Source of the DNA: an uncultured Azospirillaceae bacterium | GTDB taxonomy: Bacteria > Pseudomonadota > Alphaproteobacteria > RF32 > CAG-239 | Assembly (NCBI GenBank): GCA_964410325.1 | Contig: CAYPFN010000008.1 | Location: 6,570 to 70,569 of the forward strand | DNA: 64,000 bases | Reading direction: 5' to 3' | Shown here: positions 1 to 64,000 of the stretch, piece after piece | Position numbering within the stretch: the first letter of the stretch is position 1 | Layout of the letters: every line of letters starts with the position of its first letter | Translations under genes and position numbers: made by a program | The notes under the pieces: model-generated | Databases searched by the model: none | Told to the model about the DNA's origin: nothing | What the model saw: the letters and a program-made list of their open reading frames with translations, nothing else

Positions 1-5413
<5,413 letters not shown>

Positions 5414-5653
5414 TGTGCTTTTATCCTTTTCTTGGTTATAGATTCCGCAGCCATTCTATCGGCGTTTTTAAGGGGAGCTACCCGATATCCACGCCAAAAC
5501 CCGCCAACGGAAGGTTAAATAAAAAACGTTTTTTTATCTGTTTTGTTTTTATGGTAAACAATAAAAACAAAATACGACCGAATCATCCGAACCCCCAGGC
5601 ATTGCGCCAAACTCGGACAAATTCAACCAAATAATAAAATTTAAACTGTTGGT

Positions 5654-5682
5654 TTTCTATCTTATTTTCTGGCAAAATGCAA
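5654..5682 (-). promoter_or_regulatory. Putative sigma70 promoter of rpoBC (TTGCAT-N17-TAGAAA)
   Basis: Minus-strand -35/-10 match with 17-nt spacer about 240 nt upstream of the rpoB ATG; the -10 lacks the final T, which is common in alphaproteobacteria. Confidence 0.45.
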
Positions 5683-6083
5683 GCAGAATCTTTAGAAAAT
5701 CGTAGACATTTTATAAAATTATCTTATCAGCAGATTCAAAGGCCTGTTTCTTTCTTTTTATCCGTCAAACATAACAAACCCATAAAAAAACAAAGCATTA
5801 TAGCTGGTTTAACAATGATGGGCAGTTTTATAAATCTTCCGTTGGCATCATTAAAATGCGCAACGGGTGCGCGATTTAAATTCTGCAAAAAGTCAAAAAA
5901 ACATTCTTATTTCCATGCCGACAACGGTCAGACAAACACGGTTCTGATATTTTCCAGCCAATCACAAACTTTAAAACAGCCACCAACCTCATGACTTGGC
6001 CATATCTGTCCATATGGAACAATATCTGGCATACTTTATCATTCAGTTTCAGACAAGTTTATTTTTTTCAGAGCATCTAATAT

Positions 6084-6115
6084 AAACACCGCTCTTTAAT
6101 CAAAGAGCGGTGTTT
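6084..6115 (-). terminator. Intrinsic terminator after rplS
   Basis: Perfect 14-bp stem aaacaccgctcttt / aaagagcggtgttt with 4-nt loop. Confidence 0.8.
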
Positions 6116-6136
6116 TCTGTGAACTTGGAATAAACT

Positions 6137-6544
6137 TTATTCAGTTTTTCCTGCCAGCACATCGGCAGTGGCAGCTTTGGATGTTGCCGTCAAATCGTCA
6201 GCAATACGGGCGGAACGACCGCGTAAAGCACGCAAGAAATAAAGTTTTGCTCGGCGGACTTTACCAATACGAGCAACTTCAATCTTGGCAACATTTGGAG
6301 AATACAACGGGAAAACGCGTTCCACACCTTCGCCGAACGAAATCTTCCGAACTGTAAATGAAGAATTCAATCCGTCATTTTTACGCGCAATGCAAACTCC
6401 TTCGTAAACCTGGATACGTTCACGATCGCCTTCTTTAACCTTGGTATGTACTTTCAAGGTATCGCCGGCTTTGAAATGTGGAAGGTCTTTGCCTTCGGTG
6501 AGCTTTGCTATCTGCTCTTTTTCAATATTTTCGATAATATTCAT
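6137..6544 (-). CDS. rplS: 50S ribosomal protein L19
   Basis: GDTLKVH...[14 protein letters not shown]...[11 protein letters not shown]...RRAKLYFLR. Confidence 0.98.
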
Positions 6545-6588
6545 CAGTTTTACCTTTTCTTTTTCAAAAAATTTGTTTCTTTATATAC

Positions 6589-7278
6589 CTAAACCTTTTT
6601 AGAATCAAGATATTTTTTAAAAAGGTCTGGGCGCCTGCTTTCCGTTATTTTTAAAGACTGTTCTTTACGCCAGTCTTTTATTTTTTGATGATGGCCGCTC
6701 AAAAGAATTTCCGGAACCTTATGCCCTTCCCAGTCAATCGGACGAGTATATTGCGGATATTCCAGCAAACCGTTTTCAAAACTTTCTTCAGATGATGATT
6801 CGTCGTTGCCCAAAACTCCGGGAATTAGGCGAATAACGGCATCAAGCATAATCATGGCTGCTTGTTCGCCACCAGTTAAAACATAGTCGCCGAGACTTAT
6901 TTCCTCAACACCGTATGCTTCCAAAACCCGTTCGTCAATTCCTTCAAACCGACCGCAAATAATTGACAACTCTTTAACTTGCGCCAGTTCATGAGCTTTT
7001 TTTTGCGTTAACGGCGCACCTTTCGGGCTCATATAAACCAGTCGGCCACCAGTATAATTGGCCTGTAAGGCCGCTCCCAAAACATCAGGACGCATAATCA
7101 TTCCAGCACCGCCACCGCACGGCGTGTCATCAACCGAACCATATTTGTCAAAGGCATAATCGCGGATGTTAACTGTTTCATAAACCCATGTACCTTCGCT
7201 TAATGCCTTTCCGGTTAGGGAATAACCCAAAAAACCAGGAAAAAGCTCGGGATAAAGTGTGAAAATTTTAACTTTCAT
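6589..7278 (-). CDS. trmD: tRNA (guanine37-N1)-methyltransferase
   Basis: VDDTPCGGGAGM, CGRFEGIDER, SLGDYVLTGGE, LLEYPQYTRP; start moved to the ATG overlapping the rimM end. Confidence 0.97.
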   Translation of the reverse strand: MKVKIFTLYPELFPGFLGYSLTGKALSEGTWVYETVNIRDYAFDKYGSVDDTPCGGGAGMIMRPDVLGAALQANYTGGRLVYMSPKGAPLTQKKAHELAQVKELSIICGRFEGIDERVLEAYGVEEISLGDYVLTGGEQAAMIMLDAVIRLIPGVLGNDESSSEESFENGLLEYPQYTRPIDWEGHKVPEILLSGHHQKIKDWRKEQSLKITESRRPDLFKKYLDSKKV

Positions 7279-7822
7279 GCTCTTTATCCTCATCATCTGC
7301 CGCAAAATTCATTAAAAGTGTTGAAACAACAATCCTGCCCTCGGCAATGCGAACTTGCGGAACATATCGGCGCGTAAACGGAATAAGCTCGGTTTTGCCA
7401 GTGGCGGCAAGCTTTATTTCCAAAATATCGCCGGCACCGAAATTATAAAGTCCGGAAACCTTTCCGGCAATTTGATTTGATGCCTGTTCAACAACGTCAA
7501 GCCCGATTAAATCCGCCTGATAATATTCCTCTTCTTCAAGATCGGGTAACACATCGCGGTTAACATACAATGCCGTGCCGATTAAAGCCTCGGCGGCATT
7601 ACGGTTATTCACACCTTTAATTTTGCAACGCAAAAGTTCTTTGCTGCGACCGATAACCTCCAACTCAAACAAACGTGACTCGTCTTCGTTTTCCAACAAG
7701 CCGTAGCTACCGATATCCTGATCCGAAGCGGTCCAGCTTTTGACTTTGACCTCCCCTTTGATACCATGAACACCGACAATGGCTCCCAAACAAATACGTT
7801 TTTGTTTTTTTGTTGTGGTCAT
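7268..7822 (-). CDS. rimM: 16S rRNA processing protein RimM
   Basis: GAIVGVHGIKGEVKV, EEYYQADLIGL, NFGAGDILEI; conserved position between rpsP and trmD. Confidence 0.96.
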   Translation of the reverse strand: MTTTKKQKRICLGAIVGVHGIKGEVKVKSWTASDQDIGSYGLLENEDESRLFELEVIGRSKELLRCKIKGVNNRNAAEALIGTALYVNRDVLPDLEEEEYYQADLIGLDVVEQASNQIAGKVSGLYNFGAGDILEIKLAATGKTELIPFTRRYVPQVRIAEGRIVVSTLLMNFAADDEDKEHES

Positions 7823-7857
7823 CAGACTGCTTTCTTTAAAAATAACTTAAACAAAAA

Positions 7858-8292
7858 TTATTCGGCAGAAGATTCAGCTTCTGGCGCAGTTTCTTCTGAT
7901 GCGGAAACTGCTTCAGCTTCAGCTGCAGCAGCGGCTGCCGCTTCGGCGGCGGCTTTCATCTTCTCTTCTTTTTCTTTCATTCTTTCAACTGTTTTGGCGC
8001 GCGGTGCGGACTTTTTCGGTTGCTCATGAATAACCGGCGTAGCGTACAGGCCGAGACCGGCAAATAATTTCTGCAAACGCTCGGTTGGTTGCGCGCCTTT
8101 TTTGAGCCATGCTGAAACCTTTTCAGCATCCACGACTAAACGCTGCTCATGATCTTTGGGCAGCAATGGATTATATGTGCCCAATTTTTCGATGAATCTG
8201 CCATCGCGTGGCGCCCGCTGATCAGCGGCAACAATGCGATAGAACGGGCGTTTTTTGGAACCCCCTCTTGAAAGTCTGATACGAACTGCCAT
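7858..8292 (-). CDS. rpsP: 30S ribosomal protein S16 with Ala/Glu-rich tail
   Basis: [42 protein letters not shown]. Confidence 0.98.
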
Positions 8293-8350
8293 TTTTCTTT
8301 TTCCTTTCTGCTAATTGTTATATTCTGATTTTAAGCTTATGGCTGAAGGC

Positions 8351-9724
8351 TTAAAACCGTTTACCAAATCCGCCGAACATTCCGCTGGCTGGATTTCTTT
8401 TCATTATTTGGGAAAAGGCGGAAATGCCACCCATTTTTCCCATTCTTTTCATCATTGTCGACATCTGCTCATATGATTTAAGCAGTTTGTTGACTTCATG
8501 AACTTCTACCCCGGCGCCCGCTGCAATCCTTTTTTTGCGCGAAGCCTTGATAATTTCCGGATTTTTCCTTTCCATCCGGGTCATGGAAAGAATCATTGCC
8601 TCTTGTTTTTTAAGCAGATTATCGCCGATGCCGGCTTGCTCAATCTGACTTTTAAACTTGGAAAGCCCCGGAATCATCCCCATAATACTGCCCATACTGC
8701 CAAGCTTTTGAATCTGACGGAGCTGGCTTAACATATCCTCCAGATCAAACCGACCCTGCATCATTTTAGTGGCAACTTTCTCGGACTCTTCGCGATTAAT
8801 CTTTTCCATCGCTTTTTCAACCAACGAAACCACATCGCCCTGCCCTAAAATGCGCCCGGCTATCCGATCAGCATGGAATTCTTCAATCTCATCTAATTTC
8901 TCACCTGTGCCCAGATATTTAATCGGAACACCTGCCACCATTCTCATCGACAATGCTGCTCCGGCACGCGACGAGCCGTCAATACGGGTTAAAACAATAC
9001 CTGTAATACCGACTTTTTCATTAAATTCTTTGGCAACGTTGCAAGCATCCTGCCCGATAAGGGCATCGGCAACCAACAAAGTTTCTGACGGATTCGCCAA
9101 TTGTTTGACATCAGCGGCTTCCTGCATCAACGTTTCATCAATATGCAAACGGCCGGCCGTATCTAAAATCAGCACATCATAAACGCCTTCTTTGGCGGCC
9201 TTTAGTGCGCGCGCGGTAATTTCCCGCGGTTTTTCGCCTTTAACAACCGGCAAAACATCAACACCAAGCTGTGCGCCAAGCTGTGCCAGCTGTTCCTGCG
9301 CTGCCGGACGGTAAATATCCAGCGAGGCCAACAAAATCCGTTTATGCTTTTGCAAACGGCCGGCAATTTTAGCCGTTGTTGTGGTTTTGCCGGAACCTTG
9401 CAGACCGACCATTAAAATCACAACCGGTGCTGCGGCGTTTAAGTTTAAAGCAGTGTCTTCGTTGCCTAACAGAGAAACCAGCTCATCATGGACAATTTTC
9501 ACTACCATCTGCCCTGGCTGAATTGATCTGACAACTTTTTCGCCTAATGCCTGTTCTTTAACTTTGGTGATAAATTCTTTAACAACCGGCAAAGAAACAT
9601 CGGCTTCCAAAAGCGCCACGCGGATTTCGCGCATTGCCGAATCGATATCTGCCTCGCTTAAAACACCACGCGAGGTAATTTTGGCAAAAGCTGCGCTTAA
9701 TTTATCAGTCAACGCTTCAAACAT
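8351..9724 (-). CDS. ffh: Signal recognition particle protein
   Basis: GLQGSGKTTT, DTAGRL, GRILGQGDV, Met-rich M domain. Confidence 0.98.
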   Translation of the reverse strand: MFEALTDKLSAAFAKITSRGVLSEADIDSAMREIRVALLEADVSLPVVKEFITKVKEQALGEKVVRSIQPGQMVVKIVHDELVSLLGNEDTALNLNAAAPVVILMVGLQGSGKTTTTAKIAGRLQKHKRILLASLDIYRPAAQEQLAQLGAQLGVDVLPVVKGEKPREITARALKAAKEGVYDVLILDTAGRLHIDETLMQEAADVKQLANPSETLLVADALIGQDACNVAKEFNEKVGITGIVLTRIDGSSRAGAALSMRMVAGVPIKYLGTGEKLDEIEEFHADRIAGRILGQGDVVSLVEKAMEKINREESEKVATKMMQGRFDLEDMLSQLRQIQKLGSMGSIMGMIPGLSKFKSQIEQAGIGDNLLKKQEAMILSMTRMERKNPEIIKASRKKRIAAGAGVEVHEVNKLLKSYEQMSTMMKRMGKMGGISAFSQIMKRNPASGMFGGFGKRF

Positions 9725-9786
9725 TTAAAATCTTATCCTTGTTTCCGGTTAAAATTTAAAACAAAACCCGCTTATATAAAAAATTG

Positions 9787-9835
9787 CACGCCAGTGTGCG
9801 AACCCTCGCTGACTGGCGGCACTCCTCGGAGTGTA
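9787..9835 (-). ncRNA. Alphaproteobacterial ffh leader RNA motif
   Basis: Minus strand reads CACUCCGAGGAGUG-CC-GCCAGUCAGCGAGGGUUCGCACACUGGC: two hairpins (cactcc/ggagtg and gccagt/actggc) upstream of ffh, matching my recollection of the ffh motif. Confidence 0.75.
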
Positions 9836-10088
9836 TGTTTACCAAAATTTTAACAGTAATTTTACTTAATTTTTGCATGCTTATACATGCTTTTTTAATT
9901 TAAGTCAACTTTTTTTATCAATCCTTTGCGACCGGCGGATGAAATCTGGAATGCCACTCTGGCTCTGGCCGATAGTCTATCTGCCATACAATGTTACATT
10001 TTTGTAAAATTTTAACCACACACGTTTCCTAAAATAATAAATAAAACATCAGATATTTATAATTTGAAATCAAACCATATTTGAAATA

Positions 10089-10556
10089 TTATTTTTTTAT
10101 TTTGAGATGTTTCTCCAAAGCTTTTATAATCGCTTCCCGATCTTCCGCCGTCATAGCATACAGCGGTAGCGAAAACGCTCCGTATGGCGAACGGCGGCTG
10201 ATACGTTGCATTAGAGTTGGACGGTATGCGACATTCTCTTTGGGAGTCAAAACAATAATATCGCGTTTCAAACATCCGGAAACACATTTTTGTTCCACAG
10301 AATTGATATCTTCCCATTTTAAAAGTGCGTTATGATCAATCTTGATGCCTTCTGCGTTAATCAACGCCAAACGCTGCGGAAAAATCACGACATATAGCGA
10401 AGCTGAAAAAGAAATCAAGCACAATACGGCGGCAACACTTATCCAGCCCAAATATTCCGGACAGCAATTTCCTGCCCAGATGACCAGACAAAGCATAACT
10501 GCATTAAGCAAAACAAGCTTTTGCAGTTTTTGATTATCATAATAAAAATTTTCCAT
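10089..10556 (-). CDS. Hypothetical membrane protein (two N-terminal TM helices plus soluble domain)
   Basis: Shine-Dalgarno AAGGGAG before the ATG at 10556; two hydrophobic stretches. Confidence 0.75.
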   Translation of the reverse strand: MENFYYDNQKLQKLVLLNAVMLCLVIWAGNCCPEYLGWISVAAVLCLISFSASLYVVIFPQRLALINAEGIKIDHNALLKWEDINSVEQKCVSGCLKRDIIVLTPKENVAYRPTLMQRISRRSPYGAFSLPLYAMTAEDREAIIKALEKHLKIKK

Positions 10557-10692
10557 TTTAATCTCCCTTAAAAAAATGCTCATATTATAAATAATAAATA
10601 ATATTTCCTAAAATTTCATTATTTTGTATTGAAAAATTTATGTGCTCCGATTATAACTTTGCTAAATATAATATATCAGAGGAGATTTTGCC

Positions 10693-11886
10693 ATGCATTG
10701 CATCCGCAATATTACGGAAGATTTAATTTATATCGGCACTAGTGACAGGCGTTTGTCATTGTTTGAAAACATTTATCCGATTCCGAACGGAATGTCTTAT
10801 AATTCTTATTTGCTCAAAGATGAAAAAACCGTTTTATTAGATACTGTTGACCATTCAGTCTGCCTGCAATTTATGGAAAATCTGGCTCAGGCGCTTGAGG
10901 GGCGCAAATTGGATTATCTGGTAATCAACCACATGGAACCCGATCATGCAGCCACCATCGGCGAAGTTGTTTTGCGGTATCCAGAAGTCAAGATTGTCGG
11001 CAACGCCAAAACTTTTGGCATGATTAAACAGTTTTTTGATTTTGATGTTGATTCGCGTGCAGTCGTTGTTAAAGAAGGCGATACGCTCGTTGCCGGGAAA
11101 CATTCGCTGACTTTTGTTATGGCGCCAATGGTGCATTGGCCGGAAGTTATGGTTACTTATGACGTGAAAGATAAGATACTGTTTTCGGCAGATGCTTTCG
11201 GTAGTTTCGGCGCCTTAAACGGACACCTCTATGCTGATGAAATCAATGTCGAATATCAGTACCTTGACGAGGCTCGGCGCTATTATACCAACATTGTCGG
11301 CAAATATGGCCCGTCCGTACAGGCTTTGCTGAAAAAAGCCACAGCTCTGGAAATCAACATGATTTGCCCATTGCACGGGCTTGTCTGGCGCAAAGATATC
11401 GGCTGGTTTATCGAGAAATATAACTTATGGAGTAGCTACACACCGGAAACAGACGGAGTGGTGATTGCTTATGCTTCTATTTACGGCAATACGGAAAATG
11501 CCGTTAACATTCTGGCAAACATGCTTTCTGAAAAAAACATCAGAAACATTGCCGTTTATGATGTTTCTGCCACGCACAGTTCTATTATTGTTAGTGAAGC
11601 TTTTAAATATAATAAACTGGTTTTTGCCGCATCAACCTATAATGCGGATATTTTTCCGCCAATGGAATATGTCTTAAAGGAAATCAAAGCTCACAATCTG
11701 CAAAACCGTACGGTCGCTTTATTACAAAACGGAACTTGGGCGCCTGCAGCAGGAAATTTGATGAAAGCCATTGTGGAAAGCATGAAAAATATAACGTTAC
11801 TTGAAAATATACCGACCATAAAATCCGCCCTTAAAGAAGAACAATTGAGCGAGTTGGCACAGCTTGCGGATGCTTTAAGCAAATAA
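10693..11886 (+). CDS. fprA: Flavodiiron protein (metallo-beta-lactamase plus flavodoxin; O2/NO reductase)
   Basis: HMEPDH, HWPEVM, FSADAFG, CPLHG, YASIYGNT. Confidence 0.93.
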   Translation: MHCIRNITEDLIYIGTSDRRLSLFENIYPIPNGMSYNSYLLKDEKTVLLDTVDHSVCLQFMENLAQALEGRKLDYLVINHMEPDHAATIGEVVLRYPEVKIVGNAKTFGMIKQFFDFDVDSRAVVVKEGDTLVAGKHSLTFVMAPMVHWPEVMVTYDVKDKILFSADAFGSFGALNGHLYADEINVEYQYLDEARRYYTNIVGKYGPSVQALLKKATALEINMICPLHGLVWRKDIGWFIEKYNLWSSYTPETDGVVIAYASIYGNTENAVNILANMLSEKNIRNIAVYDVSATHSSIIVSEAFKYNKLVFAASTYNADIFPPMEYVLKEIKAHNLQNRTVALLQNGTWAPAAGNLMKAIVESMKNITLLENIPTIKSALKEEQLSELAQLADALSK

Positions 11887-11903
11887 GCTGTCGGTTATTA
11901 CTG

Positions 11904-11931
11904 AAAGACGCCCTAATCGGCGTCTTTTTTT
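11904..11931 (+). terminator. Intrinsic terminator after fprA
   Basis: aaagacgcc / ggcgtcttt stem followed by a T run. Confidence 0.85.
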
Positions 11932-12081
11932 AAGGATGCAATTTTTTCCCAAACTTTATCCGGAAGTCTGCGGCAGAGGTGTAATATTCTTCTTTTCAAT
12001 ATATAACTTTTGCTATACCGCCTCCTTTCTGTTTTGCCTATTCCCTATTCTGTTATATCCTGGTGGCGTAAATAAGCCTCA

Positions 12082-12593
12082 GTGGTTCATGCCTCTTTAT
12101 TATGCTGCAGTGACAAGCATGCCGGCAACACCGCAACAGTCTCCCAAACCCGTCATGCCGGCATTAGCGCCGACGACACCTCAATCTCAAGCGGTTCAGT
12201 CTTGAGTGGCTTAAACCTCTCGATATTGTCCAATATTGGCGACAGCATTGCCGGGAGATATATCTCCGATTGTGTCGATAGTTGTTCTGAATATACGCTT
12301 ACCGAATGTATTGATAATGCAATTTGTAAAGAGAGTGTACTCAAGACGGCGTAATTAAATATAAATTCATTTCTTGTGATGAGGGATATGCGCTCTCGCC
12401 TTCTGGAGACTGTTTAATTTTTAGTCAGAGTGATCTTGTAGATGATATAAACTGAGGTTCTGATTCTGGTTCTACTTCTGATCCTTGTGATGACAGGGCA
12501 ATCTGATACCATAAACATCTATGTACTGGTAGTGTTTCTGATGGTCAAGCGACGGAGTGTGAATGGATATGTGAGAAGTTGAACAACCTATAA
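12082..12593 (+). pseudogene. Decayed Cys-rich protein gene
   Basis: DCVDSCSEYTLTECIDNAICKE, then a frameshift in gagag (about 12331-12335) to CTQDGVIKYKFISCDEGYALSPSGDC; in-frame TGA at 12453 and 12504. Confidence 0.55.
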
Positions 12594-12728
12594 GTGTTCG
12601 GATTAGCTTCCATAAATATATTCGTGATATAATATTACAAAATAAGCAATTGTAGATAGCTAATTGGTGTTTGACCTTTTATAAATATTAGATTATAAAA
12701 AAAGCAAACTTGCAAATAAGGAGGAACA

Positions 12729-13694
12729 ATGCCTAAAGTTTTGGTTATCGGTGGCGCTGGCTATATCGGCAGCCATGTTGTCAAAGAACTTTTGGAAGGT
12801 GGCTATGACACCGTTGTTTTTGATGATATGTCTACCGGACACGAAGCCAATTTATTTAAAGAAGCCGGATTTATTCGTGGCAATATTCTGGATAAAAAAG
12901 CGCTGGATAACGCCATGAGCCAAAATATTGATGCCGTTGTGCACCTGGCCGGGAAAAAAGCTGTCGGCGAATCGATGGAAAATCCGCAAAAATATGCCGA
13001 AAACAACTTAAACGGTTCGGTTAATATCTTAAACTCCATGACAGACAACGGCGTCAAACACATTGTTTTTTCCTCATCTGCCGCGGTTTACGGCACGCCG
13101 CAATATTTGCCGTTGGATGAAAAACACCCACTTAATCCGATTAATTTTTACGGTTATACCAAAAAGGCCATTGAAGATTTGATGGCATGGTATAGCCAGT
13201 TAAAAGATTTTAATTATATTGCGCTGCGCTATTTTAACGCGGTCGGTTATGCTGCGGATAAAAGCATTGCTGGCCGGGAAAAAAATCCGCAAAATCTGTT
13301 ACCGATTATCATGGAAGTAGCTACCGGAAGACGTGAAAGCTTTGCGATCTTCGGCAGCGATTATGACACGCCAGACGGCACTTGCCTGCGCGATTATATT
13401 CATGTCAGCGATTTAGCCAGCGCCCATGTGGCGGCCATAAACCGTCTGATGAGCGATAAAAAATCTTATATACTTAATCTGGGCACCGGCAAAGGCATCT
13501 CCGTCAAAGAAATTGTCGACGCGACTGAAAACGTTATCGGCAAAAGGCTTAATTATCATTATGCCCCGCGGCGTAGCGGTGATCCTGCCGTTGTGGTCGC
13601 CAAAGCTGAAACGGCACGTAAAATACTTAACTGGAAACCGCGTTATACAAATATCGAAGAAATTATCCGGACCGTTTGGAATTTAGAAATTTAA
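12729..13694 (+). CDS. galE: UDP-glucose 4-epimerase
   Basis: GGAGYIGSH, FSSSAAVYG, YGYTK, LRYFN, GTCLRDYIHV. Confidence 0.95.
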   Translation: MPKVLVIGGAGYIGSHVVKELLEGGYDTVVFDDMSTGHEANLFKEAGFIRGNILDKKALDNAMSQNIDAVVHLAGKKAVGESMENPQKYAENNLNGSVNILNSMTDNGVKHIVFSSSAAVYGTPQYLPLDEKHPLNPINFYGYTKKAIEDLMAWYSQLKDFNYIALRYFNAVGYAADKSIAGREKNPQNLLPIIMEVATGRRESFAIFGSDYDTPDGTCLRDYIHVSDLASAHVAAINRLMSDKKSYILNLGTGKGISVKEIVDATENVIGKRLNYHYAPRRSGDPAVVVAKAETARKILNWKPRYTNIEEIIRTVWNLEI

Positions 13695-13715
13695 TATATT
13701 TTGGAAAGAAGGCAA

Positions 13716-14693
13716 ATGGGAAATTTAACAGATTTTTTCACAAATCATGCCGTTTTATCACAGAATTGGATGTGGACAATTTTCGGTGTTAGCGTTATTG
13801 CACTGCTGTTTCTGGATTTGTGCGTTTTTAACCGCAAAAATGAGGATCCTAATTTTTGGCACACTTTATGGATTTGCGTTTTTTACATTGTCATCGCACT
13901 TATTTTCGGGGTGTTCGTCATCTATGAAGAAGGCATGGAAAAAGGCATGCTCTATTTTACTGGCTATCTGTTGGAAAAAAGCTTATCCTTGGATAATATT
14001 TTTGTGATGTCTGTAGTGTTTTCAACCATCGGCGTGCCGGCAAAGTATCAGCACCGCGTGCTGTTTTGGGGAATTTTGGGCGCGCTTATTATGCGTGGCA
14101 TCATGATCTTTTTGGGCGAAGCGCTGATTTCGCATTTCCATTGGGTGCTTTATATTTTTTCTGTATTCCTGATTTATACCGGTATAAAAATGTTGACGAT
14201 TAAAGAAGGAGAAACAACGTCATTTAAAGAGACAAAACTTTATAAGACGCTGTCAAAATTTTTTCATGTAACACATGAACTGCATGAGCAGCATTTTATA
14301 TTCAAAGAAAACGGGCATTGGCATATTACGCCTCTGTTCTTTGCACTAATTATTATTGAAACTATGGACGTGATTTTTGCTTTTGATAGTATTCCAGCTA
14401 TTTTCCTGATTACTCAGGATGTTTTTATCGTTTATACCAGCAATATTTTTGCTATTTTAGGTCTGCGCGCCTTATATTTCCTAATCGCGGTAGTCATCAG
14501 CAAGTTTACTTATTTGAAACCAGCCTTATCTATTATCCTGATTTTTATTGGCTGCAAGATATTTTTGCCGCATTTCGGAATCGAAATCGCCGCATGGCAA
14601 TCTTTAAGTGTCACCTTCAGTGTTTTGCTGGGGGGAATACTGCTTTCAATCTATAAAGATTATTCCAATAAAATGATGAAGAGCAAAAAATAA
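13716..14693 (+). CDS. TerC/Alx family membrane protein
   Basis: EKSLSLDNIFV, QHRVLFWGILGALIMR, DVIFAFDSIPAI, TSNIFAILGLRALYF. Confidence 0.93.
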   Translation: MGNLTDFFTNHAVLSQNWMWTIFGVSVIALLFLDLCVFNRKNEDPNFWHTLWICVFYIVIALIFGVFVIYEEGMEKGMLYFTGYLLEKSLSLDNIFVMSVVFSTIGVPAKYQHRVLFWGILGALIMRGIMIFLGEALISHFHWVLYIFSVFLIYTGIKMLTIKEGETTSFKETKLYKTLSKFFHVTHELHEQHFIFKENGHWHITPLFFALIIIETMDVIFAFDSIPAIFLITQDVFIVYTSNIFAILGLRALYFLIAVVISKFTYLKPALSIILIFIGCKIFLPHFGIEIAAWQSLSVTFSVLLGGILLSIYKDYSNKMMKSKK

Positions 14694-14710
14694 GCAACGA
14701 TAAAAGCTTA

Positions 14711-14750
14711 AAATAATAAACCATCGGTTAATGTCGATGGCTTATTATTT
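14711..14750. terminator. Bidirectional terminator between terC and tolB
   Basis: aaataataa-a-ccatcg / cgatgg-c-ttattattt hairpin between convergent genes. Confidence 0.7.
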
Positions 14751-14821
14751 TGATAAAATGTTTTTTTTGCTTTCATATTAATACAATGTTTATAACCTGA
14801 GCCGCTTCTTTGCGGATTATA

Positions 14822-16156
14822 TTATTGCGGCAACAGCGGTGACCAGGCCGGATCAGAGGCTTCGGCCGGCGTCATGACCATTCGTTCGTTATATCCGCTG
14901 ACATCTATGGTATAAAGCCGAACCGGCGCATTTTTCCGCGCCGTGCCTTTATCCTGGCGGAAATACATTAACACACGACCGTTTGGCGACCAAGTCGGAC
15001 CCTCAACCAAATAGCCGCTTGCCAGTAAGCGTTCTCCGCTACCGTCTGGATACATAACGCCAATATAAAATTGTCCACCCGCCATTTTGGTAAAAGCAAT
15101 ATAATCGCCGCGTGGCGACCAAGTCGGTGTGCCGTAACGGCCGTTGCCAAAACTTATGCGGTGCACATTAGAGCCATCAGCATCCATAATATAAAGCTGC
15201 TGATTTCCGCCACGATCCGAATTAAACACTATTTTGGAACCATCCGGCGAATAACTCGGCGACGTATCAATAGCCGGATGTTTGGTCAATTGCCTGCTGG
15301 TATTATTAACCAGATTCATTTCATAAATTTCCGTGTTGCCATTTGCCGCAAATGAAAGCAAAACTTTGGAGCTGTCCGGGGAAAAAACCGGTGCAAAAGT
15401 CATGCCCGGGAAACGACCCAGTAGTTCTTGCTTGCCTGTCTCGACATCCATGATATAAACTTTTGGCGCCGAACCAGAAAATGACAGATAAGTTACTTTC
15501 TGCATATTCGGTGAAAAACGTGGCGTTAACGCCATGGCGGCACCCGAAGTTAAAAACTTATGGTTTTCGCCGTCCTGATCCATAATTGCCAGACGTTTAA
15601 CCCGGCGTGTGGCAGGTCCGCTTTCCGAAACATAAACAATGCGGGTATCAAAATAGCCCTTTTCGCCAGTTAAGCGTTCATATATCGCATCTGCTATAAT
15701 ATGCGAAATCCGCCGCCAATTATCTTTGGTGGTGGTATAAGAACGACCGAACAGTTGTTCGCCGGACATAACATCCCATAAGCGAAACTCAACTTTCAAT
15801 TTTTTATCCGGCGTTTCTTCAATAGCGCTTTGGATTAATGCGTCAGCTTTAATGGCTTGCCAATCAACAAAAGTTGGTTTTTGATTAATCGATGAAAAAT
15901 CCTCAATATAACTGTTTTCATTAACTAAACGAAATAAACCGCTGCGGTCAAGGTCTGCTAAAACAACTCCACGAATTTTACGAGCATAATCACCAACACC
16001 GAACAACTGACCAATGGCGTTAGAATCGTGAATCATTTTGGGAAAAGCAATCGGCATCGGTTCACGCATAGCGCCGGTAACATCAATTTCTATTTCGGCA
16101 TGAACCGGAAAAGCCAGCAAACACATAAAACTGATAATTAAATTCTTTATTTTCAT
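14822..16156 (-). CDS. tolB: Tol-Pal beta-propeller protein TolB
   Basis: Signal peptide, [14 protein letters not shown], repeated PD40-type P.FSPDG / P.WSP motifs. Confidence 0.95.
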
Positions 16157-16306
16157 CCTGAGCACCTTGTTGTGATATGTTGATTTTAAAGTATAATATT
16201 TGAATATCGTTAAAAATCAATTAGCAAAAAGTTTGTTTTTTTGATTGCAATAAATGACATTTTTGCTATATATTATTATCTGAAAGTGTAAAAACAGGTA
16301 TATCCT

Positions 16307-16951
16307 ATGGAAAAACAACTTCCTATAAATGTTATGAAAAAAGCTGCCAAAGGCATTGCTTATATTTCTCATCCGCTGAGACTGCGTATTCTGGAATATC
16401 TTGACGTAAACGGCGCGGCATCAGTTTCTGCTATAACCAAAGGCATTGACGGCGAGCAAGTTTTTGTTTCGCAAAGTTTGCGTAAATTGCGCGATGCTGG
16501 CCTTGTCAAAACCGAACGGCGGGGAATCTTTATTTATTACAACATTCAGGAAGAATATCCAGCTAGTATTTTTTTCTGCATTCGCAAACTGTTCGGATAT
16601 ATGAGTAACGATTTCCGCTATTTGGCTGATAATTATAAAGCTATGCTGCCCAAAGATTATACAGGCATGGTGGCCAATCAAATAAAATTGTTTGCCAATT
16701 ACGATAAAATGCGGATTTTGGAATTTCTTATCTTAAACGGCGAAAGCAACGTATCTGAAATTATCAAGGGCATAAATTGCGAACAGTTGAAAGTTTCACA
16801 GTATTTGAAACGTCTGCGTGACGATGGTTTTGTAACTTGTCGACGGGACGGACGTTTTATATTTTATGACATCACAAAAGGAGTGCATAAAACTGCCATT
16901 GAATGTATTCATAAGCGTTATAACAGTCTGACGGATAAATCCGAATTTTAA
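16307..16951 (+). CDS. Transcriptional regulator with two tandem ArsR/SmtB winged HTH domains
   Basis: Repeat 1 HPLRLRILEYL...VSQSLRKLRDAGLVKTERRGIFIYY; repeat 2 DKMRILEFL...VSQYLKRLRDDGFVTCRRDGRFIFY. Confidence 0.85.
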   Translation: MEKQLPINVMKKAAKGIAYISHPLRLRILEYLDVNGAASVSAITKGIDGEQVFVSQSLRKLRDAGLVKTERRGIFIYYNIQEEYPASIFFCIRKLFGYMSNDFRYLADNYKAMLPKDYTGMVANQIKLFANYDKMRILEFLILNGESNVSEIIKGINCEQLKVSQYLKRLRDDGFVTCRRDGRFIFYDITKGVHKTAIECIHKRYNSLTDKSEF

Positions 16952-16967
16952 GTGCTTTGCCGTTAGC

Positions 16968-17804
16968 TTAGTCTGTTTGGGAAAAATTTCCGGCTGGATA
17001 ACTGCCCAAAATATGGATATTTTCACACATACCTTGCAAACTAATCACTGCCTGTCGAAAAGCCTCCTGATTTTGATGCGCCTCTATCTCAGTATAAAAT
17101 TGCGCACTAACAAAACCGCCGTCGACCAGATAACTCTCAATTTTTGTCAGATTAAGACCTTCGCGGGCAAAACATCCCAATGCCCAAAACAAAGCCGAAG
17201 GAATATTTTTTACTCTAAAAACCATGGCGGTCTTAAATTTTTCACCGCTTTGTGGCGTGCGCAGTAGTGGTTCGCGGCTCATCACCAAAAACCGTGTTGT
17301 ATTATGGCGCGAATCTTCAATATCTGCCGCCAATTTTTTCAAACCGTAAATCCGCCCTGCCACTTCCGAGGCAATGGCCGCTGCCGTAAGATCTTTTATT
17401 TCGGCAATATGTTTGCAGGATAGCGCCGTATCGGGCGTTGAAAACGGCTTAATGCCATGATTGCTTAAAAATCCTGCACACTGTGCCAAAGCTTGCGGAT
17501 GCGAATAAGCTTCCGTAATATTTTCCAATTTGGACGCCGGTAAACCCCACAGCTGATGCCGGACTCTTAAATAATATTCGCCAATGATATATAAGCCAGT
17601 TCCTGGTAGCAAAAAATGGATATCCGCTACCCGTCCAGCTTTTGAATTTTCAATTGGGACCACGGCACGATCTACCGCTTGGTTGGCTGCCAATTCCAAA
17701 ACCTTGGCAAATGTTTCACAACCGATACATTCCGCCTGCGGATAAATATTTTGTGCCGCCATATGCGAATAGGCACCCAACACACCCTGAAAAGCTACTT
17801 TCAT
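16968..17804 (-). CDS. pheA: Prephenate dehydratase
   Basis: AFQGVLGAYS, VPIENS, SHPQALAQC, NTTRF, LTKIES; C-terminal ACT domain. Confidence 0.95.
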   Translation of the reverse strand: MKVAFQGVLGAYSHMAAQNIYPQAECIGCETFAKVLELAANQAVDRAVVPIENSKAGRVADIHFLLPGTGLYIIGEYYLRVRHQLWGLPASKLENITEAYSHPQALAQCAGFLSNHGIKPFSTPDTALSCKHIAEIKDLTAAAIASEVAGRIYGLKKLAADIEDSRHNTTRFLVMSREPLLRTPQSGEKFKTAMVFRVKNIPSALFWALGCFAREGLNLTKIESYLVDGGFVSAQFYTEIEAHQNQEAFRQAVISLQGMCENIHILGSYPAGNFSQTD

Positions 17805-17819
17805 TTTTAAAAATCCTTC

Positions 17820-20570
17820 TTAATGGGCTTCGGTCCAATCATCTCCTATACCGACCTCGGCAATAAACGGAATATCAAAATTAACAACGCTTTCCATTGC
17901 TTCTTTAATCAACGCCTTAACTTGCTCAACTTCATCAATCGGCGCCTCAAACACCAATTCATCATGTACCTGTAGCAACATTTTAGTTTTAAAACCGCCG
18001 TCCTGTAGCAGATAGTAAACTTTTTGCATGGCCAGTTTAATGATATCCGCCGCACCGCCTTGTATCGGCGCATTAATTGCTGCCCGTTCAGCAAAAGAAA
18101 CTATGCGTTTGTTCTTGTCGTTAATGCCCAAAACCGAACACTTTCGTCCGTAAGGCGTCAAAACATAACCGTTTTTATGGGCAAAAGCAATGGTTTTTTC
18201 CATATATTCCTTAATCTCCGGCATTGTGGAAAAATAAGAATCAATATAACGCTTAGCCACATCCGGCGTTGTATCAATTTGGCGCGCTAAACCATATTGC
18301 GAAATTCCATACACAATCCCGAAGTTAATCGCTTTGGCGTGGCGGCGTAAATCAGCATTCACGGCTTCCAAAGGCACGCCAAACACGCGCGATGCGGTTA
18401 AAGCATGAACATCAATCCCGTGCCGAAAAGCTTCTTTTAACGCTTTAACGTCAGCCACCGCCGCCAACAAACGCAGTTCCACCTGGCTGTAATCCGCTGA
18501 AATCAGTTTATATCCCGGCTTGGCTATAAAACAGCGGCGAATAAGCCGACCTTCATCGGTACGCACTGGTATATTCTGTAAATTTGGATTGGAAGATGCC
18601 AACCGGCCGGTATTGACCACTGTTTGGCTAAAAGTGGTGTGCACTCGGTTATTTTTATCCATTAAAGTCAGTAACGCGTTAGTATAAGTGGATTTTAGTT
18701 TTGCAAAACCACGCCACTCCAAAATTTTAGCCGGCAATTCGTGCTCTTCAGCCAATTGTTCTAAAACATCGGCATCTGTTCGAAAACTGCCCGAGGAATT
18801 TTTTTTGCCTTTCAATCCTTTCTTTACATACAAAATTTCGCCAATTTGTTTAGGAGATCCTAAATTAAACTCTTCACCGGCCAACATATAAATTTCTTGC
18901 TCCAAAGCTTTTAAACGTCGCTCAAACTCCGCATCAAGCCGCATTAAAGCCTGCGTATCCAACATAATGCCACCATCTTCCATGGTTTTCAAAATGGCTA
19001 TCAACGGCCGATCAAAATCTTCATAAACGGTAGCTTTTTTCTCGGCTACCAATCGCGGCTTCAGAACATCATAAAGCCTTAAAGTAATATCTGCGTCTTC
19101 AGCGGCATAATCTAAAGCCTTATCCAGCGGAACCTGATCAAAAGTAACTTTATTGCGCCCGCTGCCGCAAACTTCTTCATATTTAATTGTCTGATAATCC
19201 AAAAACAAATCTGCCAGCTCATCCAAACTGTGACCATGTTCCGAGCTGTCCAACACATAAGAAAGCACCGCTGTATCCTCAATCGGAAAAATTTCCGTTT
19301 TCATGCCGACAAGCTGTGCTAAAAAATGCATATCAAACTTAATATTATGCCCTATTTTCAAAACAGATTTCATTTTTAAAATTTCGGTTAAATATTTGCA
19401 CACCACATCTTGAGAAATTTGTTTAACCTCCGAAACCACTGTTTCGGCAAACAGATCCTGCCCCAAAGAAGCTGATTTATGAGCCAAAGGCACATAACAG
19501 GCTACTCCTGGCGCTACTGCCAATGAAAAACCAACAATTTTATCATGGAAAGGATCAAAACCGGTTGTTTCCGTATCCAAGGCAACCCGTCCGGTGGCTT
19601 TGGCCATATCGCACCAACGATGCAGGCTTTCCTCATCCTGAACCAGTTCATATTTTTTAACGATTTCTTTAGGTTTAGAAACGATTGAACCACCGCAGCG
19701 CTCAGTTTGCTCCGCCACCCATTTCTCAATCCGTACCCGCACGCTTTTAAGCTCATATTTTTCCACAAATGCCAACACCGCATCCAAATCCGGCGCTTTA
19801 CAGGCATAGTCACTTATTGGATGTAAAACTTCAACATCGTCTTTTAATTTAACGAGTTCGCGCGATATTTTTGCATTTTCAATGTTTGCAAGCACCGTTT
19901 CGCGCCGTTTGTTTTGTTTAATTTCCGTCGCCTGCGCCAATACCGCATCCAGCGATCCAAATTGATTGATAAGTTCTGCCGCCGTTTTCAGGCCGATTCC
20001 CGGCACTCCCGGCACATTATCGGTTGCATCGCCGGCCAAAGCCTGCACATCAACCACTTTGTTCGGGTAAACTCCAAATTTCTCTTTAACATCTTCAGGA
20101 CTGAAAAATTTATCTTTCATACTGTCATAAAATTCCACCCCTGGACGAATAAGCTGCATCAAATCCTTATCGGCGGAAACTACCACCACTTCATCGCCTT
20201 CTTCCAAAGCTTTACGGGCATAAGTCGCAATCAGGTCATCAGCTTCAAAACCTTCCATTTCCAAGTAATTAAGATTTAAAACCTCAACTGCCTGACGAAT
20301 AATCGGAAACTGCGGAATCAGCTCTTCGGGAATTTCTTTGCGCGTTCCCTTATAATCAGCAAAAATTTCATTGCGGTAATTTTGCCGTTTGGCATCAAAC
20401 AATACCAGACAATAATCGCATCTGATTTTTGCGGTTAAACGCATGAACATATTTAAAAAACCTAAAACCGCGTTCACCGGTGTGCCATCCTGCGTATTCA
20501 TAGGTGGCAACGCATAATATGCCCTGAAAATATATCCAGAACCGTCAATCAGACAAACTTTTTTTGCCAT
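17820..20570 (-). CDS. polA: DNA polymerase I
   Basis: LIDGSGYIFRAYY, EADD, DTETT, SADYSQVELR, KAINFGIVYG, QVHDELVFE. Confidence 0.98.
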   Translation of the reverse strand: MAKKVCLIDGSGYIFRAYYALPPMNTQDGTPVNAVLGFLNMFMRLTAKIRCDYCLVLFDAKRQNYRNEIFADYKGTRKEIPEELIPQFPIIRQAVEVLNLNYLEMEGFEADDLIATYARKALEEGDEVVVVSADKDLMQLIRPGVEFYDSMKDKFFSPEDVKEKFGVYPNKVVDVQALAGDATDNVPGVPGIGLKTAAELINQFGSLDAVLAQATEIKQNKRRETVLANIENAKISRELVKLKDDVEVLHPISDYACKAPDLDAVLAFVEKYELKSVRVRIEKWVAEQTERCGGSIVSKPKEIVKKYELVQDEESLHRWCDMAKATGRVALDTETTGFDPFHDKIVGFSLAVAPGVACYVPLAHKSASLGQDLFAETVVSEVKQISQDVVCKYLTEILKMKSVLKIGHNIKFDMHFLAQLVGMKTEIFPIEDTAVLSYVLDSSEHGHSLDELADLFLDYQTIKYEEVCGSGRNKVTFDQVPLDKALDYAAEDADITLRLYDVLKPRLVAEKKATVYEDFDRPLIAILKTMEDGGIMLDTQALMRLDAEFERRLKALEQEIYMLAGEEFNLGSPKQIGEILYVKKGLKGKKNSSGSFRTDADVLEQLAEEHELPAKILEWRGFAKLKSTYTNALLTLMDKNNRVHTTFSQTVVNTGRLASSNPNLQNIPVRTDEGRLIRRCFIAKPGYKLISADYSQVELRLLAAVADVKALKEAFRHGIDVHALTASRVFGVPLEAVNADLRRHAKAINFGIVYGISQYGLARQIDTTPDVAKRYIDSYFSTMPEIKEYMEKTIAFAHKNGYVLTPYGRKCSVLGINDKNKRIVSFAERAAINAPIQGGAADIIKLAMQKVYYLLQDGGFKTKMLLQVHDELVFEAPIDEVEQVKALIKEAMESVVNFDIPFIAEVGIGDDWTEAH

Positions 20571-20727
20571 GAGCTTTCCTTTTTTTTCGAAAATTGCTAT
20601 TTTCCTCATATATAGACTATATTTTCCGTGGCGCCAAGCAAATAAAAAATTTTATGCCGTATAAAATTTTTTAACGTATTTTTTTATAAATTAAATAATA
20701 AAAAACTTCGGGCAAAAGGATATTACG

Positions 20728-22545
20728 ATGGCTAAAAAAACCGCACAAACAAAAAAACGTACAAAAAAAATACGGCGCTCTTCCCGCAAAAGGAACCCAA
20801 ACCGCCGTTTTCCGTTAAAATTTTTATTTATCTGCGCTGTTGGCGTTATCACTGTCGTGGCCATCTATGTCGGCTACTGCTATGCAACGCTTCCGGATGT
20901 TGAAACTGCCGTATCCCATACCCGCCGGCCATCTACGACTATCATTGCCGAAAACGGCAATGAAATTACCACTTATGGTAATAGCTTCGCCGAAGTCATT
21001 TATTTGGAAGATTTGCCTTATTATGTTCCGGCTGCTGTTGTCGATGTCGAAGACCGGCGTTTTTATTCTCATTTTGGTTTTGATGTTATCGGTTTTTCCC
21101 GAGCCATGCTTGTTAACTTAATCAAACAGCGCTATGCCCAAGGCGCCAGCACCATAACCCAGCAAGTAGCCAAAAACCTCTTTTTAACCTCGGAAAAGAA
21201 TATCAAACGCAAAATTCAGGAACTGCTTTTGGCTTTTTGGCTTGAGCATAAATTCAGCAAAGAACAGATTTTAACGCTGTATCTGAATCGCGTTTATTTA
21301 GGTGCTGGCACTTACGGCATAGAAGCTGCCGCCAACAAATATTTCGGCAAAAGCTCACGTGATTTAACCCTAAAAGAAGCCGCCGTCATTGCCGGTATGC
21401 TCAAGGCTCCCTCTCGTTATAATCCGGCAACCAGTCCAGATAAAGCGCAAACACGTTCTGAAGTTGTTTTGAGCCTGATGTTTGAACACGGTACAATTAC
21501 CAAAACAGAAATGGAAAAAGCCGTTGCCGAACCGTTGGCAAATGCCACAAAATATAAGGTAGAGGGCGCACGCCATTTTGCCGATATGGTTTATAATGAA
21601 GTCAACGCTTATATCGGCGAACGTAATCATGACATATATGTCAGCACCACCCTTGATCAGGATCTGCAACAAAAAACCGAACAAATCCTGCAAAAAATGC
21701 TTTCCCAATATCAAGACCGCCATGTAACCGAAGGCGCTGTCGTTGTTTTGGATCGCCACGGCGCTATCAGAGCCCTGGTTGGCGGAAAAAATTATGAAGA
21801 AAGCCAGTTTAACCGCGCCACTCAGGCTTTGCGCCAACCAGGTTCGGCATTCAAACCTTTTGTGTATATCACTGCGCTTCAACAAGGTTGGAGACCGGAT
21901 GATCTGATTGATGACATTCCGGTTAAAATCGGCAAATGGCAACCGGAAAATGCTGACAAACAAACTCATGGACGGGTTACCTTGAGTGAAGCATTGGCGC
22001 ATTCATATAATTTGGCAACCATTAATTTAGCGGAACACTTAAATCGGCTGGATATTATCCGCAATGCCTATAAAATGGGCATTACGACCAATATTCCCGA
22101 CACACCATCTTTAACGTTGGGTACGGCGGCTGTTAAAGTTTTAGATATCGCAGCTGCTTATTCAACCATAGCCAACGGCGGTTATGCTATCTGGCCGTAC
22201 TCTATTTCCGAAATTTATTCTAAAGATGGATTTCAGTTGTATCAACGGGATATGAGTGAACCGACACGAATTTTAGATAAAGATGTTGTTCGTCAAATAA
22301 CCTCAATGTTAGAAGAAGTTATCGCTAACGGTACTGGCCGACGGGCGGCGCTGCCATTTTTTACCGCCGGAAAAACCGGCACTTCGCAAAATTTTCGTGA
22401 CGCCTGGTTTGTCGGTTGGACCGATCAATATGTTGCGGCAGTTTGGGTCGGCAATGACGATAATTCACCAATGGAAAAAATCGGCGGCGGTACACTTCCG
22501 GCATTAATCTGGAAAGAAATCATGCTCGCTGCCCATGAGCTTTAA
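20728..22545 (+). CDS. Class A penicillin-binding protein (PBP1A family)
   Basis: EDRRFYSHFG, GASTITQQVAKNL, RKIQE; RQPGSAFKPF, SYN, GKTGT. Confidence 0.93.
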   Translation: MAKKTAQTKKRTKKIRRSSRKRNPNRRFPLKFLFICAVGVITVVAIYVGYCYATLPDVETAVSHTRRPSTTIIAENGNEITTYGNSFAEVIYLEDLPYYVPAAVVDVEDRRFYSHFGFDVIGFSRAMLVNLIKQRYAQGASTITQQVAKNLFLTSEKNIKRKIQELLLAFWLEHKFSKEQILTLYLNRVYLGAGTYGIEAAANKYFGKSSRDLTLKEAAVIAGMLKAPSRYNPATSPDKAQTRSEVVLSLMFEHGTITKTEMEKAVAEPLANATKYKVEGARHFADMVYNEVNAYIGERNHDIYVSTTLDQDLQQKTEQILQKMLSQYQDRHVTEGAVVVLDRHGAIRALVGGKNYEESQFNRATQALRQPGSAFKPFVYITALQQGWRPDDLIDDIPVKIGKWQPENADKQTHGRVTLSEALAHSYNLATINLAEHLNRLDIIRNAYKMGITTNIPDTPSLTLGTAAVKVLDIAAAYSTIANGGYAIWPYSISEIYSKDGFQLYQRDMSEPTRILDKDVVRQITSMLEEVIANGTGRRAALPFFTAGKTGTSQNFRDAWFVGWTDQYVAAVWVGNDDNSPMEKIGGGTLPALIWKEIMLAAHEL

Positions 22546-22679
22546 TAAAGGATTATCGCTCAGGCTTATTTACATAAGAAATTTTTGCGATAATTTCTGA
22601 CATTGAAAAAGAGTTTATCAATTGCTTAAACTGTATTTCATGAGGCATGATTTTGCTCTGATTTAATCTATCTTTTAAT

Positions 22680-23516
22680 TTATTTTGCACAAATTTTTCT
22701 CTTTAATTTATTAAATAGCAATCTTATTAAATTTTTAACTATAAAATTTTTGTGGTCTTTTTTCCAATTTTTTTCATTGCCAACTACTGAAACTTGAGCT
22801 TTTGCGCCACCTATCCACCAAGCAACTTCAGCAAATGTACTACCATAAGAATAAATTCCATTTTGACAGCGAGATAACAAAAAGATATCAGCTACAGCAT
22901 CTATCATCAACGAATAATTTTTATTTGGGAGTTCAATGATTCTATCGGGAAATTGTGATTTAAAATAATCACTTACCTTAGAAGACATTGCACTCAGAAA
23001 GAACATTGTATTTTGAGGAAATTTTTGCATTTGTTTTACAAAATCTTCTAAATTTTCATTTCTTCCAGCTTTTTCCCAATCAAGATTATTTCTAACCTGA
23101 AGAGCAACCGTTCCTCGAGGAAGATCAATATCCTTTATTCTTTTTTTGACTTGTGCAGATGGTTTTAACTTATTAAAAAAATCCAGATATAATTTGCGAT
23201 TTTCTTCCGAAATATCATTGTATTTCAAATCAATATCTTCTTTAGCATACAATTTCCAATGATATCCTTGTTTGTACAAACATTCCGATTTGAAAAGTTT
23301 TTTATATTTTTTTACATCTTTCTCAGAGCAAAGCTCAATCATTTCTGCTTTGCTTTCAAATTGAAAGAGTTCAGAAAATGATGCTGTAACCCACCCTTTC
23401 TTTTTCCAAACAAGAGTAAATTTTTGCGGTTTATAATACTCATACAAAGACGCAAAATATTTAAGTCGGTTACCAATTCCTCCTTGGCATAGATAAAAGA
23501 TATTATTTTTGTACAT
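22680..23516 (-). CDS. Fucosyltransferase-like GT-B glycosyltransferase
   Basis: GGIGNRL, ALQVR..D, DIFLLSRCQ..I.SYGSTFAEVAWW resemble fucosyltransferase motifs I-III. Confidence 0.6.
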   Translation of the reverse strand: MYKNNIFYLCQGGIGNRLKYFASLYEYYKPQKFTLVWKKKGWVTASFSELFQFESKAEMIELCSEKDVKKYKKLFKSECLYKQGYHWKLYAKEDIDLKYNDISEENRKLYLDFFNKLKPSAQVKKRIKDIDLPRGTVALQVRNNLDWEKAGRNENLEDFVKQMQKFPQNTMFFLSAMSSKVSDYFKSQFPDRIIELPNKNYSLMIDAVADIFLLSRCQNGIYSYGSTFAEVAWWIGGAKAQVSVVGNEKNWKKDHKNFIVKNLIRLLFNKLKRKICAK

Positions 23517-24552
23517 TTTTATTTAACCTATTGATTTTATTGTTATATTGATATGCATAAAAAATAAATGATGCACATAATTGAATAAAATAGCCTATAG
23601 AAGAGATACACTCTCTCATTGTAAACTTCGTAAAGAACTTTGATAGATGTTTTTTAAATCGTCTATATTTAGGATTGAATAATTGCAAATCGGACCATGT
23701 TTTGGGAATAACAAAGCTTTTGTCACAATATTTTTGATAATTGATATGCCAGTTAAGAGGATGCGCTGTTTCGCTATTACCAAATTGTTTATTATATTTT
23801 TGACAAACGATATCAAATTGTTTTTTATATTCTAAAAGCCATGTATTATTAACCAAAGATAACTCTGATAATTCAGCCAATTCGGATGAATATGACATAT
23901 AATTCTCAAATTGAAAATTAATGCCGTTTTTTTTCAAAAAAGACATCCAAATGTATTGCTCGGTATGCCATCTAGTATAACAACCTTCAATATGAGGCAA
24001 ATCAGGATTATTTTTAAAATATTCGCTGGTTTGCGGTTCCGGAGCCAAAGGGATATCCCAAATATTAAGCAAATCTTCTTTCAAGCCAAACATCATCCAA
24101 TCACCAGGATGAAACAAATGAGGTTTGTTTTTTAACAGTGGTTCTCGAGTATACAAACTATTAATCAACACCCGTTCTTGCAAAATTTTGCATTGACTGT
24201 TTCTTTTTTGATATTTTGCAAAATAAGATAAAAATTTTGTTCCCTTAATCAACATATCTGAACGCAATTTCAATACATATTTTTTTGATGCTTTTTTTAT
24301 TCCATTCTGCGTTGAAACAATTTGACGATTTTGATTTTGAAATTTTCCATCAAAAGTAAAAATAAAAGCTCCAGGATCTTTATTTAAGATCAGTACATCA
24401 TAATCCAAATTTAGGATAGATTTATTTTTCCATGTAGAAAGGATGATTTCCGCCTCCGGCAAATGCTTTCGGATACTTTTAAGGCATTTGCTGGTATATT
24501 TAGGCTCTATTTTTCCTTGCACAATAACAGATATGTCTTTTGCTGAGATCAT
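23503..24552 (-). CDS. WavE lipopolysaccharide synthesis family protein
   Basis: ISVIVQG, EIILSTW, DPG, NRQIVST.NG, KLRSD, FHPGDW..FG. Confidence 0.85.
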   Translation of the reverse strand: MISAKDISVIVQGKIEPKYTSKCLKSIRKHLPEAEIILSTWKNKSILNLDYDVLILNKDPGAFIFTFDGKFQNQNRQIVSTQNGIKKASKKYVLKLRSDMLIKGTKFLSYFAKYQKRNSQCKILQERVLINSLYTREPLLKNKPHLFHPGDWMMFGLKEDLLNIWDIPLAPEPQTSEYFKNNPDLPHIEGCYTRWHTEQYIWMSFLKKNGINFQFENYMSYSSELAELSELSLVNNTWLLEYKKQFDIVCQKYNKQFGNSETAHPLNWHINYQKYCDKSFVIPKTWSDLQLFNPKYRRFKKHLSKFFTKFTMRECISSIGYFIQLCASFIFYAYQYNNKINRLNKNVQK

Positions 24553-24553
24553 G

Positions 24554-27500
24554 TTATCCTAATATGATAATTTTAATAGATCTTAACACATGGACAAGCA
24601 ATTTTACTAAATAGAAAAGTATTGAAAATGGTTCTAAAAGCCAATTTACAAATTTTTTGACAGGTGTCCAAAAACGTTGGGCATGTTTTTCCAATTTTTG
24701 TACTGCTTTTGAAGAAAACACCATAATTTTCAATCTGTTTTTTAATGTATTATTAATGCCAAAACAATGGTTTTGAGAGGCTGCTAAAATACAAGGTTGA
24801 ACAATATTTAAAAACTTTTTTTGAAATTTATAGTTTTTTATATCTGTTTTATCACACCTTATTATGTTAATTTCTTCTTCCTTAAATAAACGAGCAAAAT
24901 TTTTCCATCTTTTTTTATTTAATAATAACATGGCATGTTCTAACATGCCACTCTTTCCTTTAAAATTATCATAAAAATCTTGTATGTATACATCTTTTTC
25001 TTGTTTTGACAAATATTTTGACAATAAATCTTCCAGTGATTTAATTTGATATTTATACTTATCATTATTTTTAAAAATATAACTTAGATATAGGACAATT
25101 TCAAAAATTCCATATCTGATATCTTTGGGAAGAGTAATGCTTTTTGATGTTTTTTGAGAATTTAGATTCCATATTTTTTTAGCCATCTCTATAAAACTTC
25201 CATGCTTTTTCACCATATCTTTAAGTATTGCTGTTTTATAAAACCAAACAAAATGCTCTAGAGGCCATTTATCTACATGGGAGTCAATTAAGTTATCAAT
25301 ATTTTCACAAAAGGTCATAAAATCCTTAGATCTTTTAGTATTATCAATTGAAGATACAATTAAATATGGTTTTTTGAAAAAACTTTGTTTTAATTGTTCC
25401 ATATTTGTCTTTTTAACAAATAAACTTTCGCTGTCTAAAACAAGGTAATCTTCTCTATCAAGAAACAACATGGCATACATTTTCTTCAATGTTTGAAAAG
25501 TAAAACGACCATATCGTTCTAACAATTGCTCCGGAGTTTCTAGTATTTTATTGCTTTTTAATATATCGTCAAAAAATATAGTTTTTATCCGTAATTTTGT
25601 TTTATATTTTTTTGTAATTTTGGAAAAATATTTATCTTCATCTTTATTAATAACAAAAACTATTTCTGTTGAATCTTTATCCAATAAAAATTTATCTGTA
25701 CTTTGTAAAAATTTTTTTACAAACTTAAAATGATTTTTATAAGTAGGCATTATGATTGTATTTTTTATAATATTTGGTTTTGCTTGTCTTTTATTCTTTG
25801 CTAATAAAGACCTAATTTTCTTAATTTCTAAGCATAATTTTATATACAAAATATCTTTATCAAAAAAACTGTTAAAAGTATTTGTAGCACAATATTTATT
25901 GTATAGTGCTTTCCATTTATATGGAGTATAACAAGACAAAAATCTTTTAGGATTTTGATAGATTGAAAATTTATCTGTTTGAAAATCAACACCAAATGTT
26001 CGGTAATTAACCAAAATAAAGTTAGATGCAAACAAATGCTCTGTAAGTGAAATATTTTCTTGAGAATTATCATCATAGGTAGACAAATTAATTTTTATGC
26101 CTTTTTTTTCTAAAAATTTTATAAAAATATACTGTTCTGGAATGTATTTTCCATATATACCTTTAAAACTCACCTTTACATCTTGCTCTTTCAACAGAGG
26201 AATATCCCAATAATCCATCATATCTGAGGTCAAGCCAAACAAAACCATATCGGAAGGATGAAAAGGATAATTTATTTTCATATATTTATTAGCATATATT
26301 CCCTTTTTATAAACATTTGGATCTCTGGTAAAGTATGATGGAATAAGCAATCTATGCTGAAGCAAATGATATCCTTCTTCATATTTTGTACATTGATTCA
26401 AAAGATTTAAAAAGCTATTATCTTTAAGAACAGCATTACTTCTTATTTTCAAGCAATATTTTCTGGTAGCTTGTTTTATTCCATTTAGTGTAGATACAAT
26501 TTGGCGATTTACATTATTATTTATACCATCGAGTGTCAGAGGAAAATTTCCTGGATCTTTATTTAAAACCAATTTATCATAATTTAAATTTTTTACATCA
26601 CTTCCTTCCCATGTAGAAAGTATAATCTCCGAAAATGGAAGTTGTTTCCGTATACTTTTGATGCATTTATCAATAATCCCCTTTTCTGCCAACCCTTGAA
26701 CCACAACAGATACATCTCTACTTTTAATTTTTGTTTTTGATTCTTTAATTTTATACTTTTTCTCTATATCTTTCTGATATTTTTTTAGGTAATTTTCTAA
26801 ATTTTCTGAATAACCAATATATTGGGTGTACCAATTATAATAATCCTCAAAAGTATATGCCCAGCGTTGGTAAAATCCTTTTAACCAATCAAAGGGAGAA
26901 GTTATATCGGCAACTCTATAATCTATGCAATATAGATTATTTATAAAAATTTTATGACTATCTTCAATAATTTCCTCGTCTATATCATTATATAAACTGT
27001 TTTTTTTGTATTTAATTTTACTTTTTTCTATATTTCTAAGCCAGATTTGTTGCTCACACGCATATTTATAAGCTCTTGGATATTCCGTTTGTTTTATTCC
27101 ATGAATTACACAATACTGACTATCTTCTTTAGTTATCAAGGGAATTTTCCACAACTCTACTAAATCTTCCGTATATCCTATTTGCACATAGTCAACGATA
27201 TGATATGCTAAATTTGTTTTTTGGGCAGACGCAGGACAAAACATAAAAATTCTGTGATTAAACATCTTATAGTTTAAATCGACATCTAAATTAAGATCTT
27301 CAAATTCACAATAAATCTTCCAAATTTTATCTGATTTCAATATAAAATCTGGTCTAAATTTTACGGCATACTTTGTTCTGACATGAAGCAATCCATTGTA
27401 TGAAGATACTATTTGACGATTTAGGTTGTTTTTGTGCGATAAACCTTTCGTATTTGGATAGAATACATCCCCTAAATCTCCTGGATCAATATTGAATACA

Positions 27501-27658
27501 ACCTCATCGCAATCTATATCTGAAACATCTGTACCAGCCCAAGTCGAAAAAATTATATGAGAACCAGAAAAATATTTTCGTATACTGGAGATACATTCAT
27601 GTATTTCTGGTTTTTTATTTCCTTGAATTACAAAAGTTAAGTCTTTATTATCTATCAT
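24554..27658 (-). CDS. Tridomain protein: WavE + WavE + GT-A-like domain
   Basis: Two copies of VQG..STW..DPG..NRQIVS; C-terminal domain IIMPTY...QTLKK...YLVLDSES. Confidence 0.75.
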   Translation of the reverse strand: MIDNKDLTFVIQGNKKPEIHECISSIRKYFSGSHIIFSTWAGTDVSDIDCDEVVFNIDPGDLGDVFYPNTKGLSHKNNLNRQIVSSYNGLLHVRTKYAVKFRPDFILKSDKIWKIYCEFEDLNLDVDLNYKMFNHRIFMFCPASAQKTNLAYHIVDYVQIGYTEDLVELWKIPLITKEDSQYCVIHGIKQTEYPRAYKYACEQQIWLRNIEKSKIKYKKNSLYNDIDEEIIEDSHKIFINNLYCIDYRVADITSPFDWLKGFYQRWAYTFEDYYNWYTQYIGYSENLENYLKKYQKDIEKKYKIKESKTKIKSRDVSVVVQGLAEKGIIDKCIKSIRKQLPFSEIILSTWEGSDVKNLNYDKLVLNKDPGNFPLTLDGINNNVNRQIVSTLNGIKQATRKYCLKIRSNAVLKDNSFLNLLNQCTKYEEGYHLLQHRLLIPSYFTRDPNVYKKGIYANKYMKINYPFHPSDMVLFGLTSDMMDYWDIPLLKEQDVKVSFKGIYGKYIPEQYIFIKFLEKKGIKINLSTYDDNSQENISLTEHLFASNFILVNYRTFGVDFQTDKFSIYQNPKRFLSCYTPYKWKALYNKYCATNTFNSFFDKDILYIKLCLEIKKIRSLLAKNKRQAKPNIIKNTIIMPTYKNHFKFVKKFLQSTDKFLLDKDSTEIVFVINKDEDKYFSKITKKYKTKLRIKTIFFDDILKSNKILETPEQLLERYGRFTFQTLKKMYAMLFLDREDYLVLDSESLFVKKTNMEQLKQSFFKKPYLIVSSIDNTKRSKDFMTFCENIDNLIDSHVDKWPLEHFVWFYKTAILKDMVKKHGSFIEMAKKIWNLNSQKTSKSITLPKDIRYGIFEIVLYLSYIFKNNDKYKYQIKSLEDLLSKYLSKQEKDVYIQDFYDNFKGKSGMLEHAMLLLNKKRWKNFARLFKEEEINIIRCDKTDIKNYKFQKKFLNIVQPCILAASQNHCFGINNTLKNRLKIMVFSSKAVQKLEKHAQRFWTPVKKFVNWLLEPFSILFYLVKLLVHVLRSIKIIILG

Positions 27659-30039
27659 AATTTAACTCCTTTTATATAAGACTTAATTTGTTTTCTATAT
27701 TCTTTATATTTTTTATATTTTTCTTTATAATGTTTGCGCATTTTTCCAAAATAAATTTTTCTCAATATTTTATAACGAAAATATTTTCTGTTTATCTCAT
27801 CTTTGCACAAAAGAAGCCTCAGAACTTGGTTATTAGTTTCTGTATTTGTTGGTAAAATATTTTGCACTTCTCTATTTGCTAGCAAATCATATGTTGAAAC
27901 AGAAGTATTTTTTGGAAAAGTCAAAGCTTCTTTAATCCATCTTAGAGCTTTCTCTTTCTGCTTTGATAAAATGGAAGAAAACTTATTTTTATCAAATTTT
28001 TCTAACAAATCCATATGTGATAAAATTCCTGTTACATCAAAAAACATACGTTTTTCTTCTTTGAATATTGATAAAAGAGATGTAAACCGAGACGTACCTC
28101 TTACCTGATTTACAATAGAAACAAATGGTTTGTTGAAAATCATGGCAAAACATGTCCCATGGAAGGAATCAGTTATAACGGCTTCGGCATTTTTAAAATA
28201 ATAAAGCCAATCTTCAACCTCCACACCCTTCTGAGCCTTTTCTTTTTTCATTAAAACATTTCCGTCGCAAATATTAACCAATTTAAGTCCTAATTCTTCA
28301 GCAGTTGATTTTATTATATTTTCTTTTTCTTCCGTTGTATCCAAAATATAGCTCAAAAGATATGGCTCATCTGATTTCACTTTTGCTTTTTCAATTACTT
28401 TCTCATATTCAGCAAAATCACATAAAAAAACAGGATCCAAAATATGCTCAGCTTTTACACCAAATATATTTTTACAAATATCCACACCATCAGCCTCTCT
28501 AACAGAAACACGATCCAACCTATGCATATGAAATTTTGCTTCACCCCACTCAGACTTAGGATCAACATATCCATCACCAAAAGACGTTGCGATAGATATT
28601 TTTCTTTTATCGTCATGAGCAAAATCCAAGAAGAAGGTTTTTCCAAATGGTTTAGGATAATGCCATAACTGATCAGATGCCAAGACAAAATTATCAATCA
28701 AACTATTTAAAACGGAAAGTTCTTTTTTACTTCTTTTGATAGAGGTAATCGGAGCTTTGAATCTACGCATAAATCGACGAGAAAGAATATGCGGATCATT
28801 CAAATGTTCCTCATTAACTAGACCAGAGGAATCAACTAAAATAGATGTATACCCCATTGATTCCAGGAGCTTGTATAAAGCATAAGCCGTCAAAATAGCC
28901 CCATAATTTTCAAAAAACCAAATACCAACAATACCAACATCATATTTATCATTTAAGGCGAAATCGACAGATTTTGAAAAATTTTGTGTTTTTCTTAAAT
29001 CAAAAAATCTTTTTCTTTTGGCTTCATTTATCTGTGTCGGAGCATAAAAACATCTATTATACTTTGTACTTTCTTCAATATTTTTTTTCTTAACCAATTG
29101 TGCATTTCGGCTAATTTCCTTAAATATTATTTCTCCTTTCTTGGAATTAATCATGACACAAGAAGTTCCCTTAGGATGTCTTAATGGCTTGTCATAAAAC
29201 TCTATACCCCAAAAATCGGCAAGCGTTATATCTCCTTGTCTGGGCATGTGATTAAATGGGCAAGTGCCACAACTTTTTCTATAAAAAAGCGCTCTTTCAA
29301 AGCCTGCAAAATATGCATTATTTCTTTCTAATTTTACCTCTGATCCATCATTTAGATAAAAAGTTAATTTAAATACACCCCAACCATCTTTTTTAGGCCT
29401 AAAATTAACGGATTTTATCTTATTTTTATAAGGTAACTCCTTTAAAAAATCTTGCCAAATTTTTTGGGAAGGAACACCATGACAGACGATATCTGCCGTC
29501 AACAAATTCTCATATTTTTTACCTAAATATTTATTAAAACCGGCAACCTGACATGGTGTTCCAGTGAACAATACATATTTTCCCGAATCCAAATATTTTT
29601 TTAATTCTGTAAATGTTTTTTTAGTGTTACTTTGAACATATTTTGAATAGCGAAGTTTATCTAAATCCTCTTTATTATGAACAATGACATGTTCAACATT
29701 AAAATTTTTATCCCAAGCGGCACCACAAACATAGCCTCCTTTATCCAAAACATAATTGGCCAGAAGCGTGAAAGCACCACCTGAGGAACTTTTCATTCTG
29801 ATTTCGTCATTGGCCCAAACAGCATAACATTCCGGTTCTTTGCTATTTTTGTATTGAGGATTATAAGCGGCACAGCTTTTAAGACACAGACCACAATCGA
29901 CACATTCGTCATTATTAATAACTGGATACAAAAAGCCCTCATCATTGGGTTGCATACTAATTGCTTTTTTAGGACAAATATTATAACAAGCACCACAACC
30001 TGTACAAATTTTTTCATCAACTAATTTAATATTGTTCAT
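27655..30039 (-). CDS. Ferredoxin/FrhB-like Fe-S domain fused to polysaccharide pyruvyl transferase family domain
   Basis: CTGCGACYNICP, CVDCGLCLKSC, SSSGGAF, GTPCQV, CHGVPS; then NYGAIL, SDQLW, DPVFL, TDSFHG. Confidence 0.88.
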   Translation of the reverse strand: MNNIKLVDEKICTGCGACYNICPKKAISMQPNDEGFLYPVINNDECVDCGLCLKSCAAYNPQYKNSKEPECYAVWANDEIRMKSSSGGAFTLLANYVLDKGGYVCGAAWDKNFNVEHVIVHNKEDLDKLRYSKYVQSNTKKTFTELKKYLDSGKYVLFTGTPCQVAGFNKYLGKKYENLLTADIVCHGVPSQKIWQDFLKELPYKNKIKSVNFRPKKDGWGVFKLTFYLNDGSEVKLERNNAYFAGFERALFYRKSCGTCPFNHMPRQGDITLADFWGIEFYDKPLRHPKGTSCVMINSKKGEIIFKEISRNAQLVKKKNIEESTKYNRCFYAPTQINEAKRKRFFDLRKTQNFSKSVDFALNDKYDVGIVGIWFFENYGAILTAYALYKLLESMGYTSILVDSSGLVNEEHLNDPHILSRRFMRRFKAPITSIKRSKKELSVLNSLIDNFVLASDQLWHYPKPFGKTFFLDFAHDDKRKISIATSFGDGYVDPKSEWGEAKFHMHRLDRVSVREADGVDICKNIFGVKAEHILDPVFLCDFAEYEKVIEKAKVKSDEPYLLSYILDTTEEKENIIKSTAEELGLKLVNICDGNVLMKKEKAQKGVEVEDWLYYFKNAEAVITDSFHGTCFAMIFNKPFVSIVNQVRGTSRFTSLLSIFKEEKRMFFDVTGILSHMDLLEKFDKNKFSSILSKQKEKALRWIKEALTFPKNTSVSTYDLLANREVQNILPTNTETNNQVLRLLLCKDEINRKYFRYKILRKIYFGKMRKHYKEKYKKYKEYRKQIKSYIKGVKL

Positions 30040-31111
30040 ATTTACTCCTTATCTTGTTATAAAGTGATGACAATTTTTCATATGATTTTTTTTCACACAT
30101 ATAATATAATATAATACCGAAAGCACACGGAAATAAAATAGATATAATCAAACAAGTGGAAATAGGATATTCCGTTTTCAAATGAAGATAAAGCTTTGAA
30201 TTTGATAAAAGATTTCCTTTTGCAAACAAAATCTGCGGAATATATTGCAGAATATAAATAGAATATGAATATATTCCCAATTTTCCTAAAAATGGTTGAT
30301 TTAATAATCTCGAAAAAGCACCTTTTTGAATAAAGAATAAAATTACTAAAATTGAAAAAACGACTATTCCGTATGCATATTCTGATAATTTTAGCGTATT
30401 GAAGAAAAGCAAATCTATAAAAATACCAAAAAAAAGAAGCTCTAATATTGTAAAAAATATTATTGTACCTTTTTTGATTAATCGTGTTTCCTGAAAATAA
30501 TTTATGTAACTTATAAAAATTCGGATTAAAATTCCCAAACCTATTCCAAACAGCCCTCGCCAAACCCCAAGCAATCCCGGTAGCACTCTTACCTTATGTA
30601 TGTAAATCATCACGCCTATATAGGACATTATTGCAACGATAAAAGTAGATATTTTATGAGGGAATATTTTAAATAAAGATAAATAAAATAAAGACACCCA
30701 AAACAATGGCCCTAAGTACCACAAATGAGAATTATTATATATAAATCTAATCTGTGTTGCGTCATTAAAAAGCGCAATATTTCTTATAAAAAAGAAAGTC
30801 ATAAAATTGTCTTTAAAATGCGTTTCTTGTGTAATTAATCCGACATAATTCAAGCAAAAAACAAATAAAAAAGATAATATGACTATAGGCATTAGTCTGA
30901 TATATCTTTTCACAACAAAATCTTGATAAGAAATATCTTTTTTTATTTGAGTAAACAAAAAAAATCCCGATAAAATAAAGAAAAAACTCACCCCAATATC
31001 CGTTCTTTCTTTTATTAAGTCAAACCCAATCAAAGGAGCGTGAACTATCAATATCGACAGACAGGATAAAAATTTTACAAAATCTAAATTGTAATATCTA
31101 GTATTGTTCAT
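30026..31111 (-). CDS. Acyltransferase-3 family membrane O-acyltransferase
   Basis: LDFVK, VSFFFILSGF, RYIRL, HLWYL, LGIYSYSIYILQ; many TM helices. Confidence 0.88.
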   Translation of the reverse strand: MNNTRYYNLDFVKFLSCLSILIVHAPLIGFDLIKERTDIGVSFFFILSGFFLFTQIKKDISYQDFVVKRYIRLMPIVILSFLFVFCLNYVGLITQETHFKDNFMTFFFIRNIALFNDATQIRFIYNNSHLWYLGPLFWVSLFYLSLFKIFPHKISTFIVAIMSYIGVMIYIHKVRVLPGLLGVWRGLFGIGLGILIRIFISYINYFQETRLIKKGTIIFFTILELLFFGIFIDLLFFNTLKLSEYAYGIVVFSILVILFFIQKGAFSRLLNQPFLGKLGIYSYSIYILQYIPQILFAKGNLLSNSKLYLHLKTEYPISTCLIISILFPCAFGIILYYMCEKKSYEKLSSLYNKIRSKYEQY

Positions 31112-31826
31112 CTTTCAAATATTCCTTTAACTGTTCTGGTGTTCCTACGCACTTCCAATCTTGTTTTTGAATATCAAAGACACCAATTTGGGCGCCATTT
31201 TTCACGGCATAGTTATAAACATTGCTCATGTAATATTCATTTTTGGCTCTATCACCATAAATCATCATTTCTATGGTGTTTTTTACAAAGTCTGCGCCTC
31301 TTGCAAACATATACACACCACAAATAGCGTGGTTGGATATGACTTCTTTTTCTCTTGTTTTGGTGACAAAACCTTTGTTATCAGTAGCAGCAAAGGAAAA
31401 ACATTCCTTATCCGTATTAAACGTGAGTAAGCTGCCGTCTAATTTTCTGGTCAGACAATCGTTCACAAAGTTTTGAAAAACCCAATTATCAAAAATGTTA
31501 TCGGAATCGGCAAAAATAACCGGCAAATTATTATTAATTATCTCATGAGAGGCCAAGGCCGTGCAACTTGCGCCTTGGGTCAATTTTTCTACACTGATAA
31601 ACGCCACATGATATTTTGAAGACAGTTTTTCCAACTGTTCTTTGTTTTCTTCTTCAAACTGTTTTTGAATTATCAGCGTATAATGGGCGTTGGGATAGTA
31701 AACACCATCTAAAACCCGCTCTATCATCATTTTTCCGTTCACATCAATAAACGGTTTGGGTAAGGTATAGCCTTGAGCTTTGAAACGACTTCCCGCTCCG
31801 GCCATGGGAATAACAATATTTAACAT
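31098..31826 (-). CDS. Nucleotidyltransferase-fold (GT-A) glycan protein, KfoE/BcbG-like
   Basis: NIVIPMAGAGSRF...PKPFIDV, TQGASCT, ISNHAICGVY, EYYMSNVYN, VGTPE. Confidence 0.75.
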   Translation of the reverse strand: MLNIVIPMAGAGSRFKAQGYTLPKPFIDVNGKMMIERVLDGVYYPNAHYTLIIQKQFEEENKEQLEKLSSKYHVAFISVEKLTQGASCTALASHEIINNNLPVIFADSDNIFDNWVFQNFVNDCLTRKLDGSLLTFNTDKECFSFAATDNKGFVTKTREKEVISNHAICGVYMFARGADFVKNTIEMMIYGDRAKNEYYMSNVYNYAVKNGAQIGVFDIQKQDWKCVGTPEQLKEYLKDEQY

Positions 31827-31834
31827 GCTCGCTC

Positions 31835-32221
31835 TCACTTTGCTTTGGCTGCTTTACTTAAGTTTTCTTCAGTCATATCTTGCCAATTATCATTAAAACG
31901 AACAACACGATCATCTATTGTGATATCTGCATTAGGTTTGCCAAAGAAAATTTCATCATATTCAATGCCGTTTTTTGCCAACCATTCAAATGTCATTTGC
32001 CCAACATTTTTTAATACTTTGCCTACATTATGACCTGTAGAGCCCATGTTACGAGCCGTGTTGATGATGATTGTATGACCAGCGGCACGCAAAGCGTGTA
32101 TCATCTCTTTTGCGCCATCTTTAACTTTAACATCAGCGTAAGTTTGCGGATCTTTTCTTATCTCACAAATAGTTCCGTCTAAATCTATGCAAATACGCAT
32201 TTTTTTATCACTAGTCATCAT
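31835..32221 (-). CDS. Small HAD-family capsule biosynthesis phosphatase (EcbF/BcbF-like)
   Basis: ICIDLDGTIC, IINTARNM, FGKP, IDDR. Confidence 0.8.
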   Translation of the reverse strand: MMTSDKKMRICIDLDGTICEIRKDPQTYADVKVKDGAKEMIHALRAAGHTIIINTARNMGSTGHNVGKVLKNVGQMTFEWLAKNGIEYDEIFFGKPNADITIDDRVVRFNDNWQDMTEENLSKAAKAK

Positions 32222-33848
32222 ATAATACCTCGTTAAATTTCTTTATTGATGTTAGGTAAAATGCTTTTTGACGCTGAATATCATCACTATGTAATGGGAT
32301 CATAGTTAAGAACAACAAAGCCTCAATAAGCTTGATTTCTTTTCTGTCATAACCATAATTTACAACCAATTCATCGAAGAACGGCTCTAATTTTTCAGTT
32401 AAAACAGGAGTTGAAATTTGAAAATCGTAAAAATCTTTGCCGGATGCCTTAAGCTTATATAGTCCGGCAACGATAAAGTCATATAACCCTACAATGCTAT
32501 GGCGCAATTTGGCAATATCATAACGCGGATCTCCATATATACTTTGGGTTTTGAAACGGCCACGCGGATCAATCAGCTTGAAAATATAGTGCATTGAGTC
32601 AAATAAAATATTGGAAAAACAATAATCTCCATGTACGATTGTCCTCTTGTCATAATTGACCAATTTGGCGACTTCTGTATTCAAAGCTGATTTTAATAAA
32701 GGATAATTTTTATAATGAACATTATTGATTGAAATATAATCACTCTGCATCATTTTAAAAATTTCAGGATTTTTAGTGGCAATCTCGTCTATACGTCGCT
32801 GTGTTTTGTTTTGATATATTTCAACTAATTCTTCTTTGTCTTGTGGTTCTGTATAATTTTCAAAGACCTTATGAACCTTAAGTAATGCTTCTATAATATT
32901 ATACCAATCTTCCAAATTATTAGAGCCATAAATAAATGTTTCTGCCAAATTTGCATATCCATATAGCTCCATTTCAACCGATGTAGTTTCCGCATTTTCA
33001 CTCACGTTAAAAACTCTAGGTGCATAACAAGCAACATCGGTAGGAAGTTCTTTATACCAATTGGCTTCATCAAGCAGTTTTTGTTTATTCCTAGATATTT
33101 TAGTTATTGTGCCTCTAACAGCATCTACTTTTAAAGAATTAAACTCTCTTGCACTGAATAATTCCAAGCGAGCTTGAACTGCACCACTGACATGCCCAAA
33201 ATCAAACCAACGTTGTGTTGTTTTTATTAAAATTGGGTGAATGTTATGATACTTTTGCAATACATTTATAAAACTTGCTTCATAATTTAAAAATTCTGTA
33301 GCTAAAAGTTGCTTTAACAACTTTGTATCTGAAAATTTATAATATCCTACCAAAGCTTCTTTATCGGCTATTGAGATGTCTCTTTCTTTATTGTAAATTC
33401 TTGCCAAATAACCTTTTTTATCTTTAGAAACTAAACACCATTGTTTTGATGCTTTTATATTTGGAGAAGACAGAAAAACATCATCTTCTTCGGGGAAAGT
33501 TTCGTCTATTAAGGTATCGCCAAAAATAATTTGCGTGGAAAAGTTTTCATCACAACTGTCTAAAAGATTTATGACTGAGGAAGATATGTCTGAATCTGAT
33601 TCAATAAAATATTGTTGAACGTTGGGATAACTATAACCAAGAAAACGACTCAATCTTGTATTGTTTTCTCGCAATACAATTTTGATTTTATCGGCACCAT
33701 TTTTTATGGCAGAATCGATACACCAGTTAATGGCTGGTTTTGAACGTATCGGCAAAAGTCCGGGATCTGTAATCATACCTACGGATATGTTTTTGGGATT
33801 AAACTTTCCGGCCGATAAAATGATGGTGTTGACTTTTTGCTTTTCCAT
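32211..33848 (-). CDS. NTP-transferase-like domain fused to APH/choline-kinase-like phosphotransferase (KfoD/BcbE-like)
   Basis: IILSAG..LLPI, FGDTL, WFDFGH; kinase-type HGDYCFSNIL and IDPRG...GDPRYDIAKL. Confidence 0.75.
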   Translation of the reverse strand: MEKQKVNTIILSAGKFNPKNISVGMITDPGLLPIRSKPAINWCIDSAIKNGADKIKIVLRENNTRLSRFLGYSYPNVQQYFIESDSDISSSVINLLDSCDENFSTQIIFGDTLIDETFPEEDDVFLSSPNIKASKQWCLVSKDKKGYLARIYNKERDISIADKEALVGYYKFSDTKLLKQLLATEFLNYEASFINVLQKYHNIHPILIKTTQRWFDFGHVSGAVQARLELFSAREFNSLKVDAVRGTITKISRNKQKLLDEANWYKELPTDVACYAPRVFNVSENAETTSVEMELYGYANLAETFIYGSNNLEDWYNIIEALLKVHKVFENYTEPQDKEELVEIYQNKTQRRIDEIATKNPEIFKMMQSDYISINNVHYKNYPLLKSALNTEVAKLVNYDKRTIVHGDYCFSNILFDSMHYIFKLIDPRGRFKTQSIYGDPRYDIAKLRHSIVGLYDFIVAGLYKLKASGKDFYDFQISTPVLTEKLEPFFDELVVNYGYDRKEIKLIEALLFLTMIPLHSDDIQRQKAFYLTSIKKFNEVLYDD

Positions 33849-33857
33849 TTTCTTCTC

Positions 33858-35696
33858 CTAATTATTTAAATATCCTACCGAAATGCACAGATTGAATTGC
33901 AAAATTTGAATTTTGATGTGAAAAATACTGGGCAAAAATGTCAAAAAACGAATGTAAGAATCCTTGCCTAATTTTATCTTGAATAAATTTTTTAAAATTT
34001 TCTTTTCACGTAAAATGCACCAATCCGCATTTCCTTGATACATAAGTGGATATGTCTGAATATGATTCTTGGTCAACTCTTGCATTGCCATATTCTCAGG
34101 ATTCCACAAATAATCTTTGTATTTGGAAAAATCTATGCTATGCAAAACCTTGCAAATTTCATCTGCCGTATTTGGAGATGAAACAAACAAAATATCCGTT
34201 GCGGCATCAGCTGTCAGAGCAAAATCATTTATATAACGGCCATGAGCGACAAATTTTATTTTTTCTTTATTTTGTTTTGTAAGAACAAGCTCTTTATTGA
34301 GAATATCTAATATAAACGGACGGTTTAGATAAATATCCGGCCGGATAAAAACGATATAATCATATTGAATGCCCTGCTCTTTTTGATATTGCTTGCGAAG
34401 TTTGTTGACTTCATTTTGGGAGTGATACATACAAGATAACCCCCAAACAGAAATTTTTGACTTTGGATTACATAAACACTGTATATTTCCCCAATCTTGC
34501 ACATTTTGATGTTCTACTTTTATAGATTTGAGAGAATAAAGCTTCTTAAGCTTTTCTACAACTTGAGTATCAACCTTTTTGACTTTACATTTATTTTTGT
34601 GGTGACTTAGCGTAGAATGGTTGGTTTCATCCCATGTATGCATAAAAACATCACAATCATATAAGTCTATTAAGTTCTTTTTTATTGATGAGGCGCATTT
34701 TTCAAAAGTACGCAAATGGCCAAACATCTGAACTGCAACTTTTACATTGCTTTTTGGCTTGTTTTTAAGAAGCCTTTTATATTGACAATATCTCCATAAA
34801 CCATGCCATTTAAACGCAAGCATCCCTTTTTGTTGCAAGTCTGCAAGTTCATCACTAAAAACTTTCCACATTTCAGCAGAAACCTCTGCAGAAGCATGAC
34901 TACATTTATTATATTGATGTTTTAATAAACGAGGCAAAGCGTCTTTTTTAAAAAAATCTAATTCCTTTTTTAATCCTTTTTGACTATACAAAGATACAAC
35001 TGAAAGTATTCCCGTCCAATAACCTGATATTTGTTTGGGGGATGACTTTTGATTAGAAATTGAATTTATGTTTTTAGTATAAAGATGTAATTTCAACGGA
35101 AGTAATGCTGTTTTGGGATGATTACTTAGTACTGCATATGTAAAAGGATAATCTTCAAATTGAATTCCTTTAATAAAATTCATATCGTCAATTAAGCTCT
35201 TTTTATAAAATTTAGTCCAAACATTAAATGATATTCTGTTTTTTCCGGAACAACCTTTATACAAAGGCTTGTCATATATTTTAGCTTGAATTTTGCTTAT
35301 ATCAAAAATCTCTTCAGGAAGCTCTTTTCCATCTGATTTTTTATAACCAAAGCATACTAAATCGGTATTATATTTGGCTGATATTTGATAACAAATCTCT
35401 ATTGTCTGAGGCTCTATAGCGTCATCAGAATCAAGAAAATAAATATATTCACCTGTTGCTTGCTTTAAACCATTATTTCGAGCCTCGGAAAGGCCTTGAT
35501 TTTTTTGTGTTATTAATTTTATTCGATTATCTTTTTTTGAATAATCATCTAAAATTTGCGCACTATTATCCGTACTTCCATCATTAACACAAATAACTTC
35601 AATATCTTTAAATGTTTGCGTTAAGACACTATCAAGACAACGAGCCAAAAACTGTTCGACATTGTATACAGGAATAATTACAGAAACTTTGGACAT
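33858..35696 (-). CDS. GT2 glycosyltransferase fused to a second GT-like domain
   Basis: VSVIIPVYN, VNDGSTD, ARNNG, FLDSDD, FED; second domain KVAVQMFGHLRTF...RPD. Confidence 0.85.
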   Translation of the reverse strand: MSKVSVIIPVYNVEQFLARCLDSVLTQTFKDIEVICVNDGSTDNSAQILDDYSKKDNRIKLITQKNQGLSEARNNGLKQATGEYIYFLDSDDAIEPQTIEICYQISAKYNTDLVCFGYKKSDGKELPEEIFDISKIQAKIYDKPLYKGCSGKNRISFNVWTKFYKKSLIDDMNFIKGIQFEDYPFTYAVLSNHPKTALLPLKLHLYTKNINSISNQKSSPKQISGYWTGILSVVSLYSQKGLKKELDFFKKDALPRLLKHQYNKCSHASAEVSAEMWKVFSDELADLQQKGMLAFKWHGLWRYCQYKRLLKNKPKSNVKVAVQMFGHLRTFEKCASSIKKNLIDLYDCDVFMHTWDETNHSTLSHHKNKCKVKKVDTQVVEKLKKLYSLKSIKVEHQNVQDWGNIQCLCNPKSKISVWGLSCMYHSQNEVNKLRKQYQKEQGIQYDYIVFIRPDIYLNRPFILDILNKELVLTKQNKEKIKFVAHGRYINDFALTADAATDILFVSSPNTADEICKVLHSIDFSKYKDYLWNPENMAMQELTKNHIQTYPLMYQGNADWCILREKKILKNLFKIKLGKDSYIRFLTFLPSIFHIKIQILQFNLCISVGYLNN

Positions 35697-36284
35697 CTAT
35701 TTATTTCCTCCACTAAAGGAAATTCCGCGTCTTCTAGCAAAGGTATAGATTGATACTCGATTGATACCTAATTGTCTGGCAATTTCTGATTTTGAAATAC
35801 CAGCATCAAGCATTCGTAAAATTTCTGCCGAATTGTTTTCTAATTTGGATTTTACTTTTGCCCCAAATGGACGACCAAGTTTTTTGCCTTCTTTTTTACG
35901 TTGATTTAAAACTTTTCTGGTTGATTGTGAAATTAAATGACTGCGAATATCAATAGCAGCATCCATTCCTTTGAAAAAATCATCAGTTAAGCCAGAATTA
36001 TCAAAGCTATAACCCTCATCTATAGAAAATAGTTTCAGATTCCTTTCCTGACAAAACTGAAGATTATCTTTGATATTTTGTAGATAAGAACCGATATGGC
36101 TTATTTTGTTAATAAGAATACCTTCACAATCTGCTTGAATAATACTTTTTACATTTTCAAAATTCTCACCAGAGTGAACACACCCCATTACTAAGCCTTT
36201 CTCTTTTGCAAAAGAGACAAGACTTTGATATTGATCAGCATAGTCTGCCTGATCTTGATTATTTGGTATGTATCCAACAAACAT
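35697..36284 (-). CDS. Serine resolvase/invertase-family protein (Mpi-like) lacking catalytic residues, with C-terminal HTH
   Basis: GYIPNNQDQ in place of GYxRVSTxxQ; SHIGS in place of SRLGR; helix E LISQSTRKVL, GKKLGRP and HTH SKSEIARQLGINRVSIY retained. Confidence 0.8.
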   Translation of the reverse strand: MFVGYIPNNQDQADYADQYQSLVSFAKEKGLVMGCVHSGENFENVKSIIQADCEGILINKISHIGSYLQNIKDNLQFCQERNLKLFSIDEGYSFDNSGLTDDFFKGMDAAIDIRSHLISQSTRKVLNQRKKEGKKLGRPFGAKVKSKLENNSAEILRMLDAGISKSEIARQLGINRVSIYTFARRRGISFSGGNK

Positions 36285-36296
36285 TCAGCACATTCT

Positions 36297-36448
36297 TCAA
36301 AAATCAGCGTTTGTGCATAAATTTATTAAGATATAACTACTTATATCAAGGAGAGCCTTTATTTTCTTGGTGTTGATAAAAAAAACATCTTGCAATTTAA
36401 AATAATTTGTGTAGGTATAAGATATATAAAATAAACGCTGATTTTTGA
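36297..36448. repeat. Perfect 16-bp inverted repeats flanking a 120-bp promoter-like segment (candidate invertible promoter)
   Basis: tcaaaaatcagcgttt (36297-36312) and aaacgctgatttttga (36433-36448). Confidence 0.85.
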
Positions 36449-36646
36449 TGACTGCAGCAAAGTGTTTCATCGCCTTTGGTAGGTAGTTAAATCATATCTG
36501 CGAGATGCTAAAATATCTCAAGAATATCAAAATGTTATATGTAGCTGGACATCTAATGACATTAGCGAAAAAATATATGGTCTTTTAAACGCACATAATT
36601 TTTCTTGCATTGTATAAAAATAGATAATATTATCAGCTTAGTTGTT

Positions 36647-36723
36647 GGGGGTGTAGTTCAGTTGGTTAGAACGCTGCCCTGTCACGGCAGAGGTCGCGAG
36701 TTCGAGCCTCGTCGCTCCCGCCA
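36647..36723 (+). tRNA. tRNA-Asp (GTC)
   Basis: 77-nt cloverleaf; anticodon arm ctgcc-ctGTCac-ggcag; T arm gcgag-ttcgagc-ctcgt; encoded CCA; upstream TTGCAT-N17-TATTAT. Confidence 0.97.
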
Positions 36724-36754
36724 TAAAATAAGCCACTGTTAGCGGTTTATTTTA
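36724..36754 (+). terminator. Terminator after tRNA-Asp
   Basis: taaaataagcc / ggtttatttta stem with one G-U pair. Confidence 0.6.
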
Positions 36755-37054
36755 TAAAAAAACATCGATTATGAAGAATGTATACTATATCTGAAAAAAG
36801 CCAGTAGTTGGCGAAGACGTTACCCAAAATTTCAAAGAAGAAAAATCTAAAACAAAACGCTTTTTAACAATTCTGCTAAAAAATATCCCTTAGCAATTAT
36901 CATAAATAGCAATCGCCCAAATTACAACTAAAAATTTATTTATAATAAAACATTCCCCTACAAAACAAAATATGTAGAAGTTTTTCATGGGCTGATTTAT
37001 TTCGCTTGCAAAAAATATTCAAAATCTTATTTTATATAGCAAAGGAGAAAAACA

Positions 37055-37996
37055 ATGGCTGAATATAAAACAAAAGTTCTTATCATCGGATCTGGCCCTG
37101 CCGGTTATACAGCGGGCATTTATGCTTCCCGTGCCGGCTTAAATCCGGTTTTGGTTTCTGGTTCCCAAATCGGCGGACAGCTGACTATGACCACGGATAT
37201 CGAAAATTTTCCAGGTTTTGCCGAACCAATTTCCGGACCGCAGTTAATGGATAATATGCTCAAACAAGCCCAAAATGTCGGCACGTGCATTGTTAACGAC
37301 AAAATCACGGAAGTGGATTTCAATCATCGCCCGTTTATTTGCAGTTCTGAAAACGGCAACGTTTTTCAGGCGGAAACCGTTATTATCTGCACCGGTTCTT
37401 CCGCCCGCTGGCTGGAGCTTGAATCTGAGAAAAAATATATCGGTTTTGGTGTGTCGGCATGCGCAACCTGTGACGGATTCTTTTATCGTGGCAAAAATGT
37501 GGCTGTCGTCGGCGGCGGTAACACCGCAGCGGAAGAAGCGCTTTATTTGACCAATTTTGCCGCCAAAGTCTACTTAATCCACCGTCGCGATGCGTTACGC
37601 GCCGATGCCGTTATGCAAAAGCGGCTGCAAGACAATCATAAAATTGAAATTGTCTGGAACAGCGTTATCGATGAGGTCTTAGGTTCTGATCAGCCCTTGG
37701 GCGTAACTGGTATTAAACTCCGCAACGTAAAGACAGATACAGTTTCGCAAATGCCTTTAGATGGTTTGTTTGTCGCCATCGGCCACCATCCCAATACAGA
37801 TATTTTCAAAGAATATATTAAACTAGACCGTGAGGGCTATATCATCACCGCACCAGGTGGCACTGCCACCAACGTTCCTGGAGTGTTTGCTGCTGGCGAT
37901 GTGCAAGATCCAAAATTCCGCCAAGCCATCACTTCTGCCGCAACTGGTGCCATGGCCGCTATGGAGGCCGAAAAATATCTGGTTGCCCAGGACTGA
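37055..37996 (+). CDS. trxB: Thioredoxin reductase
   Basis: GSGPAG, GGQL, CATCDG, GGGNTA, HRRD, GVFAAGDV. Confidence 0.97.
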   Translation: MAEYKTKVLIIGSGPAGYTAGIYASRAGLNPVLVSGSQIGGQLTMTTDIENFPGFAEPISGPQLMDNMLKQAQNVGTCIVNDKITEVDFNHRPFICSSENGNVFQAETVIICTGSSARWLELESEKKYIGFGVSACATCDGFFYRGKNVAVVGGGNTAAEEALYLTNFAAKVYLIHRRDALRADAVMQKRLQDNHKIEIVWNSVIDEVLGSDQPLGVTGIKLRNVKTDTVSQMPLDGLFVAIGHHPNTDIFKEYIKLDREGYIITAPGGTATNVPGVFAAGDVQDPKFRQAITSAATGAMAAMEAEKYLVAQD

Positions 37997-38014
37997 AGTC
38001 TTTATTAGAAAAGT

Positions 38015-38049
38015 AAAACACTGCCTTTAATTCTGGCAGTGTTTTTTTT
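38015..38049 (+). terminator. Intrinsic terminator after trxB
   Basis: aaaacactgcc / ggcagtgtttt stem followed by a T run. Confidence 0.85.
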
Positions 38050-38052
38050 GAC

Positions 38053-38080
38053 TTGACATTTTACCAAAAACTGTTAATTT
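38053..38080 (+). promoter_or_regulatory. Putative sigma70 promoter of the NAD salvage operon
   Basis: TTGACA-N16-TAATTT with an extended TG; predicted start about 38086, at the 5' end of the RNA motif. Confidence 0.6.
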
Positions 38081-38085
38081 ATAAT

Positions 38086-38140
38086 TGTTCTTGGTGCTTG
38101 CAGGGCTTATAGGCAGAGAACATTATAACAACCCGAGCCA
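38086..38140 (+). ncRNA. Candidate riboswitch aptamer, copy 1 (unassigned class)
   Basis: P1 tgttctt/gagaaca, 2-nt bulge, P1a tgctt/aggca, loop gcagggcttat, then aaccc and gagcc (pseudoknot partner of ggctt). Confidence 0.65.
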
Positions 38141-38202
38141 GGTTATGTTCAGGAAATTTGTATTTCCTTTAATAACGTGGCTCCTTAGTAAGGAGTTTTT
38201 TA

Positions 38203-38745
38203 ATGTCTGAATTTAAATATCAACATGGTTTAACCATTATGCGCGCCCAACCGTTTCATATCGGGCACGTTAAATTGATTGACTGTATGTTAAACGAATG
38301 CGAACGTGCCACCGTTATTCTCGGTTCCATTCAGGAACAAGGCACTGCCCGCAATCCTTTAAATTACACTACCCGTAAAAAAATGATTCAAAATATTTAT
38401 CGACATCGGCCGGAATATGAACGCTTAAAAATCATCGGCTTGTTTGATATTAATAATCCGGCCGAATGGGGCGAATATGTCTTAGATTTTATTGCCGAAA
38501 CTTTTCCGGATTTGCCACAACCTGATGTTTATTATGCGGGAAGTACATATGATGCTCATTGGTTTAAAGAATGTTTCAAGCATATTGAATTAGTTGATCG
38601 TACGGATCCAGCATTTCCATTTGTCAGCGGTTCCATGATCCGCGACATGATAAAATTCGGCGACGAACGCTGGAAAAATTTTATTCATCCTGAAAACCAC
38701 CATATTGTTGAGGAATATTTCAATCGCAAAAAAGCAATTATTTAA
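38203..38745 (+). CDS. NadM-like nicotinate/nicotinamide-nucleotide adenylyltransferase (cytidyltransferase fold)
   Basis: RAQPFHIGH (HIGH motif), ILGS, NPL...R..MI, VSGSMIR; operon context. Confidence 0.75.
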   Translation: MSEFKYQHGLTIMRAQPFHIGHVKLIDCMLNECERATVILGSIQEQGTARNPLNYTTRKKMIQNIYRHRPEYERLKIIGLFDINNPAEWGEYVLDFIAETFPDLPQPDVYYAGSTYDAHWFKECFKHIELVDRTDPAFPFVSGSMIRDMIKFGDERWKNFIHPENHHIVEEYFNRKKAII

Positions 38746-38768
38746 TCTCAGCCGCGCATAATGCGCCA

Positions 38769-38835
38769 AACGCCTGCGTCTTCTGCAGGGCTTATAGAAG
38801 ACAGGTGTTCTAAACTTTAACCCATGATAAGCCTG
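38769..38835 (+). ncRNA. Candidate riboswitch aptamer, copy 2 (unassigned class)
   Basis: P1 aacgcct/aggtgtt, 2-nt bulge, P1a gtcttct/agaagac, identical loop gcagggcttat, then aaccc and aagcct next to the Shine-Dalgarno. Confidence 0.65.
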
Positions 38836-38849
38836 AAAGGGGAAATACC

Positions 38850-39476
38850 ATGACTAAAACCGTTTTAATGCGAATAGATTTTCAAAACGATTTTGTGCAT
38901 CCGCAAGGGCGCCTGACTGTTAATGCGCCAGACTTAATCCACAGACAGCAAAAATTTGCCGCAAATTTGCAAAACAATATGTTTGATATTATTATTGATT
39001 CATACGATACCCATTTTTTGGAAACATATGATGATACTATTGAGGCTGAAACTTATCCGCCACATTGCATATTCGGCAGCAAAGGCTGGCAGTCGGCTGC
39101 ACCGTTTAAGAATAATATCCCGCTTATCAAAATTTTTAAGTCCACCACTAATATCTGGCATGAAAAACACGCCTATGCTGTCTTAAACAGCAGTTGGAAA
39201 GACAAAGAAGTTTATTTATGCGGCGTTCTAAGCGATGTCTGTGTCAAACAAGCGATGGATGGTTTATTAAAACGCGGCGCCAAGGTAAGCATCTTGGAAG
39301 ACTTGTGCCTAGGATTACACCGCCAAATTCCGGAAATTTTAAGCGACAGCCAATATCGGCAGTTTATTAACAGTGGCAGGCTACGCAGCCTCAGCAGTTC
39401 CCAATTTTTCCGCAGCTGTTTGCTGGAACAAAAAAAACTTCACAATCACGTTCATCTTAATCGAGGAGATAAATAA
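38850..39476 (+). CDS. pncA: Nicotinamidase (isochorismatase family)
   Basis: IDFQNDF, D.H, PPHC, K, GVLSDVCV; operon context. Confidence 0.85.
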   Translation: MTKTVLMRIDFQNDFVHPQGRLTVNAPDLIHRQQKFAANLQNNMFDIIIDSYDTHFLETYDDTIEAETYPPHCIFGSKGWQSAAPFKNNIPLIKIFKSTTNIWHEKHAYAVLNSSWKDKEVYLCGVLSDVCVKQAMDGLLKRGAKVSILEDLCLGLHRQIPEILSDSQYRQFINSGRLRSLSSSQFFRSCLLEQKKLHNHVHLNRGDK

Positions 39477-40951
39477 TGACAACTGCAATTTTATCATCAG
39501 GCACGCCACTTTTCTGCGATCTATACCATTTAACCATGGCTCAGGCCTGGTTTATGGATAACAAGCACATGATACCTAAAACCTCTGAAGCGTTTTTCCG
39601 CAAATGTCCGTTCGGCGGCAGTTATCTTTTAAGTGCCGGCTTGCAGGAATTTTTGCAATGGGCGCAAAATTGGCACATCGGTCCTCATGATATTGAATAT
39701 CTTGCTGGGCTTAAAAACAGTGAAAATCGGCCATTGTTTAAAACTGAATTTTTAGAATTTTTAAAAGGACAATCTCTGCAGTTGGACATTCAGGCCGTCC
39801 CCGAAGGTGAAATCGTTTTTCCGGGAGAACCGATTATAAGTGTTAGTGGTCCGAGTTGGCAAGTTGATATGATTGAATCCGCATTTTTAAATATCTTTAA
39901 CGCTCAAAGCCTGATAGCCACTAAGGCCTCGCGCATGGTTACGGCGGCCACGGCTGACGGAACGCCACGTCCGGTAATGGAATTTGGTCTGCGTCGCGCA
40001 CAAGATTTAGGCTGTTTTTTACCGACCCGCGCCGCATTTATCGGCGGCTGTTCTGGCACTTCAAATGTTAAAGCGGCAAAACATTACGGCATTCCGCCGC
40101 AAGGAACCATGGCGCATTCTTTTATTATGAGTTATGCCGACGAACTGGACGCATTCAAAACCTATATGCGCGCCTCAGATGGAAACACCACTCTGCTGGT
40201 GGACACTTATGATACCCGCCAAGGCATCAAAAACGCCATTCGCGCCGCGCAGGAAACTGGCATCAAGCTACAAGGCATTCGTATTGATTCCGGCGATCTG
40301 GCTTATTGGGGAAAAGAGGCCAAAGCCATGTTTGCAGCCGCTGGTATGTCGCATGTCCGCCTGTTGGCTTCCAATGATCTGGATGAATATTTAATTGAAA
40401 ATCTGATTATGGTGCAAAACGCCCCATATGATGCTTTTGCCGCCGGCACCAAATTGGTAACCGCGTATGATACGCCGGCTTTGGGAGGCGTATACAAAAC
40501 CAAGCAATATAACGGCGAGCCAAAAATCAAAATTGCTGAGGGCAAAACCACTATTCCCGGGGCAACTAACGTCTTACGGATTGTTAAAAACGGCAAATTT
40601 GAAGGAGATATCATTACCCGCCGGCAGGATTTAGACTCTTTGCTTAACAACGGGCATTTAGCCAAAAGCCTGACTTCATGGCGCCTCAATTCCACCACCG
40701 GCGAACGCTTAACTTTTGCTACCGGGGAGCAAGCTTACAGCCTGCTTAAGCCAGTTATGATAAACGGCCACGTGATTGCGGAAGATATCAATTACCCGCT
40801 ATCGCAAATTCAACGCAAAGCCACTCAAAATCTTAACTGTTTGGATAAAGCTTATAAACGCCTTGCTAACCCGCATTTTTACGGCGTAGGATTAGAACAG
40901 GATTTATATAAACTGCAGCAAAACTTAATCAAACAACATCAGGAGCGTTAA
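39476..40951 (+). CDS. pncB: Nicotinate phosphoribosyltransferase
   Basis: DLYHLTM, FFRK.PF, EFGLRRAQ, GTMAHS, LVDTYDT, GIRIDSGD, ASNDLDE, LGGVYK. Confidence 0.93.
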   Translation: MTTAILSSGTPLFCDLYHLTMAQAWFMDNKHMIPKTSEAFFRKCPFGGSYLLSAGLQEFLQWAQNWHIGPHDIEYLAGLKNSENRPLFKTEFLEFLKGQSLQLDIQAVPEGEIVFPGEPIISVSGPSWQVDMIESAFLNIFNAQSLIATKASRMVTAATADGTPRPVMEFGLRRAQDLGCFLPTRAAFIGGCSGTSNVKAAKHYGIPPQGTMAHSFIMSYADELDAFKTYMRASDGNTTLLVDTYDTRQGIKNAIRAAQETGIKLQGIRIDSGDLAYWGKEAKAMFAAAGMSHVRLLASNDLDEYLIENLIMVQNAPYDAFAAGTKLVTAYDTPALGGVYKTKQYNGEPKIKIAEGKTTIPGATNVLRIVKNGKFEGDIITRRQDLDSLLNNGHLAKSLTSWRLNSTTGERLTFATGEQAYSLLKPVMINGHVIAEDINYPLSQIQRKATQNLNCLDKAYKRLANPHFYGVGLEQDLYKLQQNLIKQHQER

Positions 40952-40953
40952 AT

Positions 40954-41736
40954 ATGAATGAGACAATTTGGAAGAAACTTAAACAAGGGCTTGAAAATTA
41001 TTGTCGAAGCAACGGTTTCCAAACTGTTGTTCTGGGATTGTCCGGCGGTATTGATTCTGCACTGACGGCGGTTTTGGCGACTGATGCTTTGGGTGGCGAA
41101 AATGTTAGTGCAATCATGATGCAGAGCAAATTTACCTCGCCTTTAAGCATGGAAATTGCCCGTGAAACTGCTAAATTAAACAATTTTCAATATCATGAAT
41201 TGAATATTGAATCGCTGGTTGCCACTGAGCAAGATTTCTTAACCGCGGCATTTGGCGAAACACCTAAAGGCATTGTCATGGAAAATCTGCAAGCCCGTAT
41301 CCGTGGCAAAATTCTGATGTCCTGGTCCAATCAATACGGCGGTCTGGTTTTGGCCTGTGGCAACAAATCTGAGGCAGCTACCGGATATTGTACCTTATAT
41401 GGTGATACCTGTGGCGGATTAATGCCCATCGGCAATTTATACAAAACTGAAGTTTTTGCATTGGCTAAATGGCGCAACGCCCAAAGCCGGGTTTTGCCCA
41501 GCGAAGTTTTGATACGCGCGCCAAGTGCCGAACTTTCCTTAAACCAGAAAGATGAAAACACTTTACCGCCCTATCCGATTCTAGATAAAATTCTCAGGCT
41601 TTATATTGACGAACATAAAACCAAAGAACAAATTATTGCCGCCGGGTTAGATGCCCAAACCATCGATTGGGTAATTAAACGTTATCATGCTATGGATTTT
41701 AAACGGCGGCAGATGCCTCCGGCTTTGGCTTTATAA
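40954..41736 (+). CDS. nadE: NAD+ synthetase (synthetase domain only, NH3-dependent type)
   Basis: GLSGGIDS, ENLQARIRG, GNKSE..GY.TLYGD, PSAEL..NQKD...LPPY..LD. Confidence 0.93.
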   Translation: MNETIWKKLKQGLENYCRSNGFQTVVLGLSGGIDSALTAVLATDALGGENVSAIMMQSKFTSPLSMEIARETAKLNNFQYHELNIESLVATEQDFLTAAFGETPKGIVMENLQARIRGKILMSWSNQYGGLVLACGNKSEAATGYCTLYGDTCGGLMPIGNLYKTEVFALAKWRNAQSRVLPSEVLIRAPSAELSLNQKDENTLPPYPILDKILRLYIDEHKTKEQIIAAGLDAQTIDWVIKRYHAMDFKRRQMPPALAL

Positions 41737-41746
41737 AATCAAACAG

Positions 41747-41779
41747 AAAAAATTCTCCGTTTCTCGGGGAATTTTTTTT
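41747..41779 (+). terminator. Intrinsic terminator after nadE
   Basis: aaaaaattctccg / cggggaatttttt stem followed by a T run. Confidence 0.8.
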
Positions 41780-41900
41780 ATTTTCAGGCGTTGATTTTCC
41801 AACATCATAACCAATCAATGCCTTTAACAACTTTTAAAATTTTTTATCCGATAATTTTTATATTGTTTACTTTTCAACCCCAAACCTCAACAAAGCCTTT

Positions 41901-42238
41901 TTATTCCTTCACGACAGGTTTGAAAAACTCCACTATGTAGCTGACGGCATCGAAAATATGACCTAAATAAAGCTTATCGTCATCATCTTTAATCTGTATG
42001 GGCGTTGGTGCAGCAATTCGGATATCGTCATTAATATTTTTAGCGCTTCAATATTTTACCACTTTGGCGACATTCGCGCCTTTGGGCTTGTTTAGGTAAT
42101 CACATTCATAATTCTTCCGGCTTATTTTTCTCAACTGGTGTAGCACAACTCAAAAACTTTTCGGGCAATATCCAAATGTTCCAATTCCGGATAATTGACT
42201 TCCGCAAAATAAGTCTTTTTCGGCGTTAAAAACCGTTC
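41901..42238 (-). pseudogene. Decayed gene of unknown function
   Basis: Protein-like segments ERFLTPKKTYFAEVNYPELEHLDIARKVFELC and YECDYLNKPKGANVAKVVKY*SAKNINDD...FFKPVVKE* in different frames; no intact start. Confidence 0.45.
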
Positions 42239-42240
42239 AT

Positions 42241-42273
42241 AAAAAACCCCGCATTTGGCGCGGGGCTTTTTTT
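42241..42273. terminator. Terminator after secF (A and T runs on both sides)
   Basis: ccccgc / gcgggg stem flanked by A6 and T7. Confidence 0.75.
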
Positions 42274-42291
42274 CTGCTTAGCGACGTATAT

Positions 42292-43230
42292 TCAGACATT
42301 TCCAAATGGATTAACATTCTGCATTTTAGCTTCCTGCGTTTTTCTTAAATCAAAAACATTTAAAAACACAGCCGAAACATAAATTGAAGAATAGGTTCCG
42401 ACAATTACGCCCCACAAAATGGTAAATGAAAAGCTACGCAACGTATCACCGCCGAAAACAAATAATGACGCGGCGGCAAACATTGTGGTAAACCCGGTTA
42501 AAATGGTTCTGGACAAGATATCATTTAGACTTTTATTTATCAGATCATACTGCGACATTTTTTTGTATTTCCGCAAATTTTCACGAATACGATCATAAGT
42601 TACCACCGTATCGTTGACTGAATAACCAGCTAAAGTCAAAATCGCCGCCACGGTCGTCAGGCTGAAATCAAAGTCAAATATTGAAAGCAACCCTACCGTA
42701 ATCAACAAATCATGGAACAAGCCTAACAAGGCGCCTATGGCAAACTGCCATTCAAACCGAAACCAAATATAGGCGCAAATACCTAAAACGGCAATCAAAG
42801 AGGCAATCACACCGGCTCGTTTTAATTCATCACCGACTTGCGGGCCAACCGATTCTACCCGGCGATATTCGTAGCCCTGCCCTAAAGCTTCTTTAATTTT
42901 GACAACTGCTTTCCGCTGGCTGTCTTCATCGGCGCTTTCAGCCTGCGCGCGAATTATCATTTCATCGCCGTTGTCACCGATTGTCTGCAAGGTTAAGTCA
43001 TCAAGCTTAATTGAGGAAAGTTCACGGCGGATATCCTCAGCATTAATTTTATTTTCGCTTTTAATCTCCATTAAGATACCGCCAGAGAAATCAATCCCAT
43101 AATTAAACCCTCTAAAAACAACCCAGTAGCAGGACAAAAGCACCATGATGATGGAAAGAAGATAAGTATATTTTCTTCCCCGCATAAAATTAATATTCGT
43201 CTCTTTTGTTACCCAACTAAAAATTCTCAT
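42292..43230 (-). CDS. secF: Protein translocase subunit SecF
   Basis: GIDFSGG, VGPQVGDEL, GYSVNDTVV.YDRIREN, GTYSSIYV. Confidence 0.97.
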   Translation of the reverse strand: MRIFSWVTKETNINFMRGRKYTYLLSIIMVLLSCYWVVFRGFNYGIDFSGGILMEIKSENKINAEDIRRELSSIKLDDLTLQTIGDNGDEMIIRAQAESADEDSQRKAVVKIKEALGQGYEYRRVESVGPQVGDELKRAGVIASLIAVLGICAYIWFRFEWQFAIGALLGLFHDLLITVGLLSIFDFDFSLTTVAAILTLAGYSVNDTVVTYDRIRENLRKYKKMSQYDLINKSLNDILSRTILTGFTTMFAAASLFVFGGDTLRSFSFTILWGVIVGTYSSIYVSAVFLNVFDLRKTQEAKMQNVNPFGNV

Positions 43231-43252
43231 TTTCTTATTCCTTATTTTATCA

Positions 43253-44797
43253 TTAAATCGGCAATTTGGTCGGTTTAGTACGTTTCATCCAGCCTGCAAT
43301 AATCAACCGAGTAACCGTTACGGATGTAAACATAGATGTTGCAATACCGATAGCTAATGTCACGGCAAACCCCCTGACCGGACCAGTACCAAACCAGAAC
43401 AGTACAATAGCAGCCACCAATGTCGTTAAATTGGAATCCACAATTGTTGCCCAGGCTTCGGTAAAGCCGGCTTCGGCAGCATCTTTCGGTGAACGTCCAT
43501 TTTTGACCTCTTCCCGCATGCGTTCAAAAATCAACACATTAGAATCCACGGCCATACCGATAGTCAGGATAATACCGGCAATACCGGGTAAGGTTAAAGT
43601 TGTACCGATAATGCTCATTGCACCTAAAAGCAAAAACAGATTTGTGAAGACCGAAATTGTCGTAAAGAAACCAAACAAACCATAGGCAGCAACCATAAAG
43701 ACAACTACCGCGATTAAACCGATGATGGAAGCAACAATACCGGCTTCAATTGAATCTGCCCCCAAACCAGCGCCGACTGTTCTTTCTTCCAAAACTTCCA
43801 ACGGCGCCGGCAATGCACCTGAACGCAGAAGCAAAGCCAGATTACCGGCATCTTCAGAAGTAAAATTACCGGTAATCACACCACTACCACCCATAATCGC
43901 TGTTTGGATAACTGGCGCGGAAATAACCTCATCATCTAAGACTATTGCCAATTGGCGGCCGATATTTTCTTTTGTAACTTCACCAAATTTGCGACCACCG
44001 ACCGTATTAAATTTAAATGTTACAACCGGAGCCCCGTCCTGGAAACTGACGCCGGCATCGGTTAAATTCTCGCCACCAACTACTGACTTGCGAGAAATAA
44101 CATATTGTCCCCCTTCCATGCCGTTAACCACGCGTGAAGTGCTACTCAACTTGCCACGTTTGGCATCAGCGGCGGTAGTACGATCATCAACCAGATGGAA
44201 AGACATTTTAGCAGTTTTACCCAAAAGATTTTTCACCTCTTCCGGGTTTTGAATGCCTGGAAGTTGGACGACAATACGATCGGAACCCTGGCTTTGAATG
44301 ACTGGTTCTTTGGTGCCAAGCTCATCAATACGGCGACGGACAATTTCAATAGACTGTTCCACTACTTTTGCTTTTAACCGAGCTATAGCCTGATCCGAAT
44401 ACTTAATCTCAACCACGCCTCCTTCGCCCGAGGTTACAACCAAACCATCATCTAATTTTCTGAAATAACCCATAGCCTGATTGCGAGAACCAGAATTTTC
44501 AATTTCAACCTTAACACTGTCCGCTCCGGTAGCTAGTTTCTGATAACGGATGCGGTGTTCACGTAACGTCTGACGGACAGAATCCTCAATTGTGGACATT
44601 CTTTCCCTCATAACACTATCAAAATCAACCTGTAGCAACAAATTTGAACCACCCTGCAGATCAAGCCCCAGGTTGACAGGTTGCCACCATGACGGCAATT
44701 TCATGCCTTGTGGCAGAAAATTCGGCACGGCAAAGAAAATTCCGACCAGACAAATAGCCAGAATAATCAAAACTCTTTCTTTGGATAATTTATACAT
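43253..44797 (-). CDS. secD: Protein translocase subunit SecD
   Basis: LGLDLQGG, RRRIDELG..EP, LRSGALP, GMAVDSNVLIFER, IVDSNLTT. Confidence 0.97.
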   Translation of the reverse strand: MYKLSKERVLIILAICLVGIFFAVPNFLPQGMKLPSWWQPVNLGLDLQGGSNLLLQVDFDSVMRERMSTIEDSVRQTLREHRIRYQKLATGADSVKVEIENSGSRNQAMGYFRKLDDGLVVTSGEGGVVEIKYSDQAIARLKAKVVEQSIEIVRRRIDELGTKEPVIQSQGSDRIVVQLPGIQNPEEVKNLLGKTAKMSFHLVDDRTTAADAKRGKLSSTSRVVNGMEGGQYVISRKSVVGGENLTDAGVSFQDGAPVVTFKFNTVGGRKFGEVTKENIGRQLAIVLDDEVISAPVIQTAIMGGSGVITGNFTSEDAGNLALLLRSGALPAPLEVLEERTVGAGLGADSIEAGIVASIIGLIAVVVFMVAAYGLFGFFTTISVFTNLFLLLGAMSIIGTTLTLPGIAGIILTIGMAVDSNVLIFERMREEVKNGRSPKDAAEAGFTEAWATIVDSNLTTLVAAIVLFWFGTGPVRGFAVTLAIGIATSMFTSVTVTRLIIAGWMKRTKPTKLPI

Positions 44798-44812
44798 TCT
44801 TCAAACCCTGAT

Positions 44813-45160
44813 TTATTTCTTCTTAACAGCTTTATTTTCATTGGCCGTTTCCGGCTTTAAAACTTCGCGAATCATATAGCGATACATTTTAACTTCAACC
44901 CCTTTGGCAATTTCGGCCGTAATATTATCGTCTTCAATCTTCTTGACTTTGGCGTATATGCCACCTCCGGTTATAATCTCATCGCCAACCTTAATAGCTT
45001 TTAACGCCGCCTCATGTTGCTTCATCTTTTTTTGTTGCGGACGAATCAACAGCAGATAAAATACCAGCAAAATCAACACCAGCTGAATAATTGTCCCGGC
45101 AACGGAACTTCCTGTGCTAACCGATGTCGTGGCTTGAGCCCATGCCTCGTTGATTAACAT
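44813..45160 (-). CDS. yajC: Preprotein translocase subunit YajC
   Basis: FYLLLIRPQQK, GDEIITGGGI. Confidence 0.95.
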   Translation of the reverse strand: MLINEAWAQATTSVSTGSSVAGTIIQLVLILLVFYLLLIRPQQKKMKQHEAALKAIKVGDEIITGGGIYAKVKKIEDDNITAEIAKGVEVKMYRYMIREVLKPETANENKAVKKK

Positions 45161-45288
45161 TATTTTCTCCTCAAATACATTTTAACTGCAAAGAATATAC
45201 AACAAAATTTCTTTGATACAACATTAAAATACCAAGTCTTTCACAATTATTTTATATTTAAGGACAAGACTTTGAAAAATGATATTGT

Positions 45289-46212
45289 TTAAGGAAGATA
45301 TTTGCGCGGATCAACCGCTTTTTTACCAGCGCGGACTTCAAAATGAAGTTGCGGACTGTCAACGCTACCAGTACTTCCGACTGTTGCAATCTTTTCGCCT
45401 TTGGCAACGGTTTGCCCCTTTTTGACCACAAGCTTATCATTATGTGCATATGCGGTTATCCAACCGTCTGTATGCTTGATTAAAATAAGGTTTCCGAAAC
45501 CTTTTAACTCATTGCCGGCATAAGCTACCGTTCCCTTATCCGCGGCTTTAACATCGCTCCCTCTGGCCGCTTTGATGTTGATGCCATCGTTTTTACGTCC
45601 TTTCCCCATAACACCGAAATTGGAAATCACTGTTCCTTTAACCGGCCATAAAAATTTTGCCGTGCGGTTTTTGGGTGGCGTATAAGCCGTCTGCCGAACA
45701 GATGTTGCATTTTTAGCCGACACGTTTTTAGACACAGGTTGATTTGTGGCTGTTTGGGCGCTTTTCTGGCTTGTCGTCTGATAGTTGCGACTATTACCAG
45801 AAATTGTGCCAGAGAGCAGAAGTTTTTGGCCGACATGCAACGTGTATGGTGGGTGCAGATTATTAACGCGGCTTAAGGAGGTGATATCCACATTATGCTG
45901 GCGCGAAATGCTATAAAGGGTGTCGCCCTTTTGGACAATATGATATTGAGCCGTCGGCAGGCGCAAGGTTTGACCAATTTTCAACGTATACGGCGGATGA
46001 AGATTGTTGACCTGAATCAAATCTTTTAACGGAATGCTGTAACGCTGCGCAATACTGTATAAGGTATCCCCTTTTTTCACCTGGATTGTCGAAGGCGGCG
46101 TGCCAAATAAAGTATTGCGGTTAATCATGCGGATACCGTCATTTGAAAAATAACATCCGCTTAAGATTAGGCAGATTGCCGTTATTTTTAAAAAAGTTTT
46201 ATACATCTTCAT
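45289..46212 (-). CDS. NlpD-like lipoprotein (2 LysM domains plus M23 peptidase-like domain)
   Basis: Lipobox LSGC, two V.KGDTLYSI repeats, FLWPVKG, AYAHN, LHFEVR. Confidence 0.9.
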   Translation of the reverse strand: MKMYKTFLKITAICLILSGCYFSNDGIRMINRNTLFGTPPSTIQVKKGDTLYSIAQRYSIPLKDLIQVNNLHPPYTLKIGQTLRLPTAQYHIVQKGDTLYSISRQHNVDITSLSRVNNLHPPYTLHVGQKLLLSGTISGNSRNYQTTSQKSAQTATNQPVSKNVSAKNATSVRQTAYTPPKNRTAKFLWPVKGTVISNFGVMGKGRKNDGINIKAARGSDVKAADKGTVAYAGNELKGFGNLILIKHTDGWITAYAHNDKLVVKKGQTVAKGEKIATVGSTGSVDSPQLHFEVRAGKKAVDPRKYLP

Positions 46213-46324
46213 CCTTAGAGTTATTGCCTTTGTAGTATCACATTAAAAAAGCTAAATATTCGTTAAAAGACCTTGATTTTAAACAAACAATTGCTTATGC
46301 TAAAAACCGCTTGAAATTTAGAGG

Positions 46325-47776
46325 ATGCAGATGACGGAAAAACCGGAAATTATTGATGAAAGTGGCGAAAAATATAAATACGGCTTTGTAACAAACATTG
46401 AATCCGAAACCGTACCGAAAGGCCTAAATGAAAATATTATCCGCCTGATTTCCGCAAAAAAAGGCGAACCGGAATGGCTGCTGGAAAAACGGTTAGCGGC
46501 ATATCAGTTCTGGCTTAATATGAAAGAACCTACCTGGGCAAAATTAAATTATGAAAAAATCAATTATCAGGATTTGTTTTATTATGCCGCACCCAAGCAA
46601 AAGACTCAGCCTAAAAGCCTTCACGAAGTTGATCCCAAACTATTGGATACTTATAACAAACTCGGCATTCCCTTAAAAGAACAGGAGGTTTTGGCTGGTG
46701 TCGTGGCGGTTGACGCCGTGTTTGACAGTGTATCCGTAGCAACCACATACCGTGCGAAACTTGCCGAACAGGGGGTTATTTTTTGTTCTATTTCAGAGGC
46801 TGTTAAACATCATCCGGATCTGGTACAGAAGTATTTGGGTTCAGTGGTGCCTTACACTGATAACTTTTTTGCCTGTTTAAATTCCGCTGTATTTACCGAT
46901 GGCTCATTTGTATATATTCCTAAAGGCGTTAAATGCCCTATGGAGCTTTCAACCTATTTCAGAATTAACGCCCGAAACACCGGCCAGTTTGAACGCACGC
47001 TGATTATTGCCGATGAAGGAAGTTATGTTTCATATCTTGAGGGCTGTACGGCGCCACAACGCAATGAAAACCAACTTCATGCCGCTATTGTGGAAATTGT
47101 GGTTTTAAAAGACGCCGAAGTTAAGTATTCTACCGTACAAAATTGGTATCCGGGAGATAAAGACGGCAAAGGTGGCGTATATAATTTTGTTACCAAACGC
47201 GCTGCCTGCCGTGGTGATAATGCCAAAATATCATGGACACAGGTCGAAACCGGTTCTGCCGTTACTTGGAAGTATCCATCATGCATTTTGCAGGGAGATA
47301 ATTCAAGCGGCGAATTTTATTCGGTTGCCATTACCAATAACCGGCAACAGGCCGACACTGGCACAAAAATGATTCATATCGGCAAAAACACACGGTCTAA
47401 AATTATTTCCAAAGGTATTTCGACCGGGTTTTCCAACCAAACGTACCGCGGATTGGTTAAGGTTGCGCCAGAAGCCAGTTATGCGCGGAATTATTCGCAG
47501 TGCGACAGCCTGCTTATCGGCTCAAAATGTGGTTCACATACTGTTCCGTATATTGAAAACCGTAGCCACGGCGCCGTATTAGAGCATGAAGCGACTACTT
47601 CAAAAATCAGCGAAGAACAATTATTTTACTGCAAACAGCGGGGCATCAGCGAAGAAGAGGCGGTTAGTTTGATTGTCAACGGCTTTTGCAAAGAAGTTAT
47701 GCAGCAACTACCGATGGAGTTTGCCATTGAAGCGGCTAAATTAATTAATATTTCGCTTGAAGGGAGCGTTGGTTAA
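46325..47776 (+). CDS. sufB: Fe-S cluster assembly protein SufB
   Basis: [44 protein letters not shown]. Confidence 0.97.
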
Positions 47777-47778
47777 AA

Positions 47779-48069
47779 ATGAATATTTATCAAAGAGCAA
47801 TTAAACTTTGGGGCAAAGAACCGCAAATGCTGCAGGTTATTGAAGAAATGAGCGAGCTTACCAAAGAAATTATTAAAAATATTAATCGCCAAAAAGATAA
47901 CGTCGAGCTGTTGATTGAAGAAACCGCCGATGTAGAAATTATGCTGGAACAGCTTAAATGCTGTTATGATATTGCGACGCAAGTCGAAGAATATAAAAAA
48001 AATAAATTGGTTTTGATTGAACAACGTTTGAATGAATGGGAAAAAACACATGACTGCACCACTGCTTGA
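47779..48069 (+). CDS. MazG-like nucleotide pyrophosphohydrolase domain protein
   Basis: IEEMSELTKEI and EETADVEIML acidic motifs. Confidence 0.7.
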   Translation: MNIYQRAIKLWGKEPQMLQVIEEMSELTKEIIKNINRQKDNVELLIEETADVEIMLEQLKCCYDIATQVEEYKKNKLVLIEQRLNEWEKTHDCTTA

Positions 48070-48811
48070 AATTGAAGATTTATGTGCTCGGGTGGATGGC
48101 AAAGACATTATTAAAGGCTTTAACCTTACTATAAATGAGGGCGAAGTTCATGCCGTTATGGGACCAAACGGCGCTGGTAAATCTACTCTTTCATATGTAT
48201 TATGCGGTAAACCTGGATATGAGGTAACTTCTGGAAGCGTGCGTTTTAAAGGCAAAGATTTGCTGGCGATGAGTGTGGAAGAAAGGGCGCGCGAAGGGTT
48301 GTTTTTGATTATGCAGTATCCGGTAGAGATTCCTGGCGTGCCGACAACCACATTTTTAAAGCATGCTATTAACAATATCCATAAGCATAATCAAGAAGCG
48401 GAACTTGATACGATGGCTTTCATCAAAATGGTTCGTGAAGAAGGAAAAAAGCTCGGTATTGACGGAGAAATGCTTAAACGGCCGGTTAACGTCGGATTTT
48501 CAGGTGGCGAAAAGAAAAGAATGGAAATATTGCAAATGGCGGTGTTAAAACCGGTGATGACAATTTTAGACGAAGCGGATTCCGGACTGGATATCGATGC
48601 CTTAAAAGTCGTGGCGGCGGGGGTTAATTCTTTGAGGGACGGTAAGCGTTCAATGCTGGTGATTACACATTATCAGCGGCTATTAAACTATATTGTGCCG
48701 GATTTTGTACATGTGTTTGCCGATGGTCGGATTGTCAAATCTGGCGATAAAAATCTGGCTTTGGAATTGGAAGAAAATGGTTATGCCGAATTTATCAGGG
48801 ATAAGGCTTGA
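48050..48811 (+). CDS. sufC: Fe-S cluster assembly ATPase SufC
   Basis: GPNGAGKST, QYPVEIPGV, FSGGEKKR, LDEADSGLDIDAL, ITHY. Confidence 0.97.
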   Translation: MTAPLLEIEDLCARVDGKDIIKGFNLTINEGEVHAVMGPNGAGKSTLSYVLCGKPGYEVTSGSVRFKGKDLLAMSVEERAREGLFLIMQYPVEIPGVPTTTFLKHAINNIHKHNQEAELDTMAFIKMVREEGKKLGIDGEMLKRPVNVGFSGGEKKRMEILQMAVLKPVMTILDEADSGLDIDALKVVAAGVNSLRDGKRSMLVITHYQRLLNYIVPDFVHVFADGRIVKSGDKNLALELEENGYAEFIRDKA

Positions 48812-48812
48812 T

Positions 48813-50096
48813 ATGGATATGGGTGGATTAATCCAAAACATCAAACTTAGCGGGGCGGATACGCCTAAGGTATCGGCTTTGCGTGAAAAAGGCCTTGAAT
48901 GTTTTGTCAGACAAGGTTTGCCAACAGCTAAAACCGAAGCTTGGAAATATACCCGTGTGCGCGAATTAATGGGACAAGATTTTGTAATTGAAGGAAGTGA
49001 AGAACCTAACCAGCGTTGCAAGGGGGATGAAGCCAGCAAAAACAGAGATTGTTCCTGCCATATGCAGACTTTGCCGTTTGTGGCATATGAAATACATTTT
49101 TGCAACGGAAAACTTAAAGAAAATCATTTTCATCTGCCAGACGGCATCGAAATCATACCGCTTTACGAGGCTTTTTACAATCCGGAAATGTTTCGGATGC
49201 TTAATAAAAGTTTTGAAATGGAAAATTTTCCGTTTGCCGCACTCAACACCGCTTATCTTGAACAAGGCGTATTTATAAGAATAGCACGGAATATTAAGTT
49301 AGATAAGCCTTTAGCCTTAGTTTATCATGTTCTGGGCGGAATTAAGCGCTTTGCCAACATACATAATGTCATTTCTGTAGAAACCGGTGCCAAAGCCACA
49401 ATTGTGGAATATTATCACTATTCGGGAGAAGCAAAATCCGCATATTTTAATAATATTGTCAATGAAATTCATGTCGGGCGACAAGCTATCGTTCGGCATT
49501 ATGCTATGCAAAACGAAGCGTTTAAGGCTGTCCATATTGCCTTAAATGCCGTTAAGGTCAAAAAAGACGGAAATTATAAAAGTTTCTGCCTGCAAAAAGG
49601 CGCCAATCTGGCGCGGCGCGAAACACATGTTATGCTGCAGGAAATCGGGGCATCTTCCGAAGTTAACGCCGTTTATATCATGAATGGCTGGGCCACGCTT
49701 GACACCACAACCGATATTGAGCACTTAGTGGCAAATACGCACTCGACGCAACTGGTTAAAGGCGTGGTCGGTGGCCAGGCTAAAGGCGTTTTTCAGGGAA
49801 AAATCCATATTGCTCCCAACGCGCAGCAAACCGAAGGTCGGCAACTGCATAAAGCTTTGCTTTTGAGCAATGAGGCAGAAGTAGATGTTAAGCCGGAACT
49901 GGAAATATTTGCCGACGATGTTAAATGTTCTCACGGCGCAACATGCGGCGAACTGGATGAAGAACAGCTGTTTTATTTACGGTCGCGCGGTATAAGCGAG
50001 GAAGAAGCGCGGCGCATATTGATTGAAGCCTTTGTGAATGAAGCATATGCCCTGATCGAGGATGAAAATATCCGTTTATGGCTACAAAGTTTTTAA
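48813..50096 (+). CDS. sufD: Fe-S cluster assembly protein SufD
   Basis: EAWKYT, ALNTA, GVFQGKI, KPELEIFADDVKCSHGAT, FYLRSRGI. Confidence 0.95.
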   Translation: MDMGGLIQNIKLSGADTPKVSALREKGLECFVRQGLPTAKTEAWKYTRVRELMGQDFVIEGSEEPNQRCKGDEASKNRDCSCHMQTLPFVAYEIHFCNGKLKENHFHLPDGIEIIPLYEAFYNPEMFRMLNKSFEMENFPFAALNTAYLEQGVFIRIARNIKLDKPLALVYHVLGGIKRFANIHNVISVETGAKATIVEYYHYSGEAKSAYFNNIVNEIHVGRQAIVRHYAMQNEAFKAVHIALNAVKVKKDGNYKSFCLQKGANLARRETHVMLQEIGASSEVNAVYIMNGWATLDTTTDIEHLVANTHSTQLVKGVVGGQAKGVFQGKIHIAPNAQQTEGRQLHKALLLSNEAEVDVKPELEIFADDVKCSHGATCGELDEEQLFYLRSRGISEEEARRILIEAFVNEAYALIEDENIRLWLQSF

Positions 50097-50140
50097 GCGT
50101 TTTGCCTCTTTCAAGTTGCTTTTTTGCATACAATACATAG

Positions 50141-50168
50141 AAAAAGGGGAAGTAACCTTCCCCTTTTT
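50141..50168. terminator. Terminator after sufD
   Basis: Perfect 12-bp stem aaaaaggggaag / cttccccttttt. Confidence 0.8.
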
Positions 50169-50487
50169 AACTTAATAAAAAAAAATACTTTCGAGCAGCA
50201 TTTTCATCCCCTAAACCTATTTTAATATAATAGCTGCAGGCAACTTTCGCCAACTCGCTTAAATTATACACCCTGTCAAGGAAAGACGCTTCTTCCCTAG
50301 CCCGGCGCAGAACTTTGCAGATTTTCAGCGAAAACTTATTTTCTGGCGCTGTAAATGTTCGCTTTTCCGATAGTCCGTAATATAACCTGCAAAAAGGCAG
50401 CGCATATACCTGTCCGCATACTCTTTTCCAAATGAGCTTTTAAGGCTACGCATAACTGTTTCTCATATATTACGGAAATAAGATTAT

Positions 50488-50517
50488 AAAAAAACCCTGC
50501 TCATCAATGCAGGGTTT
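50488..50517 (-). terminator. Terminator after rplL
   Basis: aaaccctgc / gcagggttt stem with a minus-strand U tract. Confidence 0.75.
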
Positions 50518-50535
50518 CATGAATTTCAGAAAAAA

Positions 50536-50910
50536 TTACTTCAATTCAACTTTAGCACCAGCGGCTTCAAGTTTAGCTTTGATTTCTTCAGCTTCAGCTT
50601 TAGCAACGCCTTCTTTAACCGTTTTCGGCGCACCATCAACCAAATCTTTAGCTTCTTTCAAGCCCAATTGAGTAATGGCTCTGATTTCTTTAATAACATT
50701 GATCTTATTTGCACCAGCTTCGGCCAAAATAACATCAAATTCATCTTTTTCTTCAGCGGCAGCAGCACCTGCAGCAACACCCCCAGCAGCAACAGCTACA
50801 GCAGCAGCGGCGGAAACGCCCCATTTTTCTTCTAACATCTTTGACAAGTCAGCAGCTTCCATAACGGTCAAAGCTGATAATTCATCTACTAATTTGGCTA
50901 AATCTGCCAT
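50536..50910 (-). CDS. rplL: 50S ribosomal protein L7/L12
   Basis: [29 protein letters not shown]. Confidence 0.98.
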
Positions 50911-50970
50911 TTTTTTTCTCCAATTAAATTAAATTTTAAAAAGTTAAATTCAAACAAATTACTTAAAACC

Positions 50971-51453
50971 TTACGCAGCTTCTTTTTCGCTATATGCTTT
51001 AGTAACTCTTGCCAGTTGGGCGGCAGGAGCCTGCAGCAGGCCAATGATTTTAGCGCGCAATTCATCCATGGACGGAATGCTTGCCAAGCGGTTGATTTCA
51101 TTAATGGTCAAAACGCCTGTGGATAAAGCGCCACCAAGAATAACCAATTTTTCATTGTTCTTTGCGAATTCGACACAAACTTTGCAGGCAGAAACAGGAT
51201 CTTTGGCAAATGCTATAGCCGTTGGGCCGGTAAACAAATCTGCCAAACCTTCAAATTTTGTGTCTTTAAGAGCCAGTTTCGTAATCCGGTTTTTTGTAAC
51301 TCTGAACCCGGCGCCTGCTTTACGGATATTGTTGCGAAGTTCGGAAACTTCTGCTACCGTTAAACCTTTATAATGGGAAATAACGATGGCTTCTGAACTT
51401 TCGAACAACCCGTGCAGATCTTCCAGGAGTTGTTTCTTTTCATCGCGGTTCAC
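50971..51453 (-). CDS. rplJ: 50S ribosomal protein L10
   Basis: YKGLTVAE, V.KNRITKLAL, FTGPTA, L.SIPS.DELRAK. Confidence 0.97.
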   Translation of the reverse strand: MNRDEKKQLLEDLHGLFESSEAIVISHYKGLTVAEVSELRNNIRKAGAGFRVTKNRITKLALKDTKFEGLADLFTGPTAIAFAKDPVSACKVCVEFAKNNEKLVILGGALSTGVLTINEINRLASIPSMDELRAKIIGLLQAPAAQLARVTKAYSEKEAA

Positions 51454-51550
51454 TTATTGTCTCCAATTAAAATATTATCATTTCTGACAATATTGTTTTA
51501 CCACAACCATATGCAGGTTTAACACTAAAACCTTCCATATGGCACCTAAT

Positions 51551-51659
51551 CTGTCCGGGAGAAAATGGATTAAAAAATCTTGCTTACTCCGTCTGCGCAG
51601 GAAATTAAGGCCAAAGCACTCATTTTTGCTTGATAACGGCCACCTACGGTCTTGGACAG
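51551..51659 (-). ncRNA. L10 leader (rplJ autoregulatory RNA)
   Basis: Minus strand CUGUCCAAGACCGUAGG...UUAAUUUCCUGCGCAGACGG...GGACAG upstream of rplJ. Confidence 0.8.
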
Positions 51660-51701
51660 TGCGAACGGTTTATATAAAATAAGCCATTCTCGCATGGACT
51701 G

Positions 51702-51730
51702 CTTATATACACTTATTAAGCCGTTGTCAA
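51702..51730 (-). promoter_or_regulatory. sigma70 promoter of rplJL (TTGACA-N17-TATAAG)
   Basis: Near-consensus boxes upstream of the L10 leader. Confidence 0.7.
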
Positions 51731-51793
51731 GCAAAACTTTATACCTCGTTGGGAAACTTTATATCTGTTTTATATCGACGCCGGCTAAATTGA

Positions 51794-52045
51794 TACAAAA
51801 TTTCCTCCTCATATGTCGCTAAAACTTGTTCCGACTACGGATATACGGATCTTAAAAGCGGATACATTTGCGCATCAAGATACAGCTTTAAACTCGGTTA
51901 TTCGACAAATTACCGTTATCAAGCCTGTCTGCAAGAGGAGCAACAATCCATTAGCGGTTATTACGGAACCTGTAGTTATTATACACTCATTAAAAACTAT
52001 GCAACAGCCTGCGAATGCGCAGGAATTTATTGTTCTTCAATCTAA
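51794..52045 (+). pseudogene. Relic of a Cys/Tyr/Gly-rich protein gene
   Basis: Start-less frame YVAKTCSDYGYTDLKSGYIC...YYGTCSYY...TACECAGIYCSSI*. Confidence 0.45.
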
Positions 52046-52118
52046 ACTTGGCATAATTATAATGCCTTATATTCCCTTGGCAGGGTCTGTATTTTCAGCC
52101 TTTACTTATCAGGTTTTG

Positions 52119-54494
52119 TCAGAGTTTGGATAAACCTTCCCTGCTCTTATTTTTTTTCAAGGCGATTTTTAAGACTTCGTTGACCTCGGTTACCGGAATA
52201 ATCTTTAAACCGGTCTTAACATTTTCAGGGATTTCCGCTAGATCTTTTTCATTTTCTTTGGGTATAATCACCGTCTTAATACCGCCACGCAAAGCCGAAA
52301 GCAATTTTTCTTTCAACCCGCCTATCGGCAACACACGTCCCTGTAGCGTAATCTCCCCGGTCATAGCCACATCTTTCCTGACCGGAACTTTGGTTAACAC
52401 TGAAACCAAAGTTGTATACATGGCAATGCCTGCCGATGGCCCGTCTTTCGGCGTGGCTCCTTCTGGAACATGAATGTGGATATCGGTTTTTTCAAACACT
52501 TCTGGATCAATCCCCAATTCTTTGGAATGGGCGCGGACGACTGAATACGCCGTATCAATCGACTCTTTCATCACTTCGCCCAATTTTCCAGTTTGCATAA
52601 CTTTACCTTTACCCGGCATATCAACTGCCTCAATAAATAAAATATCGCCACCAACTTCAGTCCAGGCCAAACCAGTTGTTACACCGATATGATCTTTCTC
52701 TTCCGCTACACCGAAAATAAATTTACGCACGCCTAAATATTTTTCCAGATTATCAGCGTTAACTTCCACTTTCAAACCAGCGTCTTTAGATAATAAAATA
52801 TCTTTAACTGCTTTGCGGGCAATCGTCGATAATTCGCGTTCCAGATTGCGGACACCGGCTTCACGGGTGTAGTAGCGGACGATATCCCGCACGGCGGTAT
52901 CGGTTATGCCTAATTCGGACTCTTTAACCGCATTTTCCGTAAAAATCTTAGGAATTAAATGCCTTCTGGCAATCTCAACTTTTTCATCTTCGGTGTAACC
53001 AGATAAACGGATAATTTCCATCCTGTCTAACAAAGGCTTAGGCATGTCAAGCGAATTAGCCGTGGTCACAAACATAACATCGGATAAATCGTAATCAACT
53101 TCTAGATAATGATCGTTAAAAGTCGAATTTTGCTCCGGATCCAGCACTTCCAAAAGCGCCGAACTCGGATCGCCACGCCAATCATTACCAAGCTTGTCAA
53201 TTTCATCTAACAGAAATAACGGGTTAGATGTGCCGGCCTTTTTCATGCTTTGAATAATTTTGCCGGGCATTGAACCGATATATGTCCGCCGATGGCCACG
53301 AATTTCTGCCTCATCACGCATTCCACCCAGCGAGGCGCGGACAAAGTTACGCCCCGTAGCACGGGCAATAGATTGCCCCAATGAGGTTTTGCCGACCCCC
53401 GGAGGACCAACCAAACAGAGAATCGGCCCTTTAACCTTATCAGCACGGGAACGCACCGCCAGATATTCAACAATCCGCTCTTTGACTTTTTCTAGGCCGT
53501 AATGATCTTTCTCCAAGATATCTATAGCTTTAGCTAAATCTTTATTAACTTTGGATTTTTTCTTCCACGGAATATCCAAAAGCCAATCCAGATAATTGCG
53601 CACCACGGTGGCCTCCGAGCTCATCGTTCCCATGGTCTTAAGCTTACGCACCTCTGCCAGCGCCTTTTCTCTGGCCTCTTTGGAAAGACGCGTGTTTTTA
53701 ATCTTTTTCATATAAACTGATATTTCATCTTCTTCCTCACCGTCATTGAGCTCTTTTTGGATAGCTTTCATTTGTTCGTTGAGGTAATATTCTTTCTGGC
53801 TTTTTTCCATTTGTTTTTTGACGCGGTTCTTTATTTTATTTTCAACCTCAATCATGGCAAGTTCAGCATCTACAAAACCCAACAGTTTTTCAAGGCGTTC
53901 CGTAAGGCTTCCGGCTTCGAGCAGAGATTGTTTTTCTTCAACCTTTAAAGTAATATGCGATGCAATTGTATCGGCAAGCCTGCTGTAATCTTCAATCTGC
54001 CGGACGGCAACCATGACATCCGGAGACAGTTTTTTAGAAACTTTAACATATTCTTCAAATTGAGAAATAACCGCTCTGGCTAACGCTTCCTGTTCTAAAT
54101 CATTTTCAGGAGAATCCGGTAGCGAAACCATTTCCGCCGCGACATATTCGCCATTATCATAAAAATTTTTAATTGCAATCCGCGCCATGCCTTCAATCAA
54201 AACTTTTACCGTGCCGTCAGGGAGTTTTAACATCTGTAAAACATGTCCAAGCGTTCCGATGTGGTAGATATCAGCCTCTTTCGGATCCTCCATATCAGCT
54301 TTTTTTTGAGTGGCCAAGACAATAGTGTTATCTGCCATGCTTGCTTTTTGCAGGGCGTTTATCGACTTTTGCCGACCGACAAACAACGGAACAATCATTT
54401 TGGGAAAGACAACCGTATCGCGCAGCGGCAATACCGGAAGCAGCTGCGGGTTCTCGTTTTCAATATTCTCGGACATACTTACCTTTTTCTCCAT
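52119..54494 (-). CDS. lon: ATP-dependent protease La
   Basis: LPVLPLRD, GPPGVGKTS, LLDEIDK, HVPEGATPKDGPSAG, GGLKEK. Confidence 0.98.
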   Translation of the reverse strand: MEKKVSMSENIENENPQLLPVLPLRDTVVFPKMIVPLFVGRQKSINALQKASMADNTIVLATQKKADMEDPKEADIYHIGTLGHVLQMLKLPDGTVKVLIEGMARIAIKNFYDNGEYVAAEMVSLPDSPENDLEQEALARAVISQFEEYVKVSKKLSPDVMVAVRQIEDYSRLADTIASHITLKVEEKQSLLEAGSLTERLEKLLGFVDAELAMIEVENKIKNRVKKQMEKSQKEYYLNEQMKAIQKELNDGEEEDEISVYMKKIKNTRLSKEAREKALAEVRKLKTMGTMSSEATVVRNYLDWLLDIPWKKKSKVNKDLAKAIDILEKDHYGLEKVKERIVEYLAVRSRADKVKGPILCLVGPPGVGKTSLGQSIARATGRNFVRASLGGMRDEAEIRGHRRTYIGSMPGKIIQSMKKAGTSNPLFLLDEIDKLGNDWRGDPSSALLEVLDPEQNSTFNDHYLEVDYDLSDVMFVTTANSLDMPKPLLDRMEIIRLSGYTEDEKVEIARRHLIPKIFTENAVKESELGITDTAVRDIVRYYTREAGVRNLERELSTIARKAVKDILLSKDAGLKVEVNADNLEKYLGVRKFIFGVAEEKDHIGVTTGLAWTEVGGDILFIEAVDMPGKGKVMQTGKLGEVMKESIDTAYSVVRAHSKELGIDPEVFEKTDIHIHVPEGATPKDGPSAGIAMYTTLVSVLTKVPVRKDVAMTGEITLQGRVLPIGGLKEKLLSALRGGIKTVIIPKENEKDLAEIPENVKTGLKIIPVTEVNEVLKIALKKNKSREGLSKL

Positions 54495-54667
54495 TTTATT
54501 GCTTTAGTTGTATATAGGAAATCTATAAACATTTGGCAAGGGTGGCAACGTTAAAACTTTTTAATCCACAACCACTCTTCTGTGATAAAGTTTAAAATGA
54601 TTTGCAGATTTAAAAAAAAGCATATATTGTTCTTAATGTTTGTATCGTTTTAGCGTATTGGACAACC

Positions 54668-55408
54668 ATGGCTGTTTTCAAAAATATTGAAAAAAAAATA
54701 ATAAAATCACGTGCTGTTAATGCCGTATTCGGTTTTCTAGCATATTGGTATGTCCGGCTGGTGGCAGCAACCACTAAATGGGATATCCGAAATATTGACA
54801 ATTTTTACGGTAGCCTGAAAAAATACGGTAGCGTTATATTTATCGCCTGGCATGGACGCGTGCCGATGATACCTTATTTTTGGGATAAGCGCTCTACCTT
54901 AAAGGCTTTGGTATCTCCGCATCACGACGGTCGGCTTATTATCGGGCTTCTGCGCCGCTTCGGCATCGGACATATTAACGGATCCAGCAATGAATGCGCC
55001 GTCAGCGCTGCAATTACACTGTTAAAAGAACTGCAGCAAGGAACCACTATCGCCATTATCCCCGATGGGCCGCGGGGCCCTAGCATGACTATGGGTTTGA
55101 GCCCTTTATATTATGCTCAGAAAACTGGAAAGCCGATTGTTGGCGTTACATACAGCATCGCCAATTCCTCGGTGATAGAAAAAAGCTGGGACAGGATGCT
55201 GTTGCCTAAACCTTTTAACAAAGGCATATGCGTGGTAACCCAGCCTTTTTTCATTCCTGGTCATATTGCAAAAGAGGAATTGGAACATTATCGGCAGAAA
55301 ATTGAAAATGAGATGAACGAGCTCACCTGGAAAATTGACAAAGAATTGGGTTTGCCTTATATTCCGAAAGGTACCGTCCCTAAAAAGAAACGCGACACAT
55401 CCTCTTGA
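54668..55408 (+). CDS. DUF374 / lysophospholipid acyltransferase family protein
   Basis: WHGR, VSPHHDG, GSS, PDGPRGP; position upstream of waaA. Confidence 0.85.
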   Translation: MAVFKNIEKKIIKSRAVNAVFGFLAYWYVRLVAATTKWDIRNIDNFYGSLKKYGSVIFIAWHGRVPMIPYFWDKRSTLKALVSPHHDGRLIIGLLRRFGIGHINGSSNECAVSAAITLLKELQQGTTIAIIPDGPRGPSMTMGLSPLYYAQKTGKPIVGVTYSIANSSVIEKSWDRMLLPKPFNKGICVVTQPFFIPGHIAKEELEHYRQKIENEMNELTWKIDKELGLPYIPKGTVPKKKRDTSS

Positions 55409-55427
55409 CAGATAAAAGGAATAAATA

Positions 55428-56693
55428 ATGTTAATGAAAATATACAACACTTTAATCAGATTTCTCTATCCGATAGCTATCAGCCGTTACATTGAAAAGC
55501 GCAAAAAAAATGGCAAGGAAGATATTAAACGTTTTAATGAACGAATCGGCCGGCCTACAAAACCGCGGCCAAACGGTAAGCTTGTTTGGATGCACGGTGC
55601 TTCTGTCGGCGAATCTATTTCCATGCTTCCCCTTATCAAGCGTTTATTGGAACTTTATCCGGAGCTTTATATTATGGTCACAACCGGCACCCGGACTTCG
55701 GCTGATGTTATGGCCAAGCGCTTGCCAGAACGAGCTTTTCATCAGTATCTCCCGATTGAAAACCCGGTATTTGCCACGCGTTTTTTGAAGCATTGGCGAC
55801 CAGATATAGCCCTATGGTTTGAATCCGAATTTTGGCCGGCAATGCTTTCCTGCATTAAACGCAAAAATATTCCTTTGATTCTGGTCAACGGACGGATTTC
55901 TAACAAATCTTTTAAACGTTGGCAGCAGTTTGAATTTGTTATCAAAGAAATTCTTGATTGTTTTAATTTGTGTTTGGGACAGTCTGATGAAGACGCCTAC
56001 CGCCTGAGGGTGTTAGGCGCTAAAAATGTCATATGCCTCGGCAACCTGAAATACGCCGGCCTGCCCTTGCCGGTTGACAACGATAAAAAGGCAGAAATAG
56101 CCAAACAAATCAATAATCGACCAGTTTGGCTGGTTAGCTCTACCCATGACAATGAAGAATTTCGCATTGCCAAACATTTAAAAACCCTGGAACAAAAAAT
56201 TCCTCATCTTTTGACATTTATGGCGCCGCGTCATCCGCACCGCGGAGTGGAAATTAAAGAACTTTTGGAAAAAGAATTAGGGTTGAATGTTGCTTTACGC
56301 TCCGCCGGAGAAAAAATTACCGCTAAAACGGATGTCTATATTGCCGACACTATCGGCGAAATGGGTATCTGGTATGAACTTTTTACGTTGGTATTTATCG
56401 GCGGATCACTTATTCCGCACGGCGGTCAAAATTTTATGGAGCCCTCACGCTATCGTGATGCCGTTATTGTCGGACCGCATATGCATAATTTTACCGATGC
56501 TATGAATCGTGCCAAAAAAGCAGATGCCATCATACAAGTCAACGATGTGTTAGATTTAATTGAAATGGTTGAAACGCTTCTGACCAATCCGGAACTACTG
56601 GAAGCCAAACGCAGTCTGGCTTATAACTGGGCAACCAGCGAAGCCAAAGTTTTAGACAGTATTGTTGAAAAAATTCGCGCTTATCTGGAGTAA
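55428..56693 (+). CDS. waaA: Kdo transferase
   Basis: WMHGASVGE, ESEFWP, NGRIS, GNLK, APRHP.R, DTIGEM, GGQNFMEP. Confidence 0.96.
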   Translation: MLMKIYNTLIRFLYPIAISRYIEKRKKNGKEDIKRFNERIGRPTKPRPNGKLVWMHGASVGESISMLPLIKRLLELYPELYIMVTTGTRTSADVMAKRLPERAFHQYLPIENPVFATRFLKHWRPDIALWFESEFWPAMLSCIKRKNIPLILVNGRISNKSFKRWQQFEFVIKEILDCFNLCLGQSDEDAYRLRVLGAKNVICLGNLKYAGLPLPVDNDKKAEIAKQINNRPVWLVSSTHDNEEFRIAKHLKTLEQKIPHLLTFMAPRHPHRGVEIKELLEKELGLNVALRSAGEKITAKTDVYIADTIGEMGIWYELFTLVFIGGSLIPHGGQNFMEPSRYRDAVIVGPHMHNFTDAMNRAKKADAIIQVNDVLDLIEMVETLLTNPELLEAKRSLAYNWATSEAKVLDSIVEKIRAYLE

Positions 56694-56701
56694 ACATTCT
56701 G

Positions 56702-57661
56702 ATGAAAACGCCTGAATTTTGGAAAAAAGACAATCTGTTATCTAAAATCTTGGCGCCTTTGGGTGGCTTATATGCGGTAGCGACCTATTTGCGTCTTAAA
56801 ACAGCCGCACCTTATAAAGCAGCCAAACCGGTTATATGTATCGGCAATTTAACGGCAGGCGGTAGCGGAAAAACCCCGGTTGCTTTAAGTATTGCAAAGC
56901 TTTTGCAGGATATGGGAAGAAATCCATTTTTCTTATCCCGCGGATATGGGGGAACAGTTCATAATGTCGTCGTCAATAAAATGGTGCATACACCTTTGCA
57001 GGTCGGCGATGAACCGCTTTTACTCTCGGAGACGGCACCAGTTGTTGTCAATCCTGATCGGGCAAGTGGCGCAAAACTTGCTATCGCACACGGGGCAGAC
57101 TGTTTGGTCATGGATGACGGGTTTCAAAATCCGGGATTATATAAAGACCTTGCTTTTTTGGTTTTTGACGGAACTTACGGCATCGGCAACGGCCGCGCCA
57201 TTCCGGCCGGACCGCTACGGGAAAATTTTGCCGCGGGGCTGAAACGAGCACAGGCCGTCATCATTTTAGGCGAAGATAAAACTGGCATTGCCACTCAAAC
57301 AAAATTACCGATATTTTATGGAAAAATTGTTGAAGAACAGCCGAATATCGCCAACCGTCAGGTTTTGGCTTTTGCCGGCATCGGCCATCCGGAAAAATTT
57401 TATGCCTCATTGGAAAAATGCGGACTGAACCCAGTTATAAAACAAAATTTTCCGGATCATCATGGCTATACGCATGCCGAATTACAAAAACTGATTAATT
57501 TGGCCGAAGAAAAAAAGCTCGATATCTACACAACCTCTAAAGATTATGTCAAAATTCCATTTGCGCTGCAAAAAAAGTTTAAGGTTTTAAATATTTCCGT
57601 TGTATGGGAAAATTTGCCGGAGCTACAACGTTTTATTAATCGGGCTTTGTCTGTTGATTGA
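56702..57661 (+). CDS. lpxK: Tetraacyldisaccharide 4'-kinase
   Basis: IGNLTAGGSGKTP, SRGYGG, GDEPLLL, DDGFQN, PAGPLRE, FPDHH. Confidence 0.97.
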   Translation: MKTPEFWKKDNLLSKILAPLGGLYAVATYLRLKTAAPYKAAKPVICIGNLTAGGSGKTPVALSIAKLLQDMGRNPFFLSRGYGGTVHNVVVNKMVHTPLQVGDEPLLLSETAPVVVNPDRASGAKLAIAHGADCLVMDDGFQNPGLYKDLAFLVFDGTYGIGNGRAIPAGPLRENFAAGLKRAQAVIILGEDKTGIATQTKLPIFYGKIVEEQPNIANRQVLAFAGIGHPEKFYASLEKCGLNPVIKQNFPDHHGYTHAELQKLINLAEEKKLDIYTTSKDYVKIPFALQKKFKVLNISVVWENLPELQRFINRALSVD

Positions 57662-57703
57662 AATTTATTTAAACAAAGCAAAATTAAATAAAAAAGGAAA
57701 ATC

Positions 57704-58165
57704 ATGGTAAATAAGATTTACATTACATTTACGGAAATTACGCACAGATGCAAACAGCTGGCTGAAGAAATCATGAAGTCTGACGGCAGGCCTGATATGA
57801 TTTTGGCTGTGGCCAGAGGTGGCTTAGTGCCGGCCGGCATGCTAGCGCAGCTTCTAGATGTCCGTGATATCCGGACAATTTGCCTGGCATCATACAGTGA
57901 TGACGGCCAGCAAGAAGAAATTAAGCCGATATTTTGTTCTGACATTCCTGTTGATAAAAATGTACTGGTTGTTGATGATTTAATCGACAGCGGTGGTACG
58001 CTTGCTTATCTTAAAGAAAAATTTAAAGCCTATAATACGGTTAAATTTGCCACATTTTACAGCAAAACGGCAAACCTTAATAAGCTAAGCCTTCTTGATT
58101 ACGCCACCGAGCTTAAAAATCCTGACGAATGGATTGTCTTTCCTTGGGAGCCTGAAGCCTTATGA
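57704..58165 (+). CDS. gpt: Purine phosphoribosyltransferase (xanthine/guanine type)
   Basis: AVARGGLVPA, VLVVDDLIDSGGT, WIVFPWE. Confidence 0.75.
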   Translation: MVNKIYITFTEITHRCKQLAEEIMKSDGRPDMILAVARGGLVPAGMLAQLLDVRDIRTICLASYSDDGQQEEIKPIFCSDIPVDKNVLVVDDLIDSGGTLAYLKEKFKAYNTVKFATFYSKTANLNKLSLLDYATELKNPDEWIVFPWEPEAL

Positions 58166-59574
58166 TAAGTACAAAGTTAAAATATATTTTACTGGTCGTG
58201 GTTTTTATTTTGGGCTATACCAGCCTTTCTTTCGAGTTAATTGTTTTGCGCCAGCTGATTAACTTTGTCGGTTCAAATATGCTGATTACTTCCATTGTTA
58301 TTACGTTTATTCTTTTGTTTTTATCAATCGGCTATTATGCTGGTTCGGTTGTTCGCTTTGGTATGCGTCCAATACGGCGCACGATGCTAAACTTAATCGC
58401 CGCTATGACGGCGTGGTATATTATTGCCTGTTCTCATTATTTAATTGAGATTTATTTTGCAATGTCGTATAAGCTCGGTTTACGTTCAATATTGGGATTT
58501 GTAACATTGTTTTCCGCCTTGTTTCTGGCTTTTCCATCAGCCTGCCTGGGATTTGCGACCTCTGTTATCGGACGGATTATCCACCGCCATAACCGCAATT
58601 ATACCGGACGTTTTATGGCTGTTGATACCATTGGCAGTGTTTTAGGCTCGCTGGCGACCACTTTGGTATTTATGCCACTTATCGGTGTGGCGGCGACAGT
58701 TATTATATTGCTGGTATTAACGGCTATAGCCGCTTTGCTTTTGGGTAATCGGCGACGGAATTTTTATTATGCCGTTTTGCTGATATATTTACTGGTTATC
58801 GGCGCTTTTCTAAATAACGAAAAATTTATGCATCCGAACAGCGGTCTGGTCAAAGACGATGCTATTTCCCGAATTGAAATCATTCCAGAAGATATAAAAA
58901 ACGGCAAAGCGCAATCCTTGTTGATGAAAATAAACGGATCCTCCTCTTCTAAAATTTCTGAAGATGAGGCTTTAATGTTCGGTTATATCAAATTTATTAA
59001 TGACACGTTTGTATATACCTTGCCACGGGATTATCTGCGGGATATTCTTGTTTTAGGCGCTGGCGGGTTTACCATTGGGTTGAAAGATTCCTTTCATCAT
59101 TATACTTTTCTTGATATCGATCACGATTTAAAAGAAATTTCCGAACAACAATTTTTGTATGAAAAACTTCCGCCCAATAAAAAGTTTATCGCACAAGATG
59201 CCTACCTTTATATGCTTCATGAAAACAAAAAATATGATTTGATTGTGGTTGACGTTTTTTCTGCTCAGAATAGTATTCCGATGAACTTTATAACAACGGA
59301 CTTTTTTAATATGGTCAAGCAATCTTTAAAAGAAAACGGGATTATGGTTGCCAACATTATTGCCTCGCCTTCATTTAGCAATTCCTTTTCCCGACGGGTG
59401 GATAATACCCTACGTGCAGTTTTTCCGCACCACTTGGATCGTCATGTGATACAGCCTTACAATCCGTACGAAACGGACGACAATCTGGTTAATGTGGAAT
59501 ATATTTATTATAATTATCCGCCTGACGGAACGATTTACACCATAAATAAAAACACCGCTTTGTACGGACAATAA
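58162..59574 (+). CDS. Membrane-fused spermidine synthase-like methyltransferase
   Basis: N-terminal TM bundle (ELIVLR..., TIGSVLGS) plus LVLGAGG, DID, QDA, YDLIVVDVF. Confidence 0.8.
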   Translation: MISTKLKYILLVVVFILGYTSLSFELIVLRQLINFVGSNMLITSIVITFILLFLSIGYYAGSVVRFGMRPIRRTMLNLIAAMTAWYIIACSHYLIEIYFAMSYKLGLRSILGFVTLFSALFLAFPSACLGFATSVIGRIIHRHNRNYTGRFMAVDTIGSVLGSLATTLVFMPLIGVAATVIILLVLTAIAALLLGNRRRNFYYAVLLIYLLVIGAFLNNEKFMHPNSGLVKDDAISRIEIIPEDIKNGKAQSLLMKINGSSSSKISEDEALMFGYIKFINDTFVYTLPRDYLRDILVLGAGGFTIGLKDSFHHYTFLDIDHDLKEISEQQFLYEKLPPNKKFIAQDAYLYMLHENKKYDLIVVDVFSAQNSIPMNFITTDFFNMVKQSLKENGIMVANIIASPSFSNSFSRRVDNTLRAVFPHHLDRHVIQPYNPYETDDNLVNVEYIYYNYPPDGTIYTINKNTALYGQ

Positions 59575-59612
59575 CCAATAGCGATGATAACTGTTTTTTT
59601 TAGGATAGATTG

Positions 59613-59762
59613 ATGAATAATATCAGAAAAGCTAAAATTGCTGATACTTTGCTTATCACGGAGATCAGTATTGACGTATGGAAGAAAACTTATGAAGGGT
59701 TTATTGATTATGCGTCTGGTGGTTCAACAAATCGTCCAAAATTACAGGAGATGCCCAAATAG
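59613..59762 (+). pseudogene. 5' remnant of a GNAT acetyltransferase
   Basis: MNNIRKAKIADTLLITEISIDVWKKTYEGFID resembles a GNAT N-terminus; stops after 49 codons. Confidence 0.55.
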
Positions 59763-59872
59763 GTTTGTTCATAGCCTTAGTCTTTTGGACACGCAATGCC
59801 TGGCACCTGAACAAGGCGTGATTTTCCGAAAGTATATTTAAACAAAATGCGCAAACAAATATTTTAACCGTC

Positions 59873-59910
59873 AAAAAAATCCCTGCCCTTATTCTGGCGG
59901 GGATTTTTTT
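59873..59910. terminator. Bidirectional terminator
   Basis: aaaaaaatccctgcc / ggcggggattttttt hairpin between convergent genes. Confidence 0.8.
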
Positions 59911-59922
59911 GGGGTTTGCAGC

Positions 59923-61269
59923 CTACTTTTTATTTTCTTTTTTTTGCATATATTCTCTATACTCATATTCTATTTGATTATAGTTAAGTTCTTCGGCAAA
60001 TCTTTTTTTGCGTTTCTCCGAGTGAATTGCAAAACGCGCCGAATTTTCATCAATCATGGTTACTTCTTGCCAACTTTTCCATCCGGTTATTTGGGCTGAA
60101 AGTTTCAAGGCTTCGTGGTGCGGGATATTAAGCATGGCTTTAAGTTTTTTGGCCTTTTGTTTCAAAATTTCCATATAAATTTCTCTGGCGCTTTTTTGAA
60201 TTGTAAGCAAACGTTTATATATCTCGGAAATATAATAGGCCGGCACACGTTCCACGCGTATGTCCAATGCCGGAAAAATTTTTCTCATTTCTACTAACAG
60301 GTCTGCTTCCTGCGATTCCGATTTCCCCTTATCAAGCAATAATCTCCCATCGGCGAAAAGCGCATAGTTTAAATTGTCTGGCGAATAATACAACCTTTCC
60401 GACGGACAAACCACACTCAAACATTTGTTATTATCCGACAAAAGTTTATGAATGAAAATATTCATCTGCAACTTTTCCTCGTTACTTAACGAAATTTCTG
60501 TCTCTTCCGCATAATCTTCGGCCGGCATAAACCATTCAAATTCTTGTGCTTTGCGATAGACGGCGTCTATATAATTTTGTGGCACATATTCTTTTTGCAA
60601 ATAAACATATTCTTTATGGTGGTGGCAAAAAGCATCAACCTTACGATAATCTTTTACACCAGAAAAATCATATTCTTTCGATACAAGAAAACGTCCGTCA
60701 GTCATCAGAGCCAGATATTCGCGACATTCGGGATTTATATTTTCACTCCTGGCTGCCGTCAGACAAATGTTGCCGTCGGCAAACAATTTCTGAATGAATT
60801 TTTTTTGCGAATCTAACTTTTCAAAATAAAAACTTTTATCATCAGTATAGATGTCATTCAAATTTTCGACAACTTGGTTAATATCCATCATATTATAGCC
60901 TTTACGGAAATTATAGCTGCCATAAACTTTCTTTATGAGCAAGCCTTTCCGGTATGCCAGCTGCAATACGCGTTCTATTGCTTCTTTCGGTGTATCGTAA
61001 CGATAAATCAATGTGCCGTCGGCAAACAGAACAAAACGATTATCAGCAAAAGGCAAAATTACATTCTTAGACACGACGCGTCCCGAACATCCGGCGTCCC
61101 GAGCTGCTTGTTTAACAGTAAAGCAGACATTGTTTGCTTTCATTGAATGAAAGGGATTGTAACCGACAGCTTTGGTATGCGCCGTCAGGTCGATTATTTC
61201 GTCAAACGGCAAAATTTGTTCTGATTGTAACAGTCTTTTATCATAGAAAGGGGAAATATTATCAGTCAT
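59923..61269 (-). CDS. Hypothetical protein with three internal repeats and a C-terminal helical domain
   Basis: 448-aa ORF with Shine-Dalgarno AAGGAG; repeats FVLFADGTLI / LALMTDGRFLV / YALFADGRLLL. Confidence 0.85.
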   Translation of the reverse strand: MTDNISPFYDKRLLQSEQILPFDEIIDLTAHTKAVGYNPFHSMKANNVCFTVKQAARDAGCSGRVVSKNVILPFADNRFVLFADGTLIYRYDTPKEAIERVLQLAYRKGLLIKKVYGSYNFRKGYNMMDINQVVENLNDIYTDDKSFYFEKLDSQKKFIQKLFADGNICLTAARSENINPECREYLALMTDGRFLVSKEYDFSGVKDYRKVDAFCHHHKEYVYLQKEYVPQNYIDAVYRKAQEFEWFMPAEDYAEETEISLSNEEKLQMNIFIHKLLSDNNKCLSVVCPSERLYYSPDNLNYALFADGRLLLDKGKSESQEADLLVEMRKIFPALDIRVERVPAYYISEIYKRLLTIQKSAREIYMEILKQKAKKLKAMLNIPHHEALKLSAQITGWKSWQEVTMIDENSARFAIHSEKRKKRFAEELNYNQIEYEYREYMQKKENKK

Positions 61270-61421
61270 GACTTTAACTCCTTTTCTGCGGGAAAAAAAA
61301 CTTTTGATGCCTGCCTGTCAAAAACCCCTTAAAAAAGAATTAAAGTACAAAAAAAAGAAATGATTGTCCCATCCGGGTTTGCCTATGAGCAGGCAGCAGA
61401 CGCCAATCTCGCCTTTAGGTA

Positions 61422-61450
61422 ATAATATAACAATTCAGCTCTTGTGTCAA
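61422..61450 (-). promoter_or_regulatory. sigma70 promoter (TTGACA-N17-TATTAT) of the 448-aa gene
   Basis: Near-consensus boxes about 150 nt upstream of the ATG. Confidence 0.7.
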
Positions 61451-61628
61451 TCATTTTAACGGCCCTCCTAAATCTTGTTTTATTTTTTAGCTATTTGTAG
61501 CATATTATATCGGAACAAAGGATAAAATTAAGTCAGTCTTCGACAAAATTGTTTAATAGAGCCTAAAAAAAATAATTTGGTATGTTTATTGACTTTTAAG
61601 TTAATTAATGTTACTTGTGTCGTTTTAG

Positions 61629-61806
61629 TAACATTGAAAACAAAGGGACGCCAGATTTCAATATACCTACAGCTGTTAAAAGTTAACTAAATTTATTCTT
61701 TATCAACCTTTTCTCTTGAAAACCTTGGATTGCAACAGATTAAACCAATAAAGCAATATAAATAATAAAAATATTGGATTCTGGCGTCCCTTTATTTTCA
61801 ATGTTA
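61629..61806. repeat. 36-bp inverted repeat pair (33/36 match) enclosing 106 bp upstream of the adhesin-like gene
   Basis: taacattgaaaacaaagggacgccagatttcaatat (61629-61664) vs atattggattctggcgtccctttattttcaatgtta (61771-61806). Confidence 0.85.
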
Positions 61807-61869
61807 TTTTGCAAGTTTTTTTATGGTGGCTTGGCAAAAATATGAGTGGTTTATAAGGAGTTGTTATTG

Positions 61870-64000
61870 ATGAGGTATTATCAGAATTGGCTTTTTGCAC
61901 TATTGGCAGGAACATTTTTTTCATCTCCGGCGATGGCGGTGACACTTACTCCCACTTTGGATACTTTGGAAGATGCCCCCAACAGTGTATTTGAATATGC
62001 AGAGGGATCTGCAACCGACTATGATTTCACGGTTCAGGAAACTGACGAGAACGGTAATCTGACTACCAAATATTATAAGATCGTTCTGAAAACGGATGAA
62101 TTTTCCACCTCCGAGAATGTCGTCTGGAGTGATGAGGAGCCAGCAAATTATACGGGATCTGTTGAAATCACATTGCCTAACAGCCAAACGGAAATTTTTT
62201 ATTACACCTATAATCAACCAGATGGTTACGAATCAGGTACCCGAATTAACGACACTTTGAACAGAACATCCGTGGAAAAAGTGGTGTTTGAGGGCTTCAA
62301 CGATACTCAATATATTTCCTCCGCCTCTGGTGGAGCGATTTATAACACGGCAAACAATAGTGAGGTGGATATCATTGCTGATTTTATCAACAACCATGCC
62401 AGTTCTGGCAGCTCACTTACCAATGGCTCTACCGCCTATGGTGGGGCGATTTACAGTGAAGGCGATATTGGGAGCATCACCGGAAACTTTATCAGCAATT
62501 ACGTCAAGGCCCACGCTTCCGCTGCTCACGGCGGAGCCATTTACAACAAAAATGCCACCATTGGGGATATTGTCGGGGACTTTATTGGCAATTACGCTAC
62601 CACCTCAGGCTACGCCACCGGTGGGGCGATTTTTAACTACACAGACACTAGCGTCAGTAACTACACTGTAGCCACCATCAAGAACATTACCGGCAACTTC
62701 ATCGCTAACAGGGTCGAATCCTCCGCCTCTGCTGGTGCTGGCGGGGCCATTCACAACGAAAACAGCACCATCGAGAATATCACTGGAGCTTTCATTGGCA
62801 ACTCAGCCTCCTCTGCCGTTGCCTCCCTGGGCGGGGCGATTGCCAACAGCGGTGGAATCAAAGAACAATCTGGTTTCAGCATATCTTCTGGAGGCACTAT
62901 CGAGAACATTATCGGCGATTTCGTGGGCAACTCCGCTTCCTCTGCTGTTGCCTCCCTGGGCGGGGCGATCGTCAATTTGGGTGATGATTCTGGTGATGAA
63001 GGTATCATTGAAAAAATCACCGGGGACTTCGTGGGCAATTCTGCTTCCGGTGGCTATGCCGTGGGTGGGGCGATCGCCAATTTGGGTAGTATTTATTATT
63101 ACGATGGCGTTTATTCCTATTTCGACATATATAACGGAGGCACCATCGAAGACATTATCGGGGACTTTGTAAGCAATTCTGCTTCCGGTGACTATGCCAT
63201 GGGTGGGGCTATTGCCAACCTGGGCACTATTAATAAAATTGAAGGCGACTTCAGTGGAAATTCTGCTACTTCTACCAATGGAGTATCTTACGGTGGAGCG
63301 ATTGCCAACTATGGAGGCACCATCGAAGACATTATCGGGGACTTTGTAAGCAATTCTGCTTCCGGTGACTATGCCATGGGTGGGGCTATTGCCAACCTGG
63401 GCACTATTAATAAAATTGAAGGCGACTTCAGTGGAAATTCTGCTACTTCTACCAATGGAGTATCTTACGGTGGAGCGATTGCCAACTATGGAGGCACCAT
63501 CGAAGACATTATCGGGGACTTTATCGGCAATTCTGCTTCCGTAGGTGGGGCGATTTTCAGCTATGGCCTCATTGGGGACATCACCGGAAATTTTTATAAT
63601 AACAGTTCGGTGCTCTACAGCATCAATGTCGACAATGTTTCAGACGACATCTCGGCATTGGTTTCAAATGTAGGAACAGGTGGCGGTGCTGTCCTTAGCG
63701 TCGGTGCTGTTGAAAACATTACTGGCGACTTTACCGGCAACTATGTAAAAACAGACAAGTCTGGCGGTGGCGGTGCTGTCTTGAGCATCGGTGCTGTTGG
63801 AAACATTACTGGCGACTTTACTGGCAACTATGTGGAAGCAGAAGACTATGCCGCTGGTGGGGCGATTGCGGATTTAGGATTATTCGGTAGCTTTTTACTA
63901 GAGGTAGGCGGTATTTATAACATTACTGGCAGTTTTACCAATAACTATGTCAGTGCCAAAAATGGAATTGCTGCCGGCGGGGCGATTGCGACGATGATGT
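61870..64000 (+). CDS. Secreted Pmp-like GGAI/FxxN-repeat beta-helix surface protein, probable autotransporter (runs off window end)
   Basis: Shine-Dalgarno AAGGAG, signal peptide MRYYQNWLFALLAGTFFSSPAMA, many GGAI.N...I..I.GDF.GN repeats, frame open to 64000; absent from the ORF track; no beta-barrel visible in the window. Confidence 0.85.
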   Translation, partial: MRYYQNWLFALLAGTFFSSPAMAVTLTPTLDTLEDAPNSVFEYAEGSATDYDFTVQETDENGNLTTKYYKIVLKTDEFSTSENVVWSDEEPANYTGSVEITLPNSQTEIFYYTYNQPDGYESGTRINDTLNRTSVEKVVFEGFNDTQYISSASGGAIYNTANNSEVDIIADFINNHASSGSSLTNGSTAYGGAIYSEGDIGSITGNFISNYVKAHASAAHGGAIYNKNATIGDIVGDFIGNYATTSGYATGGAIFNYTDTSVSNYTVATIKNITGNFIANRVESSASAGAGGAIHNENSTIENITGAFIGNSASSAVASLGGAIANSGGIKEQSGFSISSGGTIENIIGDFVGNSASSAVASLGGAIVNLGDDSGDEGIIEKITGDFVGNSASGGYAVGGAIANLGSIYYYDGVYSYFDIYNGGTIEDIIGDFVSNSASGDYAMGGAIANLGTINKIEGDFSGNSATSTNGVSYGGAIANYGGTIEDIIGDFVSNSASGDYAMGGAIANLGTINKIEGDFSGNSATSTNGVSYGGAIANYGGTIEDIIGDFIGNSASVGGAIFSYGLIGDITGNFYNNSSVLYSINVDNVSDDISALVSNVGTGGGAVLSVGAVENITGDFTGNYVKTDKSGGGGAVLSIGAVGNITGDFTGNYVEAEDYAAGGAIADLGLFGSFLLEVGGIYNITGSFTNNYVSAKNGIAAGGAIATMM
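63136..63522 (+). repeat. Perfect 177-bp in-frame tandem repeat (2 copies plus 33 bp)
   Basis: Units begin at 63136, 63313 and 63490 with ggaggcaccatcgaagacattatcggggacttt; copies 1 and 2 are identical. Confidence 0.92.

Follow-up and report, generated by a model that had tools for sequence, protein, structure and literature searches.

A glycan operon in the 64-kb stretch of DNA analysed here (the window) is preceded by a pair of long inverted repeats, and the question raised by this locus is whether they bound a promoter that is switched on and off by inversion. The left arm, TCAAAAATCAGCGTTT (36297–36312), is perfectly complementary over 16 bp to the right arm, AAACGCTGATTTTTGA (36433–36448), its exact reverse complement. 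The arms are separated by 120 bp, and the left arm begins 12 nt upstream of the ATG of a recombinase-like ORF. The original prediction of an invertible promoter had described this arrangement, and every coordinate was verified. The pairing of the arms extends further, to 22 bp at 91% identity (36291–36312 with 36433–36454).

Behind the repeats, the recombinase-like gene and nine tightly packed glycan genes (22680–35696, minus strand) form a ten-gene run in which the ends abut or overlap. The glycan genes represent GT2, kinase/NTP-transferase, HAD, NTP-transferase, acyltransferase-3 and FrhB-pyruvyl transferase families, with three WavE domains and one unknown. The GC content of the glycan block, from 22.7 to 36.4 kb, is 26–33% compared with ~42% in the flanks. 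This low-GC block (22000–36450) is bounded on one side by a PBP gene and on the other by tRNA-Asp(GTC) (36647–36723, plus strand), which lies 198 bp beyond the distal recombination site described below. The block looks like an acquired island with this site as its right end.

The intergenic DNA is AT-rich and abounds in short repeats, with 34 inverted pairs of at least 10 nt in 1.2 kb, which lends some colour to the view that the arms are a chance inverted repeat, a MITE, an RNA hairpin or a terminator with no switching role. The 16-bp pair is nevertheless the single case in the 64-kb window of a perfect inverted repeat of at least 16 bp with 50–300 bp spacing, and when the window was simulated 100 times with a first-order Markov model, one run produced such a repeat. 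The window holds no further exact copy of the 16-mer; four other matches have three mismatches each, which is the chance level. Moreover, loci whose proteins are only 46% identical keep the same position, spacing and outer motif, and inversion is seen in homologues, as set out below. We regard a chance origin as effectively refuted.

The repeats had been put forward as 16-bp arms. These do lie within the recombination sites, but what functions is a longer, 22-bp hix-like site reaching past the 16-bp identity on both sides. The gene-proximal site, TTCAAAAA-TCAGCG-TTTGTGCA (36296–36317, plus strand), contains the left arm and has its central AG at 36306–36307. The distal site (36428–36449), which reads ATCAAAAA-TCAGCG-TTTATTTT on the minus strand, contains the right arm and has its central AG at 36438–36439 (CT on the plus strand). 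A site model built from 24 homologous loci, aligned from outer to inner end, gave the consensus TTCAAAAA-N6-TTTnTnnn, and all sites conform to TTCAAAAA-N6-TTT(A/T/G)T.... Both window sites fit this consensus and share an identical central hexamer, TCAGCG. The window thus presents two inverted sites around a short segment. A second long inverted repeat in the window (61629–61807; ~36 bp overall, with a perfect 14-mer at 61642/61780) precedes the gene for a large surface protein; the core of this repeat, GGGACGCCAGA, is unlike the TTCAAAAA sites.

At the level of sequence, the sites have the form of hix-like crossover sites, with an imperfect dyad and a non-palindromic centre at the exchange point. 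The dyad is almost perfect, in an 8-6-8 arrangement, in the site of locus L032. Sites of directional serine invertases require a non-palindromic central dinucleotide, and the central dinucleotides found in the different clades, AG, AC, TT and TC, are all non-palindromic. The exchange point can be located by comparing L013 (OFF) with L016 (ON), whose arms differ at positions 2 and 6 of the hexamer. The base at position 2 stays with the flank and that at position 6 travels with the segment, which places the exchange within the central AGC. From this, we infer the cut position to within 3 bp, and a 2-bp stagger at AG would be consistent with it. Given the site centres at 36306–36307 and 36438–36439, the segment that would flip is ~132 bp centre to centre, with 36308–36437 lying between the crossover points.

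The argument that such segments invert rests on relatives, of which more than 40 loci were gathered for comparison. What is conserved among them, in uncultured gut Alphaproteobacteria, is a cassette of ~770 bp (35680–36448 in the window, compared with L001–L103) consisting of site, promoter, site and dead-recombinase gene; the downstream glycan genes vary by locus. The architecture is constant, with a site carrying the outer motif TTCAAAAA at about –180, 110–141 bp of intervening DNA, then, at about –12 to –15, a second site that ends in TTTTTGAA, and finally the ATG. Homology to all relatives ends at 36448–36452, at the outer edge of the distal site, which is therefore the outer end of the conserved cassette as well as of the low-GC island. 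The modules have been reshuffled, since the trees of the recombinase-like paralogue and of the invertases discussed below disagree.

Across three sub-lineages, the DNA between the sites is found both ways round while the flanks stay unchanged. The clearest comparison involves ten contigs encoding an identical protein, P0008: with identical flanks, the 126-bp segment lies one way in eight (L001 and seven others) and the other way in two (L002 and L003). L013 and L016 also have opposite orientations, and between L033 and L036, the segment aligns in reverse with 95% identity over 165 bp while the flanks are collinear. As for the window, its sequence runs collinear with five OFF loci (L013, L024, L026, L102 and L103) through to 36448. 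Against the ON locus L016, it is collinear to 36312, after which 36296–36467 aligns in reverse, at 73.5% over 185 bp. In addition, five contigs from different samples (L014, L017, L018, L021 and L104) start exactly at (C)GCTGATTTTTGAAG, where the ON path separates from the OFF path; such breaks would result if the two orientations coexisted within those samples. We conclude that the window element very probably belongs to a genuinely invertible family.

One further contig departs at the same place. In L015 (positions 1–376; ENA ERZ28613696), the gene matches P0006 of L013 exactly, but the upstream DNA is different and GC-rich. This DNA ends ...ACTCACAAAT|AAACGCTGATTTTTGAAG and leaves the L013 sequence exactly at the crossover site. 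Either a third site has taken part in recombination or the contig is chimeric.

If the segment inverts, it should carry a promoter that faces the operon in one orientation only, and this is what the motifs show. In each ON/OFF pair, one orientation brings a good σ70-type promoter up against the inner side of the proximal site and directs it at the operon. Its operon-facing form is TTGCAA-N16-TATGAT in L016, TTGAAA-N16-TATGAT in L036 and TTGACT-N19-TATAAT in L002, L003 and L019, all of them ON. The window homologue is TTGCAA-N16-TAGGTA (36390–36417, plus strand; TTGCAA at 36390–36395, a 16-nt spacer and TAGGTA at 36412–36417), with TATAAG/TAAGAT directly downstream. It adjoins the distal site and points towards tRNA-Asp, away from the operon. 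Because this family-conserved promoter points away, we take the window to be OFF, as are most assemblies; the ON and OFF states are throughout inferred from promoter motifs. After inversion, the proximal junction of the window copy is predicted to read ...TATATAAAATAAACG|CTGATTTTTGAAGAATGTGCTGAATG, also written ...TATATAAAATAAACG|CTGATTTTTGAAGAATGTGC.

The original prediction had named two pairs of boxes, both of which are present at the positions given, and had assigned the operon to the other pair, TTGATA-N18-TAAATT (36320–36349, minus strand). This operon-facing pair is a weak match (9/12) and is not conserved in the family, L013 having TCGATA at the position equivalent to TTGATA and other clades nothing comparable. 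We reject it as the switch promoter; the conserved promoter is the one that had been described as facing away. Promoter-like boxes alone are not above chance in this DNA, with 10 sites in 1.6 kb compared with 7.0 ± 2.4 in shuffled sequences.

The internal palindrome gatataa-ctac-ttatatc was likewise found where it had been reported (36330–36347). In the sub-clade of the window, it takes the form GATATAA-N4-TTATRTC with a variable centre, and it is kept in L013, L022, L024, L026, L102 and L103. G-U pairing would accommodate the T/C difference on the gene-sense strand of the OFF orientation and in no other case. The palindrome may be a site for a protein or form a hairpin in RNA. As an intrinsic terminator, the palindrome was rejected, the stem being weak and AU-only with no U-tract after it.

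Which enzyme might invert the segment is suggested by the neighbourhood of the cassette in relatives. An intact divergent invertase (MIYGYIRVSTDHQ) lies ~230–265 bp upstream at 10 of 22 alphaproteobacterial loci in species-representative genomes. These neighbouring invertases score 266–296 bits on the NCBIfam model NF009949, 'master DNA invertase Mpi family', for which the curated cutoff is 272 bits; the L001 enzyme scores 296 bits, and those of L013 (269.6) and L103 (265.7) fall slightly below the cutoff. All three carry the R-V/C-S-T motif, and we assign the neighbouring invertases to the Mpi family on full length, score against the curated cutoff and the catalytic serine. A tree groups them with Mpi-like invertases of Bacteroidota, Treponema and Fusobacterium, within a family that has more than 7000 protein-database matches at E < 1e-40. 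At linked loci in the OFF state, the promoter points into the invertase gene, as in L032 (TTGACG-N16-TATAGT, reverse strand). The invertase of a P0009-type switch in L019 is immediately preceded by a phage tail gene (GpJ FNIII / Phage-tail_3) and four small ORFs (positions 1–1099), and in some genomes the switch cassette may lie at the edge of a prophage.

No invertase gene was found within the 64-kb window, where tRNA-Asp(GTC) occupies the place of the relatives' invertase gene; the switch is therefore an orphan that would need a trans-acting enzyme. Orphan loci are common in the family, and in L024, the invertase gene has been deleted, leaving an 82-bp 3' remnant. Two MAGs carry one linked and one orphan locus each (L027 with L022 and L031 with L038). 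The orientation of orphans also varies between species, L033 and L034 being OFF and L036 ON. Taken together, these three observations make flipping in trans plausible.

We consider it probable, then, that 36296–36449 is an invertible promoter of the Mpi (serine invertase) type, an orphan flipped in trans that heads the glycan operon. Judged from the anatomy of the family, the mechanism would run as follows. A dimer of an Mpi-family invertase would bind each 22-bp hix-like site (TTCAAAAA-N6-TTTnTnnn) and the two sites would synapse; all four strands would be cleaved at the central AG, 2 bp apart, and rotation of the ~132-bp segment would follow. In the OFF state, as assembled, TTGCAA-N16-TAGGTA would fire towards tRNA-Asp; in the ON state, after inversion, it would transcribe the dead recombinase paralogue and the nine glycan genes. 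The invertase, encoded elsewhere in the genome, would flip the window copy in trans in the manner of Bacteroides fragilis Mpi.

Whether this particular copy still switches is a separate matter. All three assemblies of the exact copy, the window and the Logan contigs L011 and L012, are OFF, and both contigs read through the switch uninterrupted. The exact locus is present as Logan contigs in SRR7039257 and SRR7039263; of the sequencing runs examined, X1 contained the tRNA only and X2 an 88–90% relative of the locus. Pattern scans of JGI metagenome contigs and IMG/VR with the window-specific and clade-level proximal junctions gave no matches. The proposal of an invertible promoter for the operon is thus well founded for the family, given flipped homologous cassettes between identical flanks and an Mpi-family invertase that is often adjacent in relatives, and less so for this copy, with three of three assemblies OFF and the invertase missing from the window. 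On the sequence evidence, we lean towards the view that the window copy continues to flip.

The same observations would suit a fossil switch, a genuine inverton descendant that is now locked OFF or flips rarely if ever. The linked invertase would have been lost as the cassette landed beside tRNA-Asp, and a compatible invertase would be gone or the promoter decayed. Apart from the uniform orientation and the missing invertase, this account draws on the –10 box TAGGTA, which is weaker than those of relatives, on a segment 11–13 bp shorter than in the closest relatives, and on sites that are decaying elsewhere: the distal outer half-site of L022 is non-homologous, and the proximal site of L029 is degenerate. 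Yet both 22-bp sites of the window are intact and include the perfect 16-mer, which would not be expected had AT-rich intergenic DNA of this kind been decaying neutrally for long, and the dead paralogue and the operon ORFs are intact as well. The differing orientations of orphan switches between species elsewhere in the family also argue against it. A fossil is in our judgement unlikely, though the likeliest of the rivals to a live, trans-flipped switch.

The first gene behind the switch (35697–36284, minus strand) encodes a 195-residue protein that was identified by profile, alignment and structural model as a catalytically dead, Mpi-like serine recombinase paralogue. It gives weak matches to the Pfam families Resolvase and HTH_7, and scores 78 bits on the NCBIfam Mpi model (cutoff 272), over residues 55–187 only. 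The original prediction had called the recombinase dead, and alignment with active invertases confirms that the catalytic residues are lost: GYIRVSTDHQ becomes GYIPNNQDQ, ELSRLGRN becomes KISHIGSY, and EIERQLISERT becomes IDIRSHLISQST, with a 10-residue deletion. The protein has no equivalents of R8, S10, D67, R68 and R71, and so lacks the catalytic Ser and the active-site Arg and Asp residues of an Mpi invertase. On sequence, we conclude that it is an Mpi homologue and not a recombinase.

These losses are not peculiar to the window, being common to 27 of 27 database homologues of the paralogue. The dead paralogues group as a single long-branched clade (100/100) that takes in no active Mpi-like invertase, not even those of Alphaproteobacteria, and are confined to MAGs of uncultured gut Alphaproteobacteria. 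They are under purifying selection, with pairwise dN/dS of 0.07–0.21. The long E-helix, the KLGRP arm (GRP) and the HTH are still present. The AlphaFold model (pLDDT 85) has the full small-serine-recombinase fold, and in a fold search, its best PDB matches were the Sin, Tn3 and γδ resolvases; a sequence search against the PDB gave no matches. Two copies at orphan loci, in L038 (151 residues) and L042 (an internal gap), are truncated or interrupted, and the paralogue is therefore not maintained in every copy.

A protein that keeps its DNA-binding parts and has shed its active site invites the reading, also raised in the original prediction, that the repeats are a pair of operators. They would mainly bind the dead paralogue for autoregulation or DNA looping, and no inversion would take place here. 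The E-helix dimer interface, minor-groove arm and HTH would suit such a role, as would the selection on the protein and the start of its gene 12 nt from a site. There is precedent too, Tn3/γδ resolvase doubling as a repressor at res. As the primary explanation, we nonetheless set it aside, because the same sites demonstrably recombine in relatives. Site sequence, moreover, tracks the type of invertase and not the paralogue, psi_L001 lying behind L001-type invertase sites. The operator pair is accordingly improbable as an alternative to switching, and an operator role for the paralogue would more naturally accompany inversion than replace it.

The paralogue psi_L001 is 84% identical to the window protein, whereas inv_L001 and its sites are the most divergent; since the paralogue and invertase trees disagree, the paralogue appears to be tuned to no single invertase or central sequence. 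In Hin and the resolvases, the E-helix, GRP arm and HTH contact the A-tract half-site and form dimers. The most economical hypothesis is that the paralogue binds the shared TTCAAAAA half-sites or forms mixed oligomers with the invertase.

A two-state circuit of enzyme and dead twin, in which the paralogue alters flipping rates and orphans are slave switches, can be sketched tentatively on this basis. In the ancestral linked form, one orientation would drive the active invertase and the other the dead paralogue with the glycan operon. The paralogue would be produced in the ON state only and, by binding TTCAAAAA half-sites or joining the invertase in mixed oligomers, would alter how fast its own switch and others flip, so that ON would be locked or one glycan made at a time. 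Orphan copies such as that of the window would be slave switches, read and written wholly in trans.

Mpi-type promoter inversion is the textbook route of capsule variation in gut Bacteroides, and the system of B. fragilis is among the closest known to the present one. The relatives' invertases are, like B. fragilis Mpi, small serine invertases of NF009949; promoter segments of ~110–200 bp between short inverted repeats lie directly upstream of polysaccharide operons, regulatory genes head the switched operon, and the host is gut-dwelling. The inverted-repeat consensus in B. fragilis is ARACGTWCGT, compared with a site core of TTCAAAAA-N6-TTTnT here. Unlike B. fragilis, a member of the Bacteroidales, the present host is an uncultured alphaproteobacterium, and the family invertase is usually linked and divergent, with the OFF-state promoter pointing into its gene. 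In place of UpxY/UpxZ, the operon opens with a catalytically dead paralogue of the invertase; Bacteroides UpxZ does the same job as that proposed for the paralogue by a different route. For B. fragilis, Mpi (finA) and the invertible promoters of the capsular polysaccharide loci are attributed to Coyne et al. 2003, as cited in PMC11602134, and flipping of unlinked polysaccharide promoters in trans by Mpi/FinA to Patrick et al. 2003/2010 (PMC3090145). The B. fragilis sites were likened to hix by Patrick et al. 2003, as cited in PMC3090145.

The window locus shares with Hin/hix (Salmonella fljBA) and with Gin, Cin and Pin sites of 22–26 bp with an imperfect dyad, A-tract half-sites, a non-palindromic central dinucleotide and a protein with a GRP minor-groove arm and a C-terminal HTH, and with Hin in particular a probable invertible promoter. 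The hix half-site is TTATCAAAAACC, compared with TTCAAAAA here. The hin gene, with a Fis-bound enhancer, lies inside its invertible segment. The present segment measures only ~130 bp and has its invertase gene outside it or none at all; no enhancer was identified, and family membership, by NF009949 score, is Mpi and not Hin. The structures most similar to the model of the dead paralogue are the regulatory-site complexes of Sin and Tn3 resolvase (PDB 2r0q and 5cy1). Tn3/γδ and Sin provide precedent for a serine-recombinase fold that binds DNA in a non-catalytic, regulatory mode; these resolvases are catalytically competent, whereas the paralogue is without catalytic residues.

Overall, the switch itself is already known in kind; what is new is the built-in dead paralogue and the linked and orphan organisation in Alphaproteobacteria. 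Full-text literature searches found no paper describing a dead-invertase-paralogue component, and two features are absent from the described paradigm in the literature searched, a conserved and selected dead invertase copy as the first switched gene, and orphan switches that have lost their linked enzyme. The 22-bp site model and the ON and OFF junction sequences enable orientation-specific counting in metagenomes. For these organisms, the finding places a Bacteroides-style strategy in poorly known, uncultured gut Alphaproteobacteria, carried by a portable ~770-bp cassette that heads different glycan operons. If it is true that the dead paralogue modulates inversion, it would be a new feedback element of a DNA switch, a natural dominant-negative or decoy recombinase.

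Follow-up and report, generated by a model that had tools for sequence, protein, structure and literature searches.

A conserved RNA hairpin is present at two positions of one NAD operon, and at both positions its terminal loop is complementary to a downstream segment. It is probably a new riboswitch for NAD+ or a closely related molecule, although no ligand has yet been tested for binding and the case rests on one operon in one clade. About 90 related genomes of gut and rumen Alphaproteobacteria carry the hairpin at the start of the transcript of an NMNAT-like gene and again before pncA. Both copies lie within the window, the 64-kb stretch of DNA that was analysed. The features of the operon and of the two copies are listed in Table 1.

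The operon is separated from trxB by a terminator, and in the relatives equivalent hairpins with T runs are found upstream of the promoter. The −35 box follows the consensus (C)TTGAC(A/T), with a few cases of TTGCAA or TTGATT, and its distance from the hairpin is constant (76 distinct upstream regions listed). The relatives keep TAnnnT in the same register, and the G of GUUCU comes after a further 6 nt. The operon transcript is predicted to begin at about G38087. The pair involving T38086 is frequently open in the relatives, and pairing from G38087 onward is retained. The predicted +1 is inferred rather than measured, and it agrees with an earlier note on this DNA, which had copy 1 begin at the predicted start site. 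The reading of the downstream genes in the note also holds; by Pfam and NCBIfam they are NMNAT-like, pncA-like, pncB and nadE. The top NCBIfam matches of the NMNAT-like gene are nicotinamide-nucleotide adenylyltransferase models, every one under the cut-off.

Each copy consists of a two-part stem (P1 and P1a) with a 2-nt bulge on its 5′ side, capped by an 11-nt loop (L1), just as the note described it. The identical 14-mer that it reported, TGCAGGGCTTATAG, matches exactly at 38099–38112 and 38784–38797, on the + strand in both cases, and has no other exact occurrence in the window. The end points it gave for the two elements, 38140 and 38835, each overshoot by one or two bases. The repeated 14-mer is not significant on its own, because an estimated 15 or so such pairs are expected by chance in 64 kb. 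The significance of the two copies rests on their common architecture, on the gap in model score and on conservation at both positions in the relatives. Both copies score 45.5 bits with the covariance model, and the next-best match in the window scores 12.5 bits.

Table 1. Positions of the operon features and of the two RNA copies in the window.
Feature	Coordinates	Strand	Basis or remark
trxB terminator	38018–38049	+	hairpin ACACTGCC/GGCAGTGT, then U run; read from sequence
−35 box TTGACA, operon promoter	38053–38058	+	conserved in relatives
−10 box TAATTT (TAnnnT)	38075–38080	+	16 nt 3′ of −35 box
Copy 1 (type 1) hairpin: P1, bulge, P1a, L1	38086–38122	+	fold; covariance model R1, 45.5 bits
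Copy 1 P1, TGTTCTT/GAGAACA	38086–38092/38116–38122	+	
Copy 1 bulge, GG	38093–38094	+	2-nt 5′ bulge, holds conserved G
Copy 1 P1a, TGCTT/AGGCA	38095–38099/38111–38115	+	
Copy 1 L1, GCAGGGCTTAT (RNA GCAGGGCUUAU)	38100–38110	+	GGCUU 38104–38108 pairs with GAGCC
P2 hairpin, AACC/GGTT	38130–38144 (38130–38133/38141–38144)	+	7-nt loop C-GAGCC-A; covariation in relatives
L2 of copy 1, GAGCC	38135–38139	+	lies in P2 loop
Alternative (antiterminator/anti-sequestor) helix, 5′ strand GAGCCAGGTTAT	38135–38146	+	pairs with 38172–38183
Alternative helix, 3′ strand ATAACGTGGCTC	38172–38183	+	GGCTC common to terminator/sequestor stem
Terminator-like hairpin GGCUCCUU-AGU-AAGGAGUU and U run	38179–38201	+	terminator-like site
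NMNAT-like adenylyltransferase gene (NadM/archaeal type)	38203–38745	+	Pfam CTP_transf_like
Copy 2 (type 2) hairpin: P1, bulge, P1a, L1	38769–38809	+	fold; R1, 45.5 bits
Copy 2 P1, AACGCCT/AGGTGTT	38769–38775/38803–38809	+	
Copy 2 bulge, GC	38776–38777	+	
Copy 2 P1a, GTCTTCT/AGAAGAC	38778–38784/38796–38802	+	
Copy 2 L1	38785–38795	+	GGCUUAU 38789–38795 pairs with AUAAGCC
AACCC	38819–38823	+	CCC may pair with Shine-Dalgarno GGG
L2 of copy 2, AUAAGCC, pseudoknot 3′ strand	38827–38833	+	comparative pairing
pncA Shine-Dalgarno GGGG	38839–38842	+	5 nt 3′ of L2; ATG at 38850
pncA-like gene	38850–39476	+	Pfam Isochorismatase; NCBIfam weak
pncB	39476–40951	+	Pfam NAPRTase N, core and C domains; passes NCBIfam equivalog cut-off
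nadE	40954–41736	+	Pfam NAD_synthase; passes NCBIfam equivalog cut-off

Among the relatives, the covariance model finds 150 matches in 80 loci, all of them on the gene strand and at the two positions only. Type 1, the leader hairpin, occurs in every one of these loci. Of the 69 loci in which pncA adjoins the NMNAT gene, 68 also have type 2; the nine without this adjacency all lack it. A genome pattern search for type 1 returned at least 120 matches; among the matches listed, 81 are chance and 39 have the hairpin, and these 39 all come from gut or rumen Alphaproteobacteria and the same operon. In viral contigs, none of seven pattern matches has the hairpin. The hairpin is invariably associated with an NMNAT-(pncA)-(pncB)-nadE operon, which satisfies the link to a pathway expected of a riboswitch. 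Since this is a single syntenic operon in a single clade, it does not represent many independent associations. The enrichment at NAD genes that the note proposed to check amounts to this one context.

Comparison of the sequences shows the folds, the docking pairs and the alternative helices. The alignment of type 2 (62 sequences) has 95.5% paired cells, and two-sided change affects 12 of its 21 pairs; none of 500 shuffles reaches the observed values, and slid controls are 35–51% paired. For type 1 (73 sequences) the paired fraction is 95.9%, two-sided change affects 12 of 20 pairs, and slid controls stand at 30–54%. Two-sided change is seen at 11 of the 14 stem pairs in type 2, and at five of six P1 pairs and all five P1a pairs in type 1. 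The conservation of both types is therefore backed by covariation, as is required of a structured riboswitch domain, and the stem covariation claimed from the window alone recurs as heavy two-sided change in both alignments. The 2-nt bulge reads GG, GC, UG or CG. While the stems drift, the 11-nt L1 is almost frozen, its paired bases included. Frozen paired loop bases over drifting stems are the behaviour of riboswitch cores. The conserved unpaired bases are A21, G22 and the bulged G, plus A28 and U29 in type 1. The motif is small and these bases are few, which speaks against a riboswitch.

L1 of each copy is complementary to a downstream segment, L2. Before pncA, ATAAGCC is the complete 7-nt complement of loop GGCUUAU, and 98.8% of L1–L2 cells are paired in type 2. 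L1 U26 invariably occurs with L2 A66 (59 sequences) and C26 with G66 (three sequences). This pair is U38792–A38830 in copy 2. The change from U26–A66 to C–G is found in locus L078 and in the separate lineage L216, and three or more lineages show this compensatory change. In the leader, AGGGCUUAU is unvaried in the 73 type 1 sequences, as are all five pairs to GAGCC. A metagenome pattern search for type 1 L1 with a non-U base at position 26 gave 18 chance matches and no variant, and a genome pattern search for type 2 L1 with a non-U base at position 27 gave four chance matches and no variant.

The compensatory change before pncA upholds the pairing of loop and downstream segment that the note had inferred. 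The note assigned an H-type pseudoknot to both copies; the pairing itself holds for both, but the contact in copy 1 is a loop–loop contact rather than a plain H-type knot, because GAGCC sits inside the loop of a second hairpin (P2). The partner it proposed, RAGCC, fits GAGCC in copy 1 and is extended to seven nucleotides in copy 2. Its claim that AACCC is common to both copies does not stand. That word is conserved, as AACC(C/U), only before pncA, and the conserved word of the leader is AAAC(C/U), the 5′ strand of P2. P2 contains 4–7 bp in each of 42 different combinations of flanks; AAAC(C/U)/GGUUU, AACU/AGUU and GAAC/GUUC occur as variants, and L216 has GAG/CUC.

The remainder of the leader constitutes an expression platform, in which pairing of GAGCC with GGCUC competes with pairing of GGCUCC with GGAG. 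The platform is supported by covariation and constrained folding. The former pairing belongs to the alternative helix, which also appears when the entire leader is folded to minimum energy (z = −2.9). The base 3′ of GAGCC covaries with the base 5′ of GGCUCC (G–C in 51 cases and A–U in 12). The latter pairing builds the terminator-like hairpin, which hides the Shine-Dalgarno sequence AAGGAG (38190–38195) of the first gene. The order GGCUCC (in a few cases AGCUCC), GGAG, U run and (A)AUG is found in essentially all distinct leaders listed. If L1 and L2 are barred from pairing in the fold prediction, 75 of 76 leaders have a fully paired Shine-Dalgarno sequence, compared with 27 of 76 when they are free to fold. 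The mean cost of withholding them is 3.2 kcal/mol. Unconstrained folds leave the Shine-Dalgarno sequence only partly free, with a mean unpaired probability of 0.30. A leader peptide starting from the ATG at 38146 was rejected, as this stretch is variable among the relatives.

The expression platform of type 2 is simpler: the knot adjoins the Shine-Dalgarno sequence of pncA, as the note had recognized. The arrangement is alike in the relatives, with the partner 3–6 nt from the Shine-Dalgarno sequence. CCC co-occurs with GGG, and CCU or CC with Shine-Dalgarno sequences of the AGG type (Fisher p = 0.0007, uncorrected for relatedness). Pairing of CCC with the Shine-Dalgarno GGG is thus no more than suggestive. 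Two other readings of copy 2 were discarded, a CUGC:GCAG pairing, because GAAG loop variants retain CUGC, and a plain terminator of the first gene, because no U run lies 3′ of the hairpin.

We propose that one cis-acting structured RNA, used twice in one mRNA, shuts the NAD salvage and finishing operon. In the OFF state, L1, with the consensus G(C/A)AGGGCUUAU, would dock onto L2. Docking in copy 1 would hold GAGCC and leave GGCUCC free to pair with AAGGAG, so that the terminator-like hairpin with its U run forms and the Shine-Dalgarno sequence of the first gene is hidden. Without docking, GAGCC would pair with GGCUC and the first gene would be expressed. In copy 2, the 7-bp helix of AUAAGCC with L1 would end 3–6 nt 5′ of the Shine-Dalgarno sequence and block translation of pncA, and perhaps of pncB; the flanking CCC could in addition pair with the Shine-Dalgarno GGG. 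Loop–partner pairing is assigned to the OFF state because it frees the leader sequestor, and because the partner before pncA adjoins the Shine-Dalgarno sequence. That docking is stabilized by direct binding of a small molecule is an inference, for which there are no binding data. Likewise inferred, with binding untested, is the identity of the sensed molecule: NAD+, the final product of the pathway, or a closely related compound (NaAD, NADH/NADP, NMN/NaMN or ADP-ribose). Type 1 is retained where the operon is reduced to NMNAT-nadE, which favours the final product over nicotinamide and nicotinate.

The main rival is a protein-mediated switch of the PyrR or TRAP type, in which a protein reads L1 or the L1–L2 complex at both sites and picks the fold. 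An enzyme of the NAD pathway might serve as the reader, as might a dedicated regulator that carries a metabolite of the pathway. We consider this switch unlikely. The PyrR sites of the Bacillus pyr operon follow the pattern seen here, in which stems vary beneath a conserved terminal loop and the unit recurs within one operon, and the candidate also shares with them the leader and intercistronic copies and the alternative folds. PyrR-type attenuation leaves this very signature, several sites in one operon with a conserved hairpin loop, and that is a point against the riboswitch. The scarcity of conserved unpaired bases and the freezing of L1 even at base-paired positions also suit a protein reader. 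However, a protein reads the PyrR sites, whose loops have no complement further downstream, whereas here the loop makes an RNA–RNA contact that shows compensatory change and needs no protein. In addition, the loci examined contain no candidate gene for an RNA-binding protein in linkage with the operon.

It also speaks against a protein reader that, in several known classes, pseudoknot aptamers as small as this one bind their ligands directly. In preQ1-II and SAM-II/SAM-V, a hairpin loop and a 3′ tail at the Shine-Dalgarno sequence fold together and block initiation. The loop–tail pairing of copy 2 adjoins the Shine-Dalgarno sequence like these H-type pseudoknots, but the candidate has no sequence or core similarity to them, its stem is long (12–15 bp) and bulged, and its Shine-Dalgarno sequence lies beside the knot, not within it. 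Guanidine-II (mini-ykkC) is built from two like hairpins whose ACGR tetraloops form two loop–loop pairs. Copy 1 is similar in principle, being composed of two hairpins with pairing loops, the second of which is tied to expression control. It differs in its 11-nt and 7-nt loops, five pairs and unrelated sequences.

Alternatively, the element may respond to no ligand at all, acting as a constitutive knot for fixed low translation, in mRNA protection or processing, or as a sensor of temperature or Mg2+. The 7-bp L1–L2 helix before pncA should be stable alone, and type 2 is without a conserved competing helix. That this helix could form without ligand also counts against the riboswitch. Type 1, on the other hand, has a conserved, covarying competing helix together with a terminator/sequestor, an arrangement that is sensible only for a two-state device, and the 3.2 kcal/mol gap between its two states is small. 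A ligand-independent role is therefore improbable.

Membership of a known class, as a divergent NAD+-I (nadA motif) or NAD+-II (pnuC motif) RNA, is very improbable, even though the metabolic theme is the same. NAD+-I, found in Acidobacteria, has tandem domains, each a bulged stem with a ACANCCCC internal bulge. The candidate resembles it in sitting at an NAD biosynthesis gene, in its predicted OFF logic and in having two related units per mRNA. However, the two NAD+-I domains lie in tandem in one leader and lack a loop–tail knot, whereas 685 nt separate the two units of the candidate, which control separate cistrons and are built on another core. Both copies have a 2-nt bulge, and neither contains ACANCCCC in its stem. 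The word ACAACCCG in the leader linker of the window resembles ACANCCCC; this likeness was set aside, as the word is not kept in the relatives. In NAD+-II, from Streptococcus, the conserved bases occupy a large internal loop between P1 and P1a, and the terminal loop varies. Its knot has 3 bp, connects the internal loop with the Shine-Dalgarno sequence proper and does not tolerate compensatory mutation. The candidate is likewise a small single-domain RNA in an NAD-related mRNA, with two stacked interrupted stems, a long-range knot near the Shine-Dalgarno sequence, frozen knot bases and predicted OFF logic. In contrast to NAD+-II, its conserved part is the 11-nt terminal loop, in which AGGGCUUAU is invariant, and its stem interruption is only 2 nt. 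Its knot is a 5–7 bp helix that joins this loop to GAGCC or AUAAGCC, 5′ of the Shine-Dalgarno sequence. The genes are NMNAT, pncA, pncB and nadE rather than pnuC, and the phylum differs too.

Database comparisons agree with these differences. No Rfam family was found at the motif in the window, either at the gathering score or at E ≤ 10, and none at the gathering score in 10 relatives. The motif has no match among 4227 Rfam models, although the presence of the NAD+-II pnuC motif among them is unconfirmed. The note reported no match to the NAD+-I or NAD+-II consensus; the Rfam comparison and the published architectures are in line with this. The literature searched contains no paper on a pncA, pncB, nadM or nadE motif or on NAD+-III, and none that describes the element.

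A double-stranded DNA operator for a transcription factor of the NiaR, NrtR or NadR type, with incidental hairpins, is hardly credible and already disfavoured: copy 1 does adjoin the promoter, but the stems stay paired across divergent sequences, the conserved word lacks palindromic symmetry, all 150 copies are on the sense strand, copy 2 is intercistronic without a promoter, and L1 is complementary, with compensatory change, to a downstream segment.

Only two classes of NAD+ riboswitch are known; neither is common, each is restricted to a single narrow group, and this scarcity has been remarked on. The riboswitch candidate described here might represent a third, structurally unrelated NAD+-sensing class, a reading that we put forward tentatively and hold to be possible rather than probable. 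Its aptamer would be the loop–loop or loop–tail knot on the frozen 11-nt loop, coupled to two platforms, a terminator-type 5′ end and occlusion of a Shine-Dalgarno sequence.

NAD+ is among the most abundant and ancient cofactors. The candidate sits on genes that make NAD, those for the adenylyltransferase and NAD synthetase, and on nicotinamide salvage genes. If it is indeed a third class, it would control the last two universal steps of NAD synthesis as well as nicotinamide salvage. Its secondary structure is backed by about 150 examples, and with about 60–75 nt it is small enough for in-line probing or crystallography. If NAD+ or a precursor is bound, the RNA would provide a new fold for the recognition of nicotinamide or ADP, a compact part for sensors, and a natural case in which a single aptamer core serves two expression platforms of the same transcript. 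It would also offer a handle on NAD homeostasis in the uncultured but common Alphaproteobacteria of gut and rumen.

Downstream of the trxB terminator, four genes of the window lie in one orientation and encode an NMNAT-like adenylyltransferase, a pncA-like protein, pncB, and nadE. Combined, they would provide a route from nicotinamide through nicotinate, NaMN, and NaAD to NAD, in which the first enzyme is placed at the NaMN step by inference. Two exact matches to the 14-mer TGCAGGGCTTATAG occur in the window, one in the operon leader (type 1) and one before pncA (type 2). As the earlier note described, each copy caps a two-part stem with a 2-nt 5′ bulge, and both sequence and folding agree with this. 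Since repeats of this length are not unusual in 64 kb, the case for the motif is built on architecture and conservation. The stop codon of NMNAT is separated from the lower stem (P1) of type 2 by a stretch that includes a small hairpin, GCGCA-UAA-UGCGC; similar hairpins occur in some relatives only, which places it outside the motif core.

Coordinates of features in the window and in loci of relatives
Feature	Location	Position	Strand	Remarks
ffh sRNA	window	9781-9833	-	Rfam; barely over gathering score (37.1 vs 35 bits)
tRNA	window	36647-36720	+	Rfam
trxB	window	37055-37996		precedes motif region
trxB terminator	window	38018-38042		hairpin followed by U run
-35 box	window	38053-38058
TAnnnT	window	38075-38080
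Type 1 hairpin	window	38086-38122	+
14-mer, type 1	window	38099-38112
Terminator-like hairpin	window	38179-38197		Shine-Dalgarno forms 3′ arm
NMNAT-like adenylyltransferase	window	38203-38745	+	Pfam CTP_transf_like; top NCBIfam models NadM/archaeal-type NMNAT, all below cut-off
Small hairpin	window	38754-38766
Type 2 hairpin	window	38769-38809	+
14-mer, type 2	window	38784-38797
pncA-like	window	38850-39476	+	isochorismatase family
pncB	window	39476-40951	+
nadE	window	40954-41736	+	NH3-type
Divergent motif copies	L216	2857-2893; 3552-3610
Second NMNAT-like paralogue	L050	4880-5407		1.3 kb downstream of the first; one relative
GCAGAGTCAATATAnnTTGTATTTGC	L212	~3443-3470		porin/NMNAT divergent spacer
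GCAGAGTCAATATAnnTTGTATTTGC	L213	~3420-3450		porin/NMNAT divergent spacer

With the NMNAT-like protein as query, 114 species-level genomes were identified; 80 loci (74–94% identity) were retrieved, nearly all from uncultured gut or rumen Alphaproteobacteria. One bears the name Candidatus Scatocola, a member of Rhodospirillales in the NCBI taxonomy. Across these loci and the window, a loop-plus-stem parser recognized 147 hairpins. Under a covariance model built from the hairpin, each window copy scores 45.5 bits, and the next best match in the 64 kb scores 12.5 bits. In the 80 loci the model makes 150 matches, every one on the gene strand. The tally of downstream genes, proposed in the earlier note, assigns 80 to the region upstream of the NMNAT-like gene and 70 to the interval between NMNAT and pncA, with none at any other position. 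The second copy tracks the presence of pncA: it occurs in 68 of 69 loci with pncA after NMNAT and in none of the nine without it there. Two more genomes (L193 and L218) have pncA without a second copy.

The genome-wide search for the type 1 pattern returned at least 120 matches. Among the matches listed, 39 bear the hairpin, all in gut or rumen Alphaproteobacteria before the same NAD operon, and the remainder lack the stems. Viral contigs gave chance matches only. When wider NMNAT homologues were followed lineage by lineage to lower identity, the motif was present at 66–70% (loci L215, L216, and L218) and absent at 57–63% (L208–L214 and L217), where leaders are short or missing. The motif is therefore limited to one sub-clade; extra copies elsewhere in carrier genomes are not excluded. 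In a sister lineage without the motif (NMNAT 60–62% identical), GCAGAGTCAATATAnnTTGTATTTGC recurs in the divergent spacers between porin and NMNAT; it may be a DNA operator that takes the regulatory role there. The alphaproteobacterial operon and motif are also found in L005, labelled Lachnospiraceae, and P0077 / L218, named Lactobacillaceae by NCBI; both are probably mis-binned or mislabelled contigs.

The covariation first noted between the two window stems holds across relatives. In 62 distinct type 2 sequences, stems and knot are 95.5% paired, with changes on both sides at 12 of 21 pairs; the observed values are not matched in any of 500 shuffles, and pairing drops to 35–51% once one strand is slid. 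For type 1 (73 distinct sequences), 95.9% of cells are paired (30–54% in slid controls), and both sides change at 12 of 20 pairs, including five of six in P1 and all five in the upper stem, P1a. Every bulge contains a G. The 11-nt terminal loop, L1, has the consensus G[C/A]AGGGCUUAU, in which AGGGCUUAU is nearly frozen; a variant, GAAGGGCTTAT, occurs 36 times, and targeted scans for more L1 variants gave chance matches only.

An H-type pseudoknot between L1 and a downstream partner, L2, had been proposed for both copies. It stands for type 2, in which L1 GGCUUAU faces AUAAGCC in seven pairs, 98.8% kept. The sole variable knot position pairs U26 of L1 with A66 of L2 in 59 distinct sequences and is C26-G66 in three. 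The double change is also seen in L078 and again in L216, a separate lineage with an NMNAT only 66% identical; by our reading of the sequences, it appears to have arisen at least three times independently. In type 1, by contrast, the partner of L1 GGCUU is GAGCC without variation, and covariation cannot inform on this contact. GAGCC lies in the middle of a 7-nt loop on top of a second helix, P2, which makes type 1 a loop–loop contact. P2 is mostly AAAC[CU]/GGUUU, elsewhere AACC/GGUU, AACU/AGUU, or GAAC/GUUC, and GAG/CUC in L216; it forms in all 42 distinct flank combinations. Pairing alone does not seem to account for the constraint on the paired loop bases, and the NAD+-II knot is reported to be similar in this respect. 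L216 is the most divergent carrier. In its type 1 loop, GAUGGGCUAAU, A21 is changed to U and U27 to A, and GAGCC has no change to compensate for the second substitution. The type 2 loop, GAAGGGCCUAU, faces AUGGCC, one base under the usual length. This locus helps to tell which loop bases are dispensable.

Across 76 distinct regions upstream of type 1, the G of GUUCU follows TAnnnT after 6 nt, and TAnnnT in turn stands 16 nt beyond a -35 box of the TTGACA type, replaced in a few by TTGCAA or TTGATT. This conserved spacing supports the suggestion that copy 1 begins at the transcription start, with +1 inferred, without RNA-seq, at about G38087. The pair formed by the T preceding that G is often broken, and pairs from the G onward are kept.

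Essentially all type 1 leaders end in GGCUCC (AGCUCC in a few), followed by GGAG, a U-run, and (A)AUG, which form a terminator-like hairpin. Alternatively, GAGCC and the next base can pair with GGCUC and its preceding base. Covariation is seen in this flanking pair, which is G-C in 51 leaders and A-U in 12; of the nine leaders with A-C, most can form AGG/CC if an A is bulged out. The long-range helix forms in the unconstrained minimum-energy fold of the window leader (-34.8 kcal/mol, z = -2.9). When L1 GGCUU and L2 GAGCC were withheld from folding as though paired together, 75 of 76 leaders had GGAG fully paired, versus 27 of 76 when free. This constraint cost 3.2 kcal/mol on average and lowered the mean unpaired probability of GGAG from 0.30 to 0.00. 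Thus, the switch is predicted to be poised between two finely balanced states, with docking of L1 on L2 as OFF. Six type 1 leaders (L065, L067, L069, L073, L074, and L080) carry a 60–130 nt insert (GATAAATTTATCTAGCTGGCAAC...), possibly an extra domain or a small mobile element, between P2 and GGCUCC; these leaders reach 144–221 nt with motif and platform undisturbed.

No conserved helix competing with the knot was found in type 2. Its knot ends 3–6 nt upstream of the Shine-Dalgarno and would act in like manner to preQ1-II and SAM-II. An upstream CCC co-occurs with Shine-Dalgarno GGG, and CCU or CC with AGG-type sites (p = 0.0007, with no correction for relatedness); CCC may pair with GGG, but this is suggestive only.

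A check against Rfam 15, proposed in the earlier note, gave no family match to the motif: none in the window with the threshold relaxed to E ≤ 10, and none in ten relatives. The published architectures likewise confirm the mismatch to known NAD+ riboswitches that the earlier note pointed out. NAD+-I, with tandem domains and a ACANCCCC bulge, is rejected. NAD+-II is rejected for its large conserved internal loop, variable terminal loop, and 3-bp knot from internal loop to Shine-Dalgarno, yet its regulatory outcome is probably the same. No pncA, pncB, nadM, or nadE motif or third NAD+ class is described in the full-text literature searched, including 26-genome, 50-genome, and human-microbiome structured-RNA surveys; coverage was incomplete, so an earlier description is not excluded.

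In the proposed mechanism, a small molecule would trigger docking of L1 on L2 and turn expression off; the trigger is inferred. The chief alternative is recognition of the loop by a protein, as by PyrR at three sites of the pyr operon. No RNA-binding gene linked to the NAD operon was seen, but an unlinked one is not excluded. The conserved small knot, one core with two platforms, OFF logic, and cofactor biosynthesis genes look like a riboswitch arrangement. Type 1 is retained in genomes left with NMNAT and nadE only; the end product is therefore likelier to be sensed, and NAD+ or a near relative is inferred as more likely than nicotinamide or nicotinate. The motif is a real, well-supported cis-regulatory RNA in two copies, apparently undescribed so far. 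In the absence of binding data, a new riboswitch class sensing NAD+ or a close relative is the most likely reading, and the RNA is suited to an immediate direct binding test.

Follow-up and report, generated by a model that had tools for sequence, protein, structure and literature searches.

The window analysed here is a 64,000-nucleotide stretch of DNA from an uncultured gut alphaproteobacterium with a 1.34-Mb assembly. It carries a four-gene operon, comprising a nadM-like gene, a pncA-like gene, pncB and nadE, which together constitute the Preiss-Handler route of NAD salvage. A gap of 207 nt separates this operon from trxB, and this gap holds the leader under study. The genes and the predicted promoter are as follows, in window coordinates.

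37055-37996: trxB, with its own classical stem and U8 terminator at 38015-38050
38053-38080, + strand: predicted promoter (-35 TTGACA, 38053-58; 16-nt spacer with TG; -10 TAATTT, 38075-80)
38203-38745, + strand: NadM-like nicotinamide/nicotinate-nucleotide adenylyltransferase, the first regulated gene (180 aa; PF01467)
38850-39476, + strand: isochorismatase/PncA-like gene
39476-40951, + strand: nicotinate phosphoribosyltransferase PncB (TIGR01513, above curated cut-off)
40954-41736, + strand: NAD+ synthase NadE (TIGR00552, above curated cut-off)

The best NCBIfam matches of the NadM-like protein are archaeal-type NMN adenylyltransferase models, all of which score under their cut-offs. A box of the form TTGAC(A/T)-16 nt-TAnnnT, positioned 6 nt 5' of the G of GUUCUU, recurs across orthologous leaders, and because of this conserved box transcription is predicted to start near G38087, the first G of the P1 helix described below. 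The hexamer TATAAT at 38080-85 was rejected as a -10 box; its spacer to TTGACA would be 21 nt, and orthologues carry non-promoter letters at this site, such as TAAGCT. No RNA run was found to contain the window. In a common human-gut orthologue, contigs derived from RNA runs begin, as weak evidence for the start, 11 nt 5' of the predicted position or inside the leader; the upstream spacer is uncovered by these contigs, and one of them runs through the hairpin that precedes the start codon into the gene. The RNA-derived contigs fit a leader that is transcribed together with the operon, and are uninformative on termination.

Architecture of the leader

The helices of the leader, from the predicted start of transcription to the start codon of the nadM-like gene, are listed below.

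38087-38121, + strand: sensor hairpin, copy 1 (P1 38087-92/38116-21; bulge GG 38093-94; P2 38095-99/38111-15)
38100-10, + strand: 11-nt sensor loop GCAGGGCUUAU, with GGCUU at 38104-08
38130-38144, + strand: P3 mini-hairpin (AACC 38130-33/GGUU 38141-44; loop C-GAGCC-A), in which GAGCC (38135-39) is the shared switching segment
38135-38183, + strand: long hairpin, with base GAGCCA 38135-40/UGGCUC 38178-83
38142-46/38172-76, + strand: middle of the long hairpin, GUUAU/AUAAC
38152-58/38163-69, + strand: apical helix of the long hairpin, AGGAAAU/AUUUCCU
38179-38201, + strand: terminator-like, Shine-Dalgarno-masking hairpin (GGCUCCUU 38179-86, loop AGU, AAGGAGUU 38190-97)
38190-95 and 38196-38201, + strand: Shine-Dalgarno sequence AAGGAG and U run

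Among 121 distinct sensor hairpins from relatives, all 12 base pairs show changes on both sides and 95.7% of cells are paired, and the loop core AGGGCUUAT (AGGGCUUAU) is without variation in the family. A search of the 1.34-Mb genome found just two copies of the sensor, both inside the NAD operon. A one-mismatch pattern search across the order was discarded as too noisy. The leader thus opens with a conserved, structured domain supported by covariation, one of the features by which riboswitches are recognized.

A reading made earlier from the sequence only had proposed that the segment GAGCC pairs either with the loop of an aptamer, as a pseudoknot, or with GGCUC in a long hairpin, and that these mutually exclusive pairings form a translational OFF switch. 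All of the helices on which this reading was built are found in the sequence, including AGGAAAT/ATTTCCT, which is enclosed by the inverted repeat. GGCUC does have two partners, GAGCC or the Shine-Dalgarno strand, and both helices are kept by coordinated substitutions in relatives. The alternative partners of GAGCC likewise held up. GAGCC is not a free strand, however, being the loop of a covarying P3 helix of 4-6 bp, so that its contact with the sensor would be a loop-loop kiss. P3 also competes with the long hairpin. Its 3' strand doubles as the 5' side of the inner part of the long hairpin, so that only one of the two can form at a time.

GAGCC is flanked by a stem of at least 4 bp in 78/78 leaders. 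Within the family the P3 stem occurs as AAAC/GUUU, AACC/GGUU, AACU/AGUU or GAAC/GUUC, and in other lineages as AGAG/CUCU, CGGC/GCCG or GAC/GUC, the covariation being stronger outside the family. Outside P3, GAGCC has two mutually exclusive partners, GGCUU in the sensor loop and GGCUC at 38179-38183, and all three pairings are conserved among relatives.

The kiss between GAGCC and GGCUU (38104-08) comprises four Watson-Crick pairs and one G.U pair. The contact is invariant in the family and therefore yields no covariation there, and outside the family its G-C, G-C and C-G pairs are still invariant. Copy-2 RNAs of genus g319 have the loop GGGCCUAU together with the partner UGGCC, a change from U-A to C-G, and copy 1 in the same genomes retains U and A. 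At kiss pair 25-53, 47 rows have U.G and 4 have A-U. Kiss pairs 4-5 are mismatched in some lineages, leaving only three G-C pairs: A.A in one metagenome leader (L183), G.G or A.G in copy 1 of g319, and A.G in the divergent subfamily described below. The kiss is likely to be real on comparative grounds, with weaker support than the other helices have. The leader with the A.A mismatch (L183:773-891) has the loop GAAGGGCAAAU, a change of UU to AA, and retains GAGCC, so that its kiss would shrink to GGC/GCC; copy 2 at this locus has the usual loop and the partner UAGCC.

A long hairpin competes with P3

An inverted repeat of 12 nt, complementary at 11/12 positions (92%), is made up of GAGCCAGGTTAT (38135-38146) and ATAACGTGGCTC (38172-38183). 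The minimum-free-energy fold of the leader, at -34 kcal/mol, contains the long hairpin (z = -2.1; 7 of 200 shuffles were as good). The fold of the single sequence is mildly unusual only, and the comparative evidence is the strong part.

When GAGC and GCUC were forced to pair, the intervening interval folded as one continuous arm in every orthologue, with a mean of 21 bp and 75% of nucleotides paired. The mean z-score of this arm against shuffled interiors was -2.2, its length ranged from 13 to 31 bp across leaders, and the first internal loop was no larger than 2x2 in 53/71 leaders. In the sequence-only alignment A3, 6/7 pairs of the inner helix change on both sides and the proportion of paired cells is 81.6%. 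For the sixth base pair (58-131), 45 rows have G-C, 12 have A-U and 12 lack a pair; covariation at this position was rejected as statistical proof, since after correction for phylogeny, with 4-5 independent contrasts, it was not significant (median p = 0.5). In three close relatives AGCUC replaces GGCUC, which places a mismatch in the base of the long hairpin.

Two further observations concern the extent of this hairpin. One clade carries an apical insertion of about 130 nt, perhaps a small mobile element or an extra regulatory module. In L147 (688-865) it lengthens the arm to 178 nt and -44 kcal/mol, and it recurs in L096, L098, L100, L104 and L110 as well as in many contigs from the human gut. 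In the window sequence only, AACCC (38130-38134) can pair with GG.GUU of the Shine-Dalgarno region (38192-38197). The window's fold with the long hairpin pairs CC at 38133-34 with the Shine-Dalgarno GG, extending the hairpin across an 8-nt bulge, and orthologues are without the needed CC.

The hairpin predicted to mask the Shine-Dalgarno sequence resembles a terminator

The 3' strand of the long hairpin overlaps a second helix. A terminator scan flagged GGCTCCTT (38179-86) and AAGGAGTT (38190-97), which form 8 pairs around a 3-nt loop and are followed by TTTTAATG. In the window this masking stem of 8 bp includes three G-C pairs, has a folding energy of -7.6 kcal/mol and precedes a U run of 6. 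All leaders contain the hairpin GGCUCCU/AGGAGUU, whose energy lies between -7.1 and -9.6 kcal/mol; it is weak, with two G.U pairs beside the U run.

That the Shine-Dalgarno sequence can be masked, as the earlier reading had it, is borne out by these leaders; its restriction of the switch to translation probably does not hold, as the invariant U run before the AUG suggests a switch that is transcriptional too. A U run of 6-9 lies directly before the AUG in 71/71 copy-1 leaders. Because this conserved U run is not needed for Shine-Dalgarno spacing, and because the stem with its U run has the signature of an intrinsic terminator, the hairpin probably acts as an intrinsic terminator as well as a mask of the ribosome site.

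It could be argued that the hairpin merely masks the Shine-Dalgarno sequence, and that the U run is an A/U-rich spacer or a ribosome-standby site. At about -7.9 kcal/mol the short stem is weak, and it has G.U pairs beside the U run; two related leaders described below (copy 2 and the nadM-like leader of genome G270) work without a U run, and the RNA-derived contig of the human-gut orthologue extends past the hairpin into the gene. In the ON state, however, read-through would occur in any case, and the neighboring trxB gene ends in a classical stem and U8 terminator, indicating that such signals are used here. Moreover, besides the 71 copy-1 leaders, genus g319 and the divergent subfamily also keep the U run, whereas hairpin-loop length and the other spacers vary freely. 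We therefore regard a switch acting on translation alone as unlikely, and favor a hairpin that serves both levels.

Coordinated substitutions maintain two exclusive helices

To assemble the comparison, 80 genome loci and 80 metagenome loci encoding a NadM-like protein were fetched. From these, 78 distinct orthologous copy-1 leaders from gut and rumen Alphaproteobacteria were parsed, all of which are built to one plan: first the sensor hairpin, then a linker, P3 with its GAGCC loop, a variable region, (C/U)GGCUCCU, a loop of 3-13 nt, (A/G)GGAG, 6-9 U and AUG. GAGCC, [A/G]GCUCC, the Shine-Dalgarno strand and the U run are retained in 78/78, and the anti-Shine-Dalgarno helix proposed in the sequence-only reading is found in every examined leader carrying the motif. 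Elsewhere among the fetched loci, a nadM-like orthologue lies directly behind another gene and has no leader motif on two metagenome contigs (L186 and L195), and more distant homologues are likewise without the motif. The sensor model gave no match in the genome of one member of the same family (G002, genus g2).

No covariation is available within the family for the kiss, for the base of the long hairpin or for the masking hairpin, all of which are constant there. In a divergent metagenome subfamily (L188, L189, L191, L192 and L193), all three interacting segments differ. UGGCC replaces GAGCC, the 5' strand of the masking hairpin is GGCCUUUC rather than GGCUCCUU, and the Shine-Dalgarno strand is GAGAGGUU or GAAAGGUU rather than AAGGAGUU. 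A structure-guided alignment has A/U/A at positions 54/135/155 in 50 rows and G/C/G in the five rows of the divergent subfamily, so that the long-hairpin pair 54-135 is A-U in the former and G-C in the latter. In the same subfamily, pair 136-154 changes from C-G to U-A, and pairs 135-155, 136-154 and 137-153 of the masking hairpin covary. These counts come from a covariance-model-based alignment (A6) in which copy-2 hits were mixed with copy-1 hits; rows were filtered by hand and pairs counted by script, and the row of L192, which was off by one column, was brought into register by eye.

The change from A/U/A to G/C/G is direct comparative evidence for the proposed alternative pairing, and represents a single evolutionary event. 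Because position 135 stays complementary to both of its alternative partners, two exclusive helices appear to be under selection.

In the divergent subfamily the gene that follows nadM-like is a CofE-like F420-0:gamma-glutamyl ligase homologue (PF01996). This gene has a different conserved structured leader (L189:1430-1513, and the same relative position in L191, L192 and L193), GAUUUGGGUCUUGURGGGACAGUCGAGACAAAUC ... CCUACUGUCAAGGAG, with an apparent pseudoknot onto the Shine-Dalgarno sequence and no Rfam match.

Energetics of the alternative folds

The fold with the long hairpin (ON) is the minimum-free-energy fold in 52/71 leaders, and lies 2.5 +/- 2.2 kcal/mol below the fold with the masking hairpin (OFF) when neither a kiss nor a ligand term is included. 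The corresponding values for the window are -34.1 kcal/mol (ON) and -25.7 kcal/mol (OFF), and an isolated loop-loop duplex would contribute about -7.7. These modeled energies fit a switch. Additionally, P3 and GAGCC are transcribed 39 nt before GGCUC, so the sensor could commit before the competing strand exists.

These results also bear on whether the leader switches at all, rather than containing static structures that affect mRNA stability or damp translation at a constant level, with the complementarity of GAGCC, GGCUU and GGCUC being incidental. Inheritance alone could explain the co-occurrence of core segments that never vary within the family, and the z-score of the single sequence is modest. 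Yet two hairpins that share GGCUC and cannot coexist are both maintained by the coordinated substitution of G/C/G for A/U/A, covariation is seen in both of the overlapping elements P3 and the long hairpin, and the ON and OFF folds are energetically balanced across 71 leaders. A static leader is, in our judgment, highly improbable, and a leader with alternating folds is the reading that we pursue. The leader has the mutually exclusive helices overlapping a sensor that are typical of riboswitches, namely P3 and the kiss, the long hairpin, and the terminator/Shine-Dalgarno hairpin.

A second copy of the motif and its distribution

The second copy of the sensor lies between the first and second genes of the operon.

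38771-38842, + strand: motif copy 2 (P1 38771-76/38802-07; bulge CG; P2 38779-84/38796-801; loop 38785-95)
38827-33, + strand: copy-2 partner AUAAGCC, in the loop of a hairpin (ACCC 38820-23/GGGG 38839-42) whose 3' strand is the Shine-Dalgarno sequence

The sensor hairpin of copy 2 (38771-38807) has the same register as that of copy 1, and its partner AUAAGCC can form 7 bp with its sensor loop. The platform of copy 2 is simpler and has no U run. The two copies appear, from their sequences, to have a common kissing architecture with different outputs.

Among 401 sampled genomes of the class, 8 had matches to the motif at E <= 0.01. Three of these are in the window's family, three are genuine matches in other families, beside nadM-like or pncA-like genes, and two are weak and chance-like. 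The motif precedes nadM-like or pncA-like genes in four alphaproteobacterial families, and is sporadic but tied to the NAD pathway. Searches of the families of G270 and G277 covered one genome each and added nothing further. A first metagenome scan with the g319 protein as query gave no matches. The motif thus keeps a steady position in 5' leaders of one metabolic pathway across lineages, a further mark of riboswitches. In G270, a higher-G+C alphaproteobacterium, the leader before the nadM-like gene is without a U run. The same genome has a copy of the sensor hairpin (L123; contig 2, 655075-655117, minus strand) before a gene for a radical-SAM protein, which is not a classical NAD gene, and this copy has a U9 run upstream of the Shine-Dalgarno sequence of that gene.

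The reuse of the motif is relevant to the nature of the signal. A protein or another RNA, rather than a metabolite, might flip the switch by binding the invariant 11-nt loop, either by itself or together with the loop that contains GAGCC, and thereby favor the terminator, in the manner of TRAP or PyrR. An invariant loop on a variable stem also looks like a protein-binding site, and the kiss covaries little and is reduced to 3 bp in some lineages. However, the partner strand is always complementary to the loop, by up to 7 bp in copy 2, and a compensatory change is present in g319. Furthermore, three platforms reuse the motif (a terminator with a Shine-Dalgarno mask, a Shine-Dalgarno hairpin, and a U run before the Shine-Dalgarno sequence), a modularity typical of riboswitches, and an unsystematic look at the window and the examined orthologous loci revealed no conserved regulator gene beside the operon. 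We consider a protein or RNA trigger distinctly unlikely and take a small molecule as the more plausible signal.

Comparison with known RNAs

No Rfam family matches copy 1 or copy 2 at E <= 10, and none matches the relatives' loci at its gathering score. Elsewhere in the window, at 9781-9833 on the minus strand, the ffh sRNA model of Rfam (RF01793) scores 37.1 bits, slightly over its gathering score of 35. A full-text search of the literature found no paper on this motif or on a third NAD-related riboswitch class.

The earlier reading had also suggested a hybrid or tandem sensor, on the grounds that a segment running to AGGUU loosely recalls the aptamer bulge of the NAD+-I riboswitch, and had proposed a search with the corresponding nadA model. 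That suggestion did not survive comparison. With the NAD+-I model (nadA motif, RF03013), neither 37950-38300 nor the complete 1.34-Mb genome yielded a match at E <= 10. ACAACCC loosely resembles the NAD+-I bulge, ACANCCCC, yet it is found only in the window sequence; orthologues have AAAACU, AUAAACC, CAAACC, UAACC and other forms, and the segment varies because it is merely the 5' strand of P3. NAD+-I likewise controls NAD biosynthesis genes, but the window leader is without its tandem bulged-stem domains.

The NAD+-II riboswitch (pnuC motif) was also rejected, as its architecture is different and no Rfam model of any family matched either copy at E <= 10. The pnuC motif is built from P1 and P1a, with an internal loop between them, and from a pseudoknot in which the ribosome-binding site lies (PMC7749635). 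It is alike in being found in leaders of the NAD pathway, in coupling a pseudoknot-type long-range contact to the ribosome-binding site, and in its expected OFF logic (PMC7749635, PMC9841397, PMC10085692). In the window, in contrast, a bulged hairpin with an 11-nt loop would kiss the loop of a second hairpin, and switching would be carried out by a separate anti-terminator/terminator pair. The hosts and genes also differ, being gut Alphaproteobacteria and nadM, pncA, pncB and nadE for the window RNA, and Streptococcus and pnuC for NAD+-II.

The closest functional analogues appear to be switches built on loop-loop or pseudoknot contacts, namely guanidine-II, preQ1-II and SAM-II. The guanidine-II (mini-ykkC) RNA has two small hairpins whose conserved loops pair when ligand is present, the second element being coupled to the Shine-Dalgarno sequence. 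Copy 2 looks exactly like an arrangement of this type, and preQ1-II and SAM-II are further loop-loop or pseudoknot analogues. The ACGR tetraloops of guanidine-II are unrelated to the window loop GNAGGGCUUAU and to GAGCC/AUAAGCC, as are the gene sets, and copy 1, unlike guanidine-II, adds a long anti-terminator arm.

In Bacillus subtilis leaders such as guanine xpt and SAM-I, an anti-terminator shares its 5' strand with the 3' portion of the aptamer, and ligand binding frees the 5' strand of the terminator, the default state being ON. The logic proposed for the window, with an anti-terminator and a terminator, is like that of these transcriptional OFF platforms. Unlike them, the window leader would use the Shine-Dalgarno sequence as the 3' strand of its terminator and the U run as the spacer between the Shine-Dalgarno sequence and the AUG, so that one hairpin could act at both levels. 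The window's anti-terminator is also unusually long in comparison with these platforms and tolerates apical insertions.

Discussion

We propose, as the probable explanation, that an uncatalogued, riboswitch-like RNA governs the NAD salvage operon and that positions 38130-38205 serve as its expression platform. In the model that we put forward, the leader would begin near G38087 with the sensor hairpin and its invariant 11-nt loop, followed by GAGCC in the loop of P3. In the default ON state, GAGCC(A) and (U)GGCUC would close the long hairpin, thereby keeping CUCCUU from the Shine-Dalgarno sequence; the terminator would not form, and the operon would be transcribed and translated. When the sensor is engaged (OFF), P3 would form and the GAGCC loop would kiss the GGCUU of the sensor, a contact that a ligand presumably locks. 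With GGCUC thereby freed, GGCUCCUU would pair with AAGGAGUU, creating a hairpin that, with the U run, would halt RNA polymerase just before the AUG and mask the ribosome site on any read-through transcripts.

A small molecule that stabilizes the kiss, the OFF polarity and actual termination are each predicted by this model. Given the genes under control, the ligand would most likely be NAD+ or a pyridine-nucleotide intermediate or precursor. The RNA might represent a third class of riboswitch, unrelated in structure to the other two and specific for NAD+ or a pyridine-nucleotide intermediate, in which the ligand is read through a kiss, a single hairpin serves as terminator and mask, and the sensor is reused with two output modules; we hold the case for such a class to be evenly balanced. 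The model of the platform names the nucleotides that would pair in each state, the mutations that would lock it ON or OFF, and a short terminated transcript ending at 38196-38201.

The coordinated change at three positions illustrates cleanly, in nature, how selection acts on two helices that exclude each other. To our knowledge, only two classes of NAD+ riboswitch have been described, and neither controls Preiss-Handler salvage genes. The bacteria that host the RNA described here have very small genomes and are likely to rely on salvage of vitamin B3. Should it bind NAD+ or an intermediate, this RNA would provide a new sensor fold for a universal cofactor in abundant, uncultured gut Alphaproteobacteria.
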